A stretch of 64,000 nt of DNA from the NCBI GenBank assembly GCA_041658665.1, contig JBAZZR010000001.1:64576-128575 (forward strand), written 5' to 3'. Of the stretch, positions 1-64,000 are shown piece after piece. This DNA comes from Patescibacteria group bacterium. GTDB taxonomy: Bacteria; Patescibacteriota; Patescibacteriia; Patescibacteriales; UBA12465. The notes beneath the pieces are model-generated. The model was not told the DNA's origin. It worked only from the letters and a program-made list of their open reading frames with translations, and searched no databases. How positions within the stretch are numbered: position 1 is the first letter of the stretch; each line of letters opens with the position of its first letter. The position numbers and the translations under genes are program-made.

Positions 1-63
1 GGTGCTTACAGACTAGCGGAACGCTGGTTCTTTAAAAACTATAGAACATAGGAGAAATAAAAA

Positions 64-1053
64 ATGAAAGCAAATTCATTTAAGAATCAAGGATTACTTA
101 AGCAGTATCCTTTCGTGTCGAATGTGTTGTCGTCTCAAATGGAACCATTTGACGGTGATGGTGGCGTGAATGTTGATGACTTAACCATTCGCATCGAAAA
201 AGCTGACGGAGATTTAATGTACCGTCGGGCTGATAATGTTGGTCTTGGTGATGGTTCCTGTATTTTTCAGATGAAAGGGAATCGCAAAGATCAAATAATG
301 CGACGCGGCGAGTATCTCTTTGCCATTGATGATCAAGGTAAAATTATTAATCGTGTAGATTGGCCACGGAATGACCATGAGAAAAATGCGATTGGTAGTA
401 ATATTTATGGCAACGCAATACTCTGGAAAACCAGAGACAGAACAAATTATTCCGATCCGGTTTGGGATGAAGTCGAATATTTAGTTTGGGCTACAGTTGA
501 AGCATGGCATAAAGATACTAAAAACGACAATATATCTGAAAGATTTGGAGAATTATGCGATCGCTCGGTACACATTACTATTTATCTTAAACCAGATTGT
601 GGGTTTGAGAAGCTCAGCAGGCAATCTTGTATTGAAGACAACCTTTGTCTGGATAGTAAAATATTTATGCAAGCAGTCTTTGATAATAATCGTGATATTA
701 TGATTATCAGTGGTCGGTTAGACGAACTCTGCCAGCTGTTTCAGGATAATGTTTATTTTAATGGTATGAAACATATCATGGATCAAAATAATAGTCGTGG
801 TATGTCCGGACAATTTGGTGTGGTCAAAGTCCTTTGTGCGGAAATATGCGGATATGATCGAGTTATGCTTGAGGATGCCATGAGTTGGATCAGTTTTCAA
901 CTAAGGCCTGAATCTGCAAGAATGTATGTTTTAGGGATGAACGGAACATTACCTCAACTTCGTAAGCTTGTTAAGAATGTAGTTGAAATATGGAATGAAA
1001 AACTTGAGTGCCGTGCTAATTTCGTACCGGATAGAAATGTTTCCATATTGTAA
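64..1053 (+). CDS. hypothetical protein (329 aa), no recognisable motif
   Basis: Long uninterrupted ORF. GGAGA ribosome-binding site at 51-55, 8 nt upstream of the ATG. Followed by a hairpin plus T8 terminator. The internal ORFs 497..703 and 718..900 are shadow frames. Confidence 0.6.
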   Translation: MKANSFKNQGLLKQYPFVSNVLSSQMEPFDGDGGVNVDDLTIRIEKADGDLMYRRADNVGLGDGSCIFQMKGNRKDQIMRRGEYLFAIDDQGKIINRVDWPRNDHEKNAIGSNIYGNAILWKTRDRTNYSDPVWDEVEYLVWATVEAWHKDTKNDNISERFGELCDRSVHITIYLKPDCGFEKLSRQSCIEDNLCLDSKIFMQAVFDNNRDIMIISGRLDELCQLFQDNVYFNGMKHIMDQNNSRGMSGQFGVVKVLCAEICGYDRVMLEDAMSWISFQLRPESARMYVLGMNGTLPQLRKLVKNVVEIWNEKLECRANFVPDRNVSIL

Positions 1054-1075
1054 TTTAAATAATCGTAAAGTATTT

Positions 1076-1109
1076 CGGGGGATCGCTATTTAGGATCCTC
1101 CTTTTTTTT
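1076..1109 (+). terminator. intrinsic terminator after ORF 64..1053
   Basis: GGGGATC ... GATCCTC stem followed by TTTTTTTT. Confidence 0.6.
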
Positions 1110-1171
1110 GGCCGCCAGAAGGATGGTTATAAAAATAATTGGGGTTTTGAAGCTTGGCGGGAGTATGATGA

Positions 1172-1200
1172 TTGACAATCGTCTAACAATCGTCTATTAT
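1172..1200 (+). promoter_or_regulatory. sigma70-type promoter of the fic gene with an embedded tandem repeat
   Basis: TTGACA (1172-1177), a 17-nt spacer and TATTAT (1195-1200). The ATG at 1211 implies a leader of only a few nt. ACAATCGTCTA is repeated in tandem at 1175-1185 and 1186-1196. Confidence 0.6.
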
Positions 1201-1210
1201 ATAGCTATAT

Positions 1211-2239
1211 ATGTTTAATCCAAAATACACAATTTCTAATAAATTATTAGCTAATATTAAAAAGATTAGTGAAATTATTACTGAGCTTAATAGCCGTAAT
1301 TTTTCGAATATAGTTTTATTGGACATGGAAAGACGGGCTCGTGAAATATCAGCATATTCATCGACGAGTATTGAGGGTAATCCTTTACCTTTAACAGATG
1401 TAAAAAGAATCTTGAAGAATAAACCGGAAAATGTTCGTGATAGTGAAAAAGAAATTTTAAATTATAATAAAGCACTAATCGAATTAGACGCCCTGCTGAA
1501 GTCGCGCCGAGAAACATTTAATATTAAACTAATATTGCAGATTCAAAAGACGATTACCAAAGGTTTAATTAGGAACTATCGTTGCGGCAAAATTCGTCAA
1601 GAGCCGGTTTTTGTAAATAATCCAAAGACGCGTCAAACTGTTTACTTGCCACCCGATTACCAGGAAGTAAATAAATTATTAGTTGAGTTATTTTATTATC
1701 TTAATAAAAGTAAGAATATAGTCGACCCCTTGATTTTAGCTGGCATTTTTCATAAACAATTTGTAATTATTCATCCTTTTGTTGACGGTAATGGGCGGAC
1801 AGCCAGATTGGCCACTAAAGCATTATTGGCTAAAATGGGGCTCAATACTTTTTATCTTTTTAGTTTTGAAAATTATTATAACCAAAACGTCAGTCGTTAT
1901 TTTCAGGAAGTTGGTGCTATGGGAAATTATTATGACATTAAGGATCAACTCGATTTTACTTCTTGGTTGGAATATTTTACTGATGGCATAATCGATGAGC
2001 TTTTGCGAGTTATTAAAGAGTTGGAAAAAGAAAAGAATTCTCCCGAAAAAGACCTAAAAGAATATCATCGAAAATTAATCGCCTATATAAAGAAAAAAGG
2101 TTATGTTACCGACAAAGATTATTCCGGGTTGACCGAGCGTGCTAAACCAACTAGAAATTTAGATTTTAGAAAATTGATAGCCCTAGGAATAATCGAAAAA
2201 GTTGGTAAAGGGAAAGCGACTTATTATAGGTTAAAATAA
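1211..2239 (+). CDS. fic: Fic/Fido-domain protein (AMPylase family) with C-terminal winged-helix region
   Basis: Canonical Fic motif HPFVDGNGRTARL. N-terminal STSIEGN matches the (S/T)xxxE(G/N) inhibitory helix. The C-terminal KGKATYYRL region looks like a wHTH. Confidence 0.9.
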   Translation: MFNPKYTISNKLLANIKKISEIITELNSRNFSNIVLLDMERRAREISAYSSTSIEGNPLPLTDVKRILKNKPENVRDSEKEILNYNKALIELDALLKSRRETFNIKLILQIQKTITKGLIRNYRCGKIRQEPVFVNNPKTRQTVYLPPDYQEVNKLLVELFYYLNKSKNIVDPLILAGIFHKQFVIIHPFVDGNGRTARLATKALLAKMGLNTFYLFSFENYYNQNVSRYFQEVGAMGNYYDIKDQLDFTSWLEYFTDGIIDELLRVIKELEKEKNSPEKDLKEYHRKLIAYIKKKGYVTDKDYSGLTERAKPTRNLDFRKLIALGIIEKVGKGKATYYRLK

Positions 2240-2260
2240 ATTTGAAATAACTCAAATTTT

Positions 2261-4117
2261 ATGAAGTTCATAAAAAATGAAAAGATTAATAAGGTAATCA
2301 CTAAACAGTACTCCTATGATTTTACGCTTTCGGAGAATGGGATATATTTAATCGAAATAATTGCGAGTGCTAAAAGCTGGTGGCAGAATTTAAAATCACG
2401 TCGCGCCTTTTTTAAAGATGACGACGTATTTTTATATTTGGATAACCAAGAGTTGTCCACTTCGCAGTATATAAAGAAAGATGCCCGCTCAGCTTGGAAC
2501 GGGAATGAACTAAGTGGACTAGAAAAAACCGTTATTATCGCCGCGGATTTAAGAAAAGGAGAGCACATTATTGATTTGAAGCCCGATCAAAAGCCTTATC
2601 TAAAAACTATTACAATTTCGAAAGTCGAAGAAAAAGATTCGATATTGTATGTCCCTGTGGTTAATAACCCGGCGCAAAAAAGTGAGGGGCGCCCTTGGTT
2701 AAGCTATATTGTTTTAGACCAGTTTATTACAAAATTATCAGTTACGGCAAAAGCGAATAAAAACGGACGGGACGATGATGATGTAAAATTACTGATTAAT
2801 GGTGAAATCCAAAAGAATGAAAATTCTAAATCGCATCGGGATTGGTATTGGTGTGGGAAGATTTTAAAAGGAAATGATAAGACTTTTGTTAAAGACATTA
2901 ATTTAAAAACCAAACAATTTAATATTGATTTGTATTCTGATGAAGCTCCTTTCCTTCGTAATATAGAAATAGGCATAAAATCAGAGCAAACAACAAGAAT
3001 CCCGACTGTTGATGATCCGCTTTGGACCGGGAATTTTAGGGATGATATGGAACAAATGATTTTAGCGAGAGCAATTTTTGGCGAGGGAAGGAGTCTCCCG
3101 GATGAAGGAAAAATTGCGATCGCTTGGTCCATAAGAAATCGTGTTGAAGATGATAGATGGTCCAATAATTATCATGATGTAATTTTGCAAAAAAATCAGT
3201 TTAGCGCGTTTAGAGAAGTTGATCCCAATTGGAAATATGTGAAGGACCCTTTTTACAAGATTAATCCGAAACAATTGGCAGCTTGGGAAAAGTGCTACAA
3301 AATTGCCGGCTCAGTTCTATCAGGAAAAATAAAAGACCCGACGGGCGGCGTAAACCATTATTTTTCTGATTATATTGATTATCCAAATTGGACTACAAGC
3401 AAGAACGCTAAATTTATAATGAAAATAGGCAATACTTTATTTTATAATTTAAAAAAAGAAAGCAAGGGTGGTTTTATTAGAATAAAATATTTAATACTTG
3501 CTTTGCTTATTATTTTGATCGGTCTCGGTATATATTTGGCAATTTTATGGCAGTTTGGAGACCAAGAAATAGAACAAATTTGCGAGGCAAAAGAAGGAAA
3601 ATCAATAGAAGACGTCAATGGTTCCATTGAAGAGAATACTGGCGGGTTGTACGGATATTATCATCATGTTTATATAAATCCCAAAAAATCGGAAGTAGAG
3701 CGAATTTTCTTTGATCAGGACGGGCGGTTCTCTGAACTCAAACGTTTGACTAACGACGGTTATTATAAATATGATCTAAAATTATTTTCGTCTGATAGTT
3801 TTCGTTTTGGATACTTTCAGGATTTACATAAGGCCGATGAAGATTTTGATGAAAATAACGATAAACAAAGAGAGGAATATTATAAAAATTACACGTCTTT
3901 AATAATAAACCCGGGGTATGGTTCAACACCTATTGAAGTTTATCGGGGCAATGATCACACCTCTTCCTGGGAATGGGAAGATATTGATCATGCAAAAGTA
4001 TATAATAATTGCGGAACCTGTTGCCGCTATTACTATTTAATAAATATTAATACTCAGAAAATTGAAGAAGAAGGGCATCTTGAGGCAGAAGAGACCGCTT
4101 GTATGCAAATCAACTAA
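2261..4117 (+). CDS. membrane protein with central SleB/CwlJ-type cell-wall hydrolase domain
   Basis: ILARAIFGEGRS...IAIAWSIRNRV...QKNQFSAF...NHYFS resembles the Hydrolase_2 (SleB) family. One TM helix (YLILALLIILIGLGIYLAILW). Cys-containing C-terminal tail. Confidence 0.7.
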   Translation: MKFIKNEKINKVITKQYSYDFTLSENGIYLIEIIASAKSWWQNLKSRRAFFKDDDVFLYLDNQELSTSQYIKKDARSAWNGNELSGLEKTVIIAADLRKGEHIIDLKPDQKPYLKTITISKVEEKDSILYVPVVNNPAQKSEGRPWLSYIVLDQFITKLSVTAKANKNGRDDDDVKLLINGEIQKNENSKSHRDWYWCGKILKGNDKTFVKDINLKTKQFNIDLYSDEAPFLRNIEIGIKSEQTTRIPTVDDPLWTGNFRDDMEQMILARAIFGEGRSLPDEGKIAIAWSIRNRVEDDRWSNNYHDVILQKNQFSAFREVDPNWKYVKDPFYKINPKQLAAWEKCYKIAGSVLSGKIKDPTGGVNHYFSDYIDYPNWTTSKNAKFIMKIGNTLFYNLKKESKGGFIRIKYLILALLIILIGLGIYLAILWQFGDQEIEQICEAKEGKSIEDVNGSIEENTGGLYGYYHHVYINPKKSEVERIFFDQDGRFSELKRLTNDGYYKYDLKLFSSDSFRFGYFQDLHKADEDFDENNDKQREEYYKNYTSLIINPGYGSTPIEVYRGNDHTSSWEWEDIDHAKVYNNCGTCCRYYYLININTQKIEEEGHLEAEETACMQIN

Positions 4118-4157
4118 AACAAACAATCACCCAAATAAATTTGGGTGATTGTTTGTT
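4118..4157. terminator. 17-bp perfect hairpin between convergent gene ends (probable bidirectional terminator)
   Basis: AACAAACAATCACCCAA / TTGGGTGATTGTTTGTT arms with a 6-nt loop. It lies between the stop codon at 4117 and the tRNA 3' end at 4160. Confidence 0.5.
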
Positions 4158-4159
4158 AG

Positions 4160-4234
4160 TGGACCCCAAGGGATTCGAACCCTTGACCCCCTGCTTGCAA
4201 AGCAGGTGCTCTAACCAGACTGAGCTAGGGGCCC
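4160..4234 (-). tRNA. tRNA-Ala (anticodon UGC)
   Basis: The reverse complement folds as a cloverleaf. Acceptor GGGCCCC/GGGGTCC includes G3:U70. Anticodon loop is TTTGCAA. T-arm is AAGGG-TTCGAAT-CCCTT. No CCA is encoded. Confidence 0.95.
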
Positions 4235-4294
4235 TCTTAATATAATTTTAAGTCTAAAAAAATATTAAATGATATTTTATATTTTAGCAAGTTA

Positions 4295-4549
4295 TTATTT
4301 AGGCGTGTAGCGCGTGAATGGACTAGTAATCCAAAACATGAAAGATTCGCCATTACCGGTTATAGCGATTAAGCCGATTATTAAGAAAATTAAGCCGACT
4401 AATTTATAACCGAAACGAGAGCCCCCTTCGACTCCGAGTTTATCCTCGAACCAGGCTATTCGCCCAAAGTTATTAAGAAACCATTCGGTTTTTATAACGA
4501 GAAAGCCGCCAGTCGTTAGGGCTAATAAGCCGATGATGATGTACCACAT
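4295..4549 (-). CDS. small membrane protein (84 aa, two or three predicted TM helices)
   Basis: Hydrophobic segments IIIGLLALTTGGFLVI and LVGLIFLIIGLIAI. The ORF is isolated with no overlap. Confidence 0.5.
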   Translation of the reverse strand: MWYIIIGLLALTTGGFLVIKTEWFLNNFGRIAWFEDKLGVEGGSRFGYKLVGLIFLIIGLIAITGNGESFMFWITSPFTRYTPK

Positions 4550-4575
4550 ATTATCTTAATATTATTTTAGATAGT

Positions 4576-5619
4576 TTATCTTGTATAATTAAGCGGGTTA
4601 TATCTAACACCATTAATTAATATTTCAAAATGGAGATGCGACCCAGTCGAGCGACCAGTCGACCCCATCGTGGCGATATTTTCTCCTTTTTCTACTTCCT
4701 GGCCTACTCGGACGAACAGTTTTGAAGCGTGGCCATAACGGGTTTTCTTGCCGCCACCGTGATTTATGACAATAGTATTGCCATAACCGCCATTGTAGCC
4801 GCCACGGGCGATTTCAACCACCCCTGAATCAGCCGCGTAAATCGGCGTACCAACTTTATTAGCAATATCGACACCGTTATGGCGCCAGGAGAAATATTGG
4901 GTAATTCGATAGCCGACGGTCGGCCAAGTCATCTTCCCGCCGCTTGTTTTCGCCGCTGGGGCTTTGATTAAATCGCGGATAGCAGATAAGCCGGTGTAAC
5001 TATTAGAGCGGCTACTAGCAGGTATGGCTTCGCTAATTTTTTTGGCTCCGGGAACAACGATTTTTTCGCCGATTTTCAAACTAGTGCCTAAATTATTACA
5101 AGCTAATATTTTATTAGTATCAACGCCGTAGCGTTTAGCAATTTTAGATAGGGTATCCCCGGATTTAACCGTGTATAAAATACCGCTATAAGGTAGAATA
5201 GTTAATTTGTCCCCCGCCCGGATGCGGCCCAGAGAGTTAAGGTTGTTTGCCCAAAGAATTGTATTAATAGTAAGACCAAAACGACTAGCAATCGAACTAA
5301 TCGTATCGCCGTTTTGGACAAGATAATAAATTATGGCGGTCCGCTGGGATAAGACAGTATTTTCTCCCGTCTCTTCGGTCGTCTCGGTAATAATTGGTTT
5401 AAAAACCAAATCCCCAGTATCGCTGAAAGTTAAAAGACTTTCTTCTTCACTCGCTTGTTCGCTGTTGCTACTCACTAAATTATTTTGTTTATCTAAAGTA
5501 CAAGAGTCGTCTAAATATTTTTCCTTATCAGGAAGGAGGAAATTATTTAAATTAGAAGTTTCTTCTATTAATTGTGCGTCCGGCAAAGCGCCAAATTCGG
5601 CTGGCACTAAATTCGCCAT
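4576..5619 (-). CDS. LysM-repeat M23 family metallopeptidase (peptidoglycan endopeptidase)
   Basis: Two LysM repeats (YLVQNGDTISSIASRFG, YTVKSGDTLSKIAKRYG). M23 motifs HNGVDI and GSTGRSTGSHLHFE. The true N-terminus may lie upstream (see findings). Confidence 0.9.
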   Translation of the reverse strand: MANLVPAEFGALPDAQLIEETSNLNNFLLPDKEKYLDDSCTLDKQNNLVSSNSEQASEEESLLTFSDTGDLVFKPIITETTEETGENTVLSQRTAIIYYLVQNGDTISSIASRFGLTINTILWANNLNSLGRIRAGDKLTILPYSGILYTVKSGDTLSKIAKRYGVDTNKILACNNLGTSLKIGEKIVVPGAKKISEAIPASSRSNSYTGLSAIRDLIKAPAAKTSGGKMTWPTVGYRITQYFSWRHNGVDIANKVGTPIYAADSGVVEIARGGYNGGYGNTIVINHGGGKKTRYGHASKLFVRVGQEVEKGENIATMGSTGRSTGSHLHFEILINGVRYNPLNYTR

Positions 5620-6071
5620 GATAGTTTGAGAAATTTTCGCCTCCCGGTCGCCTGGCTGATCAGGACTAACTAAATTTTTTAAAATAAAACCTAAGCTGAG
5701 GAGGATAATAAATAAATAGGCTAATTGGTTACGAAGCAGTTCCTGGGAGGCGCGGCTAGTTAAGTCGCTTTTTTTGAGACGGAATACCCCATAGTATATT
5801 TTAGCTAATAATTTAAAAATTAGGTTGCCAAACAGAAAACGAAAAAACCCGGCATTTAGTCGGAATAATTTAATTGATAAGCGCCCCAGAAAGTTTAGTG
5901 ATTTTATTGTTAAGAGACCCGCTTCTACGCTTATTTTTTTGAATTGTTGCTTAATTGGTTCTCCAATATGATTGTCGATTAAGCTCTAGATTATACTATC
6001 ATTTTTAAACTTTTATCGTCAATTTTATCAATTCGCTTTTTTTTGCTTTTATTGAGCGCAGAAAAATATTA

Positions 6072-6080
6072 TGGTATAAT
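6072..6080 (+). promoter_or_regulatory. extended -10 promoter element TGGTATAAT upstream of gpmA
   Basis: TGnTATAAT match about 67 nt upstream of the ATG at 6147. Confidence 0.45.
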
Positions 6081-6146
6081 TTAAGATAGTTGTTTGGGTA
6101 TTTATTAGAGGAATAGCCATTTTATTAAGAGAAAAATTAATGAATT

Positions 6147-6896
6147 ATGTATAAAATTATTTTAATTAGACACGGCGAAAGCCTTTGGAATAAAAAAGGT
6201 TTATTTACCGGTTGGACGGACGTTAATTTAAGCTCGCAGGGAGTTAGGGAGGCTCAAGCGGCCGGTCGAGTGATCAAAAAAAATAAGCTGAGTTTTGATT
6301 TAGCCTTCACTTCTTTGTTAAAGAGAGCCACACGGACTCTTAAAATAGTCTTAGACGAACTTCAGCAGCCAAAAATTCCAGTAATTGTTGATTGGCGTTT
6401 GAATGAGCGGCATTATGGAAATTTACAGGGTTTAAATAAGCAACAAATGGTTGAAAAATTTGATGAGAAACAAGTTTTGATTTGGCGGCGCAGTTATGAT
6501 GTTCGGCCGCCGAAAATTGAAGCGACTAATAAATATAATCAGAAAAAAGAAGCGCGTTATCAGAATATCCCCGTTCCCGAAGCGGAAAGTTTAAAAGACG
6601 TAGTCGCCCGAGTCATTCCGTTTTGGCGAGAGAAGGTCGTGCCCGAAATAAAAAACGGTAAAAAAATAATAATTGCGGCTAGCGGTAATAGTCTAAGAGC
6701 TTTAATTAAGTATTTAGATAAGGTTTCTAAACAGGCGATAGTCGACTTAAATATCCCGACGGGCATTCCCTTGGTTTATGAATTAGACGCTAAGCTTCGG
6801 CCGATAAAACATTATTATTTAGCTGACCAAAAGAAATTGCAAGCGGCCATTGAGGCCGTTAAGAAGCAGGGGAATAAGGTGATAGGGAATAAATAA
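6147..6896 (+). CDS. gpmA: 2,3-bisphosphoglycerate-dependent phosphoglycerate mutase
   Basis: N-terminal LIRHGESLWNKKGLFTGWTDV (RHGE catalytic His motif), ERHYG, and overall dPGM length. Confidence 0.9.
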   Translation: MYKIILIRHGESLWNKKGLFTGWTDVNLSSQGVREAQAAGRVIKKNKLSFDLAFTSLLKRATRTLKIVLDELQQPKIPVIVDWRLNERHYGNLQGLNKQQMVEKFDEKQVLIWRRSYDVRPPKIEATNKYNQKKEARYQNIPVPEAESLKDVVARVIPFWREKVVPEIKNGKKIIIAASGNSLRALIKYLDKVSKQAIVDLNIPTGIPLVYELDAKLRPIKHYYLADQKKLQAAIEAVKKQGNKVIGNK

Positions 6897-6911
6897 CTAA
6901 TATTAGATATA

Positions 6912-6942
6912 AATACCTCATATTAATTATAGGTATTTTTTT
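6912..6942 (+). terminator. intrinsic terminator after gpmA
   Basis: AATACCT / AGGTATT stem followed by a T-run. Confidence 0.55.
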
Positions 6943-6958
6943 GATTGTTTTGTAAATA

Positions 6959-6987
6959 TTGACGTTGGGTTATCAATATACCATAAT
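6959..6987 (+). promoter_or_regulatory. sigma70-type promoter upstream of ORF 7037
   Basis: TTGACG, a 17-nt spacer and CATAAT. Confidence 0.45.
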
Positions 6988-7036
6988 TAATCATTAATCT
7001 AATTAATAGTTTTTTTCAAAACAAAAGGAGACAGTC

Positions 7037-7465
7037 ATGTACAAGCGTATTTTAATAGTGGTTTTTGTCGGAATTTTTTCTCTTATCGTATCAGCCCAAG
7101 CTAGATTCGTTGAAGATATCAGCGATTCAGCTGATATTGAAAAAGATTGTCTGGTTAAGATGATTTTTAGAGACTCCGGAGTAATATCCGCTCAGATGTC
7201 ACAATTTTCTGTGCCTGGTCACAAAATAAAGGAAGTTCGAATTTATTCGGACGATGGGAAAGGATATTTTGAATCTATTGCGATTATAGATCCGGGTTAT
7301 TCAGATATATCGTCCCGGGTCCAATCTCAGCTTTTGAACTTTTCTACTAGGGAATATCACGGGAGAAGATTCACGGAATTTCAGGATCGCGTTTCTTTAA
7401 ATTCGATGGTCCGACAACATTTAAAAAAAGGAGAGAACATTGAAATTGAGTTCTACCTTAAATAA
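7037..7465 (+). CDS. hypothetical secreted protein (142 aa)
   Basis: N-terminal signal-like segment ILIVVFVGIFSLIVSAQA. Strong GGAGA ribosome-binding site 6 nt upstream of the ATG. Confidence 0.55.
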   Translation: MYKRILIVVFVGIFSLIVSAQARFVEDISDSADIEKDCLVKMIFRDSGVISAQMSQFSVPGHKIKEVRIYSDDGKGYFESIAIIDPGYSDISSRVQSQLLNFSTREYHGRRFTEFQDRVSLNSMVRQHLKKGENIEIEFYLK

Positions 7466-7526
7466 AAGAATTCCCGACCAAAGAAAGCCCGATCAGTTTT
7501 AATCCTTCTGATCGGAAAAAACAAAA

Positions 7527-7556
7527 AAAGCTCGATAATAGTCGAGCTTTTTCTTT
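7527..7556. terminator. bidirectional intrinsic terminator
   Basis: AAAGCTCGA / TCGAGCTTT stem flanked by an A-run upstream and a T-run downstream. It serves the convergent genes 7037..7465 (+) and 7606..8517 (-). Confidence 0.7.
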
Positions 7557-7605
7557 AAATTTAGATTAAGTTTTAGCTGATCGCTAGGACGAATATTTTT
7601 TAAGA

Positions 7606-8517
7606 CTATTGAACAATAATTGGGAATGATTTTTTACTGCCATAAGCCTTCGGACCCTCTTGGCAGAATTTTTTAATATTTTTTTTAAAATAAGGCGTTT
7701 TAGATTCTTGGATTTTACCGATTAAATAATAACTTAGCGCCATAATTAGCGCTGGTCCGATTTTTTTTGGCAATTTAATTTCCCAGCGATTTTTCTGAGC
7801 CCCGAAATATTTATTTTCTCCGAAGCTGATTATTAATTCCTTATCCCAGTTATTGACGAATTTCGCATGGCGCGCTTCGCCAAAGCTAAAGGCGCGTAAT
7901 GATAAATAGGGGCCGAATAACTCATTCCTCTTTATTTCTAACATCGGGGCGACTGGGCCGAATTTATCCGGCAAGATAAAAGAATAAGCCGAATAATTTT
8001 TAAAATTATTAGGTAGTTTCAAACTTTGAATATATTTTTTAATCGTCGCCGTTTTTTCGCCGCTGGCGCCGAGAATCATCCCCAAATAGGTCGAAGTATT
8101 ATAAGTATAAGGTTCAGGTAATTTTTGATAGGTTAATACTTCGTCAGCAATTTTAGCAGCGCGGGAATTAGCGTTACAGGTTAAAAGCGTAGTTTTTAGA
8201 CCGCTTTTCTTCGCTAATTTTATTTCCCAAATTGAATCTTTTTCGCCCGAAGCCGAAATAATTATCGCTTGAGTAAGGTTTTTATTTTTTATCAGCGGTT
8301 GATAGCTTCTGAGGATATTTTTAAAATTACTTTCATTGGCGACTACGGCCGGTCGGTCACTAAAAATTAGTAGGCCGGTATTATAGGCATTACCGCTGCC
8401 GACGATAATTGGAAAAGAAAATTTTTTTAAATTTAAGCGGGGCGGTTGATTAAGGCTAAAGAAATCTAAGGCCGCTAAAACGCTTTCATCGAGATTGGCT
8501 AATTTTAGAGTTTTCAT
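7606..8517 (-). CDS. SIS-domain sugar isomerase-like protein (possibly bifunctional phosphoglucose/phosphomannose isomerase)
   Basis: SIS-like segments IIVGSGNAYNTG and AIIISASGEKDS with about 300 aa length. The family call is tentative. Confidence 0.45.
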   Translation of the reverse strand: MKTLKLANLDESVLAALDFFSLNQPPRLNLKKFSFPIIVGSGNAYNTGLLIFSDRPAVVANESNFKNILRSYQPLIKNKNLTQAIIISASGEKDSIWEIKLAKKSGLKTTLLTCNANSRAAKIADEVLTYQKLPEPYTYNTSTYLGMILGASGEKTATIKKYIQSLKLPNNFKNYSAYSFILPDKFGPVAPMLEIKRNELFGPYLSLRAFSFGEARHAKFVNNWDKELIISFGENKYFGAQKNRWEIKLPKKIGPALIMALSYYLIGKIQESKTPYFKKNIKKFCQEGPKAYGSKKSFPIIVQ

Positions 8518-8654
8518 AGAATATTTTTTTCGGCGTTTTTACTTTATTTTTCGCCTATTTTCATTATAATCTATCTTGATTTTTATTTCAATTTAGCCTA
8601 TGATGGGGGTATAATTTGTAACTAGTGAAGTTTGAAAATATTAAACTAAATTTT

Positions 8655-9374
8655 ATGTCCGGACATTCTAAATGGGCGACCACCCATCGTCAGAAAGAAT
8701 TAGTCGATGCTAAACGGGGAGCAATTTTTACTAAGTTTGCCAATGTTATTACGATTGCGGCTAAAAAAGGCGGCGACCCGAATACAAATCCGTCTCTGCG
8801 CGCAGCGGTTGATCGGGCGCGTGACGTCAGTATGCCTAAAGATAATATTGAGCGGGCGATTAAAAAGGGGACCGGCGAATTAGCGGGTGCGCAAATGGAG
8901 GAATTATATTATGAAGGAATTATTCCGCCAGGGGTGCAGGTCGTTGTTAAGTGTGTCACCGATAACAAGAATCGAAGTGGCTCGACGGTGCGCCATTCTT
9001 TCACTAAGAATGGGGGGGCTTTTGCCGCTGTCCTTTGGAATTTTCGGCAGTTAGGCGTTATCCGAGTAGCTGATGATTCTTTGCGGGAGAAAAAAATTAA
9101 TCTTGATGATCTAGAATTAGAATTAATTGATCGCGGCGGCCAAGATTTTGTGAAAGAGGAAGAGGGAATAACGGTCTACACGGAAATTAAAGATTTACAG
9201 TCAGTCCGCGAATATTTAGAAGCTAGAAATTTAAAAATTGCTAGCGCGGAAATCGAATACGTCGCTAAGGAGAAGGTAGAACTGAAAAAGGAAGACCAGG
9301 AAAAAATGGATAAATTTTTTGAAGAGATGGAGAATAATGAGGACGTGAGTGAATATTACTCTAATTTAGCCTAA
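8655..9374 (+). CDS. yebC: YebC/PmpR family DNA-binding regulator
   Basis: MSGHSKWATTHRQK...AKRG family signature. I prefer the ATG at 8655 over the GTG at 8625 in the ORF track. A TATAAT lies at 8610-8615. Confidence 0.9.
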   Translation: MSGHSKWATTHRQKELVDAKRGAIFTKFANVITIAAKKGGDPNTNPSLRAAVDRARDVSMPKDNIERAIKKGTGELAGAQMEELYYEGIIPPGVQVVVKCVTDNKNRSGSTVRHSFTKNGGAFAAVLWNFRQLGVIRVADDSLREKKINLDDLELELIDRGGQDFVKEEEGITVYTEIKDLQSVREYLEARNLKIASAEIEYVAKEKVELKKEDQEKMDKFFEEMENNEDVSEYYSNLA

Positions 9375-9388
9375 GGGTCGGACGCTAT

Positions 9389-9877
9389 ATGGAAAAAATA
9401 ATTTTAGGTCTTGATCCGGGGATTGCGGATACTGGCTATGGTCTGATTAAAGAAGCGGGCGGACATTTTTGTTGTTTAGCTTATGGTTCGATTAAGACTA
9501 AGGCGAGCGATGATTTAGTGGTTCGTTTAGAAATACTTCATCAAGAACTTGATCAGATTATTAAAAGATATCGGCCGGAGCTCGCGGCCGTTGAACAACT
9601 TTTTTTTAATAAAAATGTGCGGACGGCGCTAATCGTTGGTCAGGCACGCGGCGTTTCTTTATTAACTTTACGTCAGAACCGTTTAAAAATAATCGAATTT
9701 ACTCCCTCGCAAGTGAAACAAGCCGTGACGGCTTATGGCCAGGCCTCGAAAAAACAGGTACAGAAGATGGTGAAGCTTATTTTGAATTTAAAAGAGTTGC
9801 CACAGCCCGATGACGCGGCCGATGCTTTAGCTTTAGCAATTTGTGCTTCTAGTTCTAAATTATGCCTAAAAAATTAA
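9389..9877 (+). CDS. ruvC: crossover junction endodeoxyribonuclease RuvC
   Basis: ILGLDPGIADTGYG N-terminal motif. Length and the C-terminal DAADALALA motif are typical of RuvC. Confidence 0.9.
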   Translation: MEKIILGLDPGIADTGYGLIKEAGGHFCCLAYGSIKTKASDDLVVRLEILHQELDQIIKRYRPELAAVEQLFFNKNVRTALIVGQARGVSLLTLRQNRLKIIEFTPSQVKQAVTAYGQASKKQVQKMVKLILNLKELPQPDDAADALALAICASSSKLCLKN

Positions 9878-11334
9878 AAATTGTTCAAATCGCAGCGGAG
9901 GTTGCTCCTTTTTCTAAAACGGGCGGTTTAGGCGATGTGGCGCGGAGTTTGCCTAAGGCCCTCAGTCGTTTGAAGCAAGAAGTAATAATAATTACCCCGC
10001 TGTATGGCCGGCTAATTGATAAGCCAAAAAATAAATTAAAATTAATTTTTGCTAATGTTAATTTACGGCTTAATTCCGAAGAAACTATTCGGGTTAATTA
10101 TTGGCGCGGTTATTTAATGGACGGTTTGCCGATTTATTTTGTTGAATGCAAGAAATTTTTTTCTAAGCATAGTCGTCTTTACGGCTCGCGGCGCGAAAAC
10201 GCTCGTTTTTTAGTATTTAATGTGGCCGCTTTAAAATTATTGTCTTTATTAAAGTTTTCCGCCGACATTATTCATTGTCATGACTGGCAGACCGGCCTAA
10301 TCCCTTATTATTTAAAAACTGATTTTCGCTATTCTAAGACCTTGAAACAGGCCAAGACAATTTTTACTATTCATAATTTAATTTTTCAGTTGGGTCATAA
10401 TTGGTGGGAAATCGCTCCAGAGAATAAAGATTATGGTCGCAGCCGAATTCCCCATTTGAGTGATCCGCGTTTAGAGTATATTAATTTTGCGAAACGGGCG
10501 ATTTTGTCCGCCGACTATATTAATACAGTTAGTGAGCAATATCAGAAGGAAATCATGACTAAAAAATTTGGTCAGGATTTACACCGTATTTTAAAAAATC
10601 GCCGTGACCGGCTGCTGGGCATAATCAACGGCATTGATTATAATGCTTATAATCCGGAGAAAGATGAAGCAATCTATCGCCACTACTCTTATAAGCAACC
10701 TAAACTTAAAGTGGAGAATAAAATTTATCTCCAGAAGACTTTTCATTTACCGATTGATCGAAATATTCCGATTTTTTGTACGACTTCGCGGGTGACTTTT
10801 CAAAAGGGCTTTGCCTTATTAATTAAAGCGTTGCCGCGCTTAGTGGAGATGGCGGCGCAATTTATTATTGTGGGTGAAGGCGACCGTCACTATTTGCAAG
10901 AGTTACAAAAAATTGCTCGCAAGTATCCGAAAAAAATTGTGGTGATTCCGTCGCAAACCGCTATTCAGAAATACGAAACCCTCGTTTATGCGGGAGCGGA
11001 TTTTTTCCTATTACCTTCTAATCATGAGCCTTGTGGGATAAATCAATTAATTGCCATGCGTTATGGTTGTATCCCGATTGTTCGGGAAATTGGCGGTTTA
11101 TATGATACAGTTGATAATTTTTCGCCGGCTCTTAAAAGCGGCAATGGTTTTACGTTTAAAAATGAAGATGAGTTTGATTTGTACGCGGCAGTAGTGCGGG
11201 CGCTAGAAAATTATCAACATAAAACCGTCTGGTTCGCCTTAATTAAGCGAGCGATGAAACAGTCTAACGGCTGGGAAATACCGGCCAAAAAATATTTAGA
11301 ATTATATCGTCGAGTGAAAGGGTTGGTTAGTTAA
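9862..11334 (+). CDS. glgA: glycogen/starch synthase (GT5)
   Basis: KIVQIAAEVAPFSKTGGLGDV (KTGGL motif) and the C-terminal GT-B region EPCGINQL. Confidence 0.9.
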   Translation: MPKKLKIVQIAAEVAPFSKTGGLGDVARSLPKALSRLKQEVIIITPLYGRLIDKPKNKLKLIFANVNLRLNSEETIRVNYWRGYLMDGLPIYFVECKKFFSKHSRLYGSRRENARFLVFNVAALKLLSLLKFSADIIHCHDWQTGLIPYYLKTDFRYSKTLKQAKTIFTIHNLIFQLGHNWWEIAPENKDYGRSRIPHLSDPRLEYINFAKRAILSADYINTVSEQYQKEIMTKKFGQDLHRILKNRRDRLLGIINGIDYNAYNPEKDEAIYRHYSYKQPKLKVENKIYLQKTFHLPIDRNIPIFCTTSRVTFQKGFALLIKALPRLVEMAAQFIIVGEGDRHYLQELQKIARKYPKKIVVIPSQTAIQKYETLVYAGADFFLLPSNHEPCGINQLIAMRYGCIPIVREIGGLYDTVDNFSPALKSGNGFTFKNEDEFDLYAAVVRALENYQHKTVWFALIKRAMKQSNGWEIPAKKYLELYRRVKGLVS

Positions 11335-11355
11335 TTTATCGTTTATTATTTATAT

Positions 11356-12543
11356 ATGTTGTGGTTAAATTTTTTACATTTTTATCAGCCGGCTAACGCC
11401 GAATTTTACAGTATCAGGAAAGCGCTCGATAAAAGTTATTGGCGCTTGCTTCGTTTACTAGAAGAGCATCCGGATTTACGGATGACCATTAATATCAGCG
11501 GTTGTCTTTTAGAGCGGTTAGAGACAGAAAAAGAGACAGCTTTTTTAGATCGTCTTAAGTTTCTCGTTAAAAAAGGACGACTGGAATTAACGGGTTCGGC
11601 CGCTTATCACGGTTTTTTGCCACTTCTACCGGCGGCGGAGATTATTCGTCAAATCAGAATTAATGAAAAAATTTTACGTCATCATTTTGGTAAAAATTTT
11701 CGACCGGCGGGATTTTTTCTGCCGGAGATGGCTTACTCGCCAGTTGTCGCTAAGATTGTAAAACGTTTAGGTTATCGCTGGCTTATTTTAGATGAGCTAG
11801 CGTTTAGTGGTTTAGGTTATAAAAAACCAGAAGCTTTAAAGCCTTATAGCGACGCAGCGAGCGGTTTAAGAGTTATTTTTAGGAATCGAGAACTATCTAG
11901 TGCTTATCCGCCTGATAAGCTATGGCCGTTATTTAAGAAATTGAGCGTTGCTATGACCGACGTTTTTGTGACGGCGACCGATGCGGAGCTTTATGGTTTG
12001 CGTCATGAAGATCCGACGGCGGAGTTAGAAAAAATTGTAAAATTAAAAACATTATCGACGACGACCATTTCGCTTTTTTTTAAAAAAATTGGTCAGCAGA
12101 ATTTAGAAAAAATAAATTTAACCGCCTCTTCTTGGGAATCGACCGGGGCGGATTTGAAAAATCGGCGACCCTACGCGCTGTGGTTTGATAAGCGTAATAA
12201 AATACAAACTGCGCTTTGGAAATTAGCTAATTTTTCTTTGTCTCTAGAAACTAAATTTAAGGCCGATAAGAATTTTTATTGGTACCGCTGGCATTTAGTT
12301 CGCGGTTTGGCTAGTTGTACTTTTTGGTGGGCGAGCGCGCGCGATTTTTCTAAAATTTATGGCCCTTACGCTTGGAGTCCTGACGAAATCGAGCGCGGTT
12401 TAGAGGATTTAATTCGTTCAGTTCGTTCTTTTTCCGATCCTAAAACTAAACAGTCGAAATTAGTAGCGGAGAAATATTATTTAAAGATTAAAAAGCTAAT
12501 TTGGGAGGAGCATTGGCAAAAACACTGGCAGAAAATTGTTTAA
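11356..12543 (+). CDS. glycoside hydrolase family 57-like protein
   Basis: N-terminal LHFYQP segment and TDAELYGLRHED resemble GH57 catalytic regions. Sits next to glgA. Confidence 0.6.
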   Translation: MLWLNFLHFYQPANAEFYSIRKALDKSYWRLLRLLEEHPDLRMTINISGCLLERLETEKETAFLDRLKFLVKKGRLELTGSAAYHGFLPLLPAAEIIRQIRINEKILRHHFGKNFRPAGFFLPEMAYSPVVAKIVKRLGYRWLILDELAFSGLGYKKPEALKPYSDAASGLRVIFRNRELSSAYPPDKLWPLFKKLSVAMTDVFVTATDAELYGLRHEDPTAELEKIVKLKTLSTTTISLFFKKIGQQNLEKINLTASSWESTGADLKNRRPYALWFDKRNKIQTALWKLANFSLSLETKFKADKNFYWYRWHLVRGLASCTFWWASARDFSKIYGPYAWSPDEIERGLEDLIRSVRSFSDPKTKQSKLVAEKYYLKIKKLIWEEHWQKHWQKIV

Positions 12544-12571
12544 TTTAGGGCGTTAGTTGACCCTAAAAAAT

Positions 12572-13594
12572 ATGAATAAAATTTTACAATTATTTGACGA
12601 AAATTTTGTGGCGGATTTATTTAGGCGGGAAGTTTTACCGCATTATTCGGCTTTTACCGCGCTTAGTCGAGTAGAAATTAAACCTTATAAAAAATTAATT
12701 TGGGAAACGACTTATCACGTGGTGATTAGATTTAATACTTATTTTCTTAAAGCGACCGGGGAAGAAGTTAAAATTCCGATCGTTTGTTCGGCACATAGCG
12801 ACGAGTCGCGGGATAATATCTATTTAGCTCTGAAAGCCTTATGGGCAGCCGATTTTCCTAATGAGTTTATTGATTTACCTGATCCGCTGTTTTATTCTCC
12901 GGAATTTCGGGGGACGTTTTATCGGGGCTTGAGAGGAGAAAATTTATTATATTATATTAAAAATAAAGACGTTGCCGCGGTCGCGGAAATTGTGACGGCG
13001 GCCGCCAAACTTTTTGCCCGTCTGCATACTCTTACTAATTTAGCGGCGGTTAATTTAAATCACGCCAACGCTCGAATTAAGACCGTTATCCCCGGCACGA
13101 CTATGATTTTTAAAGAGATGGGTGCTCGTTATCACAATCAGTATAATAATGATTTAATGAAGATTTATGATTATTTTACTGAACAGGAGGAAAAATATTT
13201 TTCTGCCGGCGCCCCCTTAGTTTTAATTCATGGCGACGCTCATCCGGAAAATATCATTCGCACCGCGCCGAATCGCCTTGGCTTAATTGATTTCACCGAT
13301 TTATGCTTAGGGGATCGCGCTCGCGATTTGGGCGCCTTTTTGCAACAGTTGGAGTATAAGATTGTTACTAAAACCGAGGGGCAAGATTGGGCGGCTAAAA
13401 TGAAAAATTTATTTTTGAGTGTTTATTTAGACGCCGCTAATTTAAAATTAACGACCGATTTACAAACGCGAATTGATTTATATTATAACTGGACGGCGGT
13501 GCGGACAGCCACCTATTTTTTTCTGAAAGCCGGCCATAACGAAGAGCGGGGAATCGCTCTTTTAAAAGAAGTAAAAGCTAATTTAAAGCTTTAA
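12572..13594 (+). CDS. aminoglycoside-phosphotransferase-fold kinase (possibly a sugar/maltose kinase)
   Basis: LIHGDAHPENII catalytic loop and IDFTDLCLGDRARDLG. I prefer the ATG at 12572 over the TTG at 12557. Confidence 0.65.
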   Translation: MNKILQLFDENFVADLFRREVLPHYSAFTALSRVEIKPYKKLIWETTYHVVIRFNTYFLKATGEEVKIPIVCSAHSDESRDNIYLALKALWAADFPNEFIDLPDPLFYSPEFRGTFYRGLRGENLLYYIKNKDVAAVAEIVTAAAKLFARLHTLTNLAAVNLNHANARIKTVIPGTTMIFKEMGARYHNQYNNDLMKIYDYFTEQEEKYFSAGAPLVLIHGDAHPENIIRTAPNRLGLIDFTDLCLGDRARDLGAFLQQLEYKIVTKTEGQDWAAKMKNLFLSVYLDAANLKLTTDLQTRIDLYYNWTAVRTATYFFLKAGHNEERGIALLKEVKANLKL

Positions 13595-13633
13595 ATTAGT
13601 TGATTCTTTTAAGACTATTTATTTGCAGCTTGG

Positions 13634-14770
13634 TTGCCCACAAAAATTACCTGGCAAGATGATATATATATGTTGAAAGATGCTAATAGTCGGACTAATC
13701 TAAAAATCGCTCATATTCACGTGGCCGATCGGAATAACAAAGGCGACCGGGCGATTGTTTTAGCCGTCCAGGAATTATTGCGTCAACAGTTTAAGCGCTG
13801 TCGGATCAGTAATTTTTCCGTGGAACTGTTAAAAAAAGGTGGGGCGGCCGATTTAAAAAAAATTAATTCGGCCGATTTAGTAGTGATTGGTGGCGGCGGA
13901 ATTTTTTATTCTTATTTTTTACCTTACAATTTAGATTTTATTAAGGGAATTAAAAAACCGATAGTAATTTTGGGGGTTGGCTATATCCGAGAAATTGGGG
14001 CGCCTGCTTTAAGCCCAGCGAGCGCGCAAAGCGTGGCTCAATTAGTAAAAGCGGCGGCGCTAGTCGGCGTTCGCGATAATAATACGAAAAAATTTTTAGT
14101 AGCGCAGGGCGCTTTGCCGGCGGCCGTCGAGGTTATCGGCGATCCGGCTATCCTTTTAAAAGAAAAAAAACCGCGGGGGTTTAATTTAGTTGAAGGTAAT
14201 CGTAAAACGAGTAATCAAGCACCGATTAGAATCGGCTTGAATTTAAATTATTCCGGCTGGCTGGGTTTTGGCCAGTGGCGCAGGGATATCTTGGGCGCTT
14301 ATCAGGAAGTAATTGATTATTTTCAGAAAAAATATGGTGAGTTAGATGGTCCGGGAGTAGAATTTTATTATTTTAAACATCACCCGAGCGAAGATAATAT
14401 TTATCCGGCCTTAAAAATTAGAGATTTAAAAATAGTGGACTTAGCACCGCGCGAGCAGAAATATGTTTACGGGAAAATGGATCTAGTCGTCGGCATGATG
14501 CTGCACGTCGGAGTTTTATCGGTGGGCGCCGGTACGCCGGCTATAAGTGTTGCTTATGATTTGCGTAATTATAGTTTCGCTGAGTTTATCGGTTGTCCGG
14601 AACTAGTCGTCGATTTAGATAAACTTAAAAAAGGCGAACTACTCCAGAGAGCGATCTCTATATTTACAGCTAGAAAAAAGTATGGCTTAATGTTCAGTCG
14701 CCTGTTAATCTCTATTAATAAGAAACAGAGGAGTTTTTTAAAGGAAATTTTTGTTTATGATTTTAAATAA
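13634..14770 (+). CDS. polysaccharide pyruvyl transferase family protein
   Basis: NKGDRAI and VVIGGGGIF motifs typical of the PS_pyruv_trans family. The start is uncertain (TTG at 13634 or ATG at 13670). Confidence 0.55.
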   Translation: MPTKITWQDDIYMLKDANSRTNLKIAHIHVADRNNKGDRAIVLAVQELLRQQFKRCRISNFSVELLKKGGAADLKKINSADLVVIGGGGIFYSYFLPYNLDFIKGIKKPIVILGVGYIREIGAPALSPASAQSVAQLVKAAALVGVRDNNTKKFLVAQGALPAAVEVIGDPAILLKEKKPRGFNLVEGNRKTSNQAPIRIGLNLNYSGWLGFGQWRRDILGAYQEVIDYFQKKYGELDGPGVEFYYFKHHPSEDNIYPALKIRDLKIVDLAPREQKYVYGKMDLVVGMMLHVGVLSVGAGTPAISVAYDLRNYSFAEFIGCPELVVDLDKLKKGELLQRAISIFTARKKYGLMFSRLLISINKKQRSFLKEIFVYDFK

Positions 14771-15806
14771 ACCTAAGCTTAATTCGAATCCGCTGCACCA
14801 TCCCGTCCATAAAATTTCCGGTCTCTTGCCAGTGATGGCCGCTTTTTTAGGTAATTTAATAGTTTGTGTCGCTAAATTCGTGGGTTTTATATTGACTGGC
14901 TCGGGAGCGATGTTTTCTGAGGCAGTTCATAGTTTAGCGGATACGGCTAATCAGTCTTTACTTATTATTGGGGTCCGTAAATCAGTTCGTCAGCCAGACA
15001 ATCTCTATCCTTATGGTTACGGCCGAGAAAGATATATTTGGGCGATGATTTCTGCCTGTGGTATTTTTTTCATCGGTTCCGGCGTAACGCTCTATCATGG
15101 CGTTGGCGCTTTAATTGAGCCGACCGTGATTCATTTCAGTCGTTTTAATTTTTATATTTTACTAGCCGCTTTAATTATTGAATCATTTACTTTATATTTA
15201 GCCTTTCGTGACGTCAAACAGCATTTTCCCGGCGCGAAGTTAAAAAAAATATTAGCGGAAGCCGACCCGACAACTCTGGCCGTCGTTTATGAAGATGGTT
15301 TGGCGGTGATGGGCGTAATCATTGCCTTTTTTAGTATTTTAATTAGCTATTTAACCGGCCAAATTTTTTGGGACGCGTTAGGGTCTATTATCATCGGTCT
15401 TTTATTAGGAGTAGCGGCCGTTGTCTTAATTGCTAAAAATCGGAATTATTTAATTACTAAATCAATTCCGGCAGACATTGAAGAATTAGTGAAAGAAATT
15501 TTAAATAGTGATCCGACGGTTGAGAAAGTTCTCGATTTTAAGTCGGCCATTCTCGACGTCGATAAGTATTTGATTAAATGTGATATTGAATTTAACGCCG
15601 CCTCCCTGATGAAAGAGTTGTCTCATCATCATTTTTTAGAAAATGAGTATGAGGAGGTTAAAGAAAGTTATGAAAATTTTGTAAAATTTTCGGTCGATTA
15701 TATGGATCGAGTGCCGCGGTTAGTCGGCAAGAAGATTGATGACCTAGAAAATAAAATCCGGGCTCAAGTGCCGCAAGCGGTTTTTATTGATATTGAGATT
15801 AATTAA
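14757..15806 (+). CDS. cation diffusion facilitator (CDF) family transporter
   Basis: Six TM helices, a HSLADTANQ motif in TM2 and a C-terminal cytoplasmic domain. ATG at 14757; the ORF track uses the TTG at 14751. Confidence 0.8.
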   Translation: MILNKPKLNSNPLHHPVHKISGLLPVMAAFLGNLIVCVAKFVGFILTGSGAMFSEAVHSLADTANQSLLIIGVRKSVRQPDNLYPYGYGRERYIWAMISACGIFFIGSGVTLYHGVGALIEPTVIHFSRFNFYILLAALIIESFTLYLAFRDVKQHFPGAKLKKILAEADPTTLAVVYEDGLAVMGVIIAFFSILISYLTGQIFWDALGSIIIGLLLGVAAVVLIAKNRNYLITKSIPADIEELVKEILNSDPTVEKVLDFKSAILDVDKYLIKCDIEFNAASLMKELSHHHFLENEYEEVKESYENFVKFSVDYMDRVPRLVGKKIDDLENKIRAQVPQAVFIDIEIN

Positions 15807-15914
15807 AGAGTTCGATTTGACTGGTCTATTAGATGAAGTTAAATAAAATGTCATTACTAAATTTAGCTAGTATTTAATAATAATTATCATAATATAGACA
15901 AAATTAGTAAAATG

Positions 15915-15923
15915 TGGTATTAT
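15915..15923 (+). promoter_or_regulatory. extended -10 element TGGTATTAT upstream of ORF 15958
   Basis: TGnTATTAT, 35 nt upstream of the ATG. Confidence 0.4.
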
Positions 15924-15957
15924 GAAAAAGTTATATTTTGTGAGGTAATTTTTTTAT

Positions 15958-18504
15958 ATGTTTAGGGAAAATATCCAAAACGAGAAAGAACAAATGGCCG
16001 CTCGGACAAAAGAGGTTGAAGCGGATTTTCATGAGCAAAAAATGTCCCAGTTTTTAGAGAATCATGAGGTTATCTCTTATAAAGATGGAGATTGTGTTAT
16101 TGATGTGGAAAAGATAAAGAATTTTTCTGTTTCAAAAACTATTGATAAGCAATATTACTTTGATGGTGTAATACATTATATAACCAATGCTGATATTTTT
16201 GAATTTTTAAAAGATAAACAAGGCCGGGCTCAGACGGACGAAGAAACATCAGATAAATTTTTATTGTCGGACGAGGGGTCTTCTTTACCAAGGGCGGGCT
16301 TGGACGCTCGGGCAATAAGCGTTCAAGAGAATAAAAACCAAACAAGCCCGATAGTTGCTTTGCCTAAAAATATTTATGATGCTAAAAATGGCGATTTGGA
16401 TGAAGGGATATTAAAACCTTGGGAAGTAACCACTCATCCTGATTTTCGTCATAAGACAAAATTAACTGATGGCGCCGAAGCTTCTCTGGCGGATTTATTT
16501 TATCTTAATAAAATTAAAGAGGCCAAAATCCACCGTGATCAGACTGGTGCTTTGGTCTATTGGGATGGAGCAGATAATCAGTTTAAAAAATTTGTAGCCA
16601 CTCAGTCTGATAAAATTTTTCAGCGGCGGATAGTCTTCTCCGAGCAAGGTAAAAATTATTCTTTTCATGATAATACTAGCATGTTTATCAATAAATTTTT
16701 GCCGTTAGTTAAATCATTGAATCTTTTTGAGGCCGAAGATTTTCGCCGTGTTTCCGGGTCATCGACGGCTCAAACTTTATTAGCCCATGAAAGAAAAATT
16801 TTTGGTAGCCCTTATATTAATATTTCTAATAGCGCTAAGCATGCTCGTTATTATATTGGCCGGGATAAAATAGTCGGTACGGATCAAAAGATTAATGAGA
16901 ATATGAGAGCAGTAGAACTAGATCAAAATTTAGTCGGTGTCACTGAAGATTCTTTTGGTCGTCGTAAATTATTATATACTTTTCAGAAATTTAATGATCA
17001 AGAATATAAGAACTATGGCCTAGAAGATAAGGAAAGTTCTTATTGTCTGGTTTCGGGCAAAGAAATGAAAAAGCGGGTGAATGAATATCAAATATCAGAC
17101 TATTTGCCCCAACATAAAGACGAAAGCGCCGCTAATTATGCTAATCGTTTAGCTAATTTAAACGATGTTAAATTAACGAGCCGGACTTTTCGAGATCTGG
17201 CCTTGAAAGCGGAGACGCCGATTAATGATTTATCTTGGGCCGAGCAGCTTTTAATTACTAATTATGCTTTTGAAAGTAAAGATGAAAATAAATTATTAAA
17301 TTTTGTTAAGCAGTATAAAGTTGATGGCTTGCGATCGCTTATTACCGCCGAAGTAGATCAGAGGGCGGGAGACAAAATTATGGCTATTAGTGAAAAATTA
17401 CCATTTGCTCAAGCGAAGACGGTTTTTGAAAAGATTAGTGGCCTTAATCAGATGGCTACCCGTAAAGCAGATGAACTGGTCGACGTTTTTTTTGACGCCG
17501 AACGCGGCCAGGCGCCGCTCATGATGAGTGTTCATAAGGCGTTACTCAAAAAGACAAGCGAAATTGTCACGGCTTTTTATGAACACCTGAAGAAGGATGA
17601 TAATATTGAAGATTTATTGAGTGAGCTGGAGAAATGTAAGGCTGAAATGATTATGCTGGCTTCGGTCTTGAAAGAAGGAAAACTACAAGGAGAAAAAATT
17701 GATTTAGAAACGATTAGAGATTTAAATTTGGAAATAAAAGATTATGGTCAAGATATTGCCGAGCCGGATAAGAAGAATATTTTAAAGATTGCCCAGGCCA
17801 ATTGGAAAAATTTTGGTAATGACAAGATGGCCCAGGTAGTTTATGACGGTTTAGTCGAGACTTTGAACCAGGCTCAAGAGCAAAAGGCTTATATTTTAAA
17901 ATATAAAGATGAGGTGATCGGTTTTGTCCGTTTTGAGCGGACTAGCCACGGTACGGTTTATGCTGGGTCTCTTAATGTTTCCAAGGATTTGCGAGGTTTA
18001 TCGATTGGCAATGAGTTAATGGAGAAAGCGCTCCTGAAAGAAGGGGAACTTAATATTTTGGAAGCCTCAGCTTCTATTAAAATTCCGGCGGGCTGTAATT
18101 ATATTGAGAAAATTGGTTTTATCGCTGATGGCCTAATCGTAGATTATCACGGCACAGGTGAAAATTTACTGTCCATTAAATTAGATAAGGAAAAGAATAA
18201 AGAGTATAGTTTGCGTAATGAAGGAAAAGATAAGTTGCTTAGTTCAAGGGAATTGCAGGAAGCCATTAATGATTATAAACAATTGGATAATTTAATGGGC
18301 CGACCATATATTGTTTTACGTTTTGACTTGAATACGGAAATGGCCGAATATCAAGCAGCTTTGAGCCGACTTTTGCCCCAGGTTGATGATAATTTAAAAC
18401 CGCTAGAAGATAAGCAGGGGAAATATACTCTGACTCGTTATTTTTATGATAAGAATGAAGATCCGAAAGGCAATATTCGTTATTTGGTTTTTGAAAAAAA
18501 TTAA
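15958..18504 (+). CDS. large orphan protein (848 aa) with C-terminal GNAT acetyltransferase-like domain
   Basis: The GNAT-like segment VIGFVRFERTSHGTVYAGSLNVSKDLRGLSIGNELMEKAL lies near residues 650-700. No motif is recognised in the first ~600 aa. No TM or signal peptide. Confidence 0.65.
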   Translation: MFRENIQNEKEQMAARTKEVEADFHEQKMSQFLENHEVISYKDGDCVIDVEKIKNFSVSKTIDKQYYFDGVIHYITNADIFEFLKDKQGRAQTDEETSDKFLLSDEGSSLPRAGLDARAISVQENKNQTSPIVALPKNIYDAKNGDLDEGILKPWEVTTHPDFRHKTKLTDGAEASLADLFYLNKIKEAKIHRDQTGALVYWDGADNQFKKFVATQSDKIFQRRIVFSEQGKNYSFHDNTSMFINKFLPLVKSLNLFEAEDFRRVSGSSTAQTLLAHERKIFGSPYINISNSAKHARYYIGRDKIVGTDQKINENMRAVELDQNLVGVTEDSFGRRKLLYTFQKFNDQEYKNYGLEDKESSYCLVSGKEMKKRVNEYQISDYLPQHKDESAANYANRLANLNDVKLTSRTFRDLALKAETPINDLSWAEQLLITNYAFESKDENKLLNFVKQYKVDGLRSLITAEVDQRAGDKIMAISEKLPFAQAKTVFEKISGLNQMATRKADELVDVFFDAERGQAPLMMSVHKALLKKTSEIVTAFYEHLKKDDNIEDLLSELEKCKAEMIMLASVLKEGKLQGEKIDLETIRDLNLEIKDYGQDIAEPDKKNILKIAQANWKNFGNDKMAQVVYDGLVETLNQAQEQKAYILKYKDEVIGFVRFERTSHGTVYAGSLNVSKDLRGLSIGNELMEKALLKEGELNILEASASIKIPAGCNYIEKIGFIADGLIVDYHGTGENLLSIKLDKEKNKEYSLRNEGKDKLLSSRELQEAINDYKQLDNLMGRPYIVLRFDLNTEMAEYQAALSRLLPQVDDNLKPLEDKQGKYTLTRYFYDKNEDPKGNIRYLVFEKN

Positions 18505-19328
18505 TTAGTGTCACTTATGTTTCCTTCTTTAGCTCTTGTTTCGGCCGGAGCTTTTGTTTGTTGAGCTTTAATAGTGCTGGCCAAATTTTCCCAAATATAT
18601 TCGAATAGTAGTTTATTCATTTGATAAATATTTTTATCTTCGATGACAATAGCCATTTTGTTATCTGACGAAACCACTTGATATGAGACTTTATTATCAT
18701 AGATTTGGACACCGCTACTAAAGTTATAGAATTCCGGAGCGAGAAAGCGAAATTCGGTAATTAAACTGTTAAAATTTTTGAGAAATTGGCGATTGAAAGA
18801 AGTATCAGCGATGATAATCTTTTTTTTAATGGCAGTCTTTTCGCGTTTCTTAGAATAGGCGTCGTTAATATCTTTGATATTTTTTTCTACCGCTTCAATA
18901 TCGGCAAAAGTATAAATGGTCGTTCGACTAGCCAAAGTGTCATTGAGACTTTTTTCAATACCCTCCTCTCCTTCATAAAATTTTACTCCCGGCTTATTGC
19001 TAATTAAACTATAAGCCGAAACTAGATCGGGCAGGGCACTAATAAATTCTTTTTTGTGTTTAATGGCGTCTTTTTCTTTTTGATCGGCAATCGTTTCGAG
19101 GCCGGATGGGTGTTCAGCCGAAAAGATAGTAATACCTTTAACTTCCTCGGTTTTAGATACTAGATTAAGCTTAATTAATTCATCCAAGCCTTTATAAGCG
19201 ACCCCCCGGGGTCTTTTTATTTTTTTGGCGATATTACTGGCTTTATCCGGACCCTGGTTTAGGAGACAGTCCAGGATTTCAGCCTGAACCTTGGATAAAC
19301 CGAGATTATAGAGGGTTTTTTCAAACAT
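18501..19328 (-). CDS. TrmB-family transcriptional regulator
   Basis: N-terminal wHTH LGLSKVQAEILDCLLNQGPDKASNIAKKIKRPRGVAYKGLDELIKLNLV. Its 3' end overlaps the convergent 848-aa gene by 4 nt. Confidence 0.7.
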   Translation of the reverse strand: MFEKTLYNLGLSKVQAEILDCLLNQGPDKASNIAKKIKRPRGVAYKGLDELIKLNLVSKTEEVKGITIFSAEHPSGLETIADQKEKDAIKHKKEFISALPDLVSAYSLISNKPGVKFYEGEEGIEKSLNDTLASRTTIYTFADIEAVEKNIKDINDAYSKKREKTAIKKKIIIADTSFNRQFLKNFNSLITEFRFLAPEFYNFSSGVQIYDNKVSYQVVSSDNKMAIVIEDKNIYQMNKLLFEYIWENLASTIKAQQTKAPAETRAKEGNISDTN

Positions 19329-19446
19329 ATATTTGGACTTCCTGAGGTTATTAGCCTTTAAGTGTGGCTTATAACCTGTGGAAAACTTTACAAAAATTAA
19401 ATTTTGTTTTGTTAATTATTTAAAGAGATACTTATCCTATAGCTAT

Positions 19447-19475
19447 ATTATAGCGCATATTGTAACTAGTGTCAA
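19447..19475 (-). promoter_or_regulatory. perfect-consensus sigma70 promoter for the TrmB-like gene
   Basis: The minus strand reads TTGACA (19475-19470), a 17-nt spacer and TATAAT (19452-19447). Confidence 0.7.
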
Positions 19476-19570
19476 CTTTTAAAAAGACAAAAAAATAAAA
19501 TAAATAGGCCTATTTTAAGCATCTCTGTATATATTTTTGTAACATTTGCTAAAAATAGTCTTTTTAAGTA

Positions 19571-19599
19571 TTGACAATAATCTAAAACAATGCTAAACT
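19571..19599 (+). promoter_or_regulatory. sigma70 promoter driving the island RNA
   Basis: TTGACA (19571-19576), a 17-nt spacer and TAAACT (19594-19599). Predicted start near 19606. Confidence 0.65.
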
Positions 19600-19605
19600 T
19601 AAGGT

Positions 19606-20400
19606 ATCGAAAATGAGAAAGGAAAGAGACGGGCAAAACAAGTACATTACATTCAAATAAAATAATGGAAGGAGAGAGTCATTATTAATCACGATACTAT
19701 TACTTCTATAACAAGGGTACTAGGCGGATTGAGCTTTCTCATTCTATATAGAGACAGATTTTTCCGCCCAGTACCCTTTTTGGTCAAAAAACGGAGCGGA
19801 TAGTCCTGAAGAGGAGAGAGGTTTAGCCGCTGCCTTAGTGCCCACAGCCTAAGGCGGAACTAAATAGTAAGAATGGTTATTAGGAATAGAAATATTAATG
19901 GTTAGCGCCACCCCATGTTGCTAGCCAGAGTTCCCGCCGGGCCATTTAACGAACTCCCCTTCATAACTATCCGCTTCAAGCGGAAACCGAAGCGACTACG
20001 GGATAGTTGCCCCAATTATTTAGGGAATAAATAACAGTTAAACTAATTTGTCAATTTTGGGAGATTAAATGGACACATAAGCTTTAGAAATAAAGTGGAG
20101 AGGGTTCATCTCCTGAGATTAACAAAAGTTTGACAGTTTGCTTCCGGATTAAATCCGGAATCAGGCGCCAAGTGAGTCAGGGCCAAGAAGCGTCGCAAAC
20201 CGCTTCAAGGTCGAGACGATCTTAGTACGGCGTGGCTCAGTTATCCGCCAGCTGGCGGATGAGCAAGCTCCCGGGACAGCACTAACGCCACCGTCTTCTT
20301 ACGAGGAGATCGGCTGAGCCCTAAACCTTGAACAAGCTTAGGCCCAGAAATTTCCTCGGAAAAATATAAGTTTGAGAGGGAAGAGTTCTTTAAATTATTT
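19606..20400 (+). ncRNA. candidate large structured non-coding RNA (~0.8 kb, unclassified)
   Basis: No ORF of 60 aa or more on either strand in the supplied track. Local GC by hand count is 35/60, 38/60 and 30/60 for the lines starting 20161, 20221 and 20281, against an AT-rich background. There are many verified hairpins (19715-19776, 19832-19855, 19973-19993, 20142-20160, 20187-20206, 20243-20260). The 3' boundary is uncertain. Confidence 0.6.
19715..19781 (+). terminator. terminator-like or attenuator hairpin inside the island RNA leader
   Basis: GGGTACTAGGCGGA ... TCCGCCCAGTACCC (14 bp, one mismatch) followed by TTTTT. It could end a ~175-nt sRNA or act as an attenuator. Confidence 0.4.
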
Positions 20401-20422
20401 CACAACAAAAAAGGAGTTCCGC

Positions 20423-20650
20423 GTGAGTAAAGTAAGCGCGGGAAGACATATGAGTGATATTCAATTAGCATTAATCAATGCGGGTTTAGTTAGTTCGCAG
20501 AAAATTAATGAAATCAATCGCCAGAAGGCGATTGATACAGAGTTTGTTAGAACCGCTAAAAAAGCGGTTCCCGGAGCCGGACGGAAAATCTGGCAAAAGT
20601 ACGCCGACCTGAAAAGGCGCGCTTCGAAAAATTTACAGTTTATCTATTAA
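20423..20650 (+). CDS. small basic protein (~75 aa), orphan
   Basis: AAGGAG at 20411-20416, 6 nt before the in-frame GTG at 20423; an ATG at 20450 is an alternative start. Lys/Arg-rich sequence ...RKIWQKYADLKRRASKNL. Confidence 0.5.
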   Translation: MSKVSAGRHMSDIQLALINAGLVSSQKINEINRQKAIDTEFVRTAKKAVPGAGRKIWQKYADLKRRASKNLQFIY

Positions 20651-20865
20651 ACTGTAAAAAAAATTTCTAAAAAAAGTTTCTAAAAACGCCGATATGCGGC
20701 ACGATTCCTAAGTTTCCGGCTTACCTCCAAGGTATCAAAGGGCTGTTTAGAAGGAATCAAAAATTTTAAATTAGTTTAGCTTATTCTGATTACAAAAAAT
20801 AAGCAGGCCATCCTACCGGACCGCCGAGGCTATCACTACGCCTGAAGTGTCCACCAAAGTTTAAA

Positions 20866-20943
20866 GAGCAGTGTCGTTCAAACATTGCTCTCCCTCCCGG
20901 GATGTGCGTCTCGGCTGATGAGTCGAAAATGACGAAAGGGAAG
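20866..20943 (+). ncRNA. type III hammerhead ribozyme, copy 1, with a 5'-adjacent hairpin
   Basis: Core: UCCCU-C (C17 at 20896). Stem I is CCGGGA/UCUCGG with loop UGUGCG. CUGAUGA at 20915-20921. Stem II is GUC-GAAAAU-GAC. GAAA at 20934-20937. Stem III is GGGA pairing with UCCC. Predicted cleavage falls between 20896 and 20897. The upstream hairpin is 20866-20890. Confidence 0.85.
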
Positions 20944-20986
20944 AACATTTACAACTAAATAGACAGTAATTTCATTTTTTGACTGA

Positions 20987-21048
20987 TTTATTTTAGTTAT
21001 TATTTTTAAAGTTTTAAAAAAGACTTTAGGGATAATAACTAAAATAAA
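20987..21048 (+). repeat. conserved AT-rich long hairpin (copy 1) between the ribozyme and the downstream start codon
   Basis: Arms TTTATTTTAGTTATTAT / ATAATAACTAAAATAAA form 17 perfect bp. The homologous copy at 24167-24225 carries compensatory changes. Confidence 0.7.
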
Positions 21049-21060
21049 AAGGAATATAAA

Positions 21061-21918
21061 ATGAAAGAAAAATATTATTTAATTAGCGATGATCTTGTTT
21101 TGTCTGAGCAAGAATTCGTTAATAAGTACAAAGTGTCTCGCGCGACTTACTATCGTGCCAAAAAGTCCGGCTATTTCATGCTGGAATATCATAAGAGGGA
21201 GATTGAGATAAATAGTGTTTTTGTTGAAAATAATTTGGCGTTAATATTTGAGTGCGCCAAGATGGCGTCGTATATTGTAGCGAGGAGATACTGGGGTCCT
21301 CTTTATTGGAGAGAAATTCAAAAAAAGTTTGGCATCACAACCGTCGACTTCCGTGATGAGGCGTTTTTGAGAATTGTTGAAAGGAGTGCGCATATTGCTG
21401 AAAAAACAGCTGGTGCTAGCGATAGCTCAAGACGTTGTTATATGCTAAAAGCCGCAAAATACGCGGTGCAGGAGTTTATTTCATTAAAACTATTTCGTTA
21501 TAGTGATAGGAATAGTCGTTTTGACGAAGAAAATAACGAAGAGGATGATAGGAGCGGTAGGATCTTTTCCTATGATCCAACCAATGAAATACATGCGCGC
21601 GTTGACACAATGGGTTCTAGAACTGAAAAAATTATCCGCTTATTAAACGAAAATGAGCGGAAAATATTTTTGGCCATCTGCGCTGGCTGGGATAGGGAGG
21701 AAATAGCGTTTCTAGATAACATAGATAACATTACGTCCACTGAAATATTAGATCGGATTAAAAAAATAATTAAAAAAATCCGGCTATTGTATGGAATTAG
21801 TGAGGGAAGAGTTGATTGGTATCCGCCTAAAACGGATAAAAATCACTCAGAAGAATTGCGTCAACTTCGTAAGAAAGTAGCGCAATATCTAAATGAAAAT
21901 TCTGTTCACTTAGTGTAA
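21061..21918 (+). CDS. divergent sigma-70-like / HTH DNA-binding protein
   Basis: N-terminal HTH (KVSRATYYRAKKSG). The C-terminal segment LNENERKIFLAICAGWDREEIA...ILDRIKKIIKKIR resembles sigma-70 region 4. FRDEAFLRIVERS resembles region 2. No database check was possible. Confidence 0.45.
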   Translation: MKEKYYLISDDLVLSEQEFVNKYKVSRATYYRAKKSGYFMLEYHKREIEINSVFVENNLALIFECAKMASYIVARRYWGPLYWREIQKKFGITTVDFRDEAFLRIVERSAHIAEKTAGASDSSRRCYMLKAAKYAVQEFISLKLFRYSDRNSRFDEENNEEDDRSGRIFSYDPTNEIHARVDTMGSRTEKIIRLLNENERKIFLAICAGWDREEIAFLDNIDNITSTEILDRIKKIIKKIRLLYGISEGRVDWYPPKTDKNHSEELRQLRKKVAQYLNENSVHLV

Positions 21919-21953
21919 AAATTAATCAATAAAAATAAAAAGGAGTCACAATC

Positions 21954-22706
21954 ATGGTTACGAAGGCGAAAGCAATTTTATTGTCAACGGAATTTATTAA
22001 TGGTTTAACTCAATTTATTCCGCAATTTTGTAGTGGTGAAGTAGTTTGGGATAATTATCACGCTTCCGCACTCTGCGGCGGGACATTAATCCCGGTTATA
22101 TTTAAATTCCGGGCGGGCGAGAAACCATCTACAGATCAGGCCTATAATGTAATAGTTTCCTCCGCGCGCGGCGACCAAGCTCGCCGGGAAAATCGAGCGA
22201 CGATTGATCACTGGGAATTGAAGTTTTATCCAGTGGGAGTCGATGAAGCAAAAAATAAATTTTATTTTCTAAGCTGTAAATTTGACGAAGAAATAGAATT
22301 TGAAAATCGAAAAGTCCCTGAAAATATAATCCGTTTCAAGGGGGTCAGTATGAAGGGAGTCATTTTTTCCCAACCGATTGGAGTTGAACCTAAATATGAT
22401 ATCCAATTAGTAACAACTGAAGTCGTATTTGACAGTTCGGTTATGCTACGTCTTGAAGGAGCGCAAACAAAAATTTTGCGTGGGCATAAGATAATAGAAA
22501 AAAAAGATAAATTTTTATCAATAGTCATCTACGATCATCGTAAAGTTTATGATGTCGTGGCTCAATGTTGTCATGAACGAAAAATTCTCAGTAATGGTCG
22601 AGTATTTGACTATTATAAACTCCACAATTTTATCGATGACGGACGTGGAGTTAATCATATTCTCACCGCTGACGGTATTTCAGCGGTAGAAGAAACGGTA
22701 GTTTAG
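21954..22706 (+). CDS. orphan protein (250 aa)
   Basis: AAGGAG ribosome-binding site 7 nt upstream. No TM, signal peptide or recognisable motif. Confidence 0.6.
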   Translation: MVTKAKAILLSTEFINGLTQFIPQFCSGEVVWDNYHASALCGGTLIPVIFKFRAGEKPSTDQAYNVIVSSARGDQARRENRATIDHWELKFYPVGVDEAKNKFYFLSCKFDEEIEFENRKVPENIIRFKGVSMKGVIFSQPIGVEPKYDIQLVTTEVVFDSSVMLRLEGAQTKILRGHKIIEKKDKFLSIVIYDHRKVYDVVAQCCHERKILSNGRVFDYYKLHNFIDDGRGVNHILTADGISAVEETVV

Positions 22707-22717
22707 TGCTAAGTTCT

Positions 22718-22800
22718 GCAGATTAGTTTGTTCAACTAATCTGCCTCTTTTCAAGGGCAGTAAAAATTTTAGTGCCCTTGAAATCGGATTCTTTAATAAC
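22718..22800 (+). terminator. double-hairpin terminator-like module, copy A
   Basis: Hairpin 1 is GCAGATTAGT/ACTAATCTGC followed by CTCTTTTC. Hairpin 2 is TCAAGGGCA/TGCCCTTGA with a loop GTAAAAATTTTAG. The homologous module is at 25404-25470. Confidence 0.55.
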
Positions 22801-22827
22801 GTGAGTCAGAAATAATCTTTATTTCAC

Positions 22828-22885
22828 AATATTGGACAGTACTTTGAATATATTTTAATAAATATTTAGAGTACTGCCCAATATT
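22828..22885 (+). promoter_or_regulatory. internal promoter bracketed by 16-nt inverted repeats (candidate operator)
   Basis: TTGAAT (22844-22849), a 17-nt spacer and TAGAGT (22867-22872). It is flanked by AATATTGGACAGTACT (22828-22843) and AGTACTGCCCAATATT (22870-22885), which match at 15 of 16 positions as an inverted repeat. Confidence 0.45.
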
Positions 22886-22971
22886 AGGCAGGGTCAGCCA
22901 ATGTCCAGTCGTAGTCCGTAAAAAAATAATTAGGACCAGACAAATGACAACGGCAAAAACAAGGAGTAGAA

Positions 22972-23550
22972 ATGAGAACTTATTTTTGGAATCGCGGTAG
23001 CTTAATCCCCGGTATATCCGTCACTAAAGATGATAAACTAGGCTTTATAGTTTATCTCGGTGAGGATGGGCGAGGTAGACGTTATGAAAAAGTTGGTCTA
23101 CTGAGAAATAACCCGGCGGAAATTATAGATGGGAAAATTTTTGAAGCTCATCCGGTTAGAATTACCGTTGGTAAAGGTACGGACAAAGAAAGAAATTTTT
23201 TTGTTCTCGCCAAGTCGATCGACAACGCCGATCCCCGTGTTATTGTCCATGTAAATACGGAATGTGTTTACACCCGCGACACTGTAGGTAAATGGACAAT
23301 GAAAGTCGGGGCCCCAGAAACCATAGTTAAGGCCTATGGCGCTCACGGAATTGCTGGCCGGATTGGTAATTGGGATGACGGGTTGATATTAATGAAACCA
23401 GGAGATGTTTTGGAGATTCGCCCGGAAGGTGGTCATAAGGTAGATTCCTACGCGCTATTTTTCGATGCGGAAGGAATCTTAACATCCATGGTTTGGAAAG
23501 ATTACGAAGCTATGCAAGCTATTTCCGGCGGGGAGGTAGATTGGTTATGA
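22972..23550 (+). CDS. orphan protein (192 aa)
   Basis: AAGGAG ribosome-binding site upstream. The stop codon overlaps the next start (ATGA at 23547-23550). Confidence 0.6.
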   Translation: MRTYFWNRGSLIPGISVTKDDKLGFIVYLGEDGRGRRYEKVGLLRNNPAEIIDGKIFEAHPVRITVGKGTDKERNFFVLAKSIDNADPRVIVHVNTECVYTRDTVGKWTMKVGAPETIVKAYGAHGIAGRIGNWDDGLILMKPGDVLEIRPEGGHKVDSYALFFDAEGILTSMVWKDYEAMQAISGGEVDWL

Positions 23551-24008
23551 AAACATTAAAATGTTTTACTCTGTCTGGGAAAGACGTTTCTCCCGTGATT
23601 AAAATGGAAAAAGGAAAAATTTCCTGTTGGGGTGGGCCCGGTCAACCCGACATTCCTTTCGTTTATGCTCTAAATCCTGAAGTAAACGAATATAGTATTG
23701 CTAATATCGGTAAAAAAACTAATCAATTTTTTTTACAAATTGGTGAAGGAGAAGTTGACCAGCATCAAACCCTAGTTTTTGTCCATGAATATTTTAATGG
23801 GTCTGGTGCAAAAAGATGGCCCGGTTTCCACATTGATTGGAATAATGCCGGACAAGTGGAAATTTTGATTCAGACCCAGCGCCACTATGGGAGCGGTTCC
23901 GATACTTGGTCGTTAATCATCGCTCCACACGGCTGGGTAGAAAATATTGCCGCTCAATTTATTGATGAGCGAGATTATCCGAGTCAGATTATTTCCTACA
24001 AATTGTAA
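23547..24008 (+). CDS. orphan protein (153 aa), translationally coupled to the upstream ORF
   Basis: ATG at 23547 preceded by GGAGG at 23532-23536. The ORF-track start at 23493 lies inside the upstream gene and has no ribosome-binding site. Confidence 0.55.
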   Translation: MKTLKCFTLSGKDVSPVIKMEKGKISCWGGPGQPDIPFVYALNPEVNEYSIANIGKKTNQFFLQIGEGEVDQHQTLVFVHEYFNGSGAKRWPGFHIDWNNAGQVEILIQTQRHYGSGSDTWSLIIAPHGWVENIAAQFIDERDYPSQIISYKL

Positions 24009-24060
24009 TTTTAGAGTAGGGTCGGCTGTATAAAATCTGGGGGCACTTAAGTTCAAAATT

Positions 24061-24139
24061 GAGCAGCTTTTGTTCAAAAGCTGCTCTCCCTCCCGAGATG
24101 CGTGTCTCGGCTGATGAGTCCGAAAGGACGAAAGGGAAG
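24061..24139 (+). ncRNA. type III hammerhead ribozyme, copy 2, with a 5'-adjacent hairpin
   Basis: Upstream hairpin GAGCAGCTTTT/AAAAGCTGCTC (24061-24086). UCCCU-C (C17 at 24092). Stem I is CCGAGA/UCUCGG. CUGAUGA at 24111-24117. Stem II is GUCC-GAAA-GGAC. GAAA at 24130-24133. Stem III is GGGA. Predicted cleavage falls between 24092 and 24093. Confidence 0.88.
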
Positions 24140-24166
24140 GACCTTAAAAATTAAATAAGACTATGA

Positions 24167-24225
24167 TTATTTAGTTACTATTTTTGAAGTTTTAAAAAAA
24201 GACTTTAGAGATAGTAACTAAATAA
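24167..24225 (+). repeat. conserved AT-rich long hairpin (copy 2)
   Basis: Arms TTATTTAGTTACTAT / ATAGTAACTAAATAA form 15 perfect bp. The T-to-C change on one arm is matched by an A-to-G change on the other, relative to copy 1. Confidence 0.7.
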
Positions 24226-24274
24226 TAAAAATCAAAAAATCCGCGGTCCCGACGTATTCGGGCAAGGAGAAAAA

Positions 24275-25387
24275 ATGGAACATATCAATAGTTTTGCTCC
24301 CGATGGAAGCATAACAGGATTAACTTACCGCCAAGCTTGTGCGGTAATATTTATCGCTACGGGGAATATGGAATTTCCTCCAAATCCTTTTGATAAGGAA
24401 GATATTAAAAGGATCGGAGGGACTTTTGATGGAAATAACGGTAATTACCCAAATCTTTATCCCGTCGAGGGCGGCGGTATAGAGTATGTTACCATTAGTG
24501 GCCGGAGTATTAAAATTACTCTGGACAATGATGGTCAATGGCGGCTGGACTGTTCCTCATGGTGGAGCAGTTCAAAAATATTTCAAGCGACAATCCTCGA
24601 TGCGCTAGAAGTAATGGCTTCGTACAAACTAGAGGACAACATTCCATTATCATATTTTGATAGGAATGTTAATTTTGAGGAAATTTTCGGACGAGTTTCC
24701 TTGGGAAATTTTGGTCAACCAGAGTTGGACGATCTGGCTTACATCTTATTTGACGGGAAGCTACCTGATGGCTACACCAGATTTCCACTAAAAATATCCT
24801 ATGGGGATATGGACATCGATGCGGACTATGAGTCCGTTTGGTATGGCGGAAAGAATTCTGGTGGTTGGGTCGGCTTTAAGGACTATGCCGATAAGCTAAA
24901 AGAGGGTGAAACAAAAGGGGTTAAATGGGAATTTTGGCAAGTAGGACGCCATTATTTCAACCAGTCTTCATTTAGTCATAATTATGACAGATGTGAAGAC
25001 ACTGGAGATTGGTACCTCTGTATTAATGGTGGTGTAAAAGTTACCGATGCGGAAGTTTCCGATAATCAAGAAGTTGTGAAAATACTTCAATTCGCGGGAA
25101 TTCCGACCAAGAAAAAAGATTTTATGGAGGCGTGGAATTTGGATATAACTGGAGAGTCTATCCCGACGCCATATTCCCAATATTATGGCGGAGAAAATTC
25201 CGGCGGAAACGTCGGCATTTCGATTGAGACCCGCTATGAAGGGCCAGAAGGAAAAGTGATTGAGAGTCGATCATTTAATGAGTCGACCTTTGATCACGAT
25301 GTGGATAAAATACGACCCGCTATCCATATCGTACTTCGTTCTGGTGCGCCCGTGATTGACATGTCGCGTATGTGGGCAGTATTGTAA
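24275..25387 (+). CDS. orphan protein (370 aa) with an internal duplicated motif
   Basis: AAGGAGA ribosome-binding site. Internal repeat YGGKNSGGWVGF...FNQSSFSHNYD versus YGGENSGGNVGI...FNESTFDHDVD. No TM or signal peptide. Confidence 0.6.
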   Translation: MEHINSFAPDGSITGLTYRQACAVIFIATGNMEFPPNPFDKEDIKRIGGTFDGNNGNYPNLYPVEGGGIEYVTISGRSIKITLDNDGQWRLDCSSWWSSSKIFQATILDALEVMASYKLEDNIPLSYFDRNVNFEEIFGRVSLGNFGQPELDDLAYILFDGKLPDGYTRFPLKISYGDMDIDADYESVWYGGKNSGGWVGFKDYADKLKEGETKGVKWEFWQVGRHYFNQSSFSHNYDRCEDTGDWYLCINGGVKVTDAEVSDNQEVVKILQFAGIPTKKKDFMEAWNLDITGESIPTPYSQYYGGENSGGNVGISIETRYEGPEGKVIESRSFNESTFDHDVDKIRPAIHIVLRSGAPVIDMSRMWAVL

Positions 25388-25403
25388 TAAATGTTCATAA
25401 TTT

Positions 25404-25470
25404 GGAGGTTAGTCAACTAACCTCCCCTTTTCCAAGTGCGATAAAATTTTAGCGCTTTTGGAATTCGATT
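25404..25470 (+). terminator. double-hairpin terminator-like module, copy B
   Basis: Hairpin 1 is GGAGGTTAG/CTAACCTCC followed by CCTTTTCC. Hairpin 2 is CCAAGTGCG/CGCTTTTGG with a loop ATAAAATTTTAG. Confidence 0.55.
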
Positions 25471-25476
25471 TTTTAA

Positions 25477-25581
25477 CCGCCTTTGAAGCGTAGAGCGGAA
25501 AAGACAGAGACATTATTAAACTCTCTCTCCTTAATATTGTACTTTCTTTTCACGACGCTCTACACTTGAGGGGCGGTTTTT
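25477..25581 (+). terminator. long imperfect hairpin plus T5 at the right edge of the island
   Basis: CCGCCTTTGAAGCGTAGAGCG (25477-25497) pairs imperfectly with CGCTCTACACTTGAGGGGCGG (25556-25576), followed by TTTTT. Confidence 0.5.
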
Positions 25582-25589
25582 GTTATAAT
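25581..25589 (+). promoter_or_regulatory. extended -10 element TGTTATAAT upstream of ftsK
   Basis: TGnTATAAT, 55 nt upstream of the ATG at 25644. Confidence 0.45.
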
Positions 25590-25643
25590 AAAAGCGGAAT
25601 CATCAGAGACCGCCTAAAATAATGGTTTCTCAATTTTTTATTT

Positions 25644-28193
25644 ATGTCTAGACGAAAAAAAAATAATCCCTTGGATTACGTAACTTTACCGGAATTTGAC
25701 TTAGACGAAAAGGCTAAGCGCAGTATCATTATTGTTATTCTTTTGGCCTTCGGCTTAATTAGCCTACTCGGACTTTTTGATTTGTCCGGTCATTTCGGTT
25801 TATTTATTTCTAAATGGTTAACCCTTATTTTTGGTTTTGGTAAGTGGTTAGTACCGCTAATCTTTTTATATTGGGCGCTTATTCTTATTCGTCAGTCTAA
25901 GAAACCTCTTAAATTTACTGATTACCTAGGCTTATTTCTTTTATTTATTTCTTATCAGACTTTATTTCATTTTTTTATTGATCCGGCTAATTGGTTGGTT
26001 GCGGTTGCCCAAGGTTACGGCGGTGGTTATGTCGGACTATATCTTAGTCAGTTATGTTTTTATGTTTTTGGTTTTTGGGGTAGCGCTTTAGTTCTGGCGG
26101 CCGGTTTACTTATTTCCTTAGTCTTAGTTTTTAACACTTCACTGTCGCGAATAATTGGGCGGGATAGTTTATTAGCTAAATTGTTAAGTCCTTTTGGACA
26201 ATTTTTTAAATTTTTATTTTCTCGTTCTGCTGCCGAAGACGAAACGGGGCAACAATTTGTCGCGGAAGCACGCGAAGAAATTTTAAGTGCTTGGCAGCAG
26301 CGGGAAGTACCGGCTAAATTAGAAAAAATTGAGGATGAGGAAGAAAATGAATTGCCTACTTTAGCAGCCCTAAAAAAAGACGTGACGCCGAAACAAGAAA
26401 AAATCGTTTGGCCGAAACGTTCGATTAAGATTGATATGCCGATTGAATTATTAAATAATAAATTTAGTAAAGCTCATGGCGGCGATACCGAAGCTAATCT
26501 TCAGAAGATTCAGAAGACTTTGGAAAAATTTGGTATTCCGGTCGAAATGGGAGAGACTAAAGTCGGCCCGACGGTTACGCAGTATACTTTTCGTCCGGCG
26601 GAAGGCGTAAAATTATCGCGGATTACGACTTTAAATAATGATTTAAGTTTGGCTTTAGCGGCTCATCCGATTAGAATTGAAGCGCCTATTCCCGGGAAAT
26701 CTTTAGTCGGTGTAGAAGTGCCTAATAAAGCTAAAGCGATCGTCGGGTTGCGGGAAATTTTAGAGGATAGCGCTTTTAAGAGTCGTAAGAATAATTTATA
26801 TATCGCTTTAGGCAAAGACGTTTCTGGCGCGGCCTGGCTTTATGATCTTAGTAAGATGCCGCATCTTCTAGTGGCGGGAGCGACAAATTCCGGTAAGTCG
26901 GTTTGTTTGAATGCTATTATCGTGAGCCTTCTTTATCAGAATAATCCTGACAGTCTGCGTTTTATTATGGTTGACCCTAAGCGCGTGGAACTGCCGACTT
27001 ATAATGGTATTCCTCATTTATTAACCCCCGTCGTGACTGACGTTAATAAAACAATTAATGCTTTGAAATGGTGTTTGAATGAGATGGATAGGCGTTATGA
27101 TATTTTAAATAAAGCCGGCAAAAAAAATATTCAATCTTATAACGCGATTAATCAAGAGAAGTTGCCTTTCATTGTTTTTATAATTGATGAGTTAGCGGAT
27201 TTTATGATGACCGCCGGCAAAGATATGGAAGCGGCGATTATTCGATTAGCGCAGATGTCGCGAGCGATTGGTATTCATCTTATTTTAGCGACACAGCGGC
27301 CGAGCGTTGACGTTATTACCGGTCTTATTAAAGCCAATATTCCTTCGCGTATTGCTTTTTCGGTCGCCTCTTTAGTCGATTCAAAAACAATTTTAGATTC
27401 TTCGGGCGCCGAAAAATTATTAGGTCAAGGTGATATGCTTTTTTCGACCGCGGAATTTTCTAAACCGAAAAGAATTCAGGGAGCATATCTAAGCGAGAGC
27501 GAAATTAATGATGTCGTTAATTATATTAAGGAGAAAAGTGGCCCGGCGGAATATTTAGACGGGATAACTGATCGTCAGAAAGTTGGCGGTAATGCCGGAA
27601 TTGGTTTAGATGGCACGCACGGCGATGAAGATGAGTTATTTCAAGAAGCGCAAGAAATTATTGTGAAAGCGGGAAAAGCTTCGACTTCGATGTTACAACG
27701 TCGTTTGTCTATTGGTTACGGCCGCGCCGCGAAAATTTTAGATATGCTTGAAGAGGCGGGAGTAATTGGTCCGAGTAATGGCTCGAAGCCGCGAGAAGTT
27801 ATGATTAGCCGTGAGCAGTATGAATCTTTGAATGGTGGTCTTAGCGCTCTGCCGCTTCATAATCGGGCGGAAACGCCGGCTCCGGATAGTTATTTAGACG
27901 AAGAAGGAGATGATGATACTTTAGTTTTTAAAGATAATCATGATACTGCGGCCGGCGATGATGAGGAAATAGATTCCTCGGCCGTTAGTGATGAGGAAAT
28001 AAAAGAGGAACTAGAGCTTACTCCGGCAGAGGAAGAAGAGGTAATCGAAGATGAGGACGAAATTTTGGACAAGATTAGAGAGGAAGATAGAGAACTCTCC
28101 GCCCAGGAGTCGGCGCCAATCGTTACTCCGCCCGTGTCAAGTAAAAAGCATAATCCCCTTGAGGATGATGATGAGATGTTTTTTTCTAAATAG
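25644..28193 (+). CDS. ftsK: DNA translocase FtsK/SpoIIIE
   Basis: N-terminal TM helices. Walker A GATNSGKS, Walker B IIDELAD, the gamma-domain SMLQRRLSIGYGRAAKILD, then an unusually long acidic tail. Confidence 0.93.
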   Translation: MSRRKKNNPLDYVTLPEFDLDEKAKRSIIIVILLAFGLISLLGLFDLSGHFGLFISKWLTLIFGFGKWLVPLIFLYWALILIRQSKKPLKFTDYLGLFLLFISYQTLFHFFIDPANWLVAVAQGYGGGYVGLYLSQLCFYVFGFWGSALVLAAGLLISLVLVFNTSLSRIIGRDSLLAKLLSPFGQFFKFLFSRSAAEDETGQQFVAEAREEILSAWQQREVPAKLEKIEDEEENELPTLAALKKDVTPKQEKIVWPKRSIKIDMPIELLNNKFSKAHGGDTEANLQKIQKTLEKFGIPVEMGETKVGPTVTQYTFRPAEGVKLSRITTLNNDLSLALAAHPIRIEAPIPGKSLVGVEVPNKAKAIVGLREILEDSAFKSRKNNLYIALGKDVSGAAWLYDLSKMPHLLVAGATNSGKSVCLNAIIVSLLYQNNPDSLRFIMVDPKRVELPTYNGIPHLLTPVVTDVNKTINALKWCLNEMDRRYDILNKAGKKNIQSYNAINQEKLPFIVFIIDELADFMMTAGKDMEAAIIRLAQMSRAIGIHLILATQRPSVDVITGLIKANIPSRIAFSVASLVDSKTILDSSGAEKLLGQGDMLFSTAEFSKPKRIQGAYLSESEINDVVNYIKEKSGPAEYLDGITDRQKVGGNAGIGLDGTHGDEDELFQEAQEIIVKAGKASTSMLQRRLSIGYGRAAKILDMLEEAGVIGPSNGSKPREVMISREQYESLNGGLSALPLHNRAETPAPDSYLDEEGDDDTLVFKDNHDTAAGDDEEIDSSAVSDEEIKEELELTPAEEEEVIEDEDEILDKIREEDRELSAQESAPIVTPPVSSKKHNPLEDDDEMFFSK

Positions 28194-28206
28194 TCTGAAC
28201 TTAAAA

Positions 28207-28233
28207 AGTCCTCCATGTCACGGAGGGCTTTTT
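28207..28233 (+). terminator. intrinsic terminator after ftsK
   Basis: AGTCCTCC / GGAGGGCT stem with one G-U pair, followed by TTTTT. Confidence 0.6.
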
Positions 28234-28267
28234 GTAAGATTTGTCTCTTTAAGACGTCATATATAAA

Positions 28268-28822
28268 ATGAAGGATTATTTTAAACAATCAAAGGTTTTA
28301 GCGCAGATTAATCAAGGCGACGAAAAAGCTTTTTTAGAGGTATATGATTTTTACGCCCCTAAACTGTTTCGCCATGTTTCCTATCGTCTTAGTTCGCGCG
28401 AAGTAGCCGAAGATATCACTCAGCAGGTTTTCTGCAAAGTTTGGCAGTATCTAGTTGGAGAGGGGAATAAGATCGATAATCTTAACGCTTTTTTATATCG
28501 GACTACTAATAATCTACTGGCTGATTATTATCGTAAATCAGACCGGAAGAATATTTCCTTAGATGATAGTCTTAATAATGATTTGGAAAAAAAGCTATCG
28601 TTTAAACCATCATATTCCGACAACATCGATCATGATTTAACTGCCGCTAAAGTTAGAGAGTCGCTGGAACAGCTTAAAGAGCAACAAAAAGAACTTATTA
28701 CTTGGCGTTATTTTGATGATTTATCTATTTCTGAAATATCTAAGATTAGTGGAAAATCTCAAAATTCCATTTATGTCGGTATCCATCGGGCGATAAAAGA
28801 TCTTGAAAAAATTCTTGTTTAA
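28268..28822 (+). CDS. ECF-type RNA polymerase sigma-70 family factor
   Basis: Region 2 (APKLFRHVSYRLSSREVAEDITQQVFCKVW) and region 4 (LKEQQKELITWRYFDDLSISEISKISGKSQNSIYVGIHRAIKDL). Confidence 0.85.
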   Translation: MKDYFKQSKVLAQINQGDEKAFLEVYDFYAPKLFRHVSYRLSSREVAEDITQQVFCKVWQYLVGEGNKIDNLNAFLYRTTNNLLADYYRKSDRKNISLDDSLNNDLEKKLSFKPSYSDNIDHDLTAAKVRESLEQLKEQQKELITWRYFDDLSISEISKISGKSQNSIYVGIHRAIKDLEKILV

Positions 28823-28827
28823 AATAT

Positions 28828-29871
28828 ATGAAAAAATCAAAAATTATCCAATATATTAGAAATTTTTATTCTCAGCCTGTTAGCCAGGCTTGGTTAGCTG
28901 ATGGCCGAGAAAGTTTGCAGGATTTTATGAAGCATAATCCTGTAAGAAATAATCAGGTCGAACGTCAAAGTAGGCAGTGGGTATTTTTTAATCATTTAAT
29001 TTTAAAACCTATGCCAATTGCTATTTTTTCCATCATTGCCAGCTTAGTCGCTGGTGGCGGGATAGTCACTGCTTCGCAAAGTAGCTTACCTAACGGTGCG
29101 CTTTACCCAGTGAAGCTTCTAGTGGAAAATGTTCGGACCATCGCCGTTCCCGACAAAGTTCGTAAAGTTGAGTTGCAAATTGAATCGGCTAATAAACGTC
29201 TGCAGGAGATTGAAATCATGCAGAGTAAAGGTCAAGCGACCGAAATTATAGTTAAGGAAACTCTAAAAAATTATCAAGTTAATTTAAGACGGGCTAAAGA
29301 TTATGCTGCCGAAATTGATACCGCCTCGCAAGCAATAGCAGCGGCTAGTGGTTTGGTACAAGCGGTTACGAGCCAGCAAAATACCTTGAATACTATTAAA
29401 GAACAAGCCCCGAAAGAATATCAGTCAGCAGTCACTGCTATTCAGGTTCTGACTCAGGATAGTTCTAGTCAATTATTAGAAGCAGAAGGGGAAAAATCTC
29501 AAGACGAGGCGCCAATAAGTGATAATGAAATTAAAACAGGTGAAAATACTGATTTAGATAATACAATAGAAATCAAGAATCCTGCCCCTAGTTCCGACTC
29601 TATTTCCGTTCCCACTTCCGGCTCTATTTCCGTTCCCACTTCTCTCCCCGATCTTATCGGTGAAGCAAGGGCTATAGAAATTGCCAGTCAATTTGGTTTG
29701 GAAAAAGGGATTAGTAAATGGAAAACTAGCTTACATTGGTACGAGGGTGATATTAATAACTATGTCTGGACGGTTTCTAATAGTTTATCGGAATTTAATG
29801 GTCGAACTGTTGTAATCGATGCTCACACCGGACAAGTTTATCAGATTTTAGGCTATCAAAAGACTTATTAA
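28828..29871 (+). CDS. membrane-anchored protein adjacent to the ECF sigma factor (putative anti-sigma, PepSY-like C-terminus)
   Basis: Starts 6 nt after the sigma gene. One TM helix (MPIAIFSIIASLVAGGGIV). The C-terminal region WTVSN...GRTVVIDAHTGQVYQI is PepSY-like. Confidence 0.45.
   Translation: MKKSKIIQYIRNFYSQPVSQAWLADGRESLQDFMKHNPVRNNQVERQSRQWVFFNHLILKPMPIAIFSIIASLVAGGGIVTASQSSLPNGALYPVKLLVENVRTIAVPDKVRKVELQIESANKRLQEIEIMQSKGQATEIIVKETLKNYQVNLRRAKDYAAEIDTASQAIAAASGLVQAVTSQQNTLNTIKEQAPKEYQSAVTAIQVLTQDSSSQLLEAEGEKSQDEAPISDNEIKTGENTDLDNTIEIKNPAPSSDSISVPTSGSISVPTSLPDLIGEARAIEIASQFGLEKGISKWKTSLHWYEGDINNYVWTVSNSLSEFNGRTVVIDAHTGQVYQILGYQKTY
29593..29640 (+). repeat. 24-bp tandem duplication inside the CDS
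   Basis: TCCGACTCTATTTCCGTTCCCACT is followed by TCCGGCTCTATTTCCGTTCCCACT (1 mismatch). It encodes SDSISVPT / SGSISVPT. Confidence 0.9.
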
Positions 29872-29931
29872 AGTAGAAGTAGCTGAAGATCACTTAAGAA
29901 AATTATAAATATTAGTAAAATTATTATATAA

Positions 29932-29959
29932 AGCTCCCAACCCACTGGGAGCTTTTTTT
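29932..29959 (+). terminator. intrinsic terminator
   Basis: AGCTCCCA / TGGGAGCT stem followed by T7. Confidence 0.7.
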
Positions 29960-29972
29960 GTCTCGTAGTCTT

Positions 29973-29981
29973 TGCTATAAT
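29973..29981 (+). promoter_or_regulatory. extended -10 element TGCTATAAT; predicts a leaderless murE mRNA
   Basis: The -10 element ends 7 nt before the ATG at 29989. Confidence 0.45.
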
Positions 29982-29988
29982 AACTGGT

Positions 29989-31431
29989 ATGTTAGAAAGA
30001 CTAAAGAAATTAATACCGCATCGAATTTTTAGCGTTCTGCAACCGCCCTATCATTTTTTGCTTAGTGGTCTAGCGGCTCTTTTATATCGTTTTCCTAGTC
30101 GGAAATTAATTGTTATCGGCGTGACCGGTACTTCGGGAAAAACTTCGACGGTTTATTTAATTTCTCAAATGCTGAATGCGGCGGGTTATAAAACAGGGCT
30201 TACTTCGACCGCTGTTTTTTTTGATGGGCAACGGGAATGGCTTAATAATAAGAAGATGACGATGCCGGGTCGTTTTTTTATTCAAAAAATGCTCCGTCAG
30301 ATGCTAAAAAATAATTGTCGTTACGCGATTGTCGAAACAACTTCGGAGGGAATCAGACAATTCCGTCATCGTTTTATTAATTATGATATTTTAGTTTTTA
30401 CTAATTTATATCCGGAACATATCGAAGCGCATGGTAGCTTTATTAAGTATAAAGAAGCTAAGGGGTGCCTATTCGCGCATTTAAAACATTGTTCTAGTAA
30501 ATATTTAGCCGCTGATCGCCGGGTCGTTAAGCCTAGCAGTGATTTGAAGAAATTAGATTTTGCGCGTTTGGTAAAAACGATTATTGCTAATGGCGATGAT
30601 GAGACGGCTCCTTATTTTTTGAATTTTTGGAGCGAGGCTAAATTAGTTTATTCCTTAAATCCTCAGCTTAGTTTAGAAACCGTTCGCAAACAAGTAAACG
30701 GTGAAGCGAGTGTTAAGGATTTTTTCCTAGTTAAAGGTAATCATTTAGCCTTAAGCGCTAAGGGGACAACCCTCTCAATCGATGGCCAGTCGGTTAATCT
30801 TAAGTTGTTGGGTGATTTTAACGCCGCTAATGCCTTAGCGGCGGCGGCGGTCGGGCTTAATCAGGGCTTGTCTTTAGAGCAGATTAAAAATGGTTTGGAA
30901 GAAGTGAGAAATTTAGCTGGAAAAGTAGAGCTAATTGATGCGGGGCAAGATTTTACAGTAATTGTCGATTACTCTTTCGAACCGCGGGCAATTGAAAAAA
31001 CTTATCAGGTCATTAACCTTATTCCTCATAATCGGATTATTCATCTGCTCGGTTCGGCCGGTGGCGGACGCGATAAGGCTCGTCGACCGATTTTAGGTCG
31101 CTTTGCCGCCGAACATGCGGATTTAGTAATTGTTACTAATGAAGATCCTTATGATGAAGATCCCTCTTTAATTATAAATCAGGTTGCTTCTGGCGCAGAA
31201 ATGGCCGGAAAAATTATTGGTCAAGATTTGTTTAAAATACTAGACAGACGAGAGGCAATAAAAAAATCGCTAGAATTAGCAAAAAAAGGCGACTTAGTCC
31301 TTTTAACCGGTAAGGGGGCGGAACAATTTATTTGTCTGGCCGGAGGGAAAAAAATGGCTTGGGATGATCGGACGATAGTTCGAGAGGAGCTTGTGGAAAG
31401 ATTGTGTATTGACAAATTAGGCGAAGCATAA
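29989..31431 (+). CDS. murE: UDP-N-acetylmuramoyl-L-alanyl-D-glutamate--diamino acid ligase (MurE-type Mur ligase)
   Basis: P-loop VIGVTGTSGKTST. The Mur ligase middle and C-terminal domains are present. TNEDPYDEDP lies at the position of the MurE DNPR motif. Confidence 0.75.
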   Translation: MLERLKKLIPHRIFSVLQPPYHFLLSGLAALLYRFPSRKLIVIGVTGTSGKTSTVYLISQMLNAAGYKTGLTSTAVFFDGQREWLNNKKMTMPGRFFIQKMLRQMLKNNCRYAIVETTSEGIRQFRHRFINYDILVFTNLYPEHIEAHGSFIKYKEAKGCLFAHLKHCSSKYLAADRRVVKPSSDLKKLDFARLVKTIIANGDDETAPYFLNFWSEAKLVYSLNPQLSLETVRKQVNGEASVKDFFLVKGNHLALSAKGTTLSIDGQSVNLKLLGDFNAANALAAAAVGLNQGLSLEQIKNGLEEVRNLAGKVELIDAGQDFTVIVDYSFEPRAIEKTYQVINLIPHNRIIHLLGSAGGGRDKARRPILGRFAAEHADLVIVTNEDPYDEDPSLIINQVASGAEMAGKIIGQDLFKILDRREAIKKSLELAKKGDLVLLTGKGAEQFICLAGGKKMAWDDRTIVREELVERLCIDKLGEA

Positions 31432-31582
31432 TATATTATAACTATCTTAACACTTTTTTAAAAAAAGTGATTTATCAAAATAGTTAAATTGAATATTTTT
31501 TAGAACTCAAACCAATTTGGGATTGGGATTTTTTTGTTAAATTAATCTTTTTGTTTTTTTATTTTCTAAACATCTAAGCCCT

Positions 31583-34500
31583 ATGTTTAAACGAAAATCA
31601 TTCGTCGATTTGACCGGCGCTATCGCCATGCCCGACCTCATTGAGATCCAGACGGATAGTTATAGCTGGTTTTTGAAAGAAGGTTTGGCGGAGTTATTCG
31701 ACGAAATAAATCCGGTTTCTGATTTTATTGGTCGTGATTTAGAGCTCTATTTCGATGATTATTATTTAGATGAACCGAAGTTTTCGGAAGTGGAGAGCCG
31801 AGAGAAGAATATTACTTATGAAGCGCCGCTCCGGGTTAAGACGCGTTTAGTTAATAAGAAAAGCGGCCGGTCTTTAAATCAGGAAGTTTTCTTGGGCGAC
31901 TTTCCTCTGATGACCGATAAAGGAACTTTTATTATTAATGGTATTGAGCGCGTTGTTGTTTCTCAACTAATTAGAAGCGCCGGCGTTATGTTTACCGCCG
32001 AATTTATTAAGGGTAAAAAATGTTACGGCGCGAAAATAATTCCGAATCGTGGAGCTTGGTTAGAAATTGAGTCAGACTCTAATAAAGTTCTCTGGGTGAG
32101 AATAGATCGGAAACGGAAAGTCGCCGTTACTTCGCTCTTACGGGCTTTTGGTTACGAGACTGATGAGGAATTAATTAAATTATTTGCCGATGTTGATTTA
32201 GTTAAGAGTAAGGAAGAAAAATCTTTTATTGAAGCGACGATTGAAAAAGATGCCGCCAAAAATGAAGCGGAAGGTTTACAAGAAGTTTATCGTCGTATTC
32301 GTCCGGGCGATTTAGCCTCGGTTGATAATGCCCGTCAGCTTATTCATTCCATGTTTTTTCGCTTTGATCGTTATGACTTCGGTCGGGTCGGACGCTATAA
32401 ATTAAATCGTCGGTTTGCCTTAGATTTAACCGCCGCTAAGAAAGAGAATCGAATTTTGCGCAAAGAAGATTTAGTTTTAATAATTAAAGAAGTTATTAGT
32501 TTAAATATTACTAAAAAGTTGGAAGATGATATTGATCATTTAGGTAATCGTCGTATTCGGGCGATCGGCGGTTTAATTCAAAATCGTTTTCGAGTCGGTT
32601 TAGCTCGCATGGAACGTATTATTAAAGATCGCATGTCGACTTCAGACGTCGCTTCTCTTACGCCTAGTAAATTAGTCAACGCGCGGCCGGTGATCGGCGT
32701 AGTCCGCGAGTTTTTCATGTCTTCTCAGCTATCGCAGTTTATGGATCAGACTAATCCGCTCGCGGAATTAGAGCATAAGCGGCGCTTATCGGCGATGGGA
32801 CCGGGCGGTTTGACGAGAGAACGAGCCGGATTCGATGTCCGCGATGTGCACGCTACTCATTACGGTCGTATTTGCCCGATTGCTACTCCAGAAGGTCCGA
32901 ACATTGGTTTAGTCGGCCACTTAGCTAGCTATGCCCGTCTAAATAGTTACGGATTTTTAGAGGCGCCTTATCGGAAAGTTAGTCATGACAAAAAGGGCAG
33001 TCGGGTAACCGATGAAATAGTTTATTTAGACGCTTTTGAGGAAGAAAAATATATTACCGTTGACGCTACTATTCCCGTTAATCAGGATGGTTATTTTATT
33101 GTTAATAAATTTGAAGTGAGAAAATTCGGTCAGCCGGGCTTAGAAGAAGTAAATAAAATTGATTTTGTCGGTTTAGCCGCTAACCAGATTATTTCAGTAG
33201 CGACTTCGCTTATTCCTTTCATGGAACATAACGACGGGCAGAGATCGCTCATGGGTACGAACATGCAACGTCAGGCGGTTCCCTTAATTAAGAGTGAATC
33301 GCCGATTGTTGGTACCGGCGTTGAAGAACGCGCGGCGCGAGATAGCGGCCATGTCGTTATTAGTAAAGAGGACGGTATAATTACTAAAGCCGACGCGATG
33401 CTGATTGAGGTCCAGGATAAAAAAGGCCAAGTAAGTGCTTATCGTTTAAATAAATTTTTACGCTCTAATTCCTCGACTTGTATTAACCAGCACCCAGTAG
33501 TCGAAGTTGGCCAAAAAGTTAAAAAGGGTGATATTTTATCCGATGGGCCGGCGATTGATAACGGTGAATTATCTTTAGGGCGCAATGTTCTAGTCGCTTT
33601 TATGACCTGGGACGGTTTTAACTATGAAGATGCCGTTATTATTTCGGAGCGGTTAGTTAAAGAGGATATTTACTCTTCTATTCATATTGAAAATTATACA
33701 ATTGATGTTCGCGATACTAAGCTCGGTCCGGAAGTTATTACTAATGATATTCCTAACATTAGCGAGGAGAAGTTGAAAAATTTGGACGAAGAAGGGATTA
33801 TTAGTATCGGCGCCGAGGTTTCCTCGGGCGATATTTTAGTCGGTAAGATTACGCCTAAAGGCGAGACGACTTTGTCGGCGGAAGAAAAATTATTACGAGC
33901 TATTTTCGGGGAGAAAGCTAAAGACGTCCGCGACTCTTCCTTATATCTAGAACATGGAGAGCATGGCAAAGTAGTGGATATTAAGATTTTTTCTCGCGAG
34001 AGCGGCGATAAATTATCGGCCGGAGTTTTGAAATCAATTCAAGTGGCCGTGGCTAATTTGCGAAAAATTCAGGTGGGCGATAAAATGTCTGGCCGCCATG
34101 GTAATAAAGGAGTTATTTCTAAAGTTGTGCCGATTGAAGATATGCCTTTCTTAGCGGATGGGACGCCGATTGACGTTATTCTTTCGCCGCTAGGAATTAT
34201 TTCTCGTATGAACCTGGGTCAGCTTTTAGAAACTCATCTCGGGTTTGCCGCTCAAAAATTAGGTTATAAAGTAGTGAGCCCGGCTTTAAATGGTATTACC
34301 GGCGAACAGATCCGTGAACAATTAAAAGCCGCGGGGTTGCCGGAGGATGGTAAGGTTATGCTCTATGACGGTAAGACCGGTTCGGCTTATGATCATAAAA
34401 TTACGGTTGGCTATAAATATATTCTGAAATTAAATCATATGGTTGATGATAAGATCCACCAGCGCTCCATCGGTCCTTATTCTTTAATTACGCAACAGCC

Positions 34501-34891
34501 TTTAGGCGGTAAAGCGCAGTTCGGCGGCCAGCGATTTGGAGAGATGGAAGTTTGGGCTTTAGAGGGTTACGGCGCGGCGCATACTTTACAAGAAATGTTA
34601 ACGATTAAATCTGATGATGTTCCCGGTCGCAGTAAGGCTTATGAGGCGATTATAAAAGGCGAGGAAATTGAAAAATTAAATGTGCCGGAATCTTTCAATG
34701 TCTTAATTAGAGAATTAAAAGGCCTTGGTCTTAATGTCGAGCTTTTAGACGGTCGCGGGGGCAGTCCGGCTTCCGAAGTTCTGACGGAAATAGACGAAGT
34801 AGTCCAGAAAGAAGAAAAACTTATCTCTGATCAACCGGAAATAGTAGTCAGTTTAGAGGAAAATGTTTCTGAGGGAGAGACTGATAAGTAA
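31583..34891 (+). CDS. rpoB: DNA-directed RNA polymerase subunit beta
   Basis: Conserved blocks include GTFIINGIERVVVSQL, RRLSAMGPGGL, NMQRQAVP and GRHGNKGV. Confidence 0.98.
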   Translation: MFKRKSFVDLTGAIAMPDLIEIQTDSYSWFLKEGLAELFDEINPVSDFIGRDLELYFDDYYLDEPKFSEVESREKNITYEAPLRVKTRLVNKKSGRSLNQEVFLGDFPLMTDKGTFIINGIERVVVSQLIRSAGVMFTAEFIKGKKCYGAKIIPNRGAWLEIESDSNKVLWVRIDRKRKVAVTSLLRAFGYETDEELIKLFADVDLVKSKEEKSFIEATIEKDAAKNEAEGLQEVYRRIRPGDLASVDNARQLIHSMFFRFDRYDFGRVGRYKLNRRFALDLTAAKKENRILRKEDLVLIIKEVISLNITKKLEDDIDHLGNRRIRAIGGLIQNRFRVGLARMERIIKDRMSTSDVASLTPSKLVNARPVIGVVREFFMSSQLSQFMDQTNPLAELEHKRRLSAMGPGGLTRERAGFDVRDVHATHYGRICPIATPEGPNIGLVGHLASYARLNSYGFLEAPYRKVSHDKKGSRVTDEIVYLDAFEEEKYITVDATIPVNQDGYFIVNKFEVRKFGQPGLEEVNKIDFVGLAANQIISVATSLIPFMEHNDGQRSLMGTNMQRQAVPLIKSESPIVGTGVEERAARDSGHVVISKEDGIITKADAMLIEVQDKKGQVSAYRLNKFLRSNSSTCINQHPVVEVGQKVKKGDILSDGPAIDNGELSLGRNVLVAFMTWDGFNYEDAVIISERLVKEDIYSSIHIENYTIDVRDTKLGPEVITNDIPNISEEKLKNLDEEGIISIGAEVSSGDILVGKITPKGETTLSAEEKLLRAIFGEKAKDVRDSSLYLEHGEHGKVVDIKIFSRESGDKLSAGVLKSIQVAVANLRKIQVGDKMSGRHGNKGVISKVVPIEDMPFLADGTPIDVILSPLGIISRMNLGQLLETHLGFAAQKLGYKVVSPALNGITGEQIREQLKAAGLPEDGKVMLYDGKTGSAYDHKITVGYKYILKLNHMVDDKIHQRSIGPYSLITQQPLGGKAQFGGQRFGEMEVWALEGYGAAHTLQEMLTIKSDDVPGRSKAYEAIIKGEEIEKLNVPESFNVLIRELKGLGLNVELLDGRGGSPASEVLTEIDEVVQKEEKLISDQPEIVVSLEENVSEGETDK

Positions 34892-34969
34892 AGAAAACTG
34901 GCCGAACGGATTAAGAAGAGCGGCCACGTAATTTGCTATTAAATTTTTATAATTTTTAACTTATAGCGT

Positions 34970-37900
34970 ATGTTAAATCCGATCAAAACTAGCGACTTCG
35001 CAGCGATCCGTTTAAAGCTGGCCAGTCCTGATGAGATTTTAGCCTGGTCGCATGGTGAGATAACTAGACCGGAAACCATTAATTATCGCACTCAGAAACC
35101 GGAGAAAGACGGTTTATTTTGCGAAAAGATTTTTGGTCCGACTAAAGATTGGGAGTGCGCCTGCGGCAAATATAAAAAAATTCGTTACAAGGGAATTGTT
35201 TGCGATAAATGCGGGGTCGAGGTTACTCGCAGTATTGTTCGTCGCGAACGCTTAGGTCATATTAGCTTGCAAGTGCCGGTTTCTCATATTTGGTTTTTAC
35301 GCGGCCTGTCTTCTAAAATAGGCTTGCTGCTTAGTTTAGGTATCCAGTCTTTAGAGAAAGTTATTTATTATGCTAGTTTTATCGTGACGGAAGTCGATGA
35401 AAATTTAAAACAGGCCACGATTGAACAAGTGAAAGCGGAATACAAATCTAAACTGAAGGGAATCGATAATGATTATAATAATCAGTTTAAAAAAGTTAAG
35501 GAAACTAATCAGGGCGTTTCCGAAAATAGCCCGGAAATGAAAGAAATTGTTAAGGCTAAAGCGGATCGTTTAGCGCGCCTGGAAGAAGATTTTGGTCAGG
35601 TGCAAAGGGAGCTGAAGGAATTAAAACCGCTACTGATTTTATCGGAACAGCAATATCAGGATTTAAGCCGTAAATTTGGTCATATTTTTGAAGCGGCGAT
35701 TGGGGCGACTGCTATTCGTCATCTTTTAGAAAAGATTGATTTGGAAAAAAGTATTAAGCATATCGAAGAAAAATTAGACAGCGCCATCGATTCTAAGAAG
35801 GAAAAACTAATTAAGCGTTTAAAATTATTAAAGAGTTTTAGAAATAATAATATCCGTCCGGAATGGATGATTATGACGGTCATGCCAGTAGTGCCGCCGG
35901 ATTTACGTCCGATGGTTGCTTTAGACGGCGGCCGTTTTGCGGCTTCGGATTTAAATGATTTATATCGACGGATTATTAATCGTAATAACCGTTTGAAACA
36001 GCTCATCGATTTAAATGCGCCGGAAGTTATCTGTCGTAATGAAAAAAGAATGTTGCAGGAGGCGGTTGATGCTTTAATTGATAACAGCGCCCGTCATACT
36101 AAGACGGTGACGGCTTCAACCGGCCAGAAGCGTCAGCTTAAATCTTTAGCCGATACTTTAAAAGGTAAGCAAGGTCGTTTTCGTCAAAATTTATTAGGTA
36201 AACGTGTCGATTATTCTGGTCGTAGTGTTATTGTAGTTAATCCTCGTTTAAATCTTGATCAGTGCGGTTTGCCTAAGACTATGGCTTTAGAATTATTTAA
36301 GCCTTTTGTTATTTCTCAACTCATCAAGCGAGAAATCGTGCATAACGTTCGGAGTGCTTCTCGTTATATGGAGGCGGGTCATGACGAAGTTTGGGATATT
36401 TTAGAAGAAATAATTCAAGGCGCTTTTGTTTTATTAAATCGGGCGCCGACTTTACATCGTTTAGGTATTCAGGCTTTTCGGCCGATTTTAATTGAAGGTA
36501 AAGCTATTCAGATTCATCCTTTAGTTTGTACAGCTTTTAACGCTGATTTTGACGGTGATCAAATGGCCGTCCATGTTCCTTTAACTAAAGAAGCGAAACA
36601 TGAAGCCGAAACTTTAATGCTCTCTTCCCACAATCTCCTTAAACCAGCCACGGGCGATCCGATTGTCGCTCCCGCTCAGGATATTGTTTGGGGGACTTAT
36701 TATATTACTTTAGTTGAGGCGGATTATAGTATCAAAAAAGATGAGGAGCTACATTTCTTCTATAATACCGACGAAGCGCTTTTGGCTTATGAGACGGGCG
36801 GAATCGCTTTACACGAAGCGATCCGGGTTAGGTATGACGGGGCGATGCTTAAAACTACGGTTGGTCGTTTAATTTTTAATTCTTTGCTGCCAGAAAAATT
36901 ACGTTATTTGAATGATGTCGTCGGTAAAGGAAAATTAAAAGATTTAATTAGAGATTGTTTACGAATTTATGGCGAGGAAGAAACGGTTAAGTTTATTGAT
37001 AGTTTAAAGAACCGGAGCTTCGCTTTTATTACCAAATCCGGATTATCTTGGGGCTTCGGCGACTTACCTGATTTACCAGAAAAAGATCATTTAATTCAAG
37101 CCGCTAACGAGAAAGTTGATCTTATTCAAGAACAATATGAAGAGGGCTTATTAACTGATAGTGAGCGCTACTCGAAAGTAATTGAAGAATGGACTAGTAC
37201 GAAAGATAAGATTGCCGATATTTGTAAGAAAGGACTAGCCAATATTTTACCGGTTTACTCGATGATTGATTCGGGCGCGCGTGGTTCTTGGGCTCAGCCT
37301 GTTCAGATTTTAGGCATGAAAGGTTTGGTGACTTCGCCTTCCGGCGCCATTTTCGAATTACCGGTTAAAGGAAATTTTAAAGAAGGTTTCGGAGTACTAG
37401 AATATTTCATCTCTACCCACGGCGTTCGGAAAGGTTTATCAGATACGGCTTTAAGAACCGCTAACGCCGGCTATTTAACGCGTCGTTTAGTCGATGTTTC
37501 TCAAGATGTTATTGTCTCCGAAGAAGATTGTGGCGATACGGTTGGTTTAGATTTAAATAAAACGGCAGTGGAAAAGAGCGGCGAAGATTTCTTTAAACGT
37601 TTGACTGGCCGTTATTTAGCCAAAGACTTACTTAACGCGAAGGGGAAAGTAATTTTGGCTGTTGGCGAATTACTAGATGAGGAACGCATTAAATTATTAA
37701 AGACTCAAGAAATTACCGATATCTGCGTTCGGTCAGTGTTGAGCTGCCGCATGCATAAGGGGATTTGCGCTAAATGTTATGGCTGGGACTTAGCTTATAA
37801 CAAGGAAGTTAAAATTGGCTCAACGGTTGGGATTATCGCCGCTCAGTCAATTGGCGAACCAGGCACGCAGCTGACGATGAGAACTTTCCATACGGGAGGA

Positions 37901-38902
37901 GTCGCTGGTCAAGATGATATTACTCAAGGTTTGCCGCGGGTTGAAGAAATATTTGAGGCGCGTAGTCCGAAGAAAAAAGCGTTGATTTCTGATGTGGCTG
38001 GCCGCATTAAGATTGAATTTGCTCAGAGAATAATTAAAGATAAGGATGGTCGAGAAATTTCCGTGGATAATCCCCAAACTAAGATTCTTCGAATTTATTA
38101 TCGTGGCGAAGATCATGATAAATATTATTTTTCGGAAAAACTTAATGAATTAAAACTAGCCGGTGGTTTAACGGCTAAAGATACTAAAAAATTAGAAATT
38201 AAAGTTTTAGTTAAAAACGGGGCAGTCGTCACTAAGAATTCCGAGCTGTTTAAAGCCGGTGGCGAAGTTGTCTTAGCTAAAGTCGGCGGCCGGGTAGCGA
38301 TTAGTGATAAATATGTGAGTGTTGCTAAGGAAGTCGATAAAGCTAAAGAATATCCGATTTTAAAAGGTACGATGATCATGGTAAAAGACGGTGATACGAT
38401 TGAACGCGGCACGCAACTAACGGAAGGGAGTTTAGATTTGCGTGAACTTTATAAATTAAAAGGCCGCTTAGAAACTCAGAAATATATCATTAAAGAAATT
38501 CAATATGTTTATTCTTCACAAGGGCAGCCTTTAAATGATAAGCACGTTGAAATAATCGCTCGTCAGATGTTCTCGCGTTATTTAGTTAAAGAAGCGGGAG
38601 AAACTATTCTTTTGCCTGGCGAAACTATTGAGGAAGAAGTTCTTGAGCAGGCTAATAAGGGTCTTAAGAAACCGGCTTTAGCCGAACGTCTATTACTTGG
38701 AATTACGAAGGCTTCTTTGACGACGGATAGCTTTTTATCGGCTGCTTCTTTCCAAGAAACTTCTCGGGTTTTAATTGACGCGGCGGTTAATGGTAAAATA
38801 GATTATTTGGAAGGCTTAAAAGAAAATGTGATTATCGGTTGTTTGATTCCGGCCGGTACCGGGTATAAGGGTAAACAGAAACGTTTAGATTATGGAAAAT
38901 AA
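34970..38902 (+). CDS. rpoC: DNA-directed RNA polymerase subunit beta'
   Basis: Zn-finger CACGKYKKIRYKGIVCDKCG, catalytic NADFDGDQM, and bridge-helix and trigger-loop blocks. Confidence 0.98.
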   Translation: MLNPIKTSDFAAIRLKLASPDEILAWSHGEITRPETINYRTQKPEKDGLFCEKIFGPTKDWECACGKYKKIRYKGIVCDKCGVEVTRSIVRRERLGHISLQVPVSHIWFLRGLSSKIGLLLSLGIQSLEKVIYYASFIVTEVDENLKQATIEQVKAEYKSKLKGIDNDYNNQFKKVKETNQGVSENSPEMKEIVKAKADRLARLEEDFGQVQRELKELKPLLILSEQQYQDLSRKFGHIFEAAIGATAIRHLLEKIDLEKSIKHIEEKLDSAIDSKKEKLIKRLKLLKSFRNNNIRPEWMIMTVMPVVPPDLRPMVALDGGRFAASDLNDLYRRIINRNNRLKQLIDLNAPEVICRNEKRMLQEAVDALIDNSARHTKTVTASTGQKRQLKSLADTLKGKQGRFRQNLLGKRVDYSGRSVIVVNPRLNLDQCGLPKTMALELFKPFVISQLIKREIVHNVRSASRYMEAGHDEVWDILEEIIQGAFVLLNRAPTLHRLGIQAFRPILIEGKAIQIHPLVCTAFNADFDGDQMAVHVPLTKEAKHEAETLMLSSHNLLKPATGDPIVAPAQDIVWGTYYITLVEADYSIKKDEELHFFYNTDEALLAYETGGIALHEAIRVRYDGAMLKTTVGRLIFNSLLPEKLRYLNDVVGKGKLKDLIRDCLRIYGEEETVKFIDSLKNRSFAFITKSGLSWGFGDLPDLPEKDHLIQAANEKVDLIQEQYEEGLLTDSERYSKVIEEWTSTKDKIADICKKGLANILPVYSMIDSGARGSWAQPVQILGMKGLVTSPSGAIFELPVKGNFKEGFGVLEYFISTHGVRKGLSDTALRTANAGYLTRRLVDVSQDVIVSEEDCGDTVGLDLNKTAVEKSGEDFFKRLTGRYLAKDLLNAKGKVILAVGELLDEERIKLLKTQEITDICVRSVLSCRMHKGICAKCYGWDLAYNKEVKIGSTVGIIAAQSIGEPGTQLTMRTFHTGGVAGQDDITQGLPRVEEIFEARSPKKKALISDVAGRIKIEFAQRIIKDKDGREISVDNPQTKILRIYYRGEDHDKYYFSEKLNELKLAGGLTAKDTKKLEIKVLVKNGAVVTKNSELFKAGGEVVLAKVGGRVAISDKYVSVAKEVDKAKEYPILKGTMIMVKDGDTIERGTQLTEGSLDLRELYKLKGRLETQKYIIKEIQYVYSSQGQPLNDKHVEIIARQMFSRYLVKEAGETILLPGETIEEEVLEQANKGLKKPALAERLLLGITKASLTTDSFLSAASFQETSRVLIDAAVNGKIDYLEGLKENVIIGCLIPAGTGYKGKQKRLDYGK

Positions 38903-38926
38903 ATAATTTCAATATTAAGTCTAAAA

Positions 38927-38956
38927 AAGAAGCTTTCTCGTCGAAGCTTCTTTTTT
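38927..38956 (+). terminator. intrinsic terminator after rpoC
   Basis: AAGAAGCTT / AAGCTTCTT stem followed by a T-run. Confidence 0.75.
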
Positions 38957-39007
38957 GATTAGGGCTTTTTTTATTGCTAAAAATAAAGTAAAATATAGTT
39001 AATAGTT

Positions 39008-40459
39008 ATGTCTTACCTCGAATTAAAAAAATGGCCATTTTTACGGCCAGGACGATTATTCGCCGGCCTTATTTTAGCGTTGCTGATTGTTATTTTTAGT
39101 TGTTTCATTTATTCTTTTGGTTCAGGGAGCCGAGTTACCTATACGCGTCATTATTCCTGGGGTTTAAATTTAATCGGTCGAGCGATGATTAGTGATTTTA
39201 TGCCAGGAGACAATATTTCCCCCTCCTCTTTTTGGTCGGATTTAAGAATAAAAGCTGAGCCGCTCTCTTTTTCCGTTAAGGCGCCTAAAGAATTTCGGCG
39301 GGCTATCGTTAAGGTTAAATATGGCGATTATTTATCGACTGATTTGCCGATAATTAAATTAGGAATTTTACGTCGGAATTCGTCAGATTTCTATGATTTT
39401 AAAGAATTACAAAATAATTTAGTTGATCGTTTGCGTTTTGACTGGAATCGTTTAGAGGATAGCGAAGAACGTTTAGTTTTACAGTCCGCGAAGAATTATT
39501 CTTCTTTAGATACCTTTAATCGGGATTTGCGGGCCAGTACTTTAACGACTTGTTCTCAGCCGTCTGTGGCTTGTTTAGCTACAGTTAATTATCCGCTAAC
39601 TATTAATTATCGTTTGCCTGATTATTTTTCTTTTTCGCCGATTAGCATTAAGCAGTCGCTACGTGGTAGTCATCAATTTTATGTTTATTTAAAAAATGAA
39701 GCTTGGCGTTTCTCTTTTAATTTTGGTCTTTTAGCGGACGATAATTATTCTAATCCTGGTCGGTCGGATATTATTGTTAGTTTAGCTGATGGCGATAAAA
39801 TTATCGCTTCTACTAAGATCTCTAAAGAATCTTGGTCGGCGACGACTTCTAACCAGTCGCTTGTCTTAAGGGGAGCGGGTCTATCCCCTGGTGCCTATCG
39901 AGTAAAAATTGAAGCGGATGATGGAATTATTACTCAAGAGATTCAAAGCTCGTCGCCTAAATTAGCCTTTATTAATCAGCTTAATTTAGTAGCGGCCAGT
40001 AGCACCCGGTTATTTACTGATGTCACGGATTTTTTAGGACAAGCTCGAGACAAGTCGGCGGCGGATATTGAATTTAATCGTCAGAAAACTAATTTAACGG
40101 AAAATTACCAACGAATAAAATTAGGCGTCCGTTCGGATATTAAGACCTTAGAATTACGAGGGAGCGTTTTTTTAGCCGGGCGGGGAAGTTGGTCTTTTAC
40201 GCCGGAGAGTTTTTTTAATCCCGTCATTCCCGAACTATATTCGTCCGAACAAATTAAGGATATTAAATATATTGTCGCTGATTATCAGTCGCCTCTAGGT
40301 GATCAAGACTTAAAGACAGCTCAAGTCGAATTTAATTTAGACGCCGCCCGTTATGAAAATAATCGTTATTACTTTTTATTAGCTATTCCCGGTCTGACTG
40401 ACCAAAACCCGGCTGATTATTTAGAAATTAAAGAAATGGCGGTAACTTTTTTTAATTAA
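39008..40459 (+). CDS. hypothetical membrane-anchored protein (483 aa)
   Basis: N-terminal TM helix LFAGLILALLIVIFSCFIY. The remainder has no recognisable motif. Confidence 0.55.
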   Translation: MSYLELKKWPFLRPGRLFAGLILALLIVIFSCFIYSFGSGSRVTYTRHYSWGLNLIGRAMISDFMPGDNISPSSFWSDLRIKAEPLSFSVKAPKEFRRAIVKVKYGDYLSTDLPIIKLGILRRNSSDFYDFKELQNNLVDRLRFDWNRLEDSEERLVLQSAKNYSSLDTFNRDLRASTLTTCSQPSVACLATVNYPLTINYRLPDYFSFSPISIKQSLRGSHQFYVYLKNEAWRFSFNFGLLADDNYSNPGRSDIIVSLADGDKIIASTKISKESWSATTSNQSLVLRGAGLSPGAYRVKIEADDGIITQEIQSSSPKLAFINQLNLVAASSTRLFTDVTDFLGQARDKSAADIEFNRQKTNLTENYQRIKLGVRSDIKTLELRGSVFLAGRGSWSFTPESFFNPVIPELYSSEQIKDIKYIVADYQSPLGDQDLKTAQVEFNLDAARYENNRYYFLLAIPGLTDQNPADYLEIKEMAVTFFN

Positions 40460-40493
40460 AATTGTAAAATTTATTTTTTAAGTTAAAATATTT

Positions 40494-42494
40494 ATGTCTA
40501 ATAAGTATCTGTCATATTTTTTCAATCCGCGCGCTATCGCCGTTATTGGCGCCTCCAGTAATCCGGAAAAATTAGGGAGGCAGATTCTAGATAATTTAAT
40601 ATCGGGAGGATTTTCGGGAGCGATTTATCCTATTAATCTTCAAGAAAAAAAAGTGGCGGGGCTGAAAGCCTATGCGGACTTAACCCTACTACCAGTGAAA
40701 GACCGAGCCGCTCTTTTAGTAGTTATTGTTATCCCTCGGAATTTTGTTTTAGCGGAACTTAAGAAATGTGTGGCTTTTGGGGTTAAAAATATTATTATTA
40801 TTAGCGCCGGTTTTAAAGAGGCGGATGAAGAGGGTCGAGAACTAGAGTCCGCGATTAAAGAACTGGCGAAGCTAAATAAACTAAATATTTTGGGGCCGAA
40901 TTGTTTAGGTTTGATTAATACTTGGCATAAGCTGAACGCGACTTTTGCGGCGGCGGATAAAGAAACGGGTAACACGGCGCTTTTATCGCAGTCGGGCGCG
41001 ATTGGTTCCGCCGCCTTAGATTGGTTAAAGATAAAAGATTTTAATTTTGGTTATTTTGTTAGTCTCGGCAATAAAGCGGTTTTAGACGAGAACCAGATTT
41101 TAGAATATTTGGCCAGCGATAAGCGTATTGATTTAATCATTGCTTATTTAGAAGAAATAAAAGATGGTCGTCGCTTAATGGAACTCATTTCTCGTTTAGT
41201 TAAACATAAACCGGTGGCTATTTTAAAAGCGGGGACGAGTGCCGCTGGCGGATCCTTAGCCCGTTCGCACACCGGTTCTTTAGCCGGATCGCTCGCGGCA
41301 GCGAAAGTCGGCTTAGAGCGAGCCGGGGCGATTTGGTTAGAAAGTCTTGAGGATTTATTTAATTTAATGTTGCTTTTTCGTAAAGAATCTTGGCATAATC
41401 GCGGTGCCCAGGATTTATATGTTATAACTAATGCCGGTGGCGTTGCGGTTTTAGCGGTTGATGAAATAAGCCGCCAAAATTTAGCTTTCGGCGGCAGTGA
41501 AGATTTATTAGGCGACGCGGATGCGGCTCGTTATGAAATTGCTTTACAAAAAACTTTAGCTAATAAAAAAATTAATAATCTCCTAGTCCTGCTTACCCCC
41601 CAAACTTCAACGGAACCGCTTAAAACCGCTCAGGCGGTAGTCGCCGTCGCTCGGAAATATCCTCATAAATTAATTATGACGAGTTTTGTCGGTGGTCGTG
41701 CGCTCAAAGAGGCTCGCTTACTTTTAGCTAAAAATAATATCGCCTCCTTTGATTACCCCGAAGAAGCGGTGCGGAGTTTTAAGAAATTAGTCGCCTATAA
41801 GGAATCTCGACTAAGTTTACGGCCCTATCGAGCCGCTCATTTAAAGTTTAAAAAACCCGTAGTGGACATTAGCTATTTAAAGTCTTTAGATTTATTAAAA
41901 CAATATGGTTTCCCGATTGTTCCGACGGTAAAATATAAGCCGAGCCAGTCCGTTTCTCTCCACTATCCGTTAGTTCTTAAGACCGTCGGTCCGGATTTTT
42001 TACATAAAAGTGATACGGGCGGAGTGGTGGCTAATTTACAAAATGGTGAAGAATTAAAAATAGCGGCGCGCGAGCTAAGCCGAAAGAATCGCCGCGCTTT
42101 TCTTAATCCCGCTAATCATTTAATAGTTCAAGAACAGGTTAAGTCATTTCAGGAAATAATTTTAGGTTTTCAGCGGGATAGTTCTTTCGGCCCGATGATT
42201 ATGGTTGGTTGGGGCGGAATTTATACGGAAATTTTAAAAGATTTTAAGCTTAGTGTCAGTGACTTAAATTACCGGCAGGCGCTAGAATTAATCTCGGGTC
42301 TGAAAGTCGCGGCTATTTTAAACGGGGCGCGTGGCCAGAAAAAATATGATGTTCGCTCTTTGGCTAAGGCTCTAGTCAATTTAGCGCGTTTAGCGAATGA
42401 ACATCCGGAGATTTCCGAGCTCGACATTAATCCTTTATTTGTTTTTGAGAAAGGGGTTAAAGCGGGCGATGTCCGAATTATTTTAAGTCGCTAA
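40494..42494 (+). CDS. ADP-forming acetyl-CoA synthetase (fused alpha/beta; acetate--CoA ligase, NDP-forming)
   Basis: N-terminal CoA-binding FFNPRAIAVIGASSNPEKLG, a succinyl-CoA-synthetase-like middle region with SHTGSLAG (phospho-His loop) and a C-terminal ATP-grasp domain. Confidence 0.8.
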   Translation: MSNKYLSYFFNPRAIAVIGASSNPEKLGRQILDNLISGGFSGAIYPINLQEKKVAGLKAYADLTLLPVKDRAALLVVIVIPRNFVLAELKKCVAFGVKNIIIISAGFKEADEEGRELESAIKELAKLNKLNILGPNCLGLINTWHKLNATFAAADKETGNTALLSQSGAIGSAALDWLKIKDFNFGYFVSLGNKAVLDENQILEYLASDKRIDLIIAYLEEIKDGRRLMELISRLVKHKPVAILKAGTSAAGGSLARSHTGSLAGSLAAAKVGLERAGAIWLESLEDLFNLMLLFRKESWHNRGAQDLYVITNAGGVAVLAVDEISRQNLAFGGSEDLLGDADAARYEIALQKTLANKKINNLLVLLTPQTSTEPLKTAQAVVAVARKYPHKLIMTSFVGGRALKEARLLLAKNNIASFDYPEEAVRSFKKLVAYKESRLSLRPYRAAHLKFKKPVVDISYLKSLDLLKQYGFPIVPTVKYKPSQSVSLHYPLVLKTVGPDFLHKSDTGGVVANLQNGEELKIAARELSRKNRRAFLNPANHLIVQEQVKSFQEIILGFQRDSSFGPMIMVGWGGIYTEILKDFKLSVSDLNYRQALELISGLKVAAILNGARGQKKYDVRSLAKALVNLARLANEHPEISELDINPLFVFEKGVKAGDVRIILSR

Positions 42495-42500
42495 TTATTT

Positions 42501-43214
42501 ATGTATAATTCTAAAAAAATTATCGTGGTCTTGCCGGCGTATAACGCGGTGTCGACTTTAGAAAAAACCGTTAAAGATCTCCCGTCTCTCGTCGACGAAA
42601 TAATCCTAGTCGACGATAAAAGCACGGATCAGACCGCTCAATTAGCTAAGCGGCTCGGCCTAGTTGTCTTCGAGCATGTTAAGAATTTAGGTTATGGTGG
42701 CAATCAGAAGACTTGTTATCGCCTCGCCTTAGAGCGGGGCGCCGATATTATCGTGATGGTTCATCCCGACTATCAATATGACCCTCATCTGGTGAAATAT
42801 TTTGCTGAGTTTATTGGCGATAATTATTTCGATGTGATGCTCGGTTCGCGAATTCGCTCCCGTCGGGAAACTTTGGCGGGCGGGATGCCGCACTATAAAT
42901 ATTTAGCCAATCGCGTTCTAACTATTTTTGAAAATATTGTCAGCGGGTATAACTTATCGGAGTGGCATACCGGTATGCGCGCTTATGCTCGTCCAGTTTT
43001 AGAAAATATTAATTGGCAGAATAATTCTAATGATTTTGTTTTTGATAGCCAAGTTCTATTTCAGATTGTCGCTAAGCAATACCGCATTGGGGAGATCCCT
43101 GTACCGGTTCGTTATTTTAAAGAAGCCTCGTCGATTAATTTTTCTCGCAGTTTGCAATATGGCTTCGGGACGGTTTGGACGGGTTTAAAATATTTTTTTG
43201 GTTTATTAAAATAA
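42501..43214 (+). CDS. family 2 glycosyltransferase
   Basis: IIVVLPAYNA...ILVDDKSTDQT, a GT-A fold DxD-type signature. Confidence 0.8.
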   Translation: MYNSKKIIVVLPAYNAVSTLEKTVKDLPSLVDEIILVDDKSTDQTAQLAKRLGLVVFEHVKNLGYGGNQKTCYRLALERGADIIVMVHPDYQYDPHLVKYFAEFIGDNYFDVMLGSRIRSRRETLAGGMPHYKYLANRVLTIFENIVSGYNLSEWHTGMRAYARPVLENINWQNNSNDFVFDSQVLFQIVAKQYRIGEIPVPVRYFKEASSINFSRSLQYGFGTVWTGLKYFFGLLK

Positions 43215-43250
43215 TAGCGTTAGAAATTAGTTTTTACTGACTATAATATT

Positions 43251-44828
43251 ATGGAGGAGGCTACTTATAAAAATGAGCGATGGAGTATTTTACGGTCTTG
43301 GCGTCCGTACGGCTTAATTTTAGTCGTCGGTTTTTTATTATATAGCCGTAGTCTGCTATTTGATTTTACTTATTTTGACGACAGTACTTTAATTTTAGAT
43401 AATTTTTCTTTTTTGCAGCGTTTCCAGAATATCGGCGCTATTTTTGCGACCGATGTTTTTTTAAGTAATGCCCGATTTTATTATCGGCCCCTACTTAATT
43501 TAACTTTCATGTTAGAGGCGCAGATCGCTGGAGTTTTGCCATTTTTTTATCATTTATCTAATATCATTATTCATGTTTTGGCGGCCGGTTTATTGTTTTA
43601 TTTATTAGATCGTCTTAGCCGGCGGCGCCCCTTAGCCCTAATCTTATCCCTTATTTTTTTAGTTCATCCGGTTTTAGTATCAGCCGTTGTCTGGATCCCG
43701 GGGCGTAATGATTCACTGTTAGCGGTTTTTATTTTAGCCGCCTTTATTTCTTTCCTTCATTTTTTGGATCGTCCGCGTTTGATAAGCTATTTGGCCTTTT
43801 TATTTTTTTTCTTAGCCGCCCTGTTCACTAAAGAGAGCGCGGTGGCCTTGCCCTTATTAATGTTAGTTTATGCGGGACTCATTAAACCGGGAAATTTATT
43901 GCGCTCTGATAAGTATTTATTACTACTAGGCACTGGCGTGACCGGTTTTATTTGGTTTTTAATGCGTCAGCTCGCTCTGAGCGGTCACCCCTTAAATTAT
44001 TGGGAGGCGATTACCACTCTGGCTAAAAATTGGCCGGCCCTTATTTTAGATCTTGGTAAGTTAATTTTTCCGTTTAATTTATCGGTTTTACCGGTTCTCG
44101 CCGATTCTAATTTAGTCTACGGTTTCTTAGCGCTAGCGGTGTTTATCGCGGCGATTTATTATTTATCTTTTAATAGTAAGCGACGAGCGGCTTTTGGCTG
44201 GCTGTGGTTTTTTCTGTTTCTGGCGCCTTCTTTTATTTATTTCAGTCGCCAGCCCGATTTTTTAGAGCACCGTCTCTACTTACCTTTCATCGGGTTTTTA
44301 ATTTTTTTATCAGAAGCGAAAATTTTGACCGATTTAAACTGGTTACGTCGTTTAGTGCGCGGGGGCGTCTGCCTAATTCTACTATTTTTGGCGGTTTTAA
44401 ATCTGCGCCAAGGTGCTTATTTTAGCGATCGACTAACTTTTTGGAATCGGGCGGTTTTAGATTCGCCTCATTCCGCTCTCGCCCAGCGTAATTTAGGGGT
44501 GATGTTATATTTTGAGGGCGATTTAGAGGCGGCGATTAGACACTATCGTCAAGCTCTAGAGATTAATCCCCAGGAAGTGATGGTTCATAATAATTTAGGA
44601 GTTATTTATTTAGCACGGAAAGAATATCCTCAGGCGGAAAAAGAGTTTAAGCAGGAACTACAATTTAACCCTAATTATGATAAAGCGCTCTTTAACCTGG
44701 GTGATTTAGCTTATCGGCGCGGTCGTTTTTTTGAAGCGCGTGATTTTTTTGCTGCCACGCTCAGAGCTAATCCTAATTATTCCGAGGCCCAGCAGCGCTT
44801 GCTTATTTTAAATGATCGGTTAAGATAG
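43251..44828 (+). CDS. polytopic membrane protein with C-terminal TPR repeats (GT-C / PMT-like glycosyltransferase candidate)
   Basis: About 10 TM helices followed by TPR repeats (AIRHYRQALEINP, AEKEFKQELQFNPNY, ARDFFAATLRANPNY). Sits next to the GT2 gene. Confidence 0.55.
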   Translation: MEEATYKNERWSILRSWRPYGLILVVGFLLYSRSLLFDFTYFDDSTLILDNFSFLQRFQNIGAIFATDVFLSNARFYYRPLLNLTFMLEAQIAGVLPFFYHLSNIIIHVLAAGLLFYLLDRLSRRRPLALILSLIFLVHPVLVSAVVWIPGRNDSLLAVFILAAFISFLHFLDRPRLISYLAFLFFFLAALFTKESAVALPLLMLVYAGLIKPGNLLRSDKYLLLLGTGVTGFIWFLMRQLALSGHPLNYWEAITTLAKNWPALILDLGKLIFPFNLSVLPVLADSNLVYGFLALAVFIAAIYYLSFNSKRRAAFGWLWFFLFLAPSFIYFSRQPDFLEHRLYLPFIGFLIFLSEAKILTDLNWLRRLVRGGVCLILLFLAVLNLRQGAYFSDRLTFWNRAVLDSPHSALAQRNLGVMLYFEGDLEAAIRHYRQALEINPQEVMVHNNLGVIYLARKEYPQAEKEFKQELQFNPNYDKALFNLGDLAYRRGRFFEARDFFAATLRANPNYSEAQQRLLILNDRLR

Positions 44829-44865
44829 TAAGGGTCAATTATAACTATTATGTTCAAGTGTCATT

Positions 44866-46527
44866 ATGTTTAAGCGTATTTTTAAACAACAAATTAATAG
44901 TATTACGGTCGCGGCCATTCTGGTCGCCCTTTCCTCTCTCGCCTCTCGCTTTTTAGGCGTTTTTCGTGATCATATTTTAGCCGGCCAGTTTGGCGCCGGA
45001 GAATATCTCGATATTTATTATGCTTCTTTTCGTATTCCTGATCTAATATATAATTTAATAGTACTCGGCGCCTTATCGGCCGGTTTTATTCCGATTTTTA
45101 CTTCTTTGATTAAAAATTTTGCCGGGGATAAAAAAGATGAGGAAGAGCCGGCCAATTCTAATCAAGAGCCAGCTAATCAAGGAGCTTGGAATCTCGCCAG
45201 TAATGTTTTAAATTTTTTATTTTTAGGCTTATCTTTTTTATCTATTTTAGGCATTATTTTTGCACCGGCTTTAACACGTTTAATCACCCCCGGTTTTAGT
45301 CCGGAACAGCAAGCGATAACCGCCTCGCTAACTCGAATAATGTTTTTGTCGCCGGTATTTTTAGGAATATCCGGCATTCTGGGCGGAGTACTGCAGTCTT
45401 TTAAAAGATTCTTGATTTATGCTTTAGCCCCGGTTTTTTATAATTTAGGAATTATTGTTGGCGCTTTATTTTTTGTGGGTATTTGGGGTATCGCCGGTTT
45501 AGCTTGGGGGGTTGTTTTAGGGGCTTTTTTACATATGGCCATTCAATTGCCGACCGTTTTTGCCTTAGGGTTTCGTTATAAATGGGGTTGGCGCTGGCAC
45601 GACTTAGCCACGGCTAAGATCGGTTGGCTAATGATTCCGCGGACACTAAGTTTAGCGGTTTCGCAAATTAATTTAGTAATTGTGACGATTATTGCCTCTA
45701 ATTTATCGAGCGGATCTTTAGCGGTTTTTAATTTTGCTAATAATTTACAATCTTTTCCCATTGGTATTTTCGGAGTTTCTTTCGCCATCGCCGCTTTTCC
45801 TTCTTTAGCCGCCGTGGCTTTCGATAAAGAACGTCTTAACGCTAATTTTTCCCAGACTTTTCGGCAAATTCTTTTTTTTATTATTCCGGCGACGGTTTTA
45901 ATTATCGCTTTGCGAGCGCAAATAATTAGAGTAGTTTTAGGGGCGGGAAAGTTTGATTGGCAGGACACTATCTTAACTATGGATACTTTAGGTTTTTTCG
46001 CTTTTAGTTTATTCGCGCAGGCGACGATTCCTTTATTAGTGCGAGTTTTCTACGCCCGTCATAATTCCACGATTCCGTTTTATATCGGTTTAATTACCGT
46101 CGGCGTTAATACGGTTTTAGCCTGGTGGCTAGCACCGCGTTTAGGCGTCAGCGGGTTAGCCCTCGCTTACTCTATTGATAATATTTTGAATTTTATTTTA
46201 CTCTGGGTTTGTCTTTATTTTCTGGTCGGTATATCTAATCTTCGCCAGATTAGTTTCGCGGTGTTAAAATTTATTATTGGTGCTCTCGCCGCCGGTATTG
46301 CGGCCCAGTTGACTAAAATTTTAATTTGGCCCTTAATAGACATGGCGAGATTTAGTGGCGTCTTTATTCAATTACTGGCGGCCTCTTCAGTCGGTATTTT
46401 AGTTTATTTAGTTTTCTGTTATTTATTAGGGAGTGAAGAATTATTTGGTTTCTTAGAAGCGCTCAAGAGTCGTTTGTCCTTCAAGAAAGTCGGGCTTGAT
46501 GATCAAGGGGAAGCGCGGGGAGTTTAG
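44866..46527 (+). CDS. murJ: lipid II flippase MurJ (MviN family)
   Basis: N-terminal SRFLGVFRDHILAGQFGAG...LDIYYASFRIPDLIYNL signature and about 14 TM helices. Confidence 0.85.
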   Translation: MFKRIFKQQINSITVAAILVALSSLASRFLGVFRDHILAGQFGAGEYLDIYYASFRIPDLIYNLIVLGALSAGFIPIFTSLIKNFAGDKKDEEEPANSNQEPANQGAWNLASNVLNFLFLGLSFLSILGIIFAPALTRLITPGFSPEQQAITASLTRIMFLSPVFLGISGILGGVLQSFKRFLIYALAPVFYNLGIIVGALFFVGIWGIAGLAWGVVLGAFLHMAIQLPTVFALGFRYKWGWRWHDLATAKIGWLMIPRTLSLAVSQINLVIVTIIASNLSSGSLAVFNFANNLQSFPIGIFGVSFAIAAFPSLAAVAFDKERLNANFSQTFRQILFFIIPATVLIIALRAQIIRVVLGAGKFDWQDTILTMDTLGFFAFSLFAQATIPLLVRVFYARHNSTIPFYIGLITVGVNTVLAWWLAPRLGVSGLALAYSIDNILNFILLWVCLYFLVGISNLRQISFAVLKFIIGALAAGIAAQLTKILIWPLIDMARFSGVFIQLLAASSVGILVYLVFCYLLGSEELFGFLEALKSRLSFKKVGLDDQGEARGV

Positions 46528-46553
46528 AAATTTTTTTAAAATAATAAGATCTC

Positions 46554-48386
46554 ATGATTGAAGAAATAAAAAAAATTAGAAATTTTTGCATTATCGCTCA
46601 TATTGATCACGGTAAGTCTACTTTAGCTGACCGCATGTTGGAAATTACCAATACGGTTGAAAAACGGAAGATGAAGGATCAGATTCTAGACGGAATGGAT
46701 ATTGAACGGGAGCGGGGAATTACTATTAAATTACAGCCGGTGACCATGCAATATCAGGGTTATCAATTAAATTTAATCGATACGCCCGGTCACGTAGACT
46801 TTTCCTATGAAGTTTCGCGATCTTTAGCGGCAGTGGAAACGGCCGTTTTATTGGTTGATTCGACGCAGGGTATTCAAGCACAAACTCTAGCTAATTTATA
46901 TTTAGCCTTAGAACAAAATTTAACGATTATTCCGGTGGTTAATAAAATTGACTTGCCCGCGGCCGATGTCGTTAGGACTAAACGGGAAATAGTTGAACTC
47001 CTGGGCTGCCTGGAGGAAGAAATTATTTGTTCCTCCGGAAAAACCGGAGTCGGAGTCACGGAAATATTAGATGAAGTTATTGCGCGGGGACGTTTTCCGC
47101 AAGAGACAGTCTTAGAAAAAGGACGGCTGGATGATAACTATCCGCGCGCTTTGATTTTTGATTCGAAATATGATATTTATCGAGGCGTTGTCGCCTATAT
47201 CCGTGTTTTTAATGGTTCGCTAAAAAAAGGAGATAATATTAGATTACTCGCGACTGGGGCCACTAGTGAAATTATTGATTGCGGTATTTTTCGGCCCGAT
47301 TATTTTTCGACCGGCGAATTAAAAGCCGGGGCAATCGGTTATGTTATTACCGGTTTTAAGGCGGTGGTCGATTGTCGAGTAGGCGATACTTTAACCGCTA
47401 AGGCGGGCGCTCTTAACCCTGATTCTTTAACGCCCTTAGCGGGTTACAAGGAAGTGAGACCAATGGTTTTTGCGGGCGTTTTTCCGCGCGAGGGTAACGA
47501 TTTTAAAGAACTACGCGAAGCGATGGAAAAATTAAAACTAAATGACGCCGCTCTAGTTTATGAGCCGGAAAGATCAGACGCCCTGGGTTTTGGTTTTCGT
47601 TGCGGCTTTTTAGGACTACTTCATCTCGAGGTTTTTCAGGAGCGGCTACGGCGGGAGTATAACCTGGATTTAATTGTGACTGTTCCGAGCGTTGCTTATA
47701 AGATTTTTAAGTCTAATGGTGAAGAGGTAATTATTAGAACGCCCCAGAGTCTGCCGGAGCCTAATCAGGTTTTAAAAATTGAAGAACCGTGGGTTAAACT
47801 TGATATTGTTACGCCGAAGGCTTATTTAGGTAATGTCATAAAATTAGCTCAAGAAAAGAGGGGGATTTATAAAAATACCGAATATATTTCGGCTGACGAC
47901 GATAGTCGGGTTTTATTGCATTATGAAATTCCTTTAGCGGCGATTTTAACGGATTTTTATGATAAAATAAAAAGTGTTTCTTCGGGTTACGCTTCAATTA
48001 ATTATGATTATTTAGATTATCGGCCGGCGGACGTTGTGAAAATGGATATTATGGTGGCCGATGATATTATCGAGTCTTTAGCCACGATTGTTTATCAGGA
48101 TGACGCTTATCGTCAGGGCCGAGAAATCGTTGATATTCTTAAAGATAATTTAGCTCGCCAGATGTTCGCGATTAAAATTCAAGCGGCTATCGGCAGTAAA
48201 ATTATTGCTTCGGAAAAATTATCAGCTTTACGTAAAGATGTGACGGCCAAACTTTATGGCGGTGATGTTAGCCGGAAGCGGAAGCTTTTAGAAAAACAGA
48301 AAAAGGGGAAGAAAAAAATGATGATCGCGGGTAAGGGGAGCGTCGACATACCGCCGAGTGCCTTTGTTAAAATTTTAAAAAGATAA
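46554..48386 (+). CDS. lepA: translation elongation factor 4 (LepA)
   Basis: G-domain IRNFCIIAHIDHGKSTLADR, DTPGHVDF, NKID, and the LepA-specific C-terminal domain. Confidence 0.97.
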   Translation: MIEEIKKIRNFCIIAHIDHGKSTLADRMLEITNTVEKRKMKDQILDGMDIERERGITIKLQPVTMQYQGYQLNLIDTPGHVDFSYEVSRSLAAVETAVLLVDSTQGIQAQTLANLYLALEQNLTIIPVVNKIDLPAADVVRTKREIVELLGCLEEEIICSSGKTGVGVTEILDEVIARGRFPQETVLEKGRLDDNYPRALIFDSKYDIYRGVVAYIRVFNGSLKKGDNIRLLATGATSEIIDCGIFRPDYFSTGELKAGAIGYVITGFKAVVDCRVGDTLTAKAGALNPDSLTPLAGYKEVRPMVFAGVFPREGNDFKELREAMEKLKLNDAALVYEPERSDALGFGFRCGFLGLLHLEVFQERLRREYNLDLIVTVPSVAYKIFKSNGEEVIIRTPQSLPEPNQVLKIEEPWVKLDIVTPKAYLGNVIKLAQEKRGIYKNTEYISADDDSRVLLHYEIPLAAILTDFYDKIKSVSSGYASINYDYLDYRPADVVKMDIMVADDIIESLATIVYQDDAYRQGREIVDILKDNLARQMFAIKIQAAIGSKIIASEKLSALRKDVTAKLYGGDVSRKRKLLEKQKKGKKKMMIAGKGSVDIPPSAFVKILKR

Positions 48387-48391
48387 TTTTT

Positions 48392-48490
48392 ATGAAAAAA
48401 CAAAAAATAATTAAAACGCTCTGGATAATCATCTCTTTTATCGTCGTTATTTCAATGGTCGTTTGGAGCGTCGGTATCGGTTTTTACTAG
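48392..48490 (+). CDS. possible 32-aa membrane peptide (below the ORF-track cutoff)
   Basis: MKKQKIIKTLWIIISFIVVISMVVWSVGIGFY forms a single hydrophobic helix. It lies in the intergenic gap between lepA and recJ. Confidence 0.3.
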   Translation: MKKQKIIKTLWIIISFIVVISMVVWSVGIGFY

Positions 48491-48511
48491 AGTCTAAATA
48501 TTAGCTTATGA

Positions 48512-50350
48512 ATGCTTATGACTAAACAGTGGCAGTTGCTGCCCCAGATTTCTTCGGATTTTATTAAGGCTAATCCGACGATTAGTCCAGTCCTTTTGCA
48601 ATTATTATTTAATCGTGGTTTGAAGGAAAAGGCCGCGATTAGCGAATTTTTAAGTGGCCACTTAACGGAGGGGTTATTAGCGATAATTGGCGGCGAGAGC
48701 GTCCCGGCTTTTTATGATCCTTTTTTATTTAAGAATATGGCGGCGGTCGTCGATTTGATTATTAAACATATTAAAGCGAAAAATAAGATTATCGTCTATG
48801 GTGATTATGATGCGGACGGTGTTACTTCTTCAGTTATTTTATCAGAGACTTTAGAGATTTTACACGGTCAAGTGGAAGTTTATTTACCCGATCGAGTGAC
48901 GGAGGGTTACGGACTCAATAAAGCGGCCATTAATCAGATTTTTACTCAAGGCGGGAAATTAATTATTACGGTTGATAACGGTATTCGTAATAAAGAAGAA
49001 GTGGCTTACGCTCAGAAACTCGGTCTCGATATTATTATTACCGATCATCACGTTTTACCCGAAGAAATTAAAGATCTTCCCGATTGCCTGTACATCAATC
49101 CTTCCGATCCTAACGATAAATATCCTTGGCGTTATTTAGCCGGTGTCGGAGTCGCTTATAAATTAGTGAGCGCTCTTTTAATAAAAGCTAATTTAGATGT
49201 TAAACAAAAACAGCTAATTAGTGAAAAATGTTTGGATTTAGTGGCGGTCGGAACTATCGCCGATATGGTTAGCCTTTTGGGAGAGAATCGGATTTTAGTG
49301 CGCGCGGGTTTACGTATTCTGAATCAAAATAAACGTTTAGGTTTATTAGAACTTATAAAAATTTCTAAAATAAATCAGGCGAAGGAATTAGAGGCTTGGA
49401 ATGTTGGTTGGCAAATCGGTCCGCGTCTTAATGCCGCCAGTCGTTTAGCTCACGCCAATACGGCTTTTGCGCTGCTCAACACGACCGATATTGAGGAAGC
49501 TAAAGAATTAGCTAGCGAACTCAATCAACGAAATTTAAGCCGTCAAAAAATTACGGAAGAAATGACCGCGGCCGTTGAAGCGCAAATTGATCCGAATAAT
49601 TTACCTTTGATTATTATTGGTGTGGCCGGAGAGAATGAGGTTTGGAACGAAGGAATCGTTGGACTAGTCGCCGGGCGAATCGCCGAAAAATATTATCGGC
49701 CGACACTTGTTATTGCGCGCTTAGTAGAAGAAGCCGAATTCGATCCGCAAGCGAAAAAATTAATTCCTAAAAAATTAGCTTTTAAGGGTTCTGGACGATC
49801 GGTTGAAGAGTTTAATTTGATTAAAGCCGTGGAGGCGAGCGCTGCGTTCGTTGATAAGTACGGCGGTCATCCGATGGCTTGTGGTTTTTTTATTAAAGGC
49901 GAAGCTAATTTACAAGCCTTTAAAGATAATATTTTAACGCTCGCCGCTCAAGGTTTAAAGTCCGAAAATTTAGTACCGAAATTGAAAATCGAACAAGTCT
50001 TAAAATTCGCTGAGCTTAATTTAGAATTAGCGCAACAAATAAATTCTTTAGCGCCCTTCGGTCAGAATAATCCCCAGCCTCGCTTGGTTAGTTATAATTT
50101 ACGTCTGGACGATATTGTGACTATGGGATTTGATAATCAGCATATCAAATTCCGTTTATCTAGTTTAGACGAGTTAAGTGGCCGTTCGCAGGCTTATTGG
50201 GCCCTGGCTTTCGGCGCGGCCAGTAGTTATAAAAATTTACAAGTTGGCGATTATTTGGATTTAGTTTACTATTTAGAAATAAATGAATTTAATGGTCGCT
50301 CAGAAATACAGCTTAAAATTGTGGATCTTAAGTTAAGAGATAGTAGTTAA
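48512..50350 (+). CDS. recJ: single-stranded-DNA-specific exonuclease RecJ
   Basis: DHH motifs VYGDYDADGVTS and ITDHH, plus DHHA1 GGHPMACG. Confidence 0.93.
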   Translation: MLMTKQWQLLPQISSDFIKANPTISPVLLQLLFNRGLKEKAAISEFLSGHLTEGLLAIIGGESVPAFYDPFLFKNMAAVVDLIIKHIKAKNKIIVYGDYDADGVTSSVILSETLEILHGQVEVYLPDRVTEGYGLNKAAINQIFTQGGKLIITVDNGIRNKEEVAYAQKLGLDIIITDHHVLPEEIKDLPDCLYINPSDPNDKYPWRYLAGVGVAYKLVSALLIKANLDVKQKQLISEKCLDLVAVGTIADMVSLLGENRILVRAGLRILNQNKRLGLLELIKISKINQAKELEAWNVGWQIGPRLNAASRLAHANTAFALLNTTDIEEAKELASELNQRNLSRQKITEEMTAAVEAQIDPNNLPLIIIGVAGENEVWNEGIVGLVAGRIAEKYYRPTLVIARLVEEAEFDPQAKKLIPKKLAFKGSGRSVEEFNLIKAVEASAAFVDKYGGHPMACGFFIKGEANLQAFKDNILTLAAQGLKSENLVPKLKIEQVLKFAELNLELAQQINSLAPFGQNNPQPRLVSYNLRLDDIVTMGFDNQHIKFRLSSLDELSGRSQAYWALAFGAASSYKNLQVGDYLDLVYYLEINEFNGRSEIQLKIVDLKLRDSS

Positions 50351-50367
50351 TTTAATTATTTATATTT

Positions 50368-50775
50368 ATGCCTAAGAAATTAATTATTTATACGGACGGC
50401 GGAGCGCGGGGAAATCCGGGGCCAGCCGGGATTGGCGCGGCGCTTTATAATGATAAACAAGTGCTGGTGGCGACCCTGTCCGAGTATTTAGGAGTAGCGA
50501 CTAATAACCAGGCGGAGTATCGAGCGGTGATTGCGGCTTTTAAAAAAGCCCAGGAGTTGGGCGCCCAGGAAATTGATTTCTATCTTGATAGCGAATTAGT
50601 CGTTAAACAATTAAGACACGAATATAAAGTAAAAAATCAAGACTTAGCGCCTTTATTTTTAACCATTCATAACTTGTCAATAAATTTTCAGAAGTTGAGC
50701 TATACGCACATTCCTCGCGAAAAAAATAAAGTCGCGGATCAGTTAGCTAACGAAGCGATGGATAGAGGCCGCTAA
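50368..50775 (+). CDS. rnhA: ribonuclease HI family protein
   Basis: IYTDGGARGNPGPAGIG, NNQAEYRAVI, DSELVVKQL and ADQLANEA carry the DEDD catalytic residues. Confidence 0.85.
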   Translation: MPKKLIIYTDGGARGNPGPAGIGAALYNDKQVLVATLSEYLGVATNNQAEYRAVIAAFKKAQELGAQEIDFYLDSELVVKQLRHEYKVKNQDLAPLFLTIHNLSINFQKLSYTHIPREKNKVADQLANEAMDRGR

Positions 50776-50776
50776 A

Positions 50777-52084
50777 TTATTGGACATGGATATGACCACC
50801 AGTCGAATAAGTCGTTTTAGTTCCGCTACAACCCAGATATTCGTTTAAGGTTTTGAGGCCGGCTTTTTTAAGAGCCTCGAGTAACTTATTGACGTTCTCG
50901 CAGGTGGCCTCAGCGGTCAGAGCGACATCAACGCAGGCGCCATTATAATGGCATTTACTTTTATGAGTTGACGACGGCGGATAAGCTTCAGTGACCCGCC
51001 ATTTTAATCCGGTGGAATTAGTTAAAGTGTTAATTAATTTAGTATTTAAGGAGGAGTTTACTTGTTTACCATTCTTATAGGGTATTTTTGAGTCTAAAAT
51101 AACACAATTTTCGCAAACAGTTGTGTTATTAATATTTCCTTCGAGCGATTCCGGTTCTAAATCCTGGATGACGCCGATGTCTAAGGGTTTAAAGATAGTC
51201 AGGGCGGGGTTAATTTGATATAAAATTATATAAGAGCAAAATAATATTAATATTCCAGCGAGGCTCCCCGAAATTAATTCTTTTGATTGCGTAATTTTAG
51301 AAGCATCGCCGCCGGAAATAAGCCATAAAACGCCGCCGGCCATAAGAACTAGAGCGGCTAGTATTCCCGCGATACTTAAGCTGTAGTTATAGAGAGCTAA
51401 TAGGTATTCGGATATCCAAGGTACGGAAACCTGAGTTGAGCCGTCCGGATTGACACTGGTGACAAGGGAGCTACTAGGAGTTAATTTAAGGCCGGGAATA
51501 GTTACTTGTATGTCGGGTAAAGTAAATTTTGGTGCGGCGGGAGTTAATTGGATATTAGAAGCCTTGCTGCAACAGCAGATATTATACCTCGGTCTCACGA
51601 CGCTTTCTGGCGGTAGGGTGCATTGGTCTTCCGCTGCTTGATTTTCTAAAGAGCTACAACCGCCGCTGGATTGTTCGCCTTGTCTTGTCGCTGCATCAAC
51701 CACTTTCCAACCGCAGGTGTTGTCACTTAATTTTTTAGATATGCATTGGTTATTAACGGCTTTTTGGTCCTGGTAAAAAATGGTACTAGCATAATCTATC
51801 CGTTTACAAGTTTCGCCGATTAAGTTTTCCGTAGTGATATTACCTGCCTTATCTTTTTTTTCGCAACAGCCAGTAACGTTACCGGCGCAGCAGCATTTAG
51901 CGGTATCGCCGTTTGGTTTAGTCATGCCAGTGCAAGATGTTTCCTGAGAAGCAGCCCAATTATTAGTTGCGCCGATATCTTGACATTGATTATTCAAAGT
52001 CCAGATGCAGTTAGCGCTAGCTTGTTGAGCGAACAGTAGAAGAGAAAATGTTAGAATTAGTTGGACGTATCGTCTCACCTTCAT
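50777..52084 (-). CDS. secreted Cys-rich protein with central VirB2/TrbC-like two-TM pilin module and C-terminal LAS/M15-like peptidase motif
   Basis: Signal peptide. About 23 Cys by my count. The pilin-like block is GILAALVLMAGGVLWLISGGDASKITQSKELISGSLAGILIL. The C-terminus has SKCHYNGACVDV ... GGHIHVQ. The ATGA overlap with the porB stop is at 52081-52084. Confidence 0.65.
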   Translation of the reverse strand: MKVRRYVQLILTFSLLLFAQQASANCIWTLNNQCQDIGATNNWAASQETSCTGMTKPNGDTAKCCCAGNVTGCCEKKDKAGNITTENLIGETCKRIDYASTIFYQDQKAVNNQCISKKLSDNTCGWKVVDAATRQGEQSSGGCSSLENQAAEDQCTLPPESVVRPRYNICCCSKASNIQLTPAAPKFTLPDIQVTIPGLKLTPSSSLVTSVNPDGSTQVSVPWISEYLLALYNYSLSIAGILAALVLMAGGVLWLISGGDASKITQSKELISGSLAGILILFCSYIILYQINPALTIFKPLDIGVIQDLEPESLEGNINNTTVCENCVILDSKIPYKNGKQVNSSLNTKLINTLTNSTGLKWRVTEAYPPSSTHKSKCHYNGACVDVALTAEATCENVNKLLEALKKAGLKTLNEYLGCSGTKTTYSTGGHIHVQ

Positions 52085-52962
52085 ATTTTATATTTTTTAA
52101 TATTTTCGTTCGCTAGATTTTGAATTAAAATAATTTGTTGTTCGTCCAGATGTTTAAAGCGCCCCTGTTTTTCTAGGTATTCTTTAACTGGTTTAGGAAT
52201 AAATCCGTCTTTAATACTGGAAGCGCTTAATTTCCCGTCTTGATATTCTAAGAGCGGATAGAGGCCGGTTTGGACCGCTAATTTTCCCATCATTACCGCT
52301 TCGTCATTGTTAATTCGCCAGCCCGGCATGCAGGGCGATAATATTTGAATGTAGCTGGGACCGGATATGCTTAGAGCTCTTTTAACTTTATTAGTAATAT
52401 CGTCAGGAAAGCCAGCGCTAGCTTGAGCGGCGTAGCGGAGGCCATGCGCTAAGGCAATCGCCAGCATATCTTTTTTACTTTGGTTGGAGCCAATAGATTT
52501 TTGTCCACTCGGTGTGGTTGTTGTACTCGCGCCGTAGGGAGTCGCGCCCGAAGCCTGAATTCCAGTATTAGAATAAGCTTCGGTATCATAACAGATATAG
52601 AGAATATTTTCTTGACGTTCCCACATGCCGCTAATAAGTCCTAAACCGATATCATAGGTTCCGCCGTCGCCGGCTTGAACCACGACTTTTATTGTTTTAT
52701 TATTTTTTTGTTTTAAAGCGGCTTGTATTCCGGAGGCAACGCTAGAGGCATTTTCAAAAAGAGAATGAATCCAGGGCAAGCCCCAGGCGCTATTAGGATA
52801 AGCGCTGGTTGTTACTTCTAAGCAGCCAGTCGCATTAGCAATTATAGTATTCTTATCTAGTCCGCGCATGACCGCTTGCGCCGCGACTAATTCGCCGCAA
52901 CCGGCACAGGCGCTGTGACCAGGGGAGAGAAAATTTTTTTTATTTTTTTCTGAGTTAATCAT
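52081..52962 (-). CDS. porB: 2-oxoacid:ferredoxin oxidoreductase beta subunit (TPP-binding)
   Basis: GHSACAGCGE and GDGGTYDIG motifs. I prefer the ATG at 52962 (MINSEKNK...). The ORF-track start at 53055 overlaps the upstream gene by 83 nt. Confidence 0.85.
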   Translation of the reverse strand: MINSEKNKKNFLSPGHSACAGCGELVAAQAVMRGLDKNTIIANATGCLEVTTSAYPNSAWGLPWIHSLFENASSVASGIQAALKQKNNKTIKVVVQAGDGGTYDIGLGLISGMWERQENILYICYDTEAYSNTGIQASGATPYGASTTTTPSGQKSIGSNQSKKDMLAIALAHGLRYAAQASAGFPDDITNKVKRALSISGPSYIQILSPCMPGWRINNDEAVMMGKLAVQTGLYPLLEYQDGKLSASSIKDGFIPKPVKEYLEKQGRFKHLDEQQIILIQNLANENIKKYKI

Positions 52963-52972
52963 GTTGGTTTGG

Positions 52973-54028
52973 TTAATTTGTTTTTTGATAGCAGCAGTAT
53001 AACCCAGTTCCGCAATCTCTACCGCCATTATCTTCGTAATGATTTGGTTCATCACAAAGTACAGTATCGAATACTAATTGACTGAAATTAAGATGAGCCT
53101 TTGACGTACATTGGCCGCCCGTAGTGCCGCAGGGGTCGCCTTCTTTATTCCCGTCGCCCTGCAGGCAGGTGCGATTATAGCAGTAACCGTCGCCGCTAGA
53201 ACTACAAGATTCGCCATTAGCCTTGTCTTCACACGAAATTTTTGTAGCTTGTCGGCAGGCCTCTAATTGGACACAAGTTTTTCTTTCAAAAGTGCTAGTC
53301 AGTTCGAAAGTATTAACTTGAGTACAATTTGATTGAGTATTTTGGGAACACTCAATAGTGGAGGTATAAGTCGGGTTATCGTGTGTGCCGCCCGATGCCG
53401 TATGTTGTATTTTTTGGACGCAACAGCCGGAGTCTTCGCAGGTACCGGTGGTTTGATTAAAAAGTTGGTTGGAAGAAAAAGTATTCGCTCCGCATTCTTT
53501 TTGAGTAGAGTTTTTAGATTTTCCACTTGTTTTATCAGTGCAACAGCCGATATCAAAATTTTGCAGTTGGCTAACCTTCATTTCGATAGATTTTAATTTT
53601 AATAAATCGGGATTGATCGTATTAAGGATAATCCAGGAACCGAATAAGATCGCCGAACCGAGTAGACTACCAGCGATTAGTTCTTTAGCTTGTGTAATCT
53701 TGCTGCTATCGCCGCCTGAGGTTAGCCAAAGAACTCCGCCGCCCATTAGGACAAGAGCGGCCAATATTCCGACAATCATCATTCCGTAGTCATAAAAGCC
53801 TTTAACATATCTCGCTAATAAATTACTGGTACTGCTTCCGGTATTACTATCATAAGTTCCGACTTTAGTCGGTTGGTCTAAACCATTAAACGGTAGGCCA
53901 ATTTGTGGTTGAAAATCTAAGGGAGTATATTCATTAGCAGCGGAAACAGCGGCGGGGTTAGCGATTAATAGGCCGCTAATAGATAGCCAGAAGGCGCCAA
54001 CGAAAAAAAATATTAAAGATTTTTTCAT
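52973..54028 (-). CDS. secreted VirB2/TrbC-like pilin-module protein with C-terminal Cys-rich domain
   Basis: Signal peptide. The pilin-like block is GILAALVLMGGGVLWLTSGGDSSKITQAKELIAGSLLGSAIL. About 20 Cys in the last ~200 aa. The ATGA overlap with the porA stop is at 54025-54028. Confidence 0.65.
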   Translation of the reverse strand: MKKSLIFFFVGAFWLSISGLLIANPAAVSAANEYTPLDFQPQIGLPFNGLDQPTKVGTYDSNTGSSTSNLLARYVKGFYDYGMMIVGILAALVLMGGGVLWLTSGGDSSKITQAKELIAGSLLGSAILFGSWIILNTINPDLLKLKSIEMKVSQLQNFDIGCCTDKTSGKSKNSTQKECGANTFSSNQLFNQTTGTCEDSGCCVQKIQHTASGGTHDNPTYTSTIECSQNTQSNCTQVNTFELTSTFERKTCVQLEACRQATKISCEDKANGESCSSSGDGYCYNRTCLQGDGNKEGDPCGTTGGQCTSKAHLNFSQLVFDTVLCDEPNHYEDNGGRDCGTGLYCCYQKTN

Positions 54029-55230
54029 ATTTTTCCGATGAATTTTAGATAATTATTTTTTTTCGGCACATCTTTAATAATCGTCAGAATCATTTTTTGA
54101 GTTATATCTCGGCCGCCTAAGCCGACAATATAATTTTTTAGATTAAAGCTATTTTTATTTTTTACGGTAACGAGAGTAGCAGATAAGTCGGAATATAATG
54201 GTCCGGCCTGACCCAAGCTTATCGCTTTTTCAAGGACAGCGATATTTTTAACGGATTTAATTATTTTTACGATTTCTTCTCCTGGGAAAGGGCGATAGGT
54301 TTTTATTTTTAACAGCCCGACTTTAGTTTGATTTTTTAGAACCGCGCGAATAGTTCCCGCGATTGACCCCATCGTCACAATAATAGTTTGAGGATTTTTC
54401 GGTCCTTGATATTCAACTAGACCGTTATCGATAACGCCTGGCTCAGTCTTAAGCCCGAACGATTTTTTAAAATTTTGATATTCCTTTTTAATTATTTCCT
54501 GACTTTTTATGAGGTCGTCATGTAAGGTCTCTCTGGTTTCCATATAATGAGCTGGGGTAAAGAAACCGCCGAGTGTGACGGGATTAGTGGGATCTAAATA
54601 AGTACTAGGTTTTGGATTATAATTGGGTAAATATTTCTTAATAGTTTTTGGGTCAGGAATAATTACTCCTTCGTAAGAATGAGTGAGAATAAAACCGTCG
54701 ACATTAACCATCACGGGAATATTTAGGGTTTCGGCTAGTCGGTAAGCGAGGATATGCTGATTGACTGCTTCTTGATTATTACTAGCAAATAATTGGATCC
54801 AGCCTGCGTCCCGAATACTCATCACGTCGCTATGATCATTCCAAATATTTATTGGCGCCGATACGGAACGATTAGCGCAGGTCATCACGACGGGCAAGCG
54901 CAGCCCAGCGATATTATAAATAACTTCCGTCATTAGTAAGAGTCCTTGGGAACTAGTGGCGCTATAAACTCTAACGCCGGTCGCGCTGGCGCCCAAAACT
55001 ATAGACGCGGCGGCAAATTCGCTTTCCGCTCGGACATATTCGTAATCGGCTTCTCCGGCCGCTTTAAATTCCGCCAAATCTTCGACAATATGGGTTTGCG
55101 GCGTTATCGGATAGGCCGAAATAACGGCGGGAGCGATATTTTTAATAACTAGAGCGATCGCTCGTGAGCCCTCTAAAATTTGTTTATTATTTTTAATCAT
55201 AATTGGTGAGGGGAGTTTAGTAATCTTCAA
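54025..55230 (-). CDS. porA: 2-oxoacid:ferredoxin oxidoreductase alpha subunit
   Basis: EGSRAIALVIKNIAPAVISAYPITPQTHIVE is typical of a POR alpha N-terminus. The start may be 55200 rather than 55230. Confidence 0.88.
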   Translation of the reverse strand: MKITKLPSPIMIKNNKQILEGSRAIALVIKNIAPAVISAYPITPQTHIVEDLAEFKAAGEADYEYVRAESEFAAASIVLGASATGVRVYSATSSQGLLLMTEVIYNIAGLRLPVVMTCANRSVSAPINIWNDHSDVMSIRDAGWIQLFASNNQEAVNQHILAYRLAETLNIPVMVNVDGFILTHSYEGVIIPDPKTIKKYLPNYNPKPSTYLDPTNPVTLGGFFTPAHYMETRETLHDDLIKSQEIIKKEYQNFKKSFGLKTEPGVIDNGLVEYQGPKNPQTIIVTMGSIAGTIRAVLKNQTKVGLLKIKTYRPFPGEEIVKIIKSVKNIAVLEKAISLGQAGPLYSDLSATLVTVKNKNSFNLKNYIVGLGGRDITQKMILTIIKDVPKKNNYLKFIGKI

Positions 55231-55498
55231 CCATCTTTATCGCCTTAACCGGACATTCTCGCACGCATAAGGCGCAGCCTTTGCAGTAGTCGTAATCAGT
55301 AATTGGTTTTAATTTATTATTGAATAGTGCCGCGGGAGCCATTAAGATACAAGCATCGGGGCAGACTTTTGCGCAGAGGGAACAGCCAATACAAATTTCT
55401 AGATCAGTAATCGGCTTGTGCGTACGCCAAGAGCCGGTTTTATTACTAGGGGAAGTATTAGGTTTTATTATGGTGTTTATTTTATTTATTTTACTCAT
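55217..55498 (-). CDS. porD: 2-oxoacid:ferredoxin oxidoreductase delta subunit (2x[4Fe-4S] ferredoxin)
   Basis: CIGCSLCAKVCP and CKGCALCVRECP cluster motifs. Confidence 0.88.
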   Translation of the reverse strand: MSKINKINTIIKPNTSPSNKTGSWRTHKPITDLEICIGCSLCAKVCPDACILMAPAALFNNKLKPITDYDYCKGCALCVRECPVKAIKMVEDY

Positions 55499-56052
55499 AT
55501 TGTTTCTCTGTTTGTTTCTTCGTAATCGCGGCTAAGCGCTAAAATATTCTTAGCGATTACGTTTTGTCCTTTGGCCTGAAATTTTTCGCGCAGAGCTTTT
55601 TTAAAAGATTCGAGACTGATTAATTTAGTATATTTAGCAAAAGCGCCGAGCATAACCGTGTTGACGATATTTTTACCGAAAATTTCTAAAGCGATCTCGG
55701 TAGCGGGAGTAAAGTAGATTTTTTTAAAACGTTTAGCGAGCGCTGGCCATTTATTCACCGCGGCATTAATTATAATGATAGTATTTTTTTGACAGCCTTG
55801 GAAAATTTTTGGATCGGCGATGAGGCTAGAATCCTGGATGATTAGAATCGTCGGCTCATAAATTTGTTCGCGAGTAATTATCGGTGTTTTCGAAATTCGA
55901 GCAAAGGCCTGAATCGGCGCGCCGCTGCGCTCTACGCCGAAATTAGGAAAAGCTTGTACTTCGTAGCCTTCGTAAAAAGCGGCTATCGCGATTAATTCAG
56001 CCGCCGTCACGACGCCTTGGCCGCCGCGACCGTGTATTCTAATCTGTTCCAT
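55495..56052 (-). CDS. porG: 2-oxoacid:ferredoxin oxidoreductase gamma subunit
   Basis: IRIHGRGGQGVVTAAELIA signature. Confidence 0.88.
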   Translation of the reverse strand: MEQIRIHGRGGQGVVTAAELIAIAAFYEGYEVQAFPNFGVERSGAPIQAFARISKTPIITREQIYEPTILIIQDSSLIADPKIFQGCQKNTIIIINAAVNKWPALAKRFKKIYFTPATEIALEIFGKNIVNTVMLGAFAKYTKLISLESFKKALREKFQAKGQNVIAKNILALSRDYEETNRETI

Positions 56053-56053
56053 A

Positions 56054-56800
56054 TTATTTAATTAAGCCTTTTAGGAGTTCCTGAAATTTTTCTTTAGATA
56101 AGCTGCCGGAAAAATAATGGTTGTTGACGAACCAAGAAGGCGTGCCGATAATTTGTAGAGCCGTACCGTCGTCGTAATCTTTTTTAATTTGGTCGAGATA
56201 AGTGCGATCAGCTAGGCAGCTACTAAATTTTTTTGTATTAAGCTTTAAGTCTTGAGCGAAGCTAGTTAGTTTAGTTATTCGCTCGGCATTATTGATAGTT
56301 AAATCAGCCTGTTGGTCAAAGAGCTTGTCGTGCATTTCCCAAAATTTGTTTTGTTCGCCGGCACAGCGCGCGGCCATCGCTAAATCAATTGAGTCGGAGT
56401 TACGTAAATAATCTCGCCAGATTAATTTTACCTTACTTTTATATTCGGTCGCTAAGTCTCTTATTACTGGGGCGGACGCTTTCGAATAAGGACAAGCAAA
56501 GTCGCCGAATTCAATAATTGCTACTTGCGGGCTAGCGCTCCCTAAATAATAGTTAGTGCCGTTACCATTAATATTTTTTAAATAATTTTGAATTTCTTGT
56601 TCCGTCGTGGCGCTATCCTTACCTAACCGGATATCTTGTATTTTAGCGACTACGTAAATACTGCAAAAACTTAAAAGGAGAAGGATCAAGACGGAGAGAA
56701 TTAGGGCGAAACGTCCCCACCATTTTTTATACCAGGGCCGAAGCGTTTTGGCGTGTCGCGCCTTCATCGCGGCGTATTTTATCCGTTCATTTAGGCTCAT
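56054..56800 (-). CDS. membrane-anchored DsbA/thioredoxin-fold protein with CPYS (CxxS) active-site variant
   Basis: N-terminal TM helix. A DSBA-like domain with FGDFACPYSKA; the DNA reads tgt cct tat tcg. The stop codon lies 1 nt before the porG start. Confidence 0.7.
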   Translation of the reverse strand: MSLNERIKYAAMKARHAKTLRPWYKKWWGRFALILSVLILLLLSFCSIYVVAKIQDIRLGKDSATTEQEIQNYLKNINGNGTNYYLGSASPQVAIIEFGDFACPYSKASAPVIRDLATEYKSKVKLIWRDYLRNSDSIDLAMAARCAGEQNKFWEMHDKLFDQQADLTINNAERITKLTSFAQDLKLNTKKFSSCLADRTYLDQIKKDYDDGTALQIIGTPSWFVNNHYFSGSLSKEKFQELLKGLIK

Positions 56801-56866
56801 AAATAAAATATTAAAAAAATTGAAAAATCGCTTAGTTTAAAGTATACTGGCATTATATCATATTTT

Positions 56867-57661
56867 ATGAAAATAATCTCTTGGAATGTTAATGGTATAA
56901 GAGCGGCGGTTAAAAAAGGTTTTTCAGATTTTTTGTGGGCGGCCAGGCCGGATATTTTATGTTTACAGGAAGTTAAAATATCTGATCAGGTAAAAGACGA
57001 AACCGAATTTGACTTTGCCGGCTATTTAGAATACTGGAACTGCGCGCAGCGGCCCGGTTATAGCGGCACGGCTATTTTAGTGCGGGCGGGATTATTAGGT
57101 TTTCAGGGCGTCAAGAATGGCCTGGATGATTTAGGGCTAGCTAAAAATAAAAAAATGGAAAAATTTAATATTGAGGGTCGAGTTCAGACGGCTGATTTTG
57201 CTAAATTTTACTTATTAAATGTTTATTTTCCTAATGCCAACCAGGAACTTAGCCGTTTACCGTATCGGTTAGAATTTAACGAAGCCCTACTCCTTTATAT
57301 TAAGAAATTAGAAAAAATTAAGCCGGTAATTTTAACTGGAGATTTTAATGTCGCTCATCAGGAGATCGATTTAGCGCGGCCGCGGGAAAATATTGGTAAC
57401 GCCGGGTTTACGGTCGAAGAGAGATCCTGGCTCGATAAATTTTTGGCGGCGGGATTTATTGATACTTATCGGGAGCTTAATGGCCAAAAGGTTCAGTATT
57501 CCTGGTGGAGTTTTCGAGCCGGGGCGCGTCAGCGCAATGTCGGTTGGCGGATTGACTATTTTTGTGCGTCCGCTAAACTTAAAGAAAACCTAAAAAAAGC
57601 TTATATTTTAGACGAAGTGCGGGGTTCTGATCATGCGCCTGTTGGTTTAGAATTAAAATAA
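56867..57661 (+). CDS. xth: exodeoxyribonuclease III
   Basis: MKIISWNVNGIRA, LCLQE and SDHAPV motifs. Confidence 0.93.
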   Translation: MKIISWNVNGIRAAVKKGFSDFLWAARPDILCLQEVKISDQVKDETEFDFAGYLEYWNCAQRPGYSGTAILVRAGLLGFQGVKNGLDDLGLAKNKKMEKFNIEGRVQTADFAKFYLLNVYFPNANQELSRLPYRLEFNEALLLYIKKLEKIKPVILTGDFNVAHQEIDLARPRENIGNAGFTVEERSWLDKFLAAGFIDTYRELNGQKVQYSWWSFRAGARQRNVGWRIDYFCASAKLKENLKKAYILDEVRGSDHAPVGLELK

Positions 57662-57668
57662 AATTTAT

Positions 57669-60107
57669 ATGTACGATCATAAAGCGATTGAAAAAAAGTG
57701 GCAGACTAATTGGCAGGTGAGCGAGCTTTATAAAACCGGCACTGACCAAAGTAAGCCCAAATATTATATTTTAGATATGTTTCCTTATCCCTCGGGAGTT
57801 GGCTTACATGTTGGCCATCCGAAGGGATATATCGCAACGGATATTGTTTCTCGTTTGCGCTTGATGCAAGGGTATAATGTTTTACATCCCATGGGCTGGG
57901 ATGCTTTCGGTTTGCCGGCAGAAAATTATGCGCTCCAAAATAAGGTTCATCCCAAAAAAGCCACGGCCGAAAATGTCGCTACTTTTAAAAGACAATTAGA
58001 AATTTTAGGTTTTTCTTATGACTGGGCGAGAGAAGTTAATACTACCGACCCGGCATATTATAAATGGACTCAGTGGATTTTTTTAAAGATGTGGGAGCAG
58101 GGTTTAGCTTATGAATCGCAGGAACCAATTAATTGGTGTCCGTCTTGTAAGACTGGTTTAGCTAATGAAGATTTGGAAAATGGACTATGTGAGCGTTGTG
58201 GTAGCGTCGTCGAACTGCGGCCGATGCGGCAATGGGTTTTAAAAATTACGAGTTACGCTCAGCGTTTGTTAGATGATTTAGAAAAATTACCGGACTGGGA
58301 AGAATCGATTAAAGAGATGCAGCGGAATTGGATCGGCCGTAGTATTGGCGCCGAAATTAATTTTAAAATTAAAGATTTTTCTAGTCTCGTGAAAGTTTTT
58401 ACGACTCGAGTGGATACGATTTTCGGCTGTACCTATGTCGTTTTAGCGCCGGAAAATAAATTAGTCGCGGCGCTCAAACCGCTAATAAAAAATTGGGCTG
58501 AGGTTGAGACCTATATTAAGGAAGCCCAGAATAAGACCGATTTACAGCGGACGGATTTAAATAAAGAAAAAACGGGAGTAATTTTAGCCGGTGTTTACGC
58601 CATTAATCCTTTTAATCAAGAAGCGGTGCCGGTATTTTTAGCTGATTATGTTTTGAATTCTTACGGGACGGGGGCGGTAATGGCGGTGCCGGCGCATGAT
58701 GAAAGAGATTTCGAATTTGCAAGAAAGTATAATTTGGAGATTAGGGTTAGCGTTGAAGCGCTGGCTGATCCGACTAATATTACGCTGACCGCGGCTTATA
58801 CCGCGGACGGCCGGTTAGTTAATTCGGCGGAGTTTACCGGTTTAAGTTCGGAAGCGGCGCGCTCGGCCATGACTAATTGGTTAATTAAAAATAACGCAGG
58901 GCTAGAGAAGGTTAATTATAAAATTAAAGATTGGGTTTTTTCTCGCCAGCGTTATTGGGGCGAACCAATTCCGTTAATTCATTGTGAACATTGCGGTGTC
59001 GTTGCAGTTCCGGAAGAAGAATTGCCGTTAGTTTTACCGGCCGTTGAAAGCTATGAGCCGACGGGGACGGGCGAGTCGCCACTTGCGGCGATTACTGATT
59101 GGGTCAATACTTCGTGCCCGAAATGTGGCGGCGGCGCAAAACGAGAGACTAATACCATGCCACAATGGGGCGGATCTTGCTGGTATTATTTAAGATATAT
59201 TGATCCGGCTAATTGCGATAAATTAGTTGATAAAGCTCTAGAAAAATATTGGTCGCCGGTAGATTTTTATGTCGGCGGAGCGGAGCACGCGACGCGGCAT
59301 TTAATTTATGCGCGTTTTTGGCATAAATTTTTATTTGATATTGGCGCGGTTAATTACGAGGAGCCATTCATTAAACTTAAACATGTCGGGCTAATAATGG
59401 GAGAAGATGGTCGGAAGATGTCTAAGCGTTGGGGTAATGTTATTAATCCGGACGAGATGGTAGAAAAATTTGGCGCCGATTCCTTACGTTTATATGAAAT
59501 GTTTATGGGGCCCTTCGAACAATCGGTTAGTTGGAATACTAATGGTTTGGTTGGGGCACGGAAATTTTTAGATAAGGTCGAGCAGTTAATCGACAAAGAA
59601 AATAATTTAAATTTTAAAGAAGATAAAAAAATTATTTCTTTGCTTCATAAAACTATTAAAAAAGTTGGCGAAGATATCGAGAGTTTTCGGTTAAATACGG
59701 CGGTCTCGGCTTTGATGATTTTTTTAAACGCCTTAACTGATTATAAGACACAATTTAATGTTTCGCCTCTAAGCCCGGAGAATTGGTCGAAATTAATAGC
59801 GCTCCTGGCTCCTTTCGCTCCACATTTAAGCGAAGAATTATGGGCGAGACTAGGCCACGAGACTAGTATTTTTAAATCAAGCTGGCCGGCGTATGATTCG
59901 GAATTAACTAAAGATGAAATCATTAGTCTAGTAGTTCAAGTGAACGGGAAACTACGGGGATCTTTAGAAGTCCCGGCGGATATTTCTGAATCCGCGGCTT
60001 TTGATTTAGTGCTTAGTGACCAGTCAATTAACAAATGGTGGCAAGATAAGGCGATACTTAAAAAAATATTTGTGCCCGGTAAATTACTTAACATTGTTGT
60101 TAAATAA
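57669..60107 (+). CDS. leuS: leucine--tRNA ligase
   Basis: HVGH (HIGH) and KMSKR (KMSKS) motifs, a CP1 editing domain and a Zn-binding CPSC...CERC. Confidence 0.97.
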   Translation: MYDHKAIEKKWQTNWQVSELYKTGTDQSKPKYYILDMFPYPSGVGLHVGHPKGYIATDIVSRLRLMQGYNVLHPMGWDAFGLPAENYALQNKVHPKKATAENVATFKRQLEILGFSYDWAREVNTTDPAYYKWTQWIFLKMWEQGLAYESQEPINWCPSCKTGLANEDLENGLCERCGSVVELRPMRQWVLKITSYAQRLLDDLEKLPDWEESIKEMQRNWIGRSIGAEINFKIKDFSSLVKVFTTRVDTIFGCTYVVLAPENKLVAALKPLIKNWAEVETYIKEAQNKTDLQRTDLNKEKTGVILAGVYAINPFNQEAVPVFLADYVLNSYGTGAVMAVPAHDERDFEFARKYNLEIRVSVEALADPTNITLTAAYTADGRLVNSAEFTGLSSEAARSAMTNWLIKNNAGLEKVNYKIKDWVFSRQRYWGEPIPLIHCEHCGVVAVPEEELPLVLPAVESYEPTGTGESPLAAITDWVNTSCPKCGGGAKRETNTMPQWGGSCWYYLRYIDPANCDKLVDKALEKYWSPVDFYVGGAEHATRHLIYARFWHKFLFDIGAVNYEEPFIKLKHVGLIMGEDGRKMSKRWGNVINPDEMVEKFGADSLRLYEMFMGPFEQSVSWNTNGLVGARKFLDKVEQLIDKENNLNFKEDKKIISLLHKTIKKVGEDIESFRLNTAVSALMIFLNALTDYKTQFNVSPLSPENWSKLIALLAPFAPHLSEELWARLGHETSIFKSSWPAYDSELTKDEIISLVVQVNGKLRGSLEVPADISESAAFDLVLSDQSINKWWQDKAILKKIFVPGKLLNIVVK

Positions 60108-60113
60108 AAAACA

Positions 60114-60139
60114 ATCCGCCAAAGGGGCGGATGTTTTCT
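60114..60139. terminator. bidirectional intrinsic terminator after leuS
   Basis: ATCCGCC / GGCGGAT stem. GTTTTCT follows on the plus strand. A T-run follows on the minus strand (plus-strand AAAAAACA at 60106-60113). Confidence 0.7.
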
Positions 60140-60159
60140 CGTCTTATGTTGAGCTTATA

Positions 60160-60265
60160 ACAAATCCTGACAATACCTATATAATATCAGATTAAGTTTT
60201 TATGATCAAGTCCTTAGTGGATCCGCGGGGAATCGAACCCCGAAGACGAAATTGTCAGGATTTGT
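60160..60265. repeat. perfect 15-nt inverted repeat, one arm inside the tRNA-like anticodon arm
   Basis: ACAAATCCTGACAAT (60160-60174) and ATTGTCAGGATTTGT (60251-60265). An outer 7-nt inverted repeat is GTCTTAT (60141-60147) / ATAAGAC (60299-60305). Confidence 0.85.
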
Positions 60266-60286
60266 CTAGGCGCCAGCACCGGACCC
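60218..60286 (-). tRNA. atypical tRNA-like gene (69 nt; identity undetermined)
   Basis: The reverse complement has acceptor GGGTCCG/CGGATCC with G3:U70 and a canonical T-arm CGGGG-TTCGATT-CCCCG. The D-arm is reduced. The 7-nt anticodon loop CCTGACA lacks U33 and has a pyrimidine at position 37. The nominal anticodon is UGA. Confidence 0.4.
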
Positions 60287-60351
60287 ACTAGCCTTAACTA
60301 TAAGACATCAAAGATTAAGAAAATCTAAAGAGGGGAAAATAAATATTAATT

Positions 60352-61197
60352 ATGTCTGATTTATTAGCGAAAACTCGCGAACTCTGTCAAATTTTTGAAA
60401 TTAAACCGGCCCGTTCTAAAGGTCAAAATTTTTTGATTAATGAAGCTATTTATGACGATATTATTAAGGCGGCTGATCTAAAGCCTAGCGATACGGTTTT
60501 AGAAATCGGTCCGGGTTTAGGGTTTTTAACGGCCAAGCTCGCGCAAAAAGTTAAGCGAGTCTTAGCGGTGGAATTAGATAAATCATTAGCGGATTATTTA
60601 CAAGTCGGCATTGATTCTCAGGGAGTCACGAATGTCGAGATTATTAATTCCGATATTTTAAAATTTAATTTGGGTCATCATCTAGATTTAGCCGAACCTT
60701 ATAAAATTGTCGCCAATCTTCCTTATAATATTAGTTCTATTTTTCTTCGTCTTTTTTTGTCGGGGGTCCACCCGCCGCAGAGTCTTGTTTTAATGTTGCA
60801 GAAGGAAGTCGCAGCCAGAATTACGGCGGATGTTCCGGACATGAGTATCTTGGCGATTTCGGTTCAGTATTATGCGACGCCGACAATTATTCGACTAGTT
60901 AAAGCTGGTAATTTTTGGCCGGAGCCTAAAGTCGATAGCGCCATTATTAAATTATCCGTTAAGGAGAGGATTACCACCGCGGCTGAGGATAAGATTTTTT
61001 TTCGCATTGTTCGAGCGGGTTTTAGCGCGAAGCGGAAAATGCTTAAAAATAATTTGGCTGGTGGCCTTAAATTAGATCCGCTTCTCATCACTAAAATATT
61101 TTTAAATCAGGGGCTAGATCTCGGTTCGCGTGCCGAAGGATTATCGCTCTTAGATTGGCAAAAATTATTTGCGGCGCTGAAGCGCTTTGTGGTATAA
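60352..61197 (+). CDS. rsmA: 16S rRNA (adenine1518/1519-N6)-dimethyltransferase
   Basis: KGQNFLINE and VLEIGPGLGFLT SAM-binding motifs, plus NLPYNISS. Confidence 0.93.
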   Translation: MSDLLAKTRELCQIFEIKPARSKGQNFLINEAIYDDIIKAADLKPSDTVLEIGPGLGFLTAKLAQKVKRVLAVELDKSLADYLQVGIDSQGVTNVEIINSDILKFNLGHHLDLAEPYKIVANLPYNISSIFLRLFLSGVHPPQSLVLMLQKEVAARITADVPDMSILAISVQYYATPTIIRLVKAGNFWPEPKVDSAIIKLSVKERITTAAEDKIFFRIVRAGFSAKRKMLKNNLAGGLKLDPLLITKIFLNQGLDLGSRAEGLSLLDWQKLFAALKRFVV

Positions 61198-61237
61198 TAA
61201 AATTGATTTTAAAAGTCACTGTTTTTATTCGTCGCTT

Positions 61238-61891
61238 ATGTCGCTGGAAATTAATTCGGAAAAAAACAGCTATAGTTTAAGCTTGAAAGACTTGCCTCGG
61301 CCGCAGAAAATCGCGGTGGGGTTTTTATTTATTTTAGCGATTCTTATTGTAGTTTTCTGGGTTTGGCAAATACGCGCCCAGATTAATCGTCCTTTTGCTT
61401 ACGAAGCGGTTAATAGTACTGCGACTAGTACGGATATCGCCGAAGTTTTAAAGAAAAAAGATACGGACGGCGACGGAGTATCTGATTACGATGAAATTTA
61501 TGTTTATAAGACTTCGCCTTATTTAGAAGATTCCGACAGCGACGGTTTATCTGATAAAAAAGAAACTGATCAAGGGAGTGATCCGAATTGTGCGTCAGGA
61601 AAAGATTGCTCCGTTTCTTTAGAAACGGCTACTTCGACTAACGAAATCCCGAGCCCGACTTTGACTTCGCCATCGACGCTGTCTTTACCGGCGGAATTAG
61701 TCGGTAGTTCTAGCGTTCTAGAATTGCAGAACGCTTTAAACGGCCAGGCCGACGCCGTGACTTTACGTAGACTATTAATTGCTAGCGGCGCTAATGCGGC
61801 TGATTTAGATAAGATTAGTGATAGTGATCTTATGAAGAGCTACCAGGAGTCTTTGAAAAAACAAAATAATAACCCGTCAAATAATCAATAA
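61238..61891 (+). CDS. membrane-anchored protein with thrombospondin type-3-like Ca-binding repeats
   Basis: TM helix IAVGFLFILAILIVVFWV. DTDGDGVSDYDE and DSDSDGLSDKKE repeats. I prefer the ATG at 61238 over the TTG at 61187. TGGTATAAT lies at 61189-61197. Confidence 0.6.
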   Translation: MSLEINSEKNSYSLSLKDLPRPQKIAVGFLFILAILIVVFWVWQIRAQINRPFAYEAVNSTATSTDIAEVLKKKDTDGDGVSDYDEIYVYKTSPYLEDSDSDGLSDKKETDQGSDPNCASGKDCSVSLETATSTNEIPSPTLTSPSTLSLPAELVGSSSVLELQNALNGQADAVTLRRLLIASGANAADLDKISDSDLMKSYQESLKKQNNNPSNNQ

Positions 61892-61892
61892 A

Positions 61893-64000
61893 ATGTTACC
61901 TTTTTTAATACTAAAAAAGAAAACTAAAGTGGCTAAGTTTAAAAAAAATATAATTTTTATTTTATTTATAATTATATTTTTTTGGTCTTTTATATTTATC
62001 AAACCGGTGTTTGCACAAATGGCAACAGCTGAAGCGACCTCTATCCCGCAGCAAGTTTGGCAATTTTTAGTCAAAAGTTGGGACGTCGCTTCAGATGCCG
62101 TTCAAAAAGCGGGTTCCATCGCGTTTCAAAGAACTTTAGCCTCTACTTTAAATAAAATAGCTTACGATTCGGCGAATTATATCGGTTCGGGTGGTAAAGG
62201 TCAGAAACCTCTTTATGTGACCTCTAATTTAAATGATTATTTAAACCAAATTAGCGATGAAGCCGGTGGGCAGTTTATTGAGAGTTTTGTGAATAATTTA
62301 AATGCGCCCGACCAGAACATGACTTGCCAAAATAAATACAATAAGAATGTGAAGTTTTGTGCAGATTCCGCTAAAAATACTGACGAAAATGGTGTTAGTA
62401 GTAATACCGATTACGAATTTTATACCAATTGTGTAACTAGAGCCGATGAGGAGGCTACGCGTTGTGCTGCTAAAACCGCTAATTCCAGTAACGCGGGTAA
62501 TATTACCCCTTCTTTTAATGTTTGTAGTCCTTCTTCGGTTGAAGCGAAACTGCGAATAAGTTTAGGTTTAATTGAACAGAATCGTCCTAAGGGTCCGGAT
62601 TGTACCTATACGGAGATGATTAAAAGTTGGGAAACGGATGCTCTTAAAAAGATGGCGGATTTACGCAATCCGAAATTTTTAGATAATTTTGCGAGTATTT
62701 TCGCACCGCAGTCTAATGATTTAGGAATTTATTTGACGGCTAAAGCCGATATGGCTGGCCAAAAGACTTTTAAGGCAGAGGCTAATAAAAATCAGTATGT
62801 TGCTGGCAGCGGTTGGTTAGATGTGCGGGATATTGCTGGCACTATTCAGGGCGTTCCGGGCGAAGCGCGGCAGGAAGCGGAACAGGCCGCGAAAGCTCGG
62901 CAAGAAGCGCTCGGAAAGACAACGGGCGATATTATGGTAGACGCCGCTAATCTCTTTTTAAATCAACTTTATATTTCTTCTTTTAATAATTTGATGCAGC
63001 AGCTGACGACTAAGTCGAAATCAAATAATAATTCCAGTGTGCAGTCGCCGGAGTCTAGCCCGCAATATGGAGAAAATGCTTTAAAGGAAGCGACCAGTAA
63101 ATTATTGAAAACTAATTTCGGGGTTCGGGCTAATTATGATGTTCTATCTGATTTAGCAATTTGTCCTGATCCGAAAAATCCGGCGCCCGATAATTGTGTT
63201 ATCAATGATACTTTCATGCAGGCGGTGACGGAGAGAAAAACTGTGGCTGAGGCGATTAAAGAAGGTTCTTTGCCCGGCGATTGGCAGTTTACTAATGATG
63301 AAGCAGGCGATAGTTATCATAGTAGTTATTCGGTCCGTAATATTACCATATTAGTAAAATATCGAATTTTACCTTTAGGCTGGGCCGAAGCCGCCCGCTT
63401 AGTAACTTTGCCGAAGACGGGACAAAAAGCGACTTTAAATGATTTAGTTTCTTGTTTTGATCCTTTAGATAGTTACGCTGAATATAGTGAGGGTTTTAAC
63501 AAAGGGCAGACGGATTGGTGTACGGGTTTAGTTGATCCTAATTGGGTTTTAAAAGCGCCTCTGAGTTATTGTAAAAAATCTGGTTTTAGCGCGCAAATCT
63601 TGATGCAGAATAATATTCCGTCTTATGAGACTAATGTATCTAGCACTTTAAGTGTTTCTCGCGGTGAAGATTACTGCGCCGACAGTGAAACTTGTATTAA
63701 AGAAAAAGGCGACGGTAGTTGCGAATATTATGGTTATTGTAATGAAGAAAAAAGGACCTGGAGTTTTGACGCTGACTCTTGCGAGCCGCTTAATAATACT
63801 TGTCAGAATTTTTCTAATACTACTAGCGGGCAGTCGGCGGCTTATTTAGAAAATACTTTAGATTATACTAATTGTAATAGCGGTAGCGCCGGTTGTCGTC
63901 AGTATTCTTGGTTTGGTACTTATTCAACCTCTAGCGCTAAAGTTAGTTGGGATAGTTCTCGTAGCTGGTATTTTAATAAAACTTTAGCGACTTGTAGCCA
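61893..64000 (+). CDS. large secreted or anchored Cys-containing protein, 3'-truncated by the window edge (more than 702 aa)
   Basis: I translated it by hand from the ATG at 61893 to position 64000 and found no stop codon. N-terminal hydrophobic anchor NIIFILFIIIFFWSFIFI. It is absent from the supplied ORF track because no stop falls in the window. Confidence 0.7.
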   Translation, partial: MLPFLILKKKTKVAKFKKNIIFILFIIIFFWSFIFIKPVFAQMATAEATSIPQQVWQFLVKSWDVASDAVQKAGSIAFQRTLASTLNKIAYDSANYIGSGGKGQKPLYVTSNLNDYLNQISDEAGGQFIESFVNNLNAPDQNMTCQNKYNKNVKFCADSAKNTDENGVSSNTDYEFYTNCVTRADEEATRCAAKTANSSNAGNITPSFNVCSPSSVEAKLRISLGLIEQNRPKGPDCTYTEMIKSWETDALKKMADLRNPKFLDNFASIFAPQSNDLGIYLTAKADMAGQKTFKAEANKNQYVAGSGWLDVRDIAGTIQGVPGEARQEAEQAAKARQEALGKTTGDIMVDAANLFLNQLYISSFNNLMQQLTTKSKSNNNSSVQSPESSPQYGENALKEATSKLLKTNFGVRANYDVLSDLAICPDPKNPAPDNCVINDTFMQAVTERKTVAEAIKEGSLPGDWQFTNDEAGDSYHSSYSVRNITILVKYRILPLGWAEAARLVTLPKTGQKATLNDLVSCFDPLDSYAEYSEGFNKGQTDWCTGLVDPNWVLKAPLSYCKKSGFSAQILMQNNIPSYETNVSSTLSVSRGEDYCADSETCIKEKGDGSCEYYGYCNEEKRTWSFDADSCEPLNNTCQNFSNTTSGQSAAYLENTLDYTNCNSGSAGCRQYSWFGTYSTSSAKVSWDSSRSWYFNKTLATCS

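Follow-up and report, generated by a model that had tools for sequence, protein, structure and literature searches.

A family of large structured non-coding RNAs from Patescibacteria, located beside a TrmBL2-like regulator gene and ahead of hammerhead-separated gene cassettes

Large, intricately folded bacterial RNAs without an assigned function are, to our knowledge, rare and fall into a handful of classes, each of which is a target for structural and functional work. Known sponge RNAs, by comparison, are simple strings of hairpins. Conserved RNAs have also been sought through hammerhead ribozymes: the RAGATH approach finds new ribozymes near hammerhead-associated genes, and for members of that collection a role as ribozyme or as TnpB guide scaffold has emerged (PMC11061315). 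With respect to type III CRISPR, only ~4% of the ring-nuclease-positive loci of the ordinary kind hold more than one such gene (PMC12409355). The RNA described here represents an additional class, from the Candidate Phyla Radiation, where RNA biology is almost unexplored, and its context is unusual: the regulator partner is fixed, a loop motif is repeated without variation, a terminator-like switch is built in, hammerheads serve as cassette boundaries, and the cassette array is enriched in ring-nuclease families. The locus thus opens to test the role of natural hammerheads in bacterial operons, the purpose of large ornate RNAs, and the existence of dedicated anti-signalling islands in ultra-small symbiotic bacteria.

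The window, that is, the whole stretch of 64,000 nucleotides that was analysed, had received a first-pass annotation in which positions 19606 to 20422 were proposed to encode a candidate novel large structured non-coding RNA behind a consensus promoter. This central claim stands on ~38 loci, covariation, a real and conserved promoter, the absence of a coding signal and the absence of an Rfam match, and 19606–20398 belongs to a family of large structured non-coding RNAs, 473–1105 nt in length, that had not been catalogued before (Table 1). The promoter, originally read as TTGACA-17-TAAACT, is present and in addition carries the TG of an extended −10 element; in this form (TTGACA-N14-TGnTAAACT) it was found in 21 of 25 homologous loci tested, at the same distance from the conserved 5′ leader, while in the other four the sequence is cut off close to the 5′ end of the RNA. 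That end was placed at the seventh nucleotide past the −10 box and the 3′ end at the limit of conservation, at GUUCUUUAAA; the RNA ends, like termination and readthrough, are all features that we infer from sequence.

The next start codon, expected ~800 nt away, is a GTG at 20423 with the ribosome-binding site (RBS) AAAGGAG at 20410–20416, 824 nt past the −10 box. As had been reported, no ORF of at least 60 aa lies within 19606–20422 on either strand, the largest internal ones being of 39 and 37 aa. A 54-aa ORF on the minus strand (19472–19636) touches just the 5′ edge of the RNA. Three hand counts of G and C (35, 38 and 30 of 60) were exact on recount; the accompanying description of the genome as AT-rich is just moderately true, because the mean GC content of the window is 39.4%, against 43.9% for the whole RNA, 46% for its 3′ domain and a peak of 54% in 200-nt windows. 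The plus strand has a minimum free energy of −267.8 kcal/mol, compared with −205.9 ± 9.2 kcal/mol for shuffles (z = −6.75), and the minus strand of the same region gives z = −5.77.

Table 1. Features of the RNA locus and its surroundings (coordinates of the window)
Feature	Position	Strand	Remarks
TrmBL2-like DNA-binding regulator gene, 275 aa	18501..19328	-	Pfam TrmB HTH, E 1.4e-8
Promoter-like site of regulator gene, TTGACA-17-TATAAT	19447..19475	-	12/12
RNA promoter, extended −10 (TTGACA, N14, TG, N, TAAACT)	19571..19599	+	score 10/12
Large structured ncRNA	19606..20398	+	~793 nt; nhmmer E down to 1e-200; fold z = −6.75; no Rfam match
Conserved 5′ leader, AUCGAAARUGAGA...	19606..19661	+	
Hairpin 1, stem AUAAUGG/UCAUUAU, loop AAGGAGAGAG (purine, invariant)	19662..19685	+	
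Terminator-like element	19715..19781	+	14-bp outer stem, inner CUUUCUC/GAGACAG stem, then U5
Long-range 21-bp helix, 19794-19816 with 19954-19976	19794..19976	+	encloses variable insert 19817-19953
Two short hairpins, 19992-19998/20007-20013 and 20015-20022/20028-20035	19992..20035	+	
Conserved 3′ domain, family core	20049..20398	+	12 helices, 82 bp
3′ core element (CGAGGAG-AUCGG...CCUUGAACAAG...UUUCCUCG)	20284..20365	+	most widely conserved piece; covariance model R1
First downstream ORF, 75 aa, GTG start, RBS AAAGGAG	20423..20650	+	not conserved across family
Type III hammerhead ribozyme 1	20889..20943	+	predicted cut after C20896; repeat D1
AT-rich palindrome, 29-nt arms, between hammerhead 1 and next gene	20987..21048	+	
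Cassette of four ORFs (285, 250, 192, 153-171 aa)	21061..24008	+	no family match
Type III hammerhead ribozyme 2	24085..24139	+	predicted cut after C24092
Second AT-rich palindrome, 35-nt arms	24159..24233	+	
Last cassette ORF, 370 aa	24275..25387	+	no family match; ftsK next, at 25644

Homologues of the RNA, whose collection had been suggested as a check of the proposal, were obtained by nhmmer (E down to 1e-200) with two neighbouring genes as handles. The 285-aa gene yielded a single homologue, which led to the first related locus, L003, and homologues of the regulator gene served for recovering the RNA in other genomes. The family comprises ~27 close members (473–1105 nt, the variation being by whole-hairpin modules) and 11 distant ones, from metagenome-assembled genomes of Patescibacteria and from metagenomes, and in the searched data it is restricted to Patescibacteria. 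Nucleotide identity between the window and L003 is 85% for the RNA versus 72–80% for the RpoB, FtsK and Mur ligase genes. All 11 distant homologues, and every close one with a fetched flank, are located upstream of a TrmBL2-like regulator gene in divergent orientation. This gene is the constant partner of the RNA in the genome and shares with the RNA promoter a control region of ~240 nt. The AlphaFold2 model of the regulator (pLDDT 86) has TrmBL2 (5bpd, E 2e-12) as its best fold match in the PDB and a PLD/Zucchini-like C-terminal domain; a CARF or other cyclic-nucleotide sensor domain was rejected because the fold is TrmBL2-like.

Covariation among the homologues, on whose absence the proposal would have fallen, is present and supports 128 bp in all, 82 in the 3′ domain and 46 in the 5′ domain. 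The structure of the 3′ domain was derived with RIBOSUM RNAalifold, as an all-against-all covariation scan had proved too noisy owing to G.U pairs and purine/pyrimidine transitions. In this domain, 91.9% of cells are paired, compared with 83.1% in shuffles (0/500) and 36–52% with slid partners, and 44 pairs have changed on both sides where 28.3 were expected; in the 5′ domain, the paired fraction is 90.3% versus 81.7% (0/500), and the slid-partner control across both domains gives 34–52%. Covariance model R1, built on the 3′ core element, has hits in 13 close and 11 distant TrmB loci, every one of them upstream of the regulator gene on the opposite strand, and with the distant members included, both-side changes occur in 17 of its 18 pairs. 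Conservation across species, no coding signal and many compensated helices above controls together characterize the locus as a large structured non-coding RNA.

The 3′ domain is conserved and constitutes the core of the family, and the 5′ domain is modular. The leader at the 5′ end is the insertion point for an optional module of ~200–250 nt (L003, L023, L024, L005, L086, L089 and others). In hairpin 1, four of seven pairs have changed on both sides, and loop columns G66–G73 are invariant (n = 19 sequences). The long-range helix is paired in 92.6% of cells with seven pairs changed on both sides, the insert that it encloses contains a hairpin at 19832–19855, and the two short hairpins show both-side changes in 6/7 and 8/8 pairs, respectively. 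One member, L021, has a 3′ domain that begins just 93 nt downstream of its putative start; ahead of this domain it retains the leader and the pair of short hairpins, with hairpin 1, the long-range helix and the terminator-like hairpin all missing. Seven helices had earlier been picked out by hand in the window, and although the arms of every one are where they were said to be, two of the seven fail as conserved pairings: helix 3 (GCTTC/GAAGC) conflicts with the well-supported long-range helix, and helix 7 (GAGTTC/GAACTC) overlaps it and is lost in L003 and L007. By contrast, helix 1 (19715–19776; 13 of 14 pairs, one A.C mismatch, followed by U5) is kept with sequence changes in the subgroup of the window, helix 2 (19832–19855, within the variable insert) has two compensatory changes relative to L003, and helices 4 (20142–20160), 5 (20187–20206) and 6 (20243–20260) show compensatory changes and are identical to helices 3, 7 and 10 of the 3′ domain.

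These data also bear on whether the region could be a protein-coding gene that has decayed or uses a different genetic code, or else a divergent representative of a known class such as RNase P or an intron, readings that are effectively refuted. Stop-free stretches of 46–122 aa do exist in some frame of some homologues, but most indels are frame-breaking, mismatches are spread evenly over codon positions, the covariation fits RNA helices, and the protein-coding frame that would have overturned the first-pass annotation did not emerge. A length range produced by whole-hairpin modules counts against a gene and a known family alike. Moreover, cmscan with all 4227 Rfam 15 families at gathering score assigned the RNA to none, nor did a relaxed scan of 19300–20800 and 12 homologous loci (E ≤ 10) or of the longest homologue (E ≤ 5). 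The RNA is therefore not a member of GOLLD, ROOL, OLE, HEARO or raiA, a point left open at first, as their covariance models do not match it, and the earlier failure to match RNase P, tmRNA, SRP or 6S was upheld by theirs. In the case of OLE, the neighbours here are the TrmBL2-like regulator and unrelated cassettes; for a HEARO/IscB omega-RNA, IscB, TnpB and HNH genes are absent nearby; for group I and II introns, likewise without a model match, the RNA is intergenic and starts from its own promoter. ARAGORN detects no tmRNA, its sole result being a tRNA-Ala at 4159–4234. RNase P, considered for a superficial similarity (GAGGAGAUC, GCAAACCG), was ruled out because of the lack of a model match, the variable length and the fixed locus.

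Modules of the 5′ domain carry 1–5 invariant GGAGAGAG motifs per RNA, displayed within hairpin loops or on the 3′ side of a loop, and every inserted module brings its own GGAGAGAG loop. In the window RNA, the second GGAGAGAG is found at 19813 and a third purine motif, GGAGAGGG, at 20097 in the 3′ domain. Shine-Dalgarno mimicry by AAGGAGAGAG (AAGGAG) has been weakened, since GGAG precedes just 3 of the 38 long ORFs in the window, and no conserved start codon was found after the AAGGAGAGAG loop. Multiple motif copies in loops, one more with each inserted module, together with the fact that two of the three exact GGAGAGAG sites of the 64-kb window fall within the RNA, would suit a CsrB/RsmZ-like role as a decoy or sponge, in which the RNA titrates out a protein or a second RNA. 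However, such a function is rather improbable, as the fold is long-range and multi-domain instead of a series of simple repeated hairpins, the multi-helix core is conserved without the motif, the copy at 19813 is taken up in a helix, and no cognate protein or other candidate partner was identified.

When each segment was folded individually, a stable hairpin followed directly by U4–U9, as in intrinsic terminators, was recovered at the terminator-like position in 18 of 19 members (a strict regular expression plus hairpin finder had recovered just 8 loci). The 5′ strand of this hairpin (CUCUCUCC, CUCUUUCC or CUUUCUUC) is complementary to GGAGAGAG at 8/8 positions, G.U counted, in 14 of 19 members and at 7/8 in the window, and both GGAGAGAG and its complementary strand are nearly invariant across members. 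The same two-hairpin arrangement is present in several distant TrmB loci (e.g. L058, L062, L078 and L080).

Downstream of the RNA, the cassettes are flanked by elements that, read from sequence, are standard type III hammerheads with a full catalytic core and predicted cleavage: both have C3–A9 (CUGAUGA), G12–A14 (GAA), the A15.1–U16.1 pair and C17, as well as three stems with stem III open. Whole-window Rfam scans missed them, and RF00008 emerged just in a 121-nt search, in which hammerhead 1 scored 34.4 bits (E 2.5e-6 for this narrow search, positions 1–54 of 54), below the Rfam gathering score of 48.5 because of its short loops. Stems I, II and III covary among ~40 copies from related loci, and the hammerheads are confined to the strand of the RNA, at 1–3 per locus in ~23 of 29 loci. 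A literature search found no report of hammerheads in Patescibacteria. The 285-aa gene recurs with its upstream hammerhead and palindrome in L003, elsewhere in the array. At the head of the array, conservation of the RNA stops 10–100 nt before an RBS and an ORF that differs between genomes: the 75-aa ORF of the window, with a basic product and without a match in Pfam, PHROG or PADLOC, has a 71%-identical copy in L007, and in L003 its place is taken by an unrelated ORF of 150 aa.

As a hammerhead precedes every other cassette and the 3′ domain sits in that position for the first, this domain could be imagined to be a new self-processing ribozyme with the role of a hammerhead, all the more since its 3′ tail (GGGAAGAGUUCUUUAAA) resembles the sequence after hammerhead cores (GAAAGGGAAGUUCUUU) and the RAGATH precedent points to such neighbourhoods. 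Nevertheless, this is very improbable: with ~350 nt, the domain is far above known self-cleavers in size, it contains no hammerhead, twister, pistol or hatchet core, and it gives no indication of a cleavage site.

The reading that we favour, with a probability of roughly 0.55, is that the RNA forms a structured head to an operon processed by hammerheads, where it acts as attenuator and scaffold. No terminator-like site was found at its 3′ end, and for this reason the RNA is probably co-transcribed with the downstream genes, heading one long transcript with the cassettes. The hammerheads would cut this transcript into units, so that the RNA would stay joined to the first cistron. Within the RNA, the hairpin and U-run ~35–100 nt past hairpin 1 may serve as an internal attenuator. 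If the GGAGAGAG loop in hairpin 1 paired with the 5′ strand of this attenuator hairpin (CUCUCUCC type), termination would be prevented, in which case synthesis of the complete RNA and of the operon would hinge on a factor that occupies the GGAGAGAG loops. Additional loops, presented on a rigid scaffold, would then allow the full-length RNA to bind more of the same factor.

Certain observations count against a leader. At 800 nt and over 17 conserved helices, it would be far larger than any cis-regulatory leader known to us; in L021 the 5′ switch is missing altogether, which means that the switch cannot be the main purpose of the RNA; and the first downstream gene varies between genomes, which argues against gene-specific control. 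The same retention of the core alone in L021 and the same variability of downstream genes would be accounted for by an independent, trans-acting ornate RNA or RNP of the OLE, GOLLD or ROOL type, processed out of the transcript to work as a scaffold, a catalyst or a multimeric particle. Size, helix number, conserved junctions and the division into a variable 5′ and a conserved 3′ half resemble GOLLD and ROOL, and conservation exceeds that of housekeeping genes. This possibility is a tentative one, given that the 3′ end has neither a terminator nor a recognisable processing site, that no protein other than the DNA-binding regulator is a constant partner, and that self-complementary loops hinting at oligomerisation were not seen.

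With regard to genomic setting, the array occupies a chromosomal locus that is hypervariable yet fixed in position, between the TrmBL2-like regulator gene and ftsK (window, L003 and L099). The first-pass annotation had associated RNAs of this kind with phage-like or mobile contexts, and on this point it fell short: blastn against phage records returned zero matches to the RNA locus, viral contigs searched with two neighbouring proteins, two exact RNA 20–22-mers and a degenerate three-block pattern gave nothing, and the ORFs of the window had zero family matches in PHROG. The phage or mobile-element reading was dropped as a result. Many cassettes in the family loci encode ring-nuclease or type III CRISPR accessory families (AAA-Csx3, Csx16, Unk_01, DUF1874 and DHH), and neither the window nor the fetched flanks showed any cas genes. 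A more far-reaching proposal, which we regard as unlikely, is that a counter-defence island specific to Patescibacteria has the RNA as its control or sensor hub, with a TrmBL2-like repressor and the RNA together gating a hammerhead-processed, cassette-shuffled array. If so, the products of the array, i.e. AAA-Csx3/Crn3, Csx16, Unk_01, DUF1874/Crn2-AcrIII-1-like proteins, DHH/NrN-like phosphodiesterases and a viperin-like radical SAM enzyme, would destroy or modify cyclic-oligoadenylate immune messengers, these host-dependent bacteria would thereby dampen signalling of the type III CRISPR or a related kind, in themselves or in their host cells, and the GGAGAGAG-studded RNA would be a sensor or decoy coupling this arsenal to an infection or contact signal.

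Among described systems, GOLLD, ROOL and OLE are alike in having several hundred to more than 1000 nt, many covarying helices and highly conserved junctions, with one half conserved and the other variable, and OLE likewise sits within an operon. In contrast to them, the present RNA belongs to Patescibacteria, has neither a phage/tRNA neighbourhood nor an OapA-type partner, starts from its own conserved promoter beside a TrmBL2-like regulator, and displays repeated GGAGAGAG loops before hammerhead-separated cassettes. CsrB/RsmZ share several copies of a short GGA-containing purine motif in hairpin loops, whereas here the fold is complex and long-range, the motif is an invariant 8-mer, and no CsrA-like partner was seen. 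Attenuators and riboswitch leaders are similar in their promoter-proximal hairpin, followed by a terminator hairpin and U-run whose 5′ strand can pair upstream; however, another ~600 nt of conserved structure follows the terminator here, the RNA matches no family of ligand-binding aptamers, the genes under control lack conservation, and L021 is without the switch.

The RAGATH collection offers a parallel in that a conserved RNA is found near hammerhead ribozymes and associated genes. The RAGATH models did not match the RNA, the single trace being RAGATH-17 over a hammerhead at chance level (18.9 bits), and the RNA is ~10 times larger than RAGATH-18 (~73 nt), the sole RAGATH motif compared for size. 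Finally, hammerheads between bacterial or phage genes agree with those of this locus in their standard type III form and full core; unlike other gene-separating hammerheads, those described here are recurrent boundaries of cassettes, at a locus that is fixed in the chromosome and has a large RNA at its head.

The RNA belongs to a family whose existence is near certain. The window lies on an 822-kb Patescibacteria contig. The 285-aa protein encoded nearby has just one homologue, which pointed to a related locus, L003, in which an RNA 85% identical over 764 nt, with an extra insertion of ~200 nt, again follows a TrmB-like gene and keeps its promoter. Conservation between the two copies stops exactly before the ribosome-binding site of the next gene, which is unrelated in the two genomes, and the 85% nucleotide identity of the RNA compares with 72% for the Mur ligase gene, 77% for ftsK and 80% for the start of rpoB. 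Among 80 loci from GTDB species representatives, retrieved with an alignment of TrmB-like proteins, nhmmer identified the RNA in 12 additional species, besides a single partial copy, each just upstream of the regulator gene on the opposite strand; a degenerate three-block DNA pattern yielded 20 metagenome loci, all containing the RNA. A covariance model of the 83-nt 3' core recovered 11 more distant copies (E 2e-7 to 4e-5) in further TrmB loci carrying the labels Moraniibacteriota, Falkowbacteria, Paceibacterota and others, all placed and oriented as in close homologues. From inferred start to end of conservation, lengths range from 473 nt (locus L021) through ~793 nt in the window to 1105 nt (L086). 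Viral contigs gave no match for the three-block pattern, two exact 20-22-mers or two neighbouring proteins, nor did phage records by blastn.

The first-pass annotation had proposed a consensus promoter ahead of a long ORF-free interval of raised GC, and these observations were upheld: the sigma-70-type TTGACA-17-TAAACT is present with a TG extended -10, no ORF of at least 60 aa occurs within the interval on either strand, and the first credible start is the GTG at 20423, behind AAAGGAG. Its three hand counts of GC were exact; the RNA has 43.9% GC and its 3' part 46%, against a window mean of 39.4%, with 200-nt windows of at most 54%. Both ends are inferred, the 5' from the promoter position and the 3' from the end of conservation. 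Folding of the + strand is 6.75 SD more stable than that of dinucleotide shuffles, but because the reverse strand also reaches -5.77 SD, fold energy by itself cannot settle the strand, which is decided by the promoter and the homologues. The promoter of many homologues (L008, L014, L019, L021, L023, L024, L028, L089, L090, L095) reads TTGACA-N4-TGTCAA, a palindrome spanning the -35 box that could be an operator of the regulator; the window copy lacks its second half-site.

A protein-coding reading is effectively excluded by covariation and by comparisons of close pairs, in which the majority of indels are not multiples of three and mismatches fall evenly across the three codon positions. In the 3' domain (alignment A3, 24 sequences), 82 pairs in 12 helices have 91.9% of cells paired against 83.1% in shuffles (0/500), 44 pairs are changed on both sides against 28.3 expected, and slid partners give 36-52%. 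The alignable 5' domain (A4, 19 sequences; 46 pairs, 5 helices) behaves similarly, with 90.3% against 81.7% (0/500), 26 such changes against 15.8, and slid partners at 34-51%. Once distant members are included, the 3' core (A6, 18 sequences; 18 pairs, 3 helices) gives 93.5% against 72.7%, 17 against 10.9, and 36-54%, in an alignment that leans towards structure because it was fitted to the model. The shuffle control keeps phylogenetic signal, part of which the slid-partner control removes, and helices in variable regions are under-counted since these were aligned by sequence only. Of seven local helices drawn earlier by eye, those at 20142-20160, 20187-20206 and 20243-20260 are confirmed by covariation; those at 19715-19776 and 19832-19855 are genuine too, though located in variable parts of the RNA, and those at 19973-19993 and 19928-19956 clash with a 21-bp long-range helix.

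Features of the locus in window coordinates
Feature	Position	Strand	Remarks
Gene of 848-aa protein	15958-18504	+	C-terminal GNAT acetyltransferase domain, otherwise unannotated
Regulator gene	18501-19328	-	TrmBL2-like, 275 aa
Promoter	19571-19599	+
RNA	19606-20398	+
5' leader	RNA start	+	AUCGAAARUGAGA, conserved
Hairpin 1	19662-19685	+	invariant loop AAGGAGAGAG
Purine motif	19671, 19813, 20097	+	plus a related 3' tail
Long-range helix	19794-19816 / 19954-19976	+	21 bp
3' domain	20049-20398	+	last part of the RNA
Basic-protein ORF	20423-20650	+	75 aa
ORF-free stretch	20651-20860	+	~210 nt, GC relatively high (~43%)
Hammerhead 1	20889-20943	+	type III, catalytic core complete
Palindrome 1	20987-21048		AT-rich, 29-nt arms
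Hammerhead 2	24085-24139	+	type III, catalytic core complete
Palindrome 2	24159-24233		AT-rich, 35-nt arms

An additional 200-250-nt module follows the leader in roughly half of the members. A stable hairpin with an immediately adjoining U4-U9 run lies 35-100 nt past hairpin 1 in 18 of 19 members; its 5' strand (CUCUCUCC, CUCUUUCC or CUUUCUUC) is the full complement of GGAGAGAG in 14 members and matches at 7/8 in the window, where the hairpin is wrapped by the long outer stem at 19715-19776. There follow a long-range helix with a variable insert and two short covarying hairpins. In L021 the 3' domain begins just 93 nt past the inferred start, preceded only by the leader and the two short hairpins, and because little else is retained there, this domain is taken to be the core of the family. 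Each RNA has one to five copies of the purine motif, inserted modules each bringing their own; that the RNA is a pure sponge is nevertheless improbable. Several distant TrmB loci retain the promoter, the GGAGAGAG hairpin and the CUCUCUCC hairpin with its U-run. In L078 and L080, ~180-330 nt past the promoters, CUGACGAG...GAAGC follows the two-hairpin module and could be a hammerhead-like core variant.

The two hammerhead ribozymes downstream were revealed as a direct repeat. RF00008 aligns on the hammerhead end to end at 34.4 bits, and wide Rfam scans missed both because this falls below the gathering score of 48.5. About 40 further copies, with covarying stems I, II and III, occur in related loci. 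They number one to three per locus, all lie on the same strand as the RNA and none is antisense; the typical array begins with the RNA, a single ORF and a hammerhead, then continues with further ORFs and hammerheads in alternation. That the RNA is itself a new self-processing ribozyme is very improbable. In the window, each hammerhead is directly followed by a palindrome that stands just ahead of the next gene and might serve as an RNase III site, as a translational hairpin or to mark a cassette boundary. The upstream hammerhead and palindrome accompany the 285-aa gene (20876-21050 is 86% identical to L003:9809-9987), and the hammerhead therefore behaves as a cassette part. This segment comes after five other genes in L003 versus one in the window, which suggests cassette shuffling.

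In the window, L007 and L024, the gene right after the RNA encodes a small basic protein of 75-85 aa, with an S-D/E-I/M-Q-L/I-A-L...G-L motif, a K/R-rich C-terminus and no family match, which could be an RNA-binding partner. The ORF-free stretch between it and the first hammerhead shows no conservation in L003. GGAG occurs within 20 nt upstream of just 3 of the window's 38 long ATG-start ORFs, so Shine-Dalgarno sequences are little used in this genome; the 75-aa ORF is an exception, and a Shine-Dalgarno-mimicking role of the purine motif is therefore unlikely.

The window's own cassette ORFs have no family match. Downstream of the RNA in related loci (L003-L104; for example at L005:1000-3900 and, on the - strand, L019:1000-3900), the cassettes are enriched in type III CRISPR accessory families, the commonest there, namely C3a116/DHH_CorA phosphodiesterase-like (E 2e-67/1e-50), AAA-Csx3 (8e-54), Mvol_0529-fam (2.5e-25), Unk_01 (6e-25), STIV_B116-like (DUF1874; 4e-11), Csx16 (1.6e-9) and viperin-like radical SAM (2e-9), and several stand side by side. 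Cyclic-tetra-adenylate ring-nuclease activity is established for Csx3 (Crn3), DUF1874 (Crn2/AcrIII-1) and Csx16, and Unk_01 is a candidate for it; more than one ring nuclease is rare in ordinary type III loci (PMC12409355). The window showed neither cas genes nor CRISPR arrays, and the fetched flanks of related loci showed no cas genes.

The regulator has a TrmBL2-like fold of winged helix, long helix and PLD-like domain (E 2e-12 against the archaeal chromatin protein TrmBL2, 5bpd). Its C-terminal domain is PLD/Zucchini-like without the HKD motif, and no CARF or other nucleotide-sensor fold is present. Compared with L003, only its first ~380 nt are well conserved (79% nt), with 53% amino-acid identity overall. 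In the window and L003 alike the locus occupies one chromosomal position, with the regulator on one side and ftsK, Mur ligase and rpoB on the other; ftsK also comes after the array in L099. The 848-aa protein encoded upstream of the regulator is replaced in L003 by an unrelated one of 1173 aa.

Same-strand, hammerhead-separated cassettes follow the RNA, whose 3' end in the window has no terminator; its promoter and multi-domain fold are conserved, its invariant loops are repeated, and it contains an internal terminator-like hairpin. On these observations, we favour slightly, at roughly 55%, a reading in which the RNA would be the head of one long transcript, cut into units by the hammerheads, and would act as attenuator and scaffold with a loop-binding factor. 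The 5' hairpin pair would form the attenuator, the GGAGAGAG loop competing for the terminator's pyrimidine strand and a factor binding the purine loops setting the outcome, and the full-length RNA would hold more purine loops on a rigid scaffold. Taken alone, this attenuator-plus-scaffold mechanism is tentative, its odds falling somewhat short of even. The main rival is a trans-acting ornate RNA or RNP that simply shares the transcript; a fold this large, downstream genes that vary and an L021 copy lacking the switch speak for it, but we judge it unlikely overall.

At gathering scores, Rfam 15 gave no match to the RNA across the whole window and no family for twelve homologous loci; relaxed searches returned just chance-level snoRNA/miRNA noise for 19300-20800 (E <= 10) and no family beyond such noise for the longest homologue (E <= 5), and ARAGORN, used to seek tmRNA, reported solely a tRNA-Ala elsewhere in the window. 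The first-pass annotation's failure to recognise RNase P, tmRNA, SRP or 6S signatures was thus borne out, group I/II introns were likewise rejected, and the models of GOLLD, ROOL, OLE and HEARO, in whose class it had placed the RNA by size and complexity, gave no matches, nor did raiA. Known-family membership is effectively excluded: the family lies outside all 4227 Rfam families, and no report of the RNA was found. Full-text literature searches turned up no work on either hammerheads or structured RNAs of Patescibacteria, and we are aware of no earlier account of a locus type that combines a TrmBL2-like regulator, a large RNA and hammerhead-bounded, ring-nuclease-rich cassettes. By description the RNA groups with the large ornate bacterial RNAs, and with the RAGATH concept of RNAs found around genes that accompany hammerheads, but it is a member of none of these.

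Follow-up and report, generated by a model that had tools for sequence, protein, structure and literature searches.

Strong Shine-Dalgarno motifs set the genes of a variable, hammerhead-bearing accessory locus apart from their neighbours in a Patescibacteria genome

Why should six neighbouring genes be preceded by strong Shine-Dalgarno (SD) motifs in a region where housekeeping genes do without them? The window, i.e. the whole stretch of 64,000 nucleotides analysed here, raises this question at positions 19330-25643. A preliminary description had read the contrast as a sign either that these genes are compositionally foreign or that they use a distinct mode of translation initiation. We favor the interpretation that a Patescibacteria genome of the Parcubacteria type harbours here a resident and variable locus of accessory genes, assembled from expression cassettes that are portable. 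To this explanation as a whole, with locus, transcription, processing, SD use and cassette shuffling taken jointly, we assign a probability of roughly 0.6.

All motifs listed earlier are indeed present upstream of the six island ORFs (Table 1). AGGA or GGAG lies 5-11 nt before the start in 6/6 island ORFs and in 5 of the 41 other genes of the window, and GGAG or GAGG is found at -17 to -4 in 5/6 versus 3/41 (Fisher p = 2e-4). Since random 14-mers of the window contain GGAG or GAGG at a frequency of 0.04, the core genes are at background, and the lack of SD motifs seen by eye in a sample of core genes is borne out by the set of 41 as a whole. Of the three non-island genes that do carry the motif, two are the orphan genes 64..1053 and 7037..7465, for which strong motifs had already been pointed out. 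Duplex energies, computed against the canonical anti-SD, have a median of -1.4 kcal/mol in the 41 non-island genes (Mann-Whitney versus island, p = 2.5e-4). The same contrast is seen in nine related loci, where 26/38 island genes but only 2/23 flank genes reach -6 kcal/mol or lower, and where GGAG precedes the start by 4-11 nt in 23/38 and 0/23 genes, respectively. In these 38 island genes the distance from GGAG to the start has its mode at 5 nt (range 4-11), and GGAGA is commoner than GGAGG in island leaders. Furthermore, contig L174 displays the contrast without a detectable hammerhead, indicating that SD use is a property of accessory genes more generally, beyond those linked to ribozymes.

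The upstream regions of core genes in the window look different: they are 76% A+T, carry T at -1 in 31/41 cases, and in 9/41 a -10-like box (at least 5/6 of TATAAT) ends 4-12 nt before the start. The leaderless appearance previously ascribed to murE and fic holds up, in that a perfect TATAAT ends 7 nt upstream of the murE ATG and TATTAT 10 nt upstream of the fic start. Around the start codon, local folding energy is no different in island genes than in core genes, so that any argument by which structure forces SD use has to build on long-range leader architecture. Canonical SD spacing, conservation across the orthologous leaders of different species, repeated leader modules and the differing core upstreams together support a distinct initiation mode for the island. 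Judged by sequence, its AAGGAG-type boxes probably are functional SD sites that recruit the 30S subunit by SD/anti-SD pairing. The CCUCCU anti-SD is absent from about half of Parcubacteria 16S genes (PMC9297842); if the host genome were among the anti-SD-less Parcubacteria, the boxes could not be classical SD sites.

Table 1. Features of the island and its surroundings (duplex energies against the canonical anti-SD).
Feature	Position	Strand	Details
TrmB-family (winged-helix) transcription regulator gene	18501..19328	-	Pfam PF01978 TrmB, E = 1.4e-8
Conserved divergent control region	19377..19475	.	promoter scan and conservation
Island promoter, sigma-70-type	19571..19599	+	TTGACA, 17 nt, TG-n-TAAACT (extended -10)
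Large structured non-coding RNA or leader, ~790 nt	19607..20400	+	ends inferred
5' hairpin displaying loop AAGGAGAGAG	19662-19685	+	part of large RNA
Long-range helix	19795-19816 with 19954-19975	+	part of large RNA
3' domain, nine helices	20050-20375	+	part of large RNA
SD motif AAGGAG	20411-20416	+	before GTG at 20423; -8.2 kcal/mol
75-aa ORF	GTG 20423..20650	+	69% aa identity to L023; absent from L003
Hairpin, CGTTCAA loop	20867..20889	+	directly 5' of hammerhead 1; read from sequence
Type III hammerhead ribozyme 1	20885..20948	+	predicted cleavage after C20896; 76.3 bits to model R1
29-bp AT-rich hairpin	20987..21048	+	leader 3' of hammerhead 1; repeat search I4
Weak SD motif AAGGA	21049-21053	+	before 21061; -5.6 kcal/mol
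285-aa ORF (p285), all-helical	21061..21918	+	low-confidence model
SD motif AAGGAG	21940-21945	+	before 21954; -8.2 kcal/mol
250-aa orphan ORF	21954..22706	+	SD-led
3' module copy 1: terminator-like hairpin, then second hairpin TTTCAAGGGCAG...CCCTTGAAA	22718..22796	+	repeats D4/I16; terminator scan
Long imperfect hairpin	22829..22886	+	ahead of third module; read from sequence
SD motif AAGGAG	22960-22965	+	before 22972; -8.0 kcal/mol
192-aa ORF (p192)	from 22972	+	coupled pair spans 22960..24008
SD motif GGAGG	23532-23536	+	before 23547, inside upstream gene; -12.4 kcal/mol
153-aa ORF	from 23547	+	pair ends 24008
Hairpin GAGCAGCTTTT-GTTC-AAAAGCTGCTC	24061..24086	+	directly 5' of hammerhead 2; read from sequence, lies in direct repeat D1
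Type III hammerhead ribozyme 2	24081..24144	+	predicted cleavage after C24092; 78.9 bits to R1
35-bp AT-rich hairpin	24159..24233	+	leader 3' of hammerhead 2; repeat search I2, D2
GC hairpin CCCG-acgtatt-CGGG	24248-24262	+	copy 2 leader; then CAAGGAGAAAAA (contains SD), then ATG
SD motif AAGGAG	24264-24269	+	before 24275; -8.5 kcal/mol
370-aa orphan ORF (p370)	ATG 24275..25387	+	9 relatives among 1.8e9 representative proteins
3' module copy 2, two hairpins	25394..25470	+	after last island gene; repeats D4/I11/I13
3'-terminal element, terminator-like: long covarying hairpin and U-run	25475..25582	+	inverted repeat I12

The picture drawn from the SD motifs was incomplete, as the island is organised by two hammerheads, by a structured RNA of large size and by 3' elements that are conserved. 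Its SD sites are parts of leader modules that are both repeated and conserved: the modules recur within the window (D1, D2, I2, I4), and SD motifs and spacing are kept between orthologous leaders of different species. Model R1 detects exactly two hammerheads in the whole window, none of them at the third module (22972..), and 1-5 in related islands. The Rfam hammerhead models stay below gathering score, Hammerhead_3 giving hammerhead 2 18.9 bits versus the 48.5 needed. Hammerhead 1 retains an intact CUGAUGA...GAAA core together with C17 and the A15.1-U16.1 pair, and stem I of the hammerheads is 100% paired with 6/6 pairs covarying in 36 sequences. The hairpin directly ahead of hammerhead 1, which would form the 3' end of the upstream cleavage product, has its counterpart at hammerhead 2 and at island-type hammerheads in L003, L023, L021 and L040. 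Downstream, the AT-rich hairpins fold with z = -7.7 (20987..21048, kept in L003) and z = -7.5 (24159..24233). The cassette of GC hairpin and CAAGGAGAAAAA, with its SD left free of pairing in the MFE fold, also stands ahead of unrelated genes in L003 (twice), L023 (twice), L024, L021 (three times) and L018 (twice).

The TrmB-family gene is divergent from the island and lies next to it in all related loci with upstream region available; gene and orientation are the same in L003, L023 and L021, and the regulator region shows nucleotide-level similarity in L055, L125 and L139. On the minus strand the promoter scan places a perfect TTGACA-17-TATAAT promoter of this gene at 19475-19447, and scores the island promoter 10/12 with TG. 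The latter is kept in 5/6 loci with upstream region (window, L003, L023, L021, L026), as is, in these five, a DnaA-box-like block, TGTGGA(A/T)AACTTTACAAA, at 19377-19394. Transcription of the island would start near 19607, presumably under the regulation of the TrmB-family protein. The RNA behind this start shares 85% identity with L003, compared with 73-79% for flanking coding DNA, and has an MFE of -264.6 kcal/mol (z = -8.7). Its 3' domain comprises 63 pairs with 94% of cells paired; double changes occur at 27 pairs, a number that was 14 +/- 2.3 after shuffling and 3-8 for slid controls, and covariation also supports the helices of the 5' domain. A search of Rfam 15 yielded no family at gathering score or at E <= 10, and this ~0.8-kb structured RNA is previously undescribed. 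At the other end of the island, the 3'-terminal element is 91% identical to that of L024, and its five aligned copies have 43 pairs, 18 of them with double changes. Its apical loop, CUCUCUCUCC(UU) at 25522-25533, resembles a 16S anti-SD tail and is complementary to the AAGGAGAGAG loop at 19669-19678. Within the island, the terminator-like hairpin at 22718-22744 may break the transcript.

Searches of Pfam and PHROG assigned none of the six island ORFs to a family, leaving all of them orphans, and PADLOC defence models did not match the window's own cargo. p285, possibly ending in a LuxR/sigma-r4-like HTH according to its model, has its sole homologue in L003 (81% identity), and the close relatives found for p285 are annotated as Patescibacteria. 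p192 and the 153-aa ORF are translationally coupled with an ATGA overlap; one of 11 homologues of p192 sits in another SD-led cluster beside SD-less rpsB/tsf. The RNA modules are common to at least 7 other Patescibacteria contigs with the same SD contrast, while the cargo is shuffled between loci and includes viperin-like radical SAM (pVip-like), AAA-Csx3, MoxR/VWA, DHH and STIV B116-like genes, which give it a conflict-system flavour. In several related species the island occupies the same chromosomal slot, adjoining the TrmB-family regulator gene, which argues for a resident variable locus and not a fresh insertion.

We thus propose the following mechanism. From the island promoter, back-to-back with that of the regulator, a long transcript would arise that opens with the ~790-nt structured RNA. 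The hammerheads would cut it in vivo at the two predicted sites, leaving an upstream RNA that ends in a hairpin and a downstream RNA that begins with a 5'-OH, the ribozyme stems and the long AT-rich hairpin, followed by a single-stranded A-rich stretch with AAGGAG 5-8 nt ahead of the start codon. Island coding regions would lie deep in long structured RNA, where leaderless or AU-rich, unstructured U(-1) routes would be barred; SDs would be confined to the island and a few other orphan genes because such deep-lying coding regions need SD/anti-SD recruitment. Ribozyme, hairpin and SD together may uncouple the expression of each cassette from its neighbours, much as the synthetic RiboJ insulator does, so that cargo could be shuffled behind the same RNA modules. 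Housekeeping genes go without SD, whereas a variable island of ~6 kb is SD-led and its genes would carry their own RNA expression kit.

Could the island instead be foreign DNA that arrived recently from a mobile element or a donor that uses SDs, the SDs being inherited baggage and not host-selected? The six orphan ORFs and the mosaic cargo between relatives would fit, as would a distant p192 homologue on a 61% GC contig with TnpB, ParB, AEP primase, resolvase and strong SDs. However, GC (0.404) and GC3 (0.361) are the same as in the core (0.399 and 0.363), which lends no support to the proposed foreign composition as it was put; what remains of it is a mild shift in pooled synonymous-codon usage, the island lying at a distance of 0.785 where random core sets give 0.477 +/- 0.10 and about 0.7% of resamples are as extreme. 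Moreover, the island lacks integrase and transposase genes, a tRNA target and direct repeats at its flanks, and locus, promoter, large RNA and 3' element stand beside the TrmB-family gene in several species at 70-91% nucleotide identity. The conserved SD motifs and spacing, the relatives of p285 and the labels of the locus-bearing genomes (Patescibacteria, Parcubacteria or Falkowbacteria) point the same way, and we regard a foreign origin as unlikely. Somewhat more doubtful still is a degraded prophage or phage satellite with phage-type translation signals. Clustered hammerheads were indeed first described from elements of this kind, where several of them flank variable prophage genes, sometimes beside a marR-type regulator (PMC3088659), and related islands hold STIV B116-like and anti-phage or counter-defence-like cargo. 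Yet PHROG gave no significant match (the best, at E = 0.017, was to a family without known function), genes for structural proteins, terminase or integrase did not turn up, and 2.9 million IMG/VR viral contigs contained 0 matches to the hammerhead variant, 0 to the large-RNA signature and 0 to the 3' element; the island is, besides, just 6 kb long and at a conserved chromosomal site.

As improbable as a phage origin, in our view, is that the AAGGAG(A) boxes are mainly RNA-RNA sites for the island's CU-rich loop (CUCUCUCUCCUU, 3' element) or another regulator and not ribosome-binding, in which case the island would carry its own anti-SD-like partner masking or organising the leaders. In 5 loci the apical loop is CU-rich without variation; 10 of its nucleotides form a perfect complement to the invariant AAGGAGAGAG loop near the large RNA's 5' end, and a 7-nt pairing with AAGGAGA, the consensus leader, is conceivable. 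Island leaders also prefer GGAGA to GGAGG. Against this stand the canonical SD distance of the boxes and their presence in the coupled gene pair and before two orphan genes of the window with no such element nearby; both loops are invariant, leaving no room for covariation between them. The two roles are compatible and not mutually exclusive. An artefact of sampling or start-codon annotation, finally, is conceivable in that the window holds only six island genes, with starts taken from ORF logic, but we give it hardly any weight. Independently called gene starts agree, freeing the start within 40 in-frame codons raises the number of core genes that pass a cut-off of -6 kcal/mol by just one (5/41 versus 4/41 before), 0/10 genes taken from elsewhere on the contig, beyond the window, have an SD, and beyond its significance in the window the contrast is replicated in the nine loci and L174.

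Among known systems, the resident cassette locus proposed here resembles the clustered hammerheads that flank variable prophage genes (Perreault et al. 2011, PLoS Comput Biol; PMC3088659). In both, a polycistronic region is interspersed with several hammerheads on the same strand, gene content between them varies by genome, a MarR/TrmB-type regulator is nearby, and the proposed role is to cut a long transcript into gene-length mRNAs. Here, however, the locus is in Patescibacteria chromosomes, without phage genes or viral-contig matches; its hammerheads belong without exception to type III and to one compact subclass (stem I of 6 bp, stem II of 4 bp, CCCUC cleavage context), are joined to hairpin and SD leaders, a ~0.8-kb leading RNA and a conserved 3' element, and mark SD-led genes in an otherwise nearly SD-less region. 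The order of hammerhead, hairpin, exposed SD and start codon recalls RiboJ, in which the sTRSV hammerhead and a 23-nt hairpin are placed upstream of the RBS (PMC6206723). By analogy of function only, upstream RNA would be removed, a defined, hairpin-protected 5' end created and translation decoupled from context; unlike RiboJ, the island is natural, its hairpins measure 29-35 bp, and some cassettes have an extra small GC hairpin before the SD.

Bacteroidota reportedly initiate SD-independently, with anti-SD sequestration and rare SD-led genes. With them, and with the part of Parcubacteria that lost the anti-SD (Tsurumaki et al. 2022; PMC9297842), the window shares a core without SD, AU-rich start contexts and a small strong-SD minority; unlike in Bacteroidota, this minority consists of accessory and orphan cassettes and does not reflect ribosomal-protein autoregulation. 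Like integron arrays and defence islands, the locus has a fixed platform followed by a variable mosaic of short cassettes, several of them conflict- or defence-like (pVip-like radical SAM, AAA-Csx3, MoxR/VWA); in contrast to integrons there is no integrase or attC-type site, and the inter-cassette repeats are RNA modules (ribozyme, hairpins, SD). The large RNA itself is akin to OLE, GOLLD, ROOL, HEARO and raiA in spanning hundreds of nucleotides, in its multidomain build with covarying helices and in its proximity to variable or mobile-type genes, but differs from them in that it forms the 5' leader to an array of protein-coding cassettes, right behind a putatively regulated promoter.

The island, a variable 6-kb gene locus with six ORFs, differs sharply from its surroundings in how its genes are headed. 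All six ORFs are preceded by a Shine-Dalgarno (SD) motif of the GGAG type, with duplex energies of -8.2, -5.6, -8.2, -8.0, -12.4 and -8.5 kcal/mol against the canonical anti-SD CACCUCCUUA, which may not be that of the host. By the same scoring, the 41 non-island genes of the window have a median of only -1.4 kcal/mol (Mann-Whitney p = 2.5e-4). A GGAG or GAGG at positions -17 to -4 precedes five of six island genes versus three of the 41 others (Fisher p = 2e-4), and since the chance rate of these motifs in the window is 0.04, the core genes stand at background. Admitting alternative starts up to 40 codons away rescued just one additional core gene at a cut-off of -6 kcal/mol, and ten further genes from parts of the contig beyond the window likewise lack SD sequences. 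The contrast claimed in the preliminary description is thus confirmed. Its statement that the only other strong SD sites precede two orphan genes holds insofar as both are among the three exceptions, yet a third exception exists.

The start regions of the core genes have features of their own. The 20 nt upstream are 76% A+T (n = 41), and 31 of 41 non-island genes, versus one of six island genes, have a T at position -1; together, these may constitute a non-SD start-context signal of the lineage. In nine of the 41 core genes, a near-consensus -10 box ends 4-12 nt ahead of the start codon. These nine include murE and fic, which had been singled out as leaderless by eye and indeed look so. Local folding energies around the starts, or in the leaders from -80 to -16, did not separate island from core genes, and we dropped the idea that island starts are locally more structured. 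No rRNA gene lies in the window or the fetched flanks. Tsurumaki et al. (PMC9297842) report that no CCUCCU anti-SD can be detected in roughly half of the Parcubacteria. Canonical spacing of the motifs and their presence on two independent orphan genes, each with a promoter of its own, nevertheless argue, at the level of sequence, that the ribosome probably reads them.

The same contrast is found in nine related loci, where 26 of 38 island genes versus 2 of 23 flank genes reach -6 kcal/mol or lower, and where 23 of 38 versus 0 of 23 have a GGAG at 4-11 nt from the start, most often at 5 nt. In several loci, one and the same leader of GC-hairpin and CAAGGAGAA heads unrelated genes. A distinct mode of initiation, one of two explanations offered in the preliminary description, is the part of its interpretation that is supported. 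On another contig, L174, a four-gene cluster (a homologue of the island protein p192 and three unknowns) carries an AGGAGG-type SD on every gene, and the genes right after it, RNase H, rpsB, tsf and hisS, are all SD-less. No hammerhead was detected near this SD-led cluster of L174; in these genomes, SD use is therefore a mark of accessory genes in general. A further p192 homologue, a distant one with 40% identity across 56% of the query, occurs on L176, a contig of 61% GC with TnpB, ParB, AEP primase and resolvase. This is a hint that some of the cargo families are passed around by mobile elements in unrelated bacteria that use SD sites.

What the preliminary description missed is the RNA architecture of the island (see table). 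The 1.1 kb that separate the divergent TrmB-family regulator gene from the first island ORF contain no credible ORF. Positions 19641-20395 of this region are 85% identical to the homologue in L003, a locus of another Patescibacteria genome, versus only 73-79% for the flanking coding DNA. In a nine-sequence alignment, the 3' domain of this large RNA forms 63 pairs, in which 94% of cells are paired; double changes occur in 27 of them versus 14 +/- 2.3 in shuffles (0 of 500 as high) and 3-8 in slid controls. The 5' domain comprises an invariant hairpin and a conserved long-range helix, which is kept in a relative without the enclosed ~130 nt, while L003 and L026/L125 have an extra domain of ~190 nt. 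A scan of genome contigs with one 18-mer of the large RNA was too permissive, giving 119 matches, most of them by chance in unrelated phyla and only about five of them true CPR loci. In all homologous loci listed in the table, the RNA (~0.8-1 kb) sits between the regulator gene and a hammerhead-punctuated array. Neither the large RNA nor the 3' element matched Rfam 15 at the gathering score, with only chance-level miRNA-type matches at E <= 10, and the matches reported in the window were a tRNA and one sub-threshold Hammerhead_3. The large RNA is apparently undescribed so far. The conserved TGTGGATAA-CTTTACAAA block matches the DnaA-box consensus and occupies the same place in L003, L023, L021 and L026; it may be the operator of the regulator rather than a DnaA site.

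Features of the island and of related loci (window positions unless a locus is named)
Feature	Position	Strand	Description
SD-led orphan gene	64-1053		second SD-led orphan outside the island
SD-led orphan gene	7037-7465		own TTGACG/ATAATT-type promoter; small protein with N-terminal signal-peptide-like segment
TrmB-family regulator gene	18501-19328		divergent from the island
Regulator promoter		minus	perfect TTGACA-17-TATAAT (promoter scan); back-to-back with island promoter
TGTGGATAA-CTTTACAAA block	19377-19394		TGTGGAAAA in the window; between regulator gene and island promoter
Island promoter	19571-19599	+	TTGACA-17-TGnTAAACT (promoter scan)
Large RNA	19607-20400	+	fold z = -8.7
Hairpin of large-RNA 5' domain	19662-19685	+	loop AAGGAGAGAG
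Hammerhead copy 1	20885-20948	+	predicted cleavage after C20896
Hammerhead copy 2	24081-24144	+	predicted cleavage after C24092
GTTC(AA)-loop hairpin	directly 5' of each ribozyme	+	would cap the upstream product
29-35-bp AT-rich hairpin	directly 3' of each ribozyme	+	fold z about -7.5
3' element	25475-25582	+	hairpin followed by U-run
Large RNA homologue	L003 5460-6440		
Large RNA homologue	L023 4160-4950		
Large RNA homologue	L021 1520-2120		
Large RNA homologue	L015 ~100-850		
Large RNA homologue	L026 3650-2740	minus	
Large RNA homologue	L055 5586-6284		
Large RNA homologue	L139 1610-650	minus	
SD-led gene cluster	L174 223-2513		four genes
SD-less core genes	L174 2826-8126		RNase H, rpsB, tsf, hisS
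Distant p192 homologue	L176 8001-8411		
2716-aa ORF	L173 11542-19692		just past the 3' end of the window

Within the array, two direct repeats of 150 nt (D1, D2) upstream of the ORFs at 21061 and 24275 each hold a type III hammerhead ribozyme, and our covariance model R1, built from the aligned sequences described below, matches the window exactly twice. Two hammerheads on one strand would leave ends open to ligation by RtcB. Both copies have the layout ...CCCU-C17-(cleavage site)-stem I-CUGAUGA-stem II-GAAA-GGG... and thereby the core and helix layout of type III: C3-U-G-A-U-G-A9, G12-A-A14, an A15.1-U16.1 pair, a cleavable H17, loop-closed stems I and II and an open stem III. A pattern scan of JGI metagenomes yielded 45 loci, and in the alignment of 36 type III sequences, which includes the window and L003 copies, the core columns do not vary, 96.5% of cells are paired versus 32-54% in slid controls, and stem I is 100% paired with compensatory changes in six of six pairs. 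R1 also finds two copies in L003, five in L023 and L024 (three and two), two in L021 and two in L015. The gathering score of Rfam Hammerhead_3 was not reached, copy 2 scoring 18.9 bits against 48.5 and copy 1 going unreported; because the local alignment skipped stem I, the Rfam model evidently captures this subclass poorly. Downstream of copy 2 follow a small GC hairpin and then CAAGGAGAAAAA-ATG, with the SD unpaired in the predicted fold. The compact subclass also occurs in other low-GC metagenomic contigs (L031, L034, L046, L025; L006, L016, L026/L036), where some copies directly abut an SD-less start codon and others lie beside a tRNA gene in convergent orientation; these organisms therefore put the ribozyme to wider use.

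At its 3' end, the island closes with an element that is 91% identical in L024 and has further copies in L003, L015 and L018. Its 43 pairs, of which 18 show double changes, make up a long, covarying, terminator-like hairpin, whose apical loop, CUCUCUCUCC(UU), resembles a 16S anti-SD tail. CUCUCUCUCC is also the exact complement of the large-RNA loop AAGGAGAGAG 5.8 kb upstream (inverted repeat I12), and both loops are invariant. The two might act as a kissing-loop pair, or the element might mask SD sites; in such a reading, the 3' hairpin presents an anti-SD-like loop, CUCUCUCUCCUU, that would either pair with the SD-like 5' loop or cover the SD sites of the cassettes.

The genes carried by the island give little away. 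None of the six proteins belongs to a family in Pfam, PHROGs or PADLOC, and PDB sequence searches with p285, p370 and p250 (named by length in residues) returned nothing significant. An AlphaFold2 model of p285 from its single sequence was unusable (pLDDT 41); that of p370 from nine sequences is confident solely in an N-terminal domain of ~120 residues (10-120), and Foldseek found nothing in the PDB at E <= 0.001. The latter protein has an internal repeat, YGGKNSGGWVGF / YGGENSGGNVGI (DNA repeat D7), and distant relatives on contigs of 1-2 kb without gene context. The single homologue of p285 (81% identity) is in L003, where the island likewise lies right next to the TrmB-family regulator gene, with murE and rpoB downstream, and carries other genes, namely those for a radical SAM protein, two unknowns, a STIV B116-like protein, p282 and p265. 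Promoter, large RNA, hammerheads, hairpin-plus-SD leaders and 3' element are common to L023 plus L024, L021, L015, L018, L026/L125, L048/L055 and L139, whose records bear the names Patescibacteria, Parcubacteria M6-OD1-4 and Candidatus Falkowbacteria. The cargo of these loci is a mosaic, combinatorially different from one to the next, with viperin-like radical SAM, AAA-Csx3, MoxR with VWA and DHH proteins, all typical of conflict or defence systems.

The window is part of an 821,845-bp metagenomic contig (ENA ERZ27247322, k141_157777; NCBI locus tags WC863_*) with 33-43% GC throughout, whose proteins carry the NCBI annotation "Patescibacteria group bacterium". The flanks are ordinary core genes (ftsK, murE, rpoB, rpoC, leuS, recJ, ksgA and others); also on this contig, downstream of ksgA, the long ORF of L173 has no Pfam annotation. 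Foreign composition was the other explanation offered in the preliminary description. The pooled synonymous codons of the island are somewhat atypical, at a distance of 0.785, whereas random core sets give 0.477 +/- 0.10 and only 0.65% of resamples reach such an extreme, but this mild deviation stands alone: GC (0.404 versus 0.399) and GC3 (0.361 versus 0.363) are those of the core. The island also has no integrase or transposase domains and no adjacent tRNA, the sole tRNA being 15 kb off, and the only repeat linking its two ends is I12, which is 21 nt long and inverted, rather than a direct-repeat boundary. A fresh insertion is thus rejected, and by base composition the island is not foreign. 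An integron array, for which the tyrosine recombinase IntI, an attI site and intervening attC sites would be expected, is rejected as well: no recombinase lies within +/-10 kb, and the repeats between the cassettes are ribozyme and hairpin modules. Likewise, a prophage is rejected, given that the island proteins include no phage gene families (PHROGs) and that hammerhead variant, large-RNA signature and 3' element have zero matches in IMG/VR.

As the most likely mechanism, we propose that one regulated promoter would give rise to a long, highly structured transcript, which the hammerheads would cut into units with hairpin-protected 3' and 5' ends. Because the coding regions would be embedded in structured RNA, leaderless or AU-rich entry would be barred, and the exposed SD of each coding region would recruit the 30S subunit. 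In its most far-reaching form, to which we assign a probability of only about one in five, the island is an undescribed, Parcubacteria-specific RNA expression platform, in which a multi-domain RNA of ~0.8-1 kb, ribozyme-insulated SD cassettes with shuffled conflict or defence cargo and a 3' anti-SD-like loop form a switch for its own SD translation. If this were true, the island would switch its own SD-dependent translation on host ribosomes that otherwise do without SD pairing and may lack an anti-SD.

Altogether, a Patescibacteria lineage with an SD-less core retains a small and clearly bounded group of SD-led genes, by which start-site choice of reduced ribosomes becomes directly testable in a radiation part of which reportedly lacks an anti-SD. 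The presence of an SD could also be a cheap marker of accessory or defence cassettes in metagenomic CPR genomes, in which most genes of this kind are orphans. Furthermore, a covariation-supported conserved RNA of ~0.8 kb and a compact hammerhead subclass are added to a phylum in which hardly any non-coding RNAs have been described.

Perreault et al. 2011 (PMC3088659) reported clustered hammerheads around variable prophage genes, of which the present arrangement is a variant. Unlike those clusters, the island resides in CPR chromosomes, lacks phage genes and is unmatched in IMG/VR; like them, it has several hammerheads on one strand, placed around single genes or short blocks of varying identity. 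In the order of its parts, it resembles the synthetic RiboJ insulator, which runs ribozyme, hairpin, SD (PMC6206723), as do the island cassettes. By analogy, this order would free the cassettes from their context, which fits the shuffling of cargo. The island is a natural counterpart of the engineered ribozyme-hairpin-RBS insulator and suggests that context-independent expression modules evolved so that accessory genes can be swapped.

What the first reader, a model, noticed from the sequence alone, without database searches (positions are those of the whole stretch)
20855..21060. ~190-nt composite RNA module (hairpin + hammerhead + long AT-rich hairpin) present twice with compensatory mutations
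Positions 20855-21060 and 24050-24274 are paralogous. Both carry AAGTTYAAA, a pre-ribozyme hairpin with a GTTCAA-containing loop, the hammerhead, a spacer, and a long AT-rich hairpin whose inner part is TTTTRAAGTTTTAAAAAAGACTTTAGRG. The hairpin ends just before the ribosome-binding site of the next ORF.

Differences between the copies preserve pairing:
- Pre-ribozyme stem: GAGCAGTGT/ACATTGCTC versus GAGCAGCTTTT/AAAAGCTGCTC.
- AT hairpin arms: TTTATTTTAGTTATTAT/ATAATAACTAAAATAAA versus TTATTTAGTTACTAT/ATAGTAACTAAATAA. A T-to-C change is matched by an A-to-G change, and a deletion occurs on both arms.

Selection therefore acts on RNA structure beyond the minimal ribozyme. The AT hairpin may be a processing, stability or translation-control element, or a protein-binding site.
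Basis: seen in the sequence. Interest (0 to 1): 0.7.

Follow-up and report, generated by a model that had tools for sequence, protein, structure and literature searches.

The report
Hammerhead ribozyme junctions between gene cassettes
Two intergenic stretches in a Patescibacteria chromosome each carry a self-cleaving hammerhead ribozyme set between a hairpin that ends the upstream message and a long hairpin that heads the downstream one, which gives a testable model for what bacterial hammerheads do.

Summary
Window 20857-21053 and 24049-24269 are paralogues. Each has an AAGTTYAAA box, a hairpin (P0) with GUUC in its loop, a complete type III hammerhead, a spacer and a 28-29 bp AU-rich hairpin ahead of the next gene.

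Related loci from other Patescibacteria and metagenomes confirm RNA-level selection. All four helices of P0 plus ribozyme covary across 75 distinct sequences. The AU hairpin has three further homologues, and 11 of its 29 pairs change on both sides.

The "module" is a mosaic, not one RNA unit:
- P0 travels with the upstream gene. It also occurs, followed by a U-tract, as an ordinary terminator (22710-22783 and 25390-25463).
- The spacer and hairpin leader travel with the downstream gene. One copy occurs without a ribozyme (L057).

Best reading: this is a ribozyme processing junction inside an operon. Cleavage leaves a hairpin-capped 3' end upstream and a hairpin-guarded leader downstream.

Clustered bacterial hammerheads are already known. 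The new points are the flanking architecture, the GUUC motif, and an unannotated ~750-nt structured RNA that lies upstream of the modules in every locus of the GUUC sub-family where upstream sequence was held. Cleavage and function remain untested.

The parts
19571..19599 (+). Sigma-70-like promoter TTGACA-17-TAAACT, the likely start of the transcript that runs into module A
   Evidence: 10 of 12 consensus matches, with TG. The stretch is conserved in L013, L053 and L051. Function is inferred.
19600..20390 (+). ORF-free, conserved, apparently structured ~750-nt RNA/leader upstream of the island. Its hairpin at 20320-20342 has the loop CUUGAACAA, complementary to GUUCAA.
   Evidence: stop codons of all three kinds in all six frames. 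(224 predicted pairs, 20 changed on both sides in three sequences). (its 3' domain is upstream of the modules in L013, L053, L051, L037, L058 and L079/L094). (no Rfam match).
20857..20865 (+). Copy A box1, AAGTTTAAA
   Evidence: An equivalent AAGTTCAA-like box lies upstream of P0 in 14 sub-family modules.
20865..20891 (+). Copy A hairpin P0 (AGAGCAGTGT / ACATTGCTCT, loop CGUUCAA). It would form the 3' end of the upstream cleavage product.
   Evidence: The same P0 follows the same upstream sequence in L053.
20892..20941 (+). Copy A type III hammerhead: stem III CCCU/AGGG, C17 at 20896 (predicted cut between 20896 and 20897), stem I 20897-20914, CUGAUGA 20915-20921, stem II 20922-20933, GAAA plus stem III 3' strand 20934-20941
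   Evidence: Covariation of stems I, II and III. Cleavage itself was not tested.
20942..20986 (+). Copy A spacer carrying the conserved motif ACAUUWAAAAHUNAAUAG
   Evidence: The motif is also kept in the ribozyme-free leader of L057.
20987..21048 (+). Copy A AU-rich leader hairpin: 29 bp including 4 G.U pairs, loop AAAA
21049..21063 (+). Ribosome-binding site AAGGA and the ATG of the 285-aa gene
22710..22783 (+). T1, a terminator-type junction: TAAGTTC box, P0-like hairpin with GUUC loop (22718-22744), CUCUUUUC, and a second hairpin (22748-22783). It starts 4 nt after the stop codon of the 250-aa gene and has no ribozyme.
   Evidence: (flagged as terminator-like).
24049..24057 (+). Copy B box1, AAGTTCAAA
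24061..24086 (+). Copy B hairpin P0 (GAGCAGCTTTT / AAAAGCTGCTC, loop GUUC)
24088..24137 (+). Copy B type III hammerhead (predicted cut between 24092 and 24093; stem I 24093-24110; CUGAUGA 24111-24117; stem II 24118-24129)
   Evidence: Rfam Hammerhead_3 scores only 18.9 bits here. Covariation.
24167..24225 (+). Copy B AU-rich leader hairpin (28 bp)
24246..24277 (+). Small hairpin GUCCCGACGUAUUCGGGC, then GGAG and the ATG of the 370-aa gene. This is a separately repeated leader element.
   Evidence: The same element occurs without a ribozyme at L013 10835-10897, and also in L053, L057 and L051.
25390..25463 (+). T2, a terminator-type junction paralogous to T1, directly after the 370-aa gene. Hairpin 25404-25425, CCUUUUCC, second hairpin 25430-25463.
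   Evidence: The homologue at L013 11704-11730 keeps the CGUUC loop.

Best explanation
Each copy is a processing junction inside an operon, assembled from three separable RNA parts.

1. Box1 plus hairpin P0 is the 3'-end element of the upstream gene.
2. A type III hammerhead with a very short stem III (4-5 bp) cuts the transcript 5-6 nt after P0.
3. The spacer, the long hairpin and, in copy B, a small hairpin form the 5' leader of the downstream gene.

Inferred sequence of events:
- RNA polymerase reads through from the promoter at 19571 into the 285-aa and 250-aa genes. A second promoter upstream of the 192-aa gene feeds the 370-aa gene.
- The ribozyme cleaves as the RNA is made or soon after.
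- The upstream RNA then ends in P0 plus CCCUC with a 2',3'-cyclic phosphate, shielded from 3' exonucleases.
- The short stem III lets the two halves separate.
- The downstream mRNA starts with a 5'-OH, the ribozyme remnant and a 28-29 bp hairpin. That hairpin insulates the ribosome-binding site from upstream context and blocks 5'-end-dependent decay.

The junction therefore does what a terminator plus promoter does at the other junctions of the same island, but without stopping transcription.

What is shown: the ribozyme core and helices, covariation of P0 and of the long hairpin, the modular distribution of the parts, and their positions relative to stop codons and ribosome-binding sites.

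What is inferred: co-transcription, cleavage in vivo, and the stabilising or insulating role.
For: Ribozyme:
- The complete catalytic core (CUGAUGA, GAAA, A15.1-U16.1, C17) is present in both copies.
- Across 75 distinct related sequences, stems I, II and III are 99-100% paired and carry many double changes.

P0:
- P0 is 87% paired, and all 9 pairs change on both sides.
- A hairpin ending 0-4 nt before CCCUC is present in 41 of 52 metagenomic type III hammerheads, against 11 of 52 control windows.
- The same kind of box1 plus GUUC-loop hairpin, followed by a U-tract, sits straight after stop codons as a terminator. Examples are window T1 and T2, L013 11704-11730, L057 ~170-250 and L037.

Leader:
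- The AU hairpin is homologous in window A, window B, L013, L051 and L079. It is 97.9% paired, with 11 of 29 pairs changed on both sides.
- 10 of 14 sub-family modules have a long hairpin at this position, with unrelated sequences.
- The 110 nt downstream of the sub-family ribozymes fold with a mean z of -4.6.
- The spacer, an AU-type hairpin, the small hairpin and the ribosome-binding site occur together in L057 333-465, behind a terminator and a TATAAT box, with no ribozyme.
- None of the hairpins covers the ribosome-binding site.

Mosaic structure:
- Window A shares its upstream flank and P0 with L053a.
- It shares its ribozyme 3' side, AU hairpin and gene with L013D.
- The crossover therefore lies inside the ribozyme.

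Co-transcription: no terminator-like site lies on the + strand between the upstream genes and either module.

Precedent:
- Clustered hammerheads flanking short blocks of genes were proposed to cut long transcripts into gene-length mRNAs (PMC3088659).
- The engineered RiboJ insulator is a hammerhead plus a hairpin ahead of the ribosome-binding site, and uncleaved mRNA decays faster (PMC7536230).
Against: - No cleavage assay or transcript data exist for these sequences.
- Rfam's type III hammerhead model scores 18.9 bits against a threshold of 48.5 for copy B, and does not report copy A.
- 4 of 14 sub-family modules lack a long hairpin.
- Type III hammerheads outside the sub-family show only weak excess structure downstream (mean z -1.7).
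- A 5'-OH end can also mark an RNA for decay. From my own knowledge, glmS ribozyme products are degraded by RNase J1 in Bacillus. The sign of the stability effect is therefore not predictable, and the RNase set of this organism is unknown; none was found in the window.
- This model does not explain the invariant GUUC motif, the conserved spacer or the fixed U.G pairs in the AU hairpin.
- The sense-versus-antisense folding bias of the hairpins (10 of 10) also appears in coding control windows (39 of 53), so it is not independent evidence.
Confidence: 0.55

Rival explanations
1. The long AU-rich hairpin is a second processing site rather than a stabiliser. A double-strand-specific RNase (RNase III type) would cut the 28-29 bp helix, remove the ribozyme remnant and set the mature 5' end next to the ribosome-binding site.
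For: The helices are uninterrupted duplexes of 28-29 bp, and 21-38 pairs are predicted in other members. From my own knowledge, this is above the roughly 20 bp such enzymes need. U.G pairs are fixed at two positions in the AU hairpin, which suggests specific recognition. The hairpins lie 0-40 nt upstream of the ribosome-binding site.
Against: No RNase III gene was seen in the window, though that covers only 64 kb. Hairpin sequences are unrelated between members, and 4 of 14 members have none. Nothing requires a second cut once the ribozyme has acted.
Confidence: 0.17
2. The junction is a regulatory platform. The two GUUCAA copies (box1 and the P0 loop) would be bound by a protein, as in a lambda nut-like boxA/boxB arrangement. 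Alternatively they would pair with the CUUGAACAA loop of the ~750-nt RNA upstream of the modules. Either way, ribozyme cleavage or termination at every junction would be controlled together.
For: GUUC is invariant in the P0 loop while the stems vary freely, and a second copy lies 3-15 nt upstream. The motif is shared by ribozyme-type and terminator-type junctions. The complementary loop is conserved in window, L013 and L037, with a different stem in L037. In L058 the loop reads UUGAAU and box1 reads AUUCAA, which is one compensatory case.
Against: No binding protein was identified. The small basic ORF is present only in window and L053, and the 285-aa protein only in window and L013. The covariation rests on a single locus, and the P0 loop of L058 does not follow it. 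At the DNA level, GTTCAA and TTGAAC are the same site inverted, so a DNA-binding protein would fit equally well. This reading does not exclude the best explanation.
Confidence: 0.18
3. The elements act as DNA. The hairpins and conserved cores would be recombination sites or cassette boundaries (integron attC-like, or miniature mobile palindromes) that shuffle genes in a variable island. The RNA folds would then be incidental.
For: The modules lie at the boundaries of variable cargo between conserved flanks (a trmB-like gene and ftsK) in three related genomes. A homology breakpoint falls inside the ribozyme.
Against: No recombinase or transposase was found among the island genes. The full hammerhead core is kept in every copy. 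In the AU hairpins the non-Watson-Crick positions are G.U on the sense strand (17, against 1 on the antisense fold). All modules lie in the gene orientation, between a stop codon and a ribosome-binding site. Recombination between near-identical 49-nt ribozyme cores would explain the mosaics without any dedicated site.
Confidence: 0.06
4. The two copies are a duplication without function, and the apparent compensation is chance.
For: With two sequences alone, only a handful of informative changes exist.
Against: Independent homologues from at least seven further loci keep all helices through many double changes. The shuffle and slide controls are far below the observed values.
Confidence: 0.02

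Closest known systems
Type III hammerhead ribozyme (Rfam RF00008, clan CL00010)
   Same: It has the same catalytic core, three helices around it, an open stem III, closed stems I and II, and a C17 cleavage site.
   Different: Stem III is only 4-5 bp and is abutted on its 5' side by an extra hairpin (P0). Stems I and II are minimal. Rfam's model does not reach its threshold. The host is a Patescibacteria chromosome rather than a viroid, satellite or eukaryotic repeat.
Clustered prokaryotic hammerheads flanking ORFs (Perreault et al. 2011, PMC3088659; review PMC6155905)
   Same: Several ribozymes in one orientation flank single genes or short blocks of non-conserved genes. Processing of long transcripts into gene-length mRNAs was proposed, and the function is called an open question.
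   Different: No integrase and no phage gene family was found here. The sub-family is absent from the viral contig collection and from cultured phage genomes. The flanking hairpins, the GUUC motif, the interchangeability with terminator junctions and the ~750-nt RNA upstream of the modules were not mentioned in the passages of those two papers that I read (term searches); I did not read them in full.
RiboJ synthetic ribozyme insulator (described in PMC7536230)
   Same: A hammerhead is followed by a hairpin immediately upstream of the ribosome-binding site. Cleavage removes upstream context, and cleaved mRNA is more stable.
   Different: This one is natural. Its hairpin is 28-29 bp rather than a 23-nt hairpin, and it is separated from the ribozyme by a conserved 29-45 nt spacer. 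There is an additional upstream hairpin. The function here is inferred, not measured.
Phage lambda nut sites (boxA plus boxB hairpin; own knowledge)
   Same: A short linear box is followed by a hairpin whose loop sequence, not its stem, is conserved. The arrangement sits in the nascent RNA at operon junctions and terminators.
   Different: The sequences are unrelated. No N-like protein or Nus-dependent system was identified. This is a resemblance only.
RNase III sites in phage T7 early mRNA and REP-type stabiliser hairpins (own knowledge)
   Same: Long intergenic hairpins in polycistronic RNA define or protect mRNA ends.
   Different: Here a ribozyme makes the cut. The hairpins are restricted to one island (two copies in 64 kb) rather than spread genome-wide.

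Membership tests
Hammerhead ribozyme, type III | Conserved core nucleotides: C3 U4 G5 A6 N7 G8 A9, G12 A13 A14, the A15.1-U16.1 pair, and H17 at the cleavage site | tested here: met
   CUGAUGA, GAAA, U16.1-A15.1 and C17 are present in both copies and invariant across the sub-family alignment.
Hammerhead ribozyme, type III | Three helices around the core, supported by covariation, with stem III open | tested here: met
   stem I is 99.1% paired with 6 of 6 pairs changed on both sides. Stem II is 100% paired (3 of 4 pairs). Stem III is 100% paired (3 of 4 pairs). The slide controls give 36-50% paired.
Hammerhead ribozyme, type III | Score at or above the gathering threshold of Rfam RF00008 | tested here: not met
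   Copy B scores 18.9 bits against 48.5, with stems mis-assigned by the model. Copy A is not reported. This reflects the short stems, not a defect in the core.
Hammerhead ribozyme, type III | Loop I-loop II tertiary contact | not tested
   The loops UGNNNG and GAAA-like are conserved, but no contact was modelled.
Hammerhead ribozyme, type III | Site-specific self-cleavage | not testable with these tools
   This needs an in vitro transcription and cleavage assay.
Clustered prokaryotic/prophage hammerheads (Perreault 2011) | Several ribozymes in one orientation flanking single genes or short gene blocks of variable identity | tested here: met
   There are two in the window (3.2 kb apart), two in L013, five in L053/L057, and further arrays in L037, L051, L063 and L042.
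Clustered prokaryotic/prophage hammerheads (Perreault 2011) | Association with integrases, prophages or phage genomes | tested here: not met
   No Pfam integrase and no PHROG family was found among the island genes. The sub-family is absent from viral contigs and cultured phages. The flanks are housekeeping genes (ftsK, rpoB, murJ, lepA).
Ribozyme insulator of the RiboJ type | A hammerhead followed by a hairpin directly upstream of an exposed ribosome-binding site | tested here: met
   Anatomy only. The insulating effect is not testable here.
Intrinsic terminator (for P0) | A G+C-containing hairpin followed immediately by a U-tract | tested here: not met
   In copies A and B, P0 is followed by CCCUCCCG, not by U's. 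The paralogous hairpins T1 and T2 do have CUCUUUUC and CCUUUUCC.
Integron attC-like recombination site (for the long hairpin) | A linked site-specific recombinase, with the hairpin at the 3' end of each cassette | tested here: not met
   No recombinase was found. The hairpin lies at the 5' side of the genes.
RNase III substrate (for the long hairpin) | Continuous duplex of about 20 bp or more | tested here: met
   The duplexes are 28-29 bp. Cleavage by the enzyme is not testable here.

The most novel reading that the evidence does not exclude
The hammerhead junctions belong to a previously undescribed locus type in Patescibacteria. A trmB-like regulator gene sits divergently from an operon that opens with a ~750-nt structured RNA, followed by variable cassettes. 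In relatives these cassettes encode cyclic-oligoadenylate-related genes: AAA-Csx3, DUF1874/B116-like, Mvol_0529 family, a MoxR ATPase and a radical SAM protein.

The CUUGAACAA loop of the large RNA would pair with the GUUCAA box or loop at every junction, or a shared factor would bind both. Ribozyme cleavage and termination across the whole island would then be switched together.
Probability: 0.12. Interest if true: 0.85.

Novelty: new variant of a known kind. Interest (0 to 1): 0.58.

Why it matters
A 2017 review calls the role of prokaryotic hammerheads one of the open questions of the field (PMC6155905). These loci offer a natural comparison. Within one island family the same gene boundary is built in two ways: hairpin, ribozyme, leader; or hairpin, U-tract terminator, promoter, leader. 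The hairpin follows the upstream gene and the leader follows the downstream gene.

This turns "processing of long transcripts" into concrete predictions that can be tested with standard assays:
- ends at 20896/20897 and 24092/24093;
- P0-capped 3' ends;
- dependence of downstream expression on the leader hairpin.

It also shows that an abutting 5' hairpin is common in environmental type III hammerheads (41 of 52). That could improve ribozyme search models and supply natural insulator parts. Finally, it flags a large unannotated RNA in an uncultivated phylum.

Tried and rejected
- **Rfam, whole window and region.** Only a tRNA passes threshold. The hammerhead is seen at 18.9 bits, and the other weak matches are noise.
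- **Viral-contig scans.** I scanned with the stem II/III pattern, the inner AU-hairpin sequence, a stem I/core word, the type III pattern and a segment of the large RNA. The results were ordinary type I phage hammerheads, coding-sequence chance matches, or generic type III ribozymes. No sub-family member turned up.
- **Cultured phage genomes.** No match.
- **Protein searches.** The 285-aa protein has one homologue, and the 370-aa protein has none but itself. The window's cargo genes have no Pfam, PHROG or PADLOC family. 'Sigma-like' could not be confirmed: there is only a weak HTH hit and marginal LuxR-type HTH matches in the PDB.
- **Sense-versus-antisense folding energy as proof of RNA-level selection.** Rejected, because coding control windows show the same bias.
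- **A promoter inside the spacer or AU hairpin.** Only weak AT-rich consensus matches are found. A transcript starting there could not form the covarying hairpin.
- **Box1 and the P0 loop as -35/-10 elements.** Their spacing varies from 17 to 23 nt between copies, so I rejected this reading.
- **Pairing of box1 with the spacer motif.** It fits 4 of 8 members only, so it is not supported.
- **T-loop mimicry of GUUCAA.** The register and the loop size do not fit.
- **The 3' domain of the large RNA as a degenerate hammerhead.** It has CUGAG in place of CUGAUGA, so I did not pursue it.
- **RNase genes in the window.** None found.
Full report
**1. What is there**

The window comes from a Patescibacteria (CPR) metagenome-assembled genome. 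The 285-aa protein encoded at 21061-21918 is recorded as a hypothetical protein of a 'Patescibacteria group bacterium'. The surrounding genes are chromosomal housekeeping genes: ftsK, a Mur ligase, rpoB/C, murJ and lepA.

Positions 20857-21053 and 24049-24269 are paralogues (76% mean column identity over the aligned stretch). Each contains, in order:
- an AAGTTYAAA box (box1);
- a 9-11 bp hairpin, here called P0, with GUUC in its loop;
- a type III hammerhead: CCCUC, a 6-bp stem I with a 6-nt loop, CUGAUGA, a 4-bp stem II, GAAA, then GGGA;
- a spacer;
- a 28-29 bp AU-rich hairpin.

In copy A the AU hairpin runs up to the ribosome-binding site. In copy B a further ~40 nt, including a small hairpin (24246-24263), come first.

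Both stretches fold much better than shuffled sequence (z = -7.5 and -8.2). A covariance model of P0 plus ribozyme finds no third copy in the window.

**2. Relatives**

The 285-aa protein has a single homologue, in another Patescibacteria genome. That locus (L013) has two modules:
- One sits ahead of the orthologous gene and carries the same AU hairpin.
- The other sits ahead of a radical SAM gene and carries a different hairpin.

A pattern scan of species genomes found a third related genome (L016, the same contig as L053 and L057) with five modules. A scan of metagenome contigs for CCCUC-stem I-CUGAUGAG-stem II-CGAAAGGG gave 74 loci, most of them genuine type III hammerheads.

Fourteen distinct modules form a sub-family with box1 and a GUUC-containing P0 loop: window A and B, L013 C and D, L053 a-c, L057, L037, L043, L048, L051, L058/L071 and L079/L094.

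**3. Structure tests**

I aligned 88 matches (75 distinct) to the model. The four helices are 87% (P0), 100% (stem III), 99% (stem I) and 100% (stem II) paired. Twenty-one of 23 pairs show changes on both sides. Shuffled and slid controls give 36-67% paired. The alignment was fitted to the model, which favours pairing. Even so, the P0 stems are so different between members that the result does not depend on this.

P0 is not special to this locus. A stable hairpin ending 0-4 nt before CCCUC precedes 41 of 52 good metagenomic type III hammerheads, against 11 of 52 control windows.

The AU hairpin has homologues in L013 D, L051 and L079. Across the five sequences:
- 97.9% of cells are paired.
- 11 of 29 pairs change on both sides.
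- A U.G pair is fixed in all five at one position and in four of five at another.

In 10 of 14 sub-family modules a long hairpin (about 17 to 38 pairs) occupies the same place, with unrelated sequences. None of them covers the ribosome-binding site. The 110 nt after the sub-family ribozymes have a mean z of -4.6. For other type III hammerheads the value is -1.7.

I first took the greater stability of the sense strand in all ten hairpins as proof of RNA-level selection. Coding control windows show the same bias, so only the pair-by-pair counts should be relied on.

**4. The module is a mosaic**

*P0 behaves as the 3' end of the upstream gene.* Straight after the stop codons of the 250-aa and 370-aa genes, the window has two further elements, T1 (22710-22783) and T2 (25390-25463). 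Each consists of:
- a box1-like TAAGTTC or AATGTTCA;
- a P0-like hairpin (T1 loop UGUUC);
- then CUCUUUUC or CCUUUUCC;
- a second hairpin and more U's.

That is the anatomy of an intrinsic terminator, with no ribozyme. The same element closes the island in L013 (loop CGUUC). It also occurs in L057 and twice in L037.

*The leader behaves as the 5' end of the downstream gene.* In L057 322-465 the spacer motif, an AU-type hairpin, the small hairpin and the ribosome-binding site follow a terminator-type element and a TATAAT box, with no ribozyme. The small hairpin plus ribosome-binding site also stands alone at L013 10835-10897.

*The parts recombine.* Window A shares its upstream flank and an identical P0 with L053a. 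It shares its AU hairpin and gene with L013 D, whose own P0 matches that of L053b, and both of those follow a B116-like gene. The crossover therefore lies within the near-identical ribozyme.

**5. Context**

Three genomes share a divergent trmB-like gene plus about 1.7 kb on one side of the island and ftsK on the other. The cargo between them varies. L051 has the same trmB-like gene (81% identity).

In the window, a good sigma-70-type promoter (19571-19599) is followed by about 750 nt with stop codons of all three kinds in all six frames. This stretch is 79-85% conserved, and 20 predicted pairs change on both sides in just three sequences. It has no Rfam match. Then come a 75-aa basic ORF, module A, the 285- and 250-aa genes and T1. 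After that come an inverted-repeat/promoter-like stretch, the 192- and ~154/171-aa genes, module B, the 370-aa gene and T2.

No terminator-like site lies between the upstream genes and either module. Each ribozyme therefore sits inside a predicted transcription unit whose end carries a terminator-type junction.

The 3' domain of the large RNA is found upstream of the modules in L013, L053, L051, L037, L058 and L079/L094 as well.

Cargo genes in the relatives include AAA-Csx3, a STIV B116-like/DUF1874 protein, an Mvol_0529-family protein, a MoxR-type ATPase and a radical SAM protein. The window's own cargo has no family match.

**6. Mechanism**

The best-supported reading is a ribozyme processing junction.
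- Read-through transcription is cut after C17.
- The upstream RNA keeps P0 at its 3' end.
- The 4-5 bp stem III releases the halves.
- The downstream mRNA carries a 5'-OH, the ribozyme remnant and a long hairpin ahead of an exposed ribosome-binding site.

This matches the proposal made for clustered bacterial hammerheads (PMC3088659). It also matches the design of the synthetic RiboJ insulator (PMC7536230).

The steps shown here are the ribozyme anatomy, the covariation, the modular distribution and the positions. Cleavage, co-transcription and the stabilising or insulating effect are inferred.

The rival readings are:
- an RNase III-type second cut in the hairpin;
- a regulatory role for the GUUC motif through a protein or through the complementary CUUGAACAA loop of the large RNA;
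- a DNA-level role in cassette shuffling.

The first two are compatible with the main reading. The third is disfavoured by the intact ribozyme cores, the orientation and placement of the modules, the G.U pattern and the lack of any recombinase.

**7. Comparison and novelty**

By core sequence, helices and topology these are type III hammerheads. They fail Rfam's score threshold because of their short stems. Arrays of hammerheads flanking small non-conserved ORFs in bacteria are known, and their role is called an open question (PMC3088659, PMC6155905).

I did not find the following mentioned in the passages of the papers I searched (term searches, not full readings):
- the abutting 5' hairpin as a common feature;
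- the GUUC box and loop;
- the covarying leader hairpin;
- the interchangeability with terminator junctions;
- the chromosomal CPR setting without phage genes;
- the ~750-nt RNA upstream of the modules.

I rate this a new variant of a known kind, of moderate to good interest.

Noticed in passing
window 19600-20390 (+); L013 5691-6444; L053 4114-5220; 3' domain also in L051 2052-2121, L037 715-844, L058 2738-2822 (-), L094 63-166: An ORF-free, conserved, apparently structured RNA of about 750 nt lies behind a sigma-70-like promoter (19571-19599). It sits upstream of the modules in L013, L053, L051, L037, L058 and L079/L094, the sub-family loci where upstream sequence was held, and is divergent from a trmB-like gene. 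It has no Rfam match, and 20 predicted pairs change on both sides in three sequences. It is a candidate new large non-coding RNA or leader.
   Followed up: partly
window 20320-20342; L013 6368-6390; L037 804-824: A hairpin in that RNA has the conserved loop CUUGAACAA, with a different stem in L037. The loop is complementary to the GUUCAA of box1 and the P0 loops. In L058 the loop is UUGAAU and box1 is AUUCAA, a single compensatory case. As DNA, the two motifs are the same site inverted.
   Followed up: partly
window 22710-22783 and 25390-25463; L013 11695-11770; L057 ~165-250; L037 4692-4713 and 5988-6009: These are terminator-type junctions built from the same box1 and GUUC-loop hairpin as the ribozyme modules, followed by a U-tract and a second hairpin. 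They lie straight after stop codons.
   Followed up: yes
window 22824-22887: An inverted repeat with ~14-16-bp arms (TATTGGACAGTACT ... AGTACTGCCCAATA) spans an AT-rich promoter-like stretch upstream of the 192-aa gene. It looks like an operator.
   Followed up: no
window 25486-25575; L013 11876-11975; L057 1395-1490; L043 (downstream of its module): A structured element of about 100 nt (GTAGAGCGGAAAAG ... CTCTCTCC ... CGCTCTAC) recurs upstream of ftsK, and in L013 upstream of a cation-efflux gene. It has no Rfam family; the only hit is a chance-level miRNA match.
   Followed up: no
window 24237-24274; L013 10835-10897; L053 5419-5460, 6437-6498, 8244-8295; L057 423-465; L051 ~4500: A small hairpin (G)UCCCGACGUAUUCGGGC followed by AAGGAG and a start codon is a separately repeated leader. 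It occurs both with and without a ribozyme upstream.
   Followed up: partly
L053 5857-6168, 6500-8221, 8293-8688, 8950-10176; L013 7183-7977, 9419-9700: Cargo genes of the related islands include AAA-Csx3, STIV B116-like/DUF1874, an Mvol_0529-family protein, a MoxR-type ATPase and a radical SAM protein. From my own knowledge, these are linked to cyclic-oligoadenylate signalling and type III CRISPR accessory sets. No CRISPR array or cas core genes were looked for.
   Followed up: partly
metagenome loci L021-L094: Most environmental type III hammerheads with a CCCUC/GGG stem III carry a stable hairpin ending 0-4 nt upstream of the ribozyme (41 of 52, against 11 of 52 controls). Many contigs hold arrays of two or three such ribozymes (L063, L081, L042, L030, L037).
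   Followed up: partly
window 20876 / L013 9809 / L053 5393: Homology breakpoints between the three genomes fall inside the ribozyme. The upstream flank plus P0 follow one relative, and the leader plus gene follow another. Recombination between near-identical ribozyme cores may shuffle the cassettes.
   Followed up: partly
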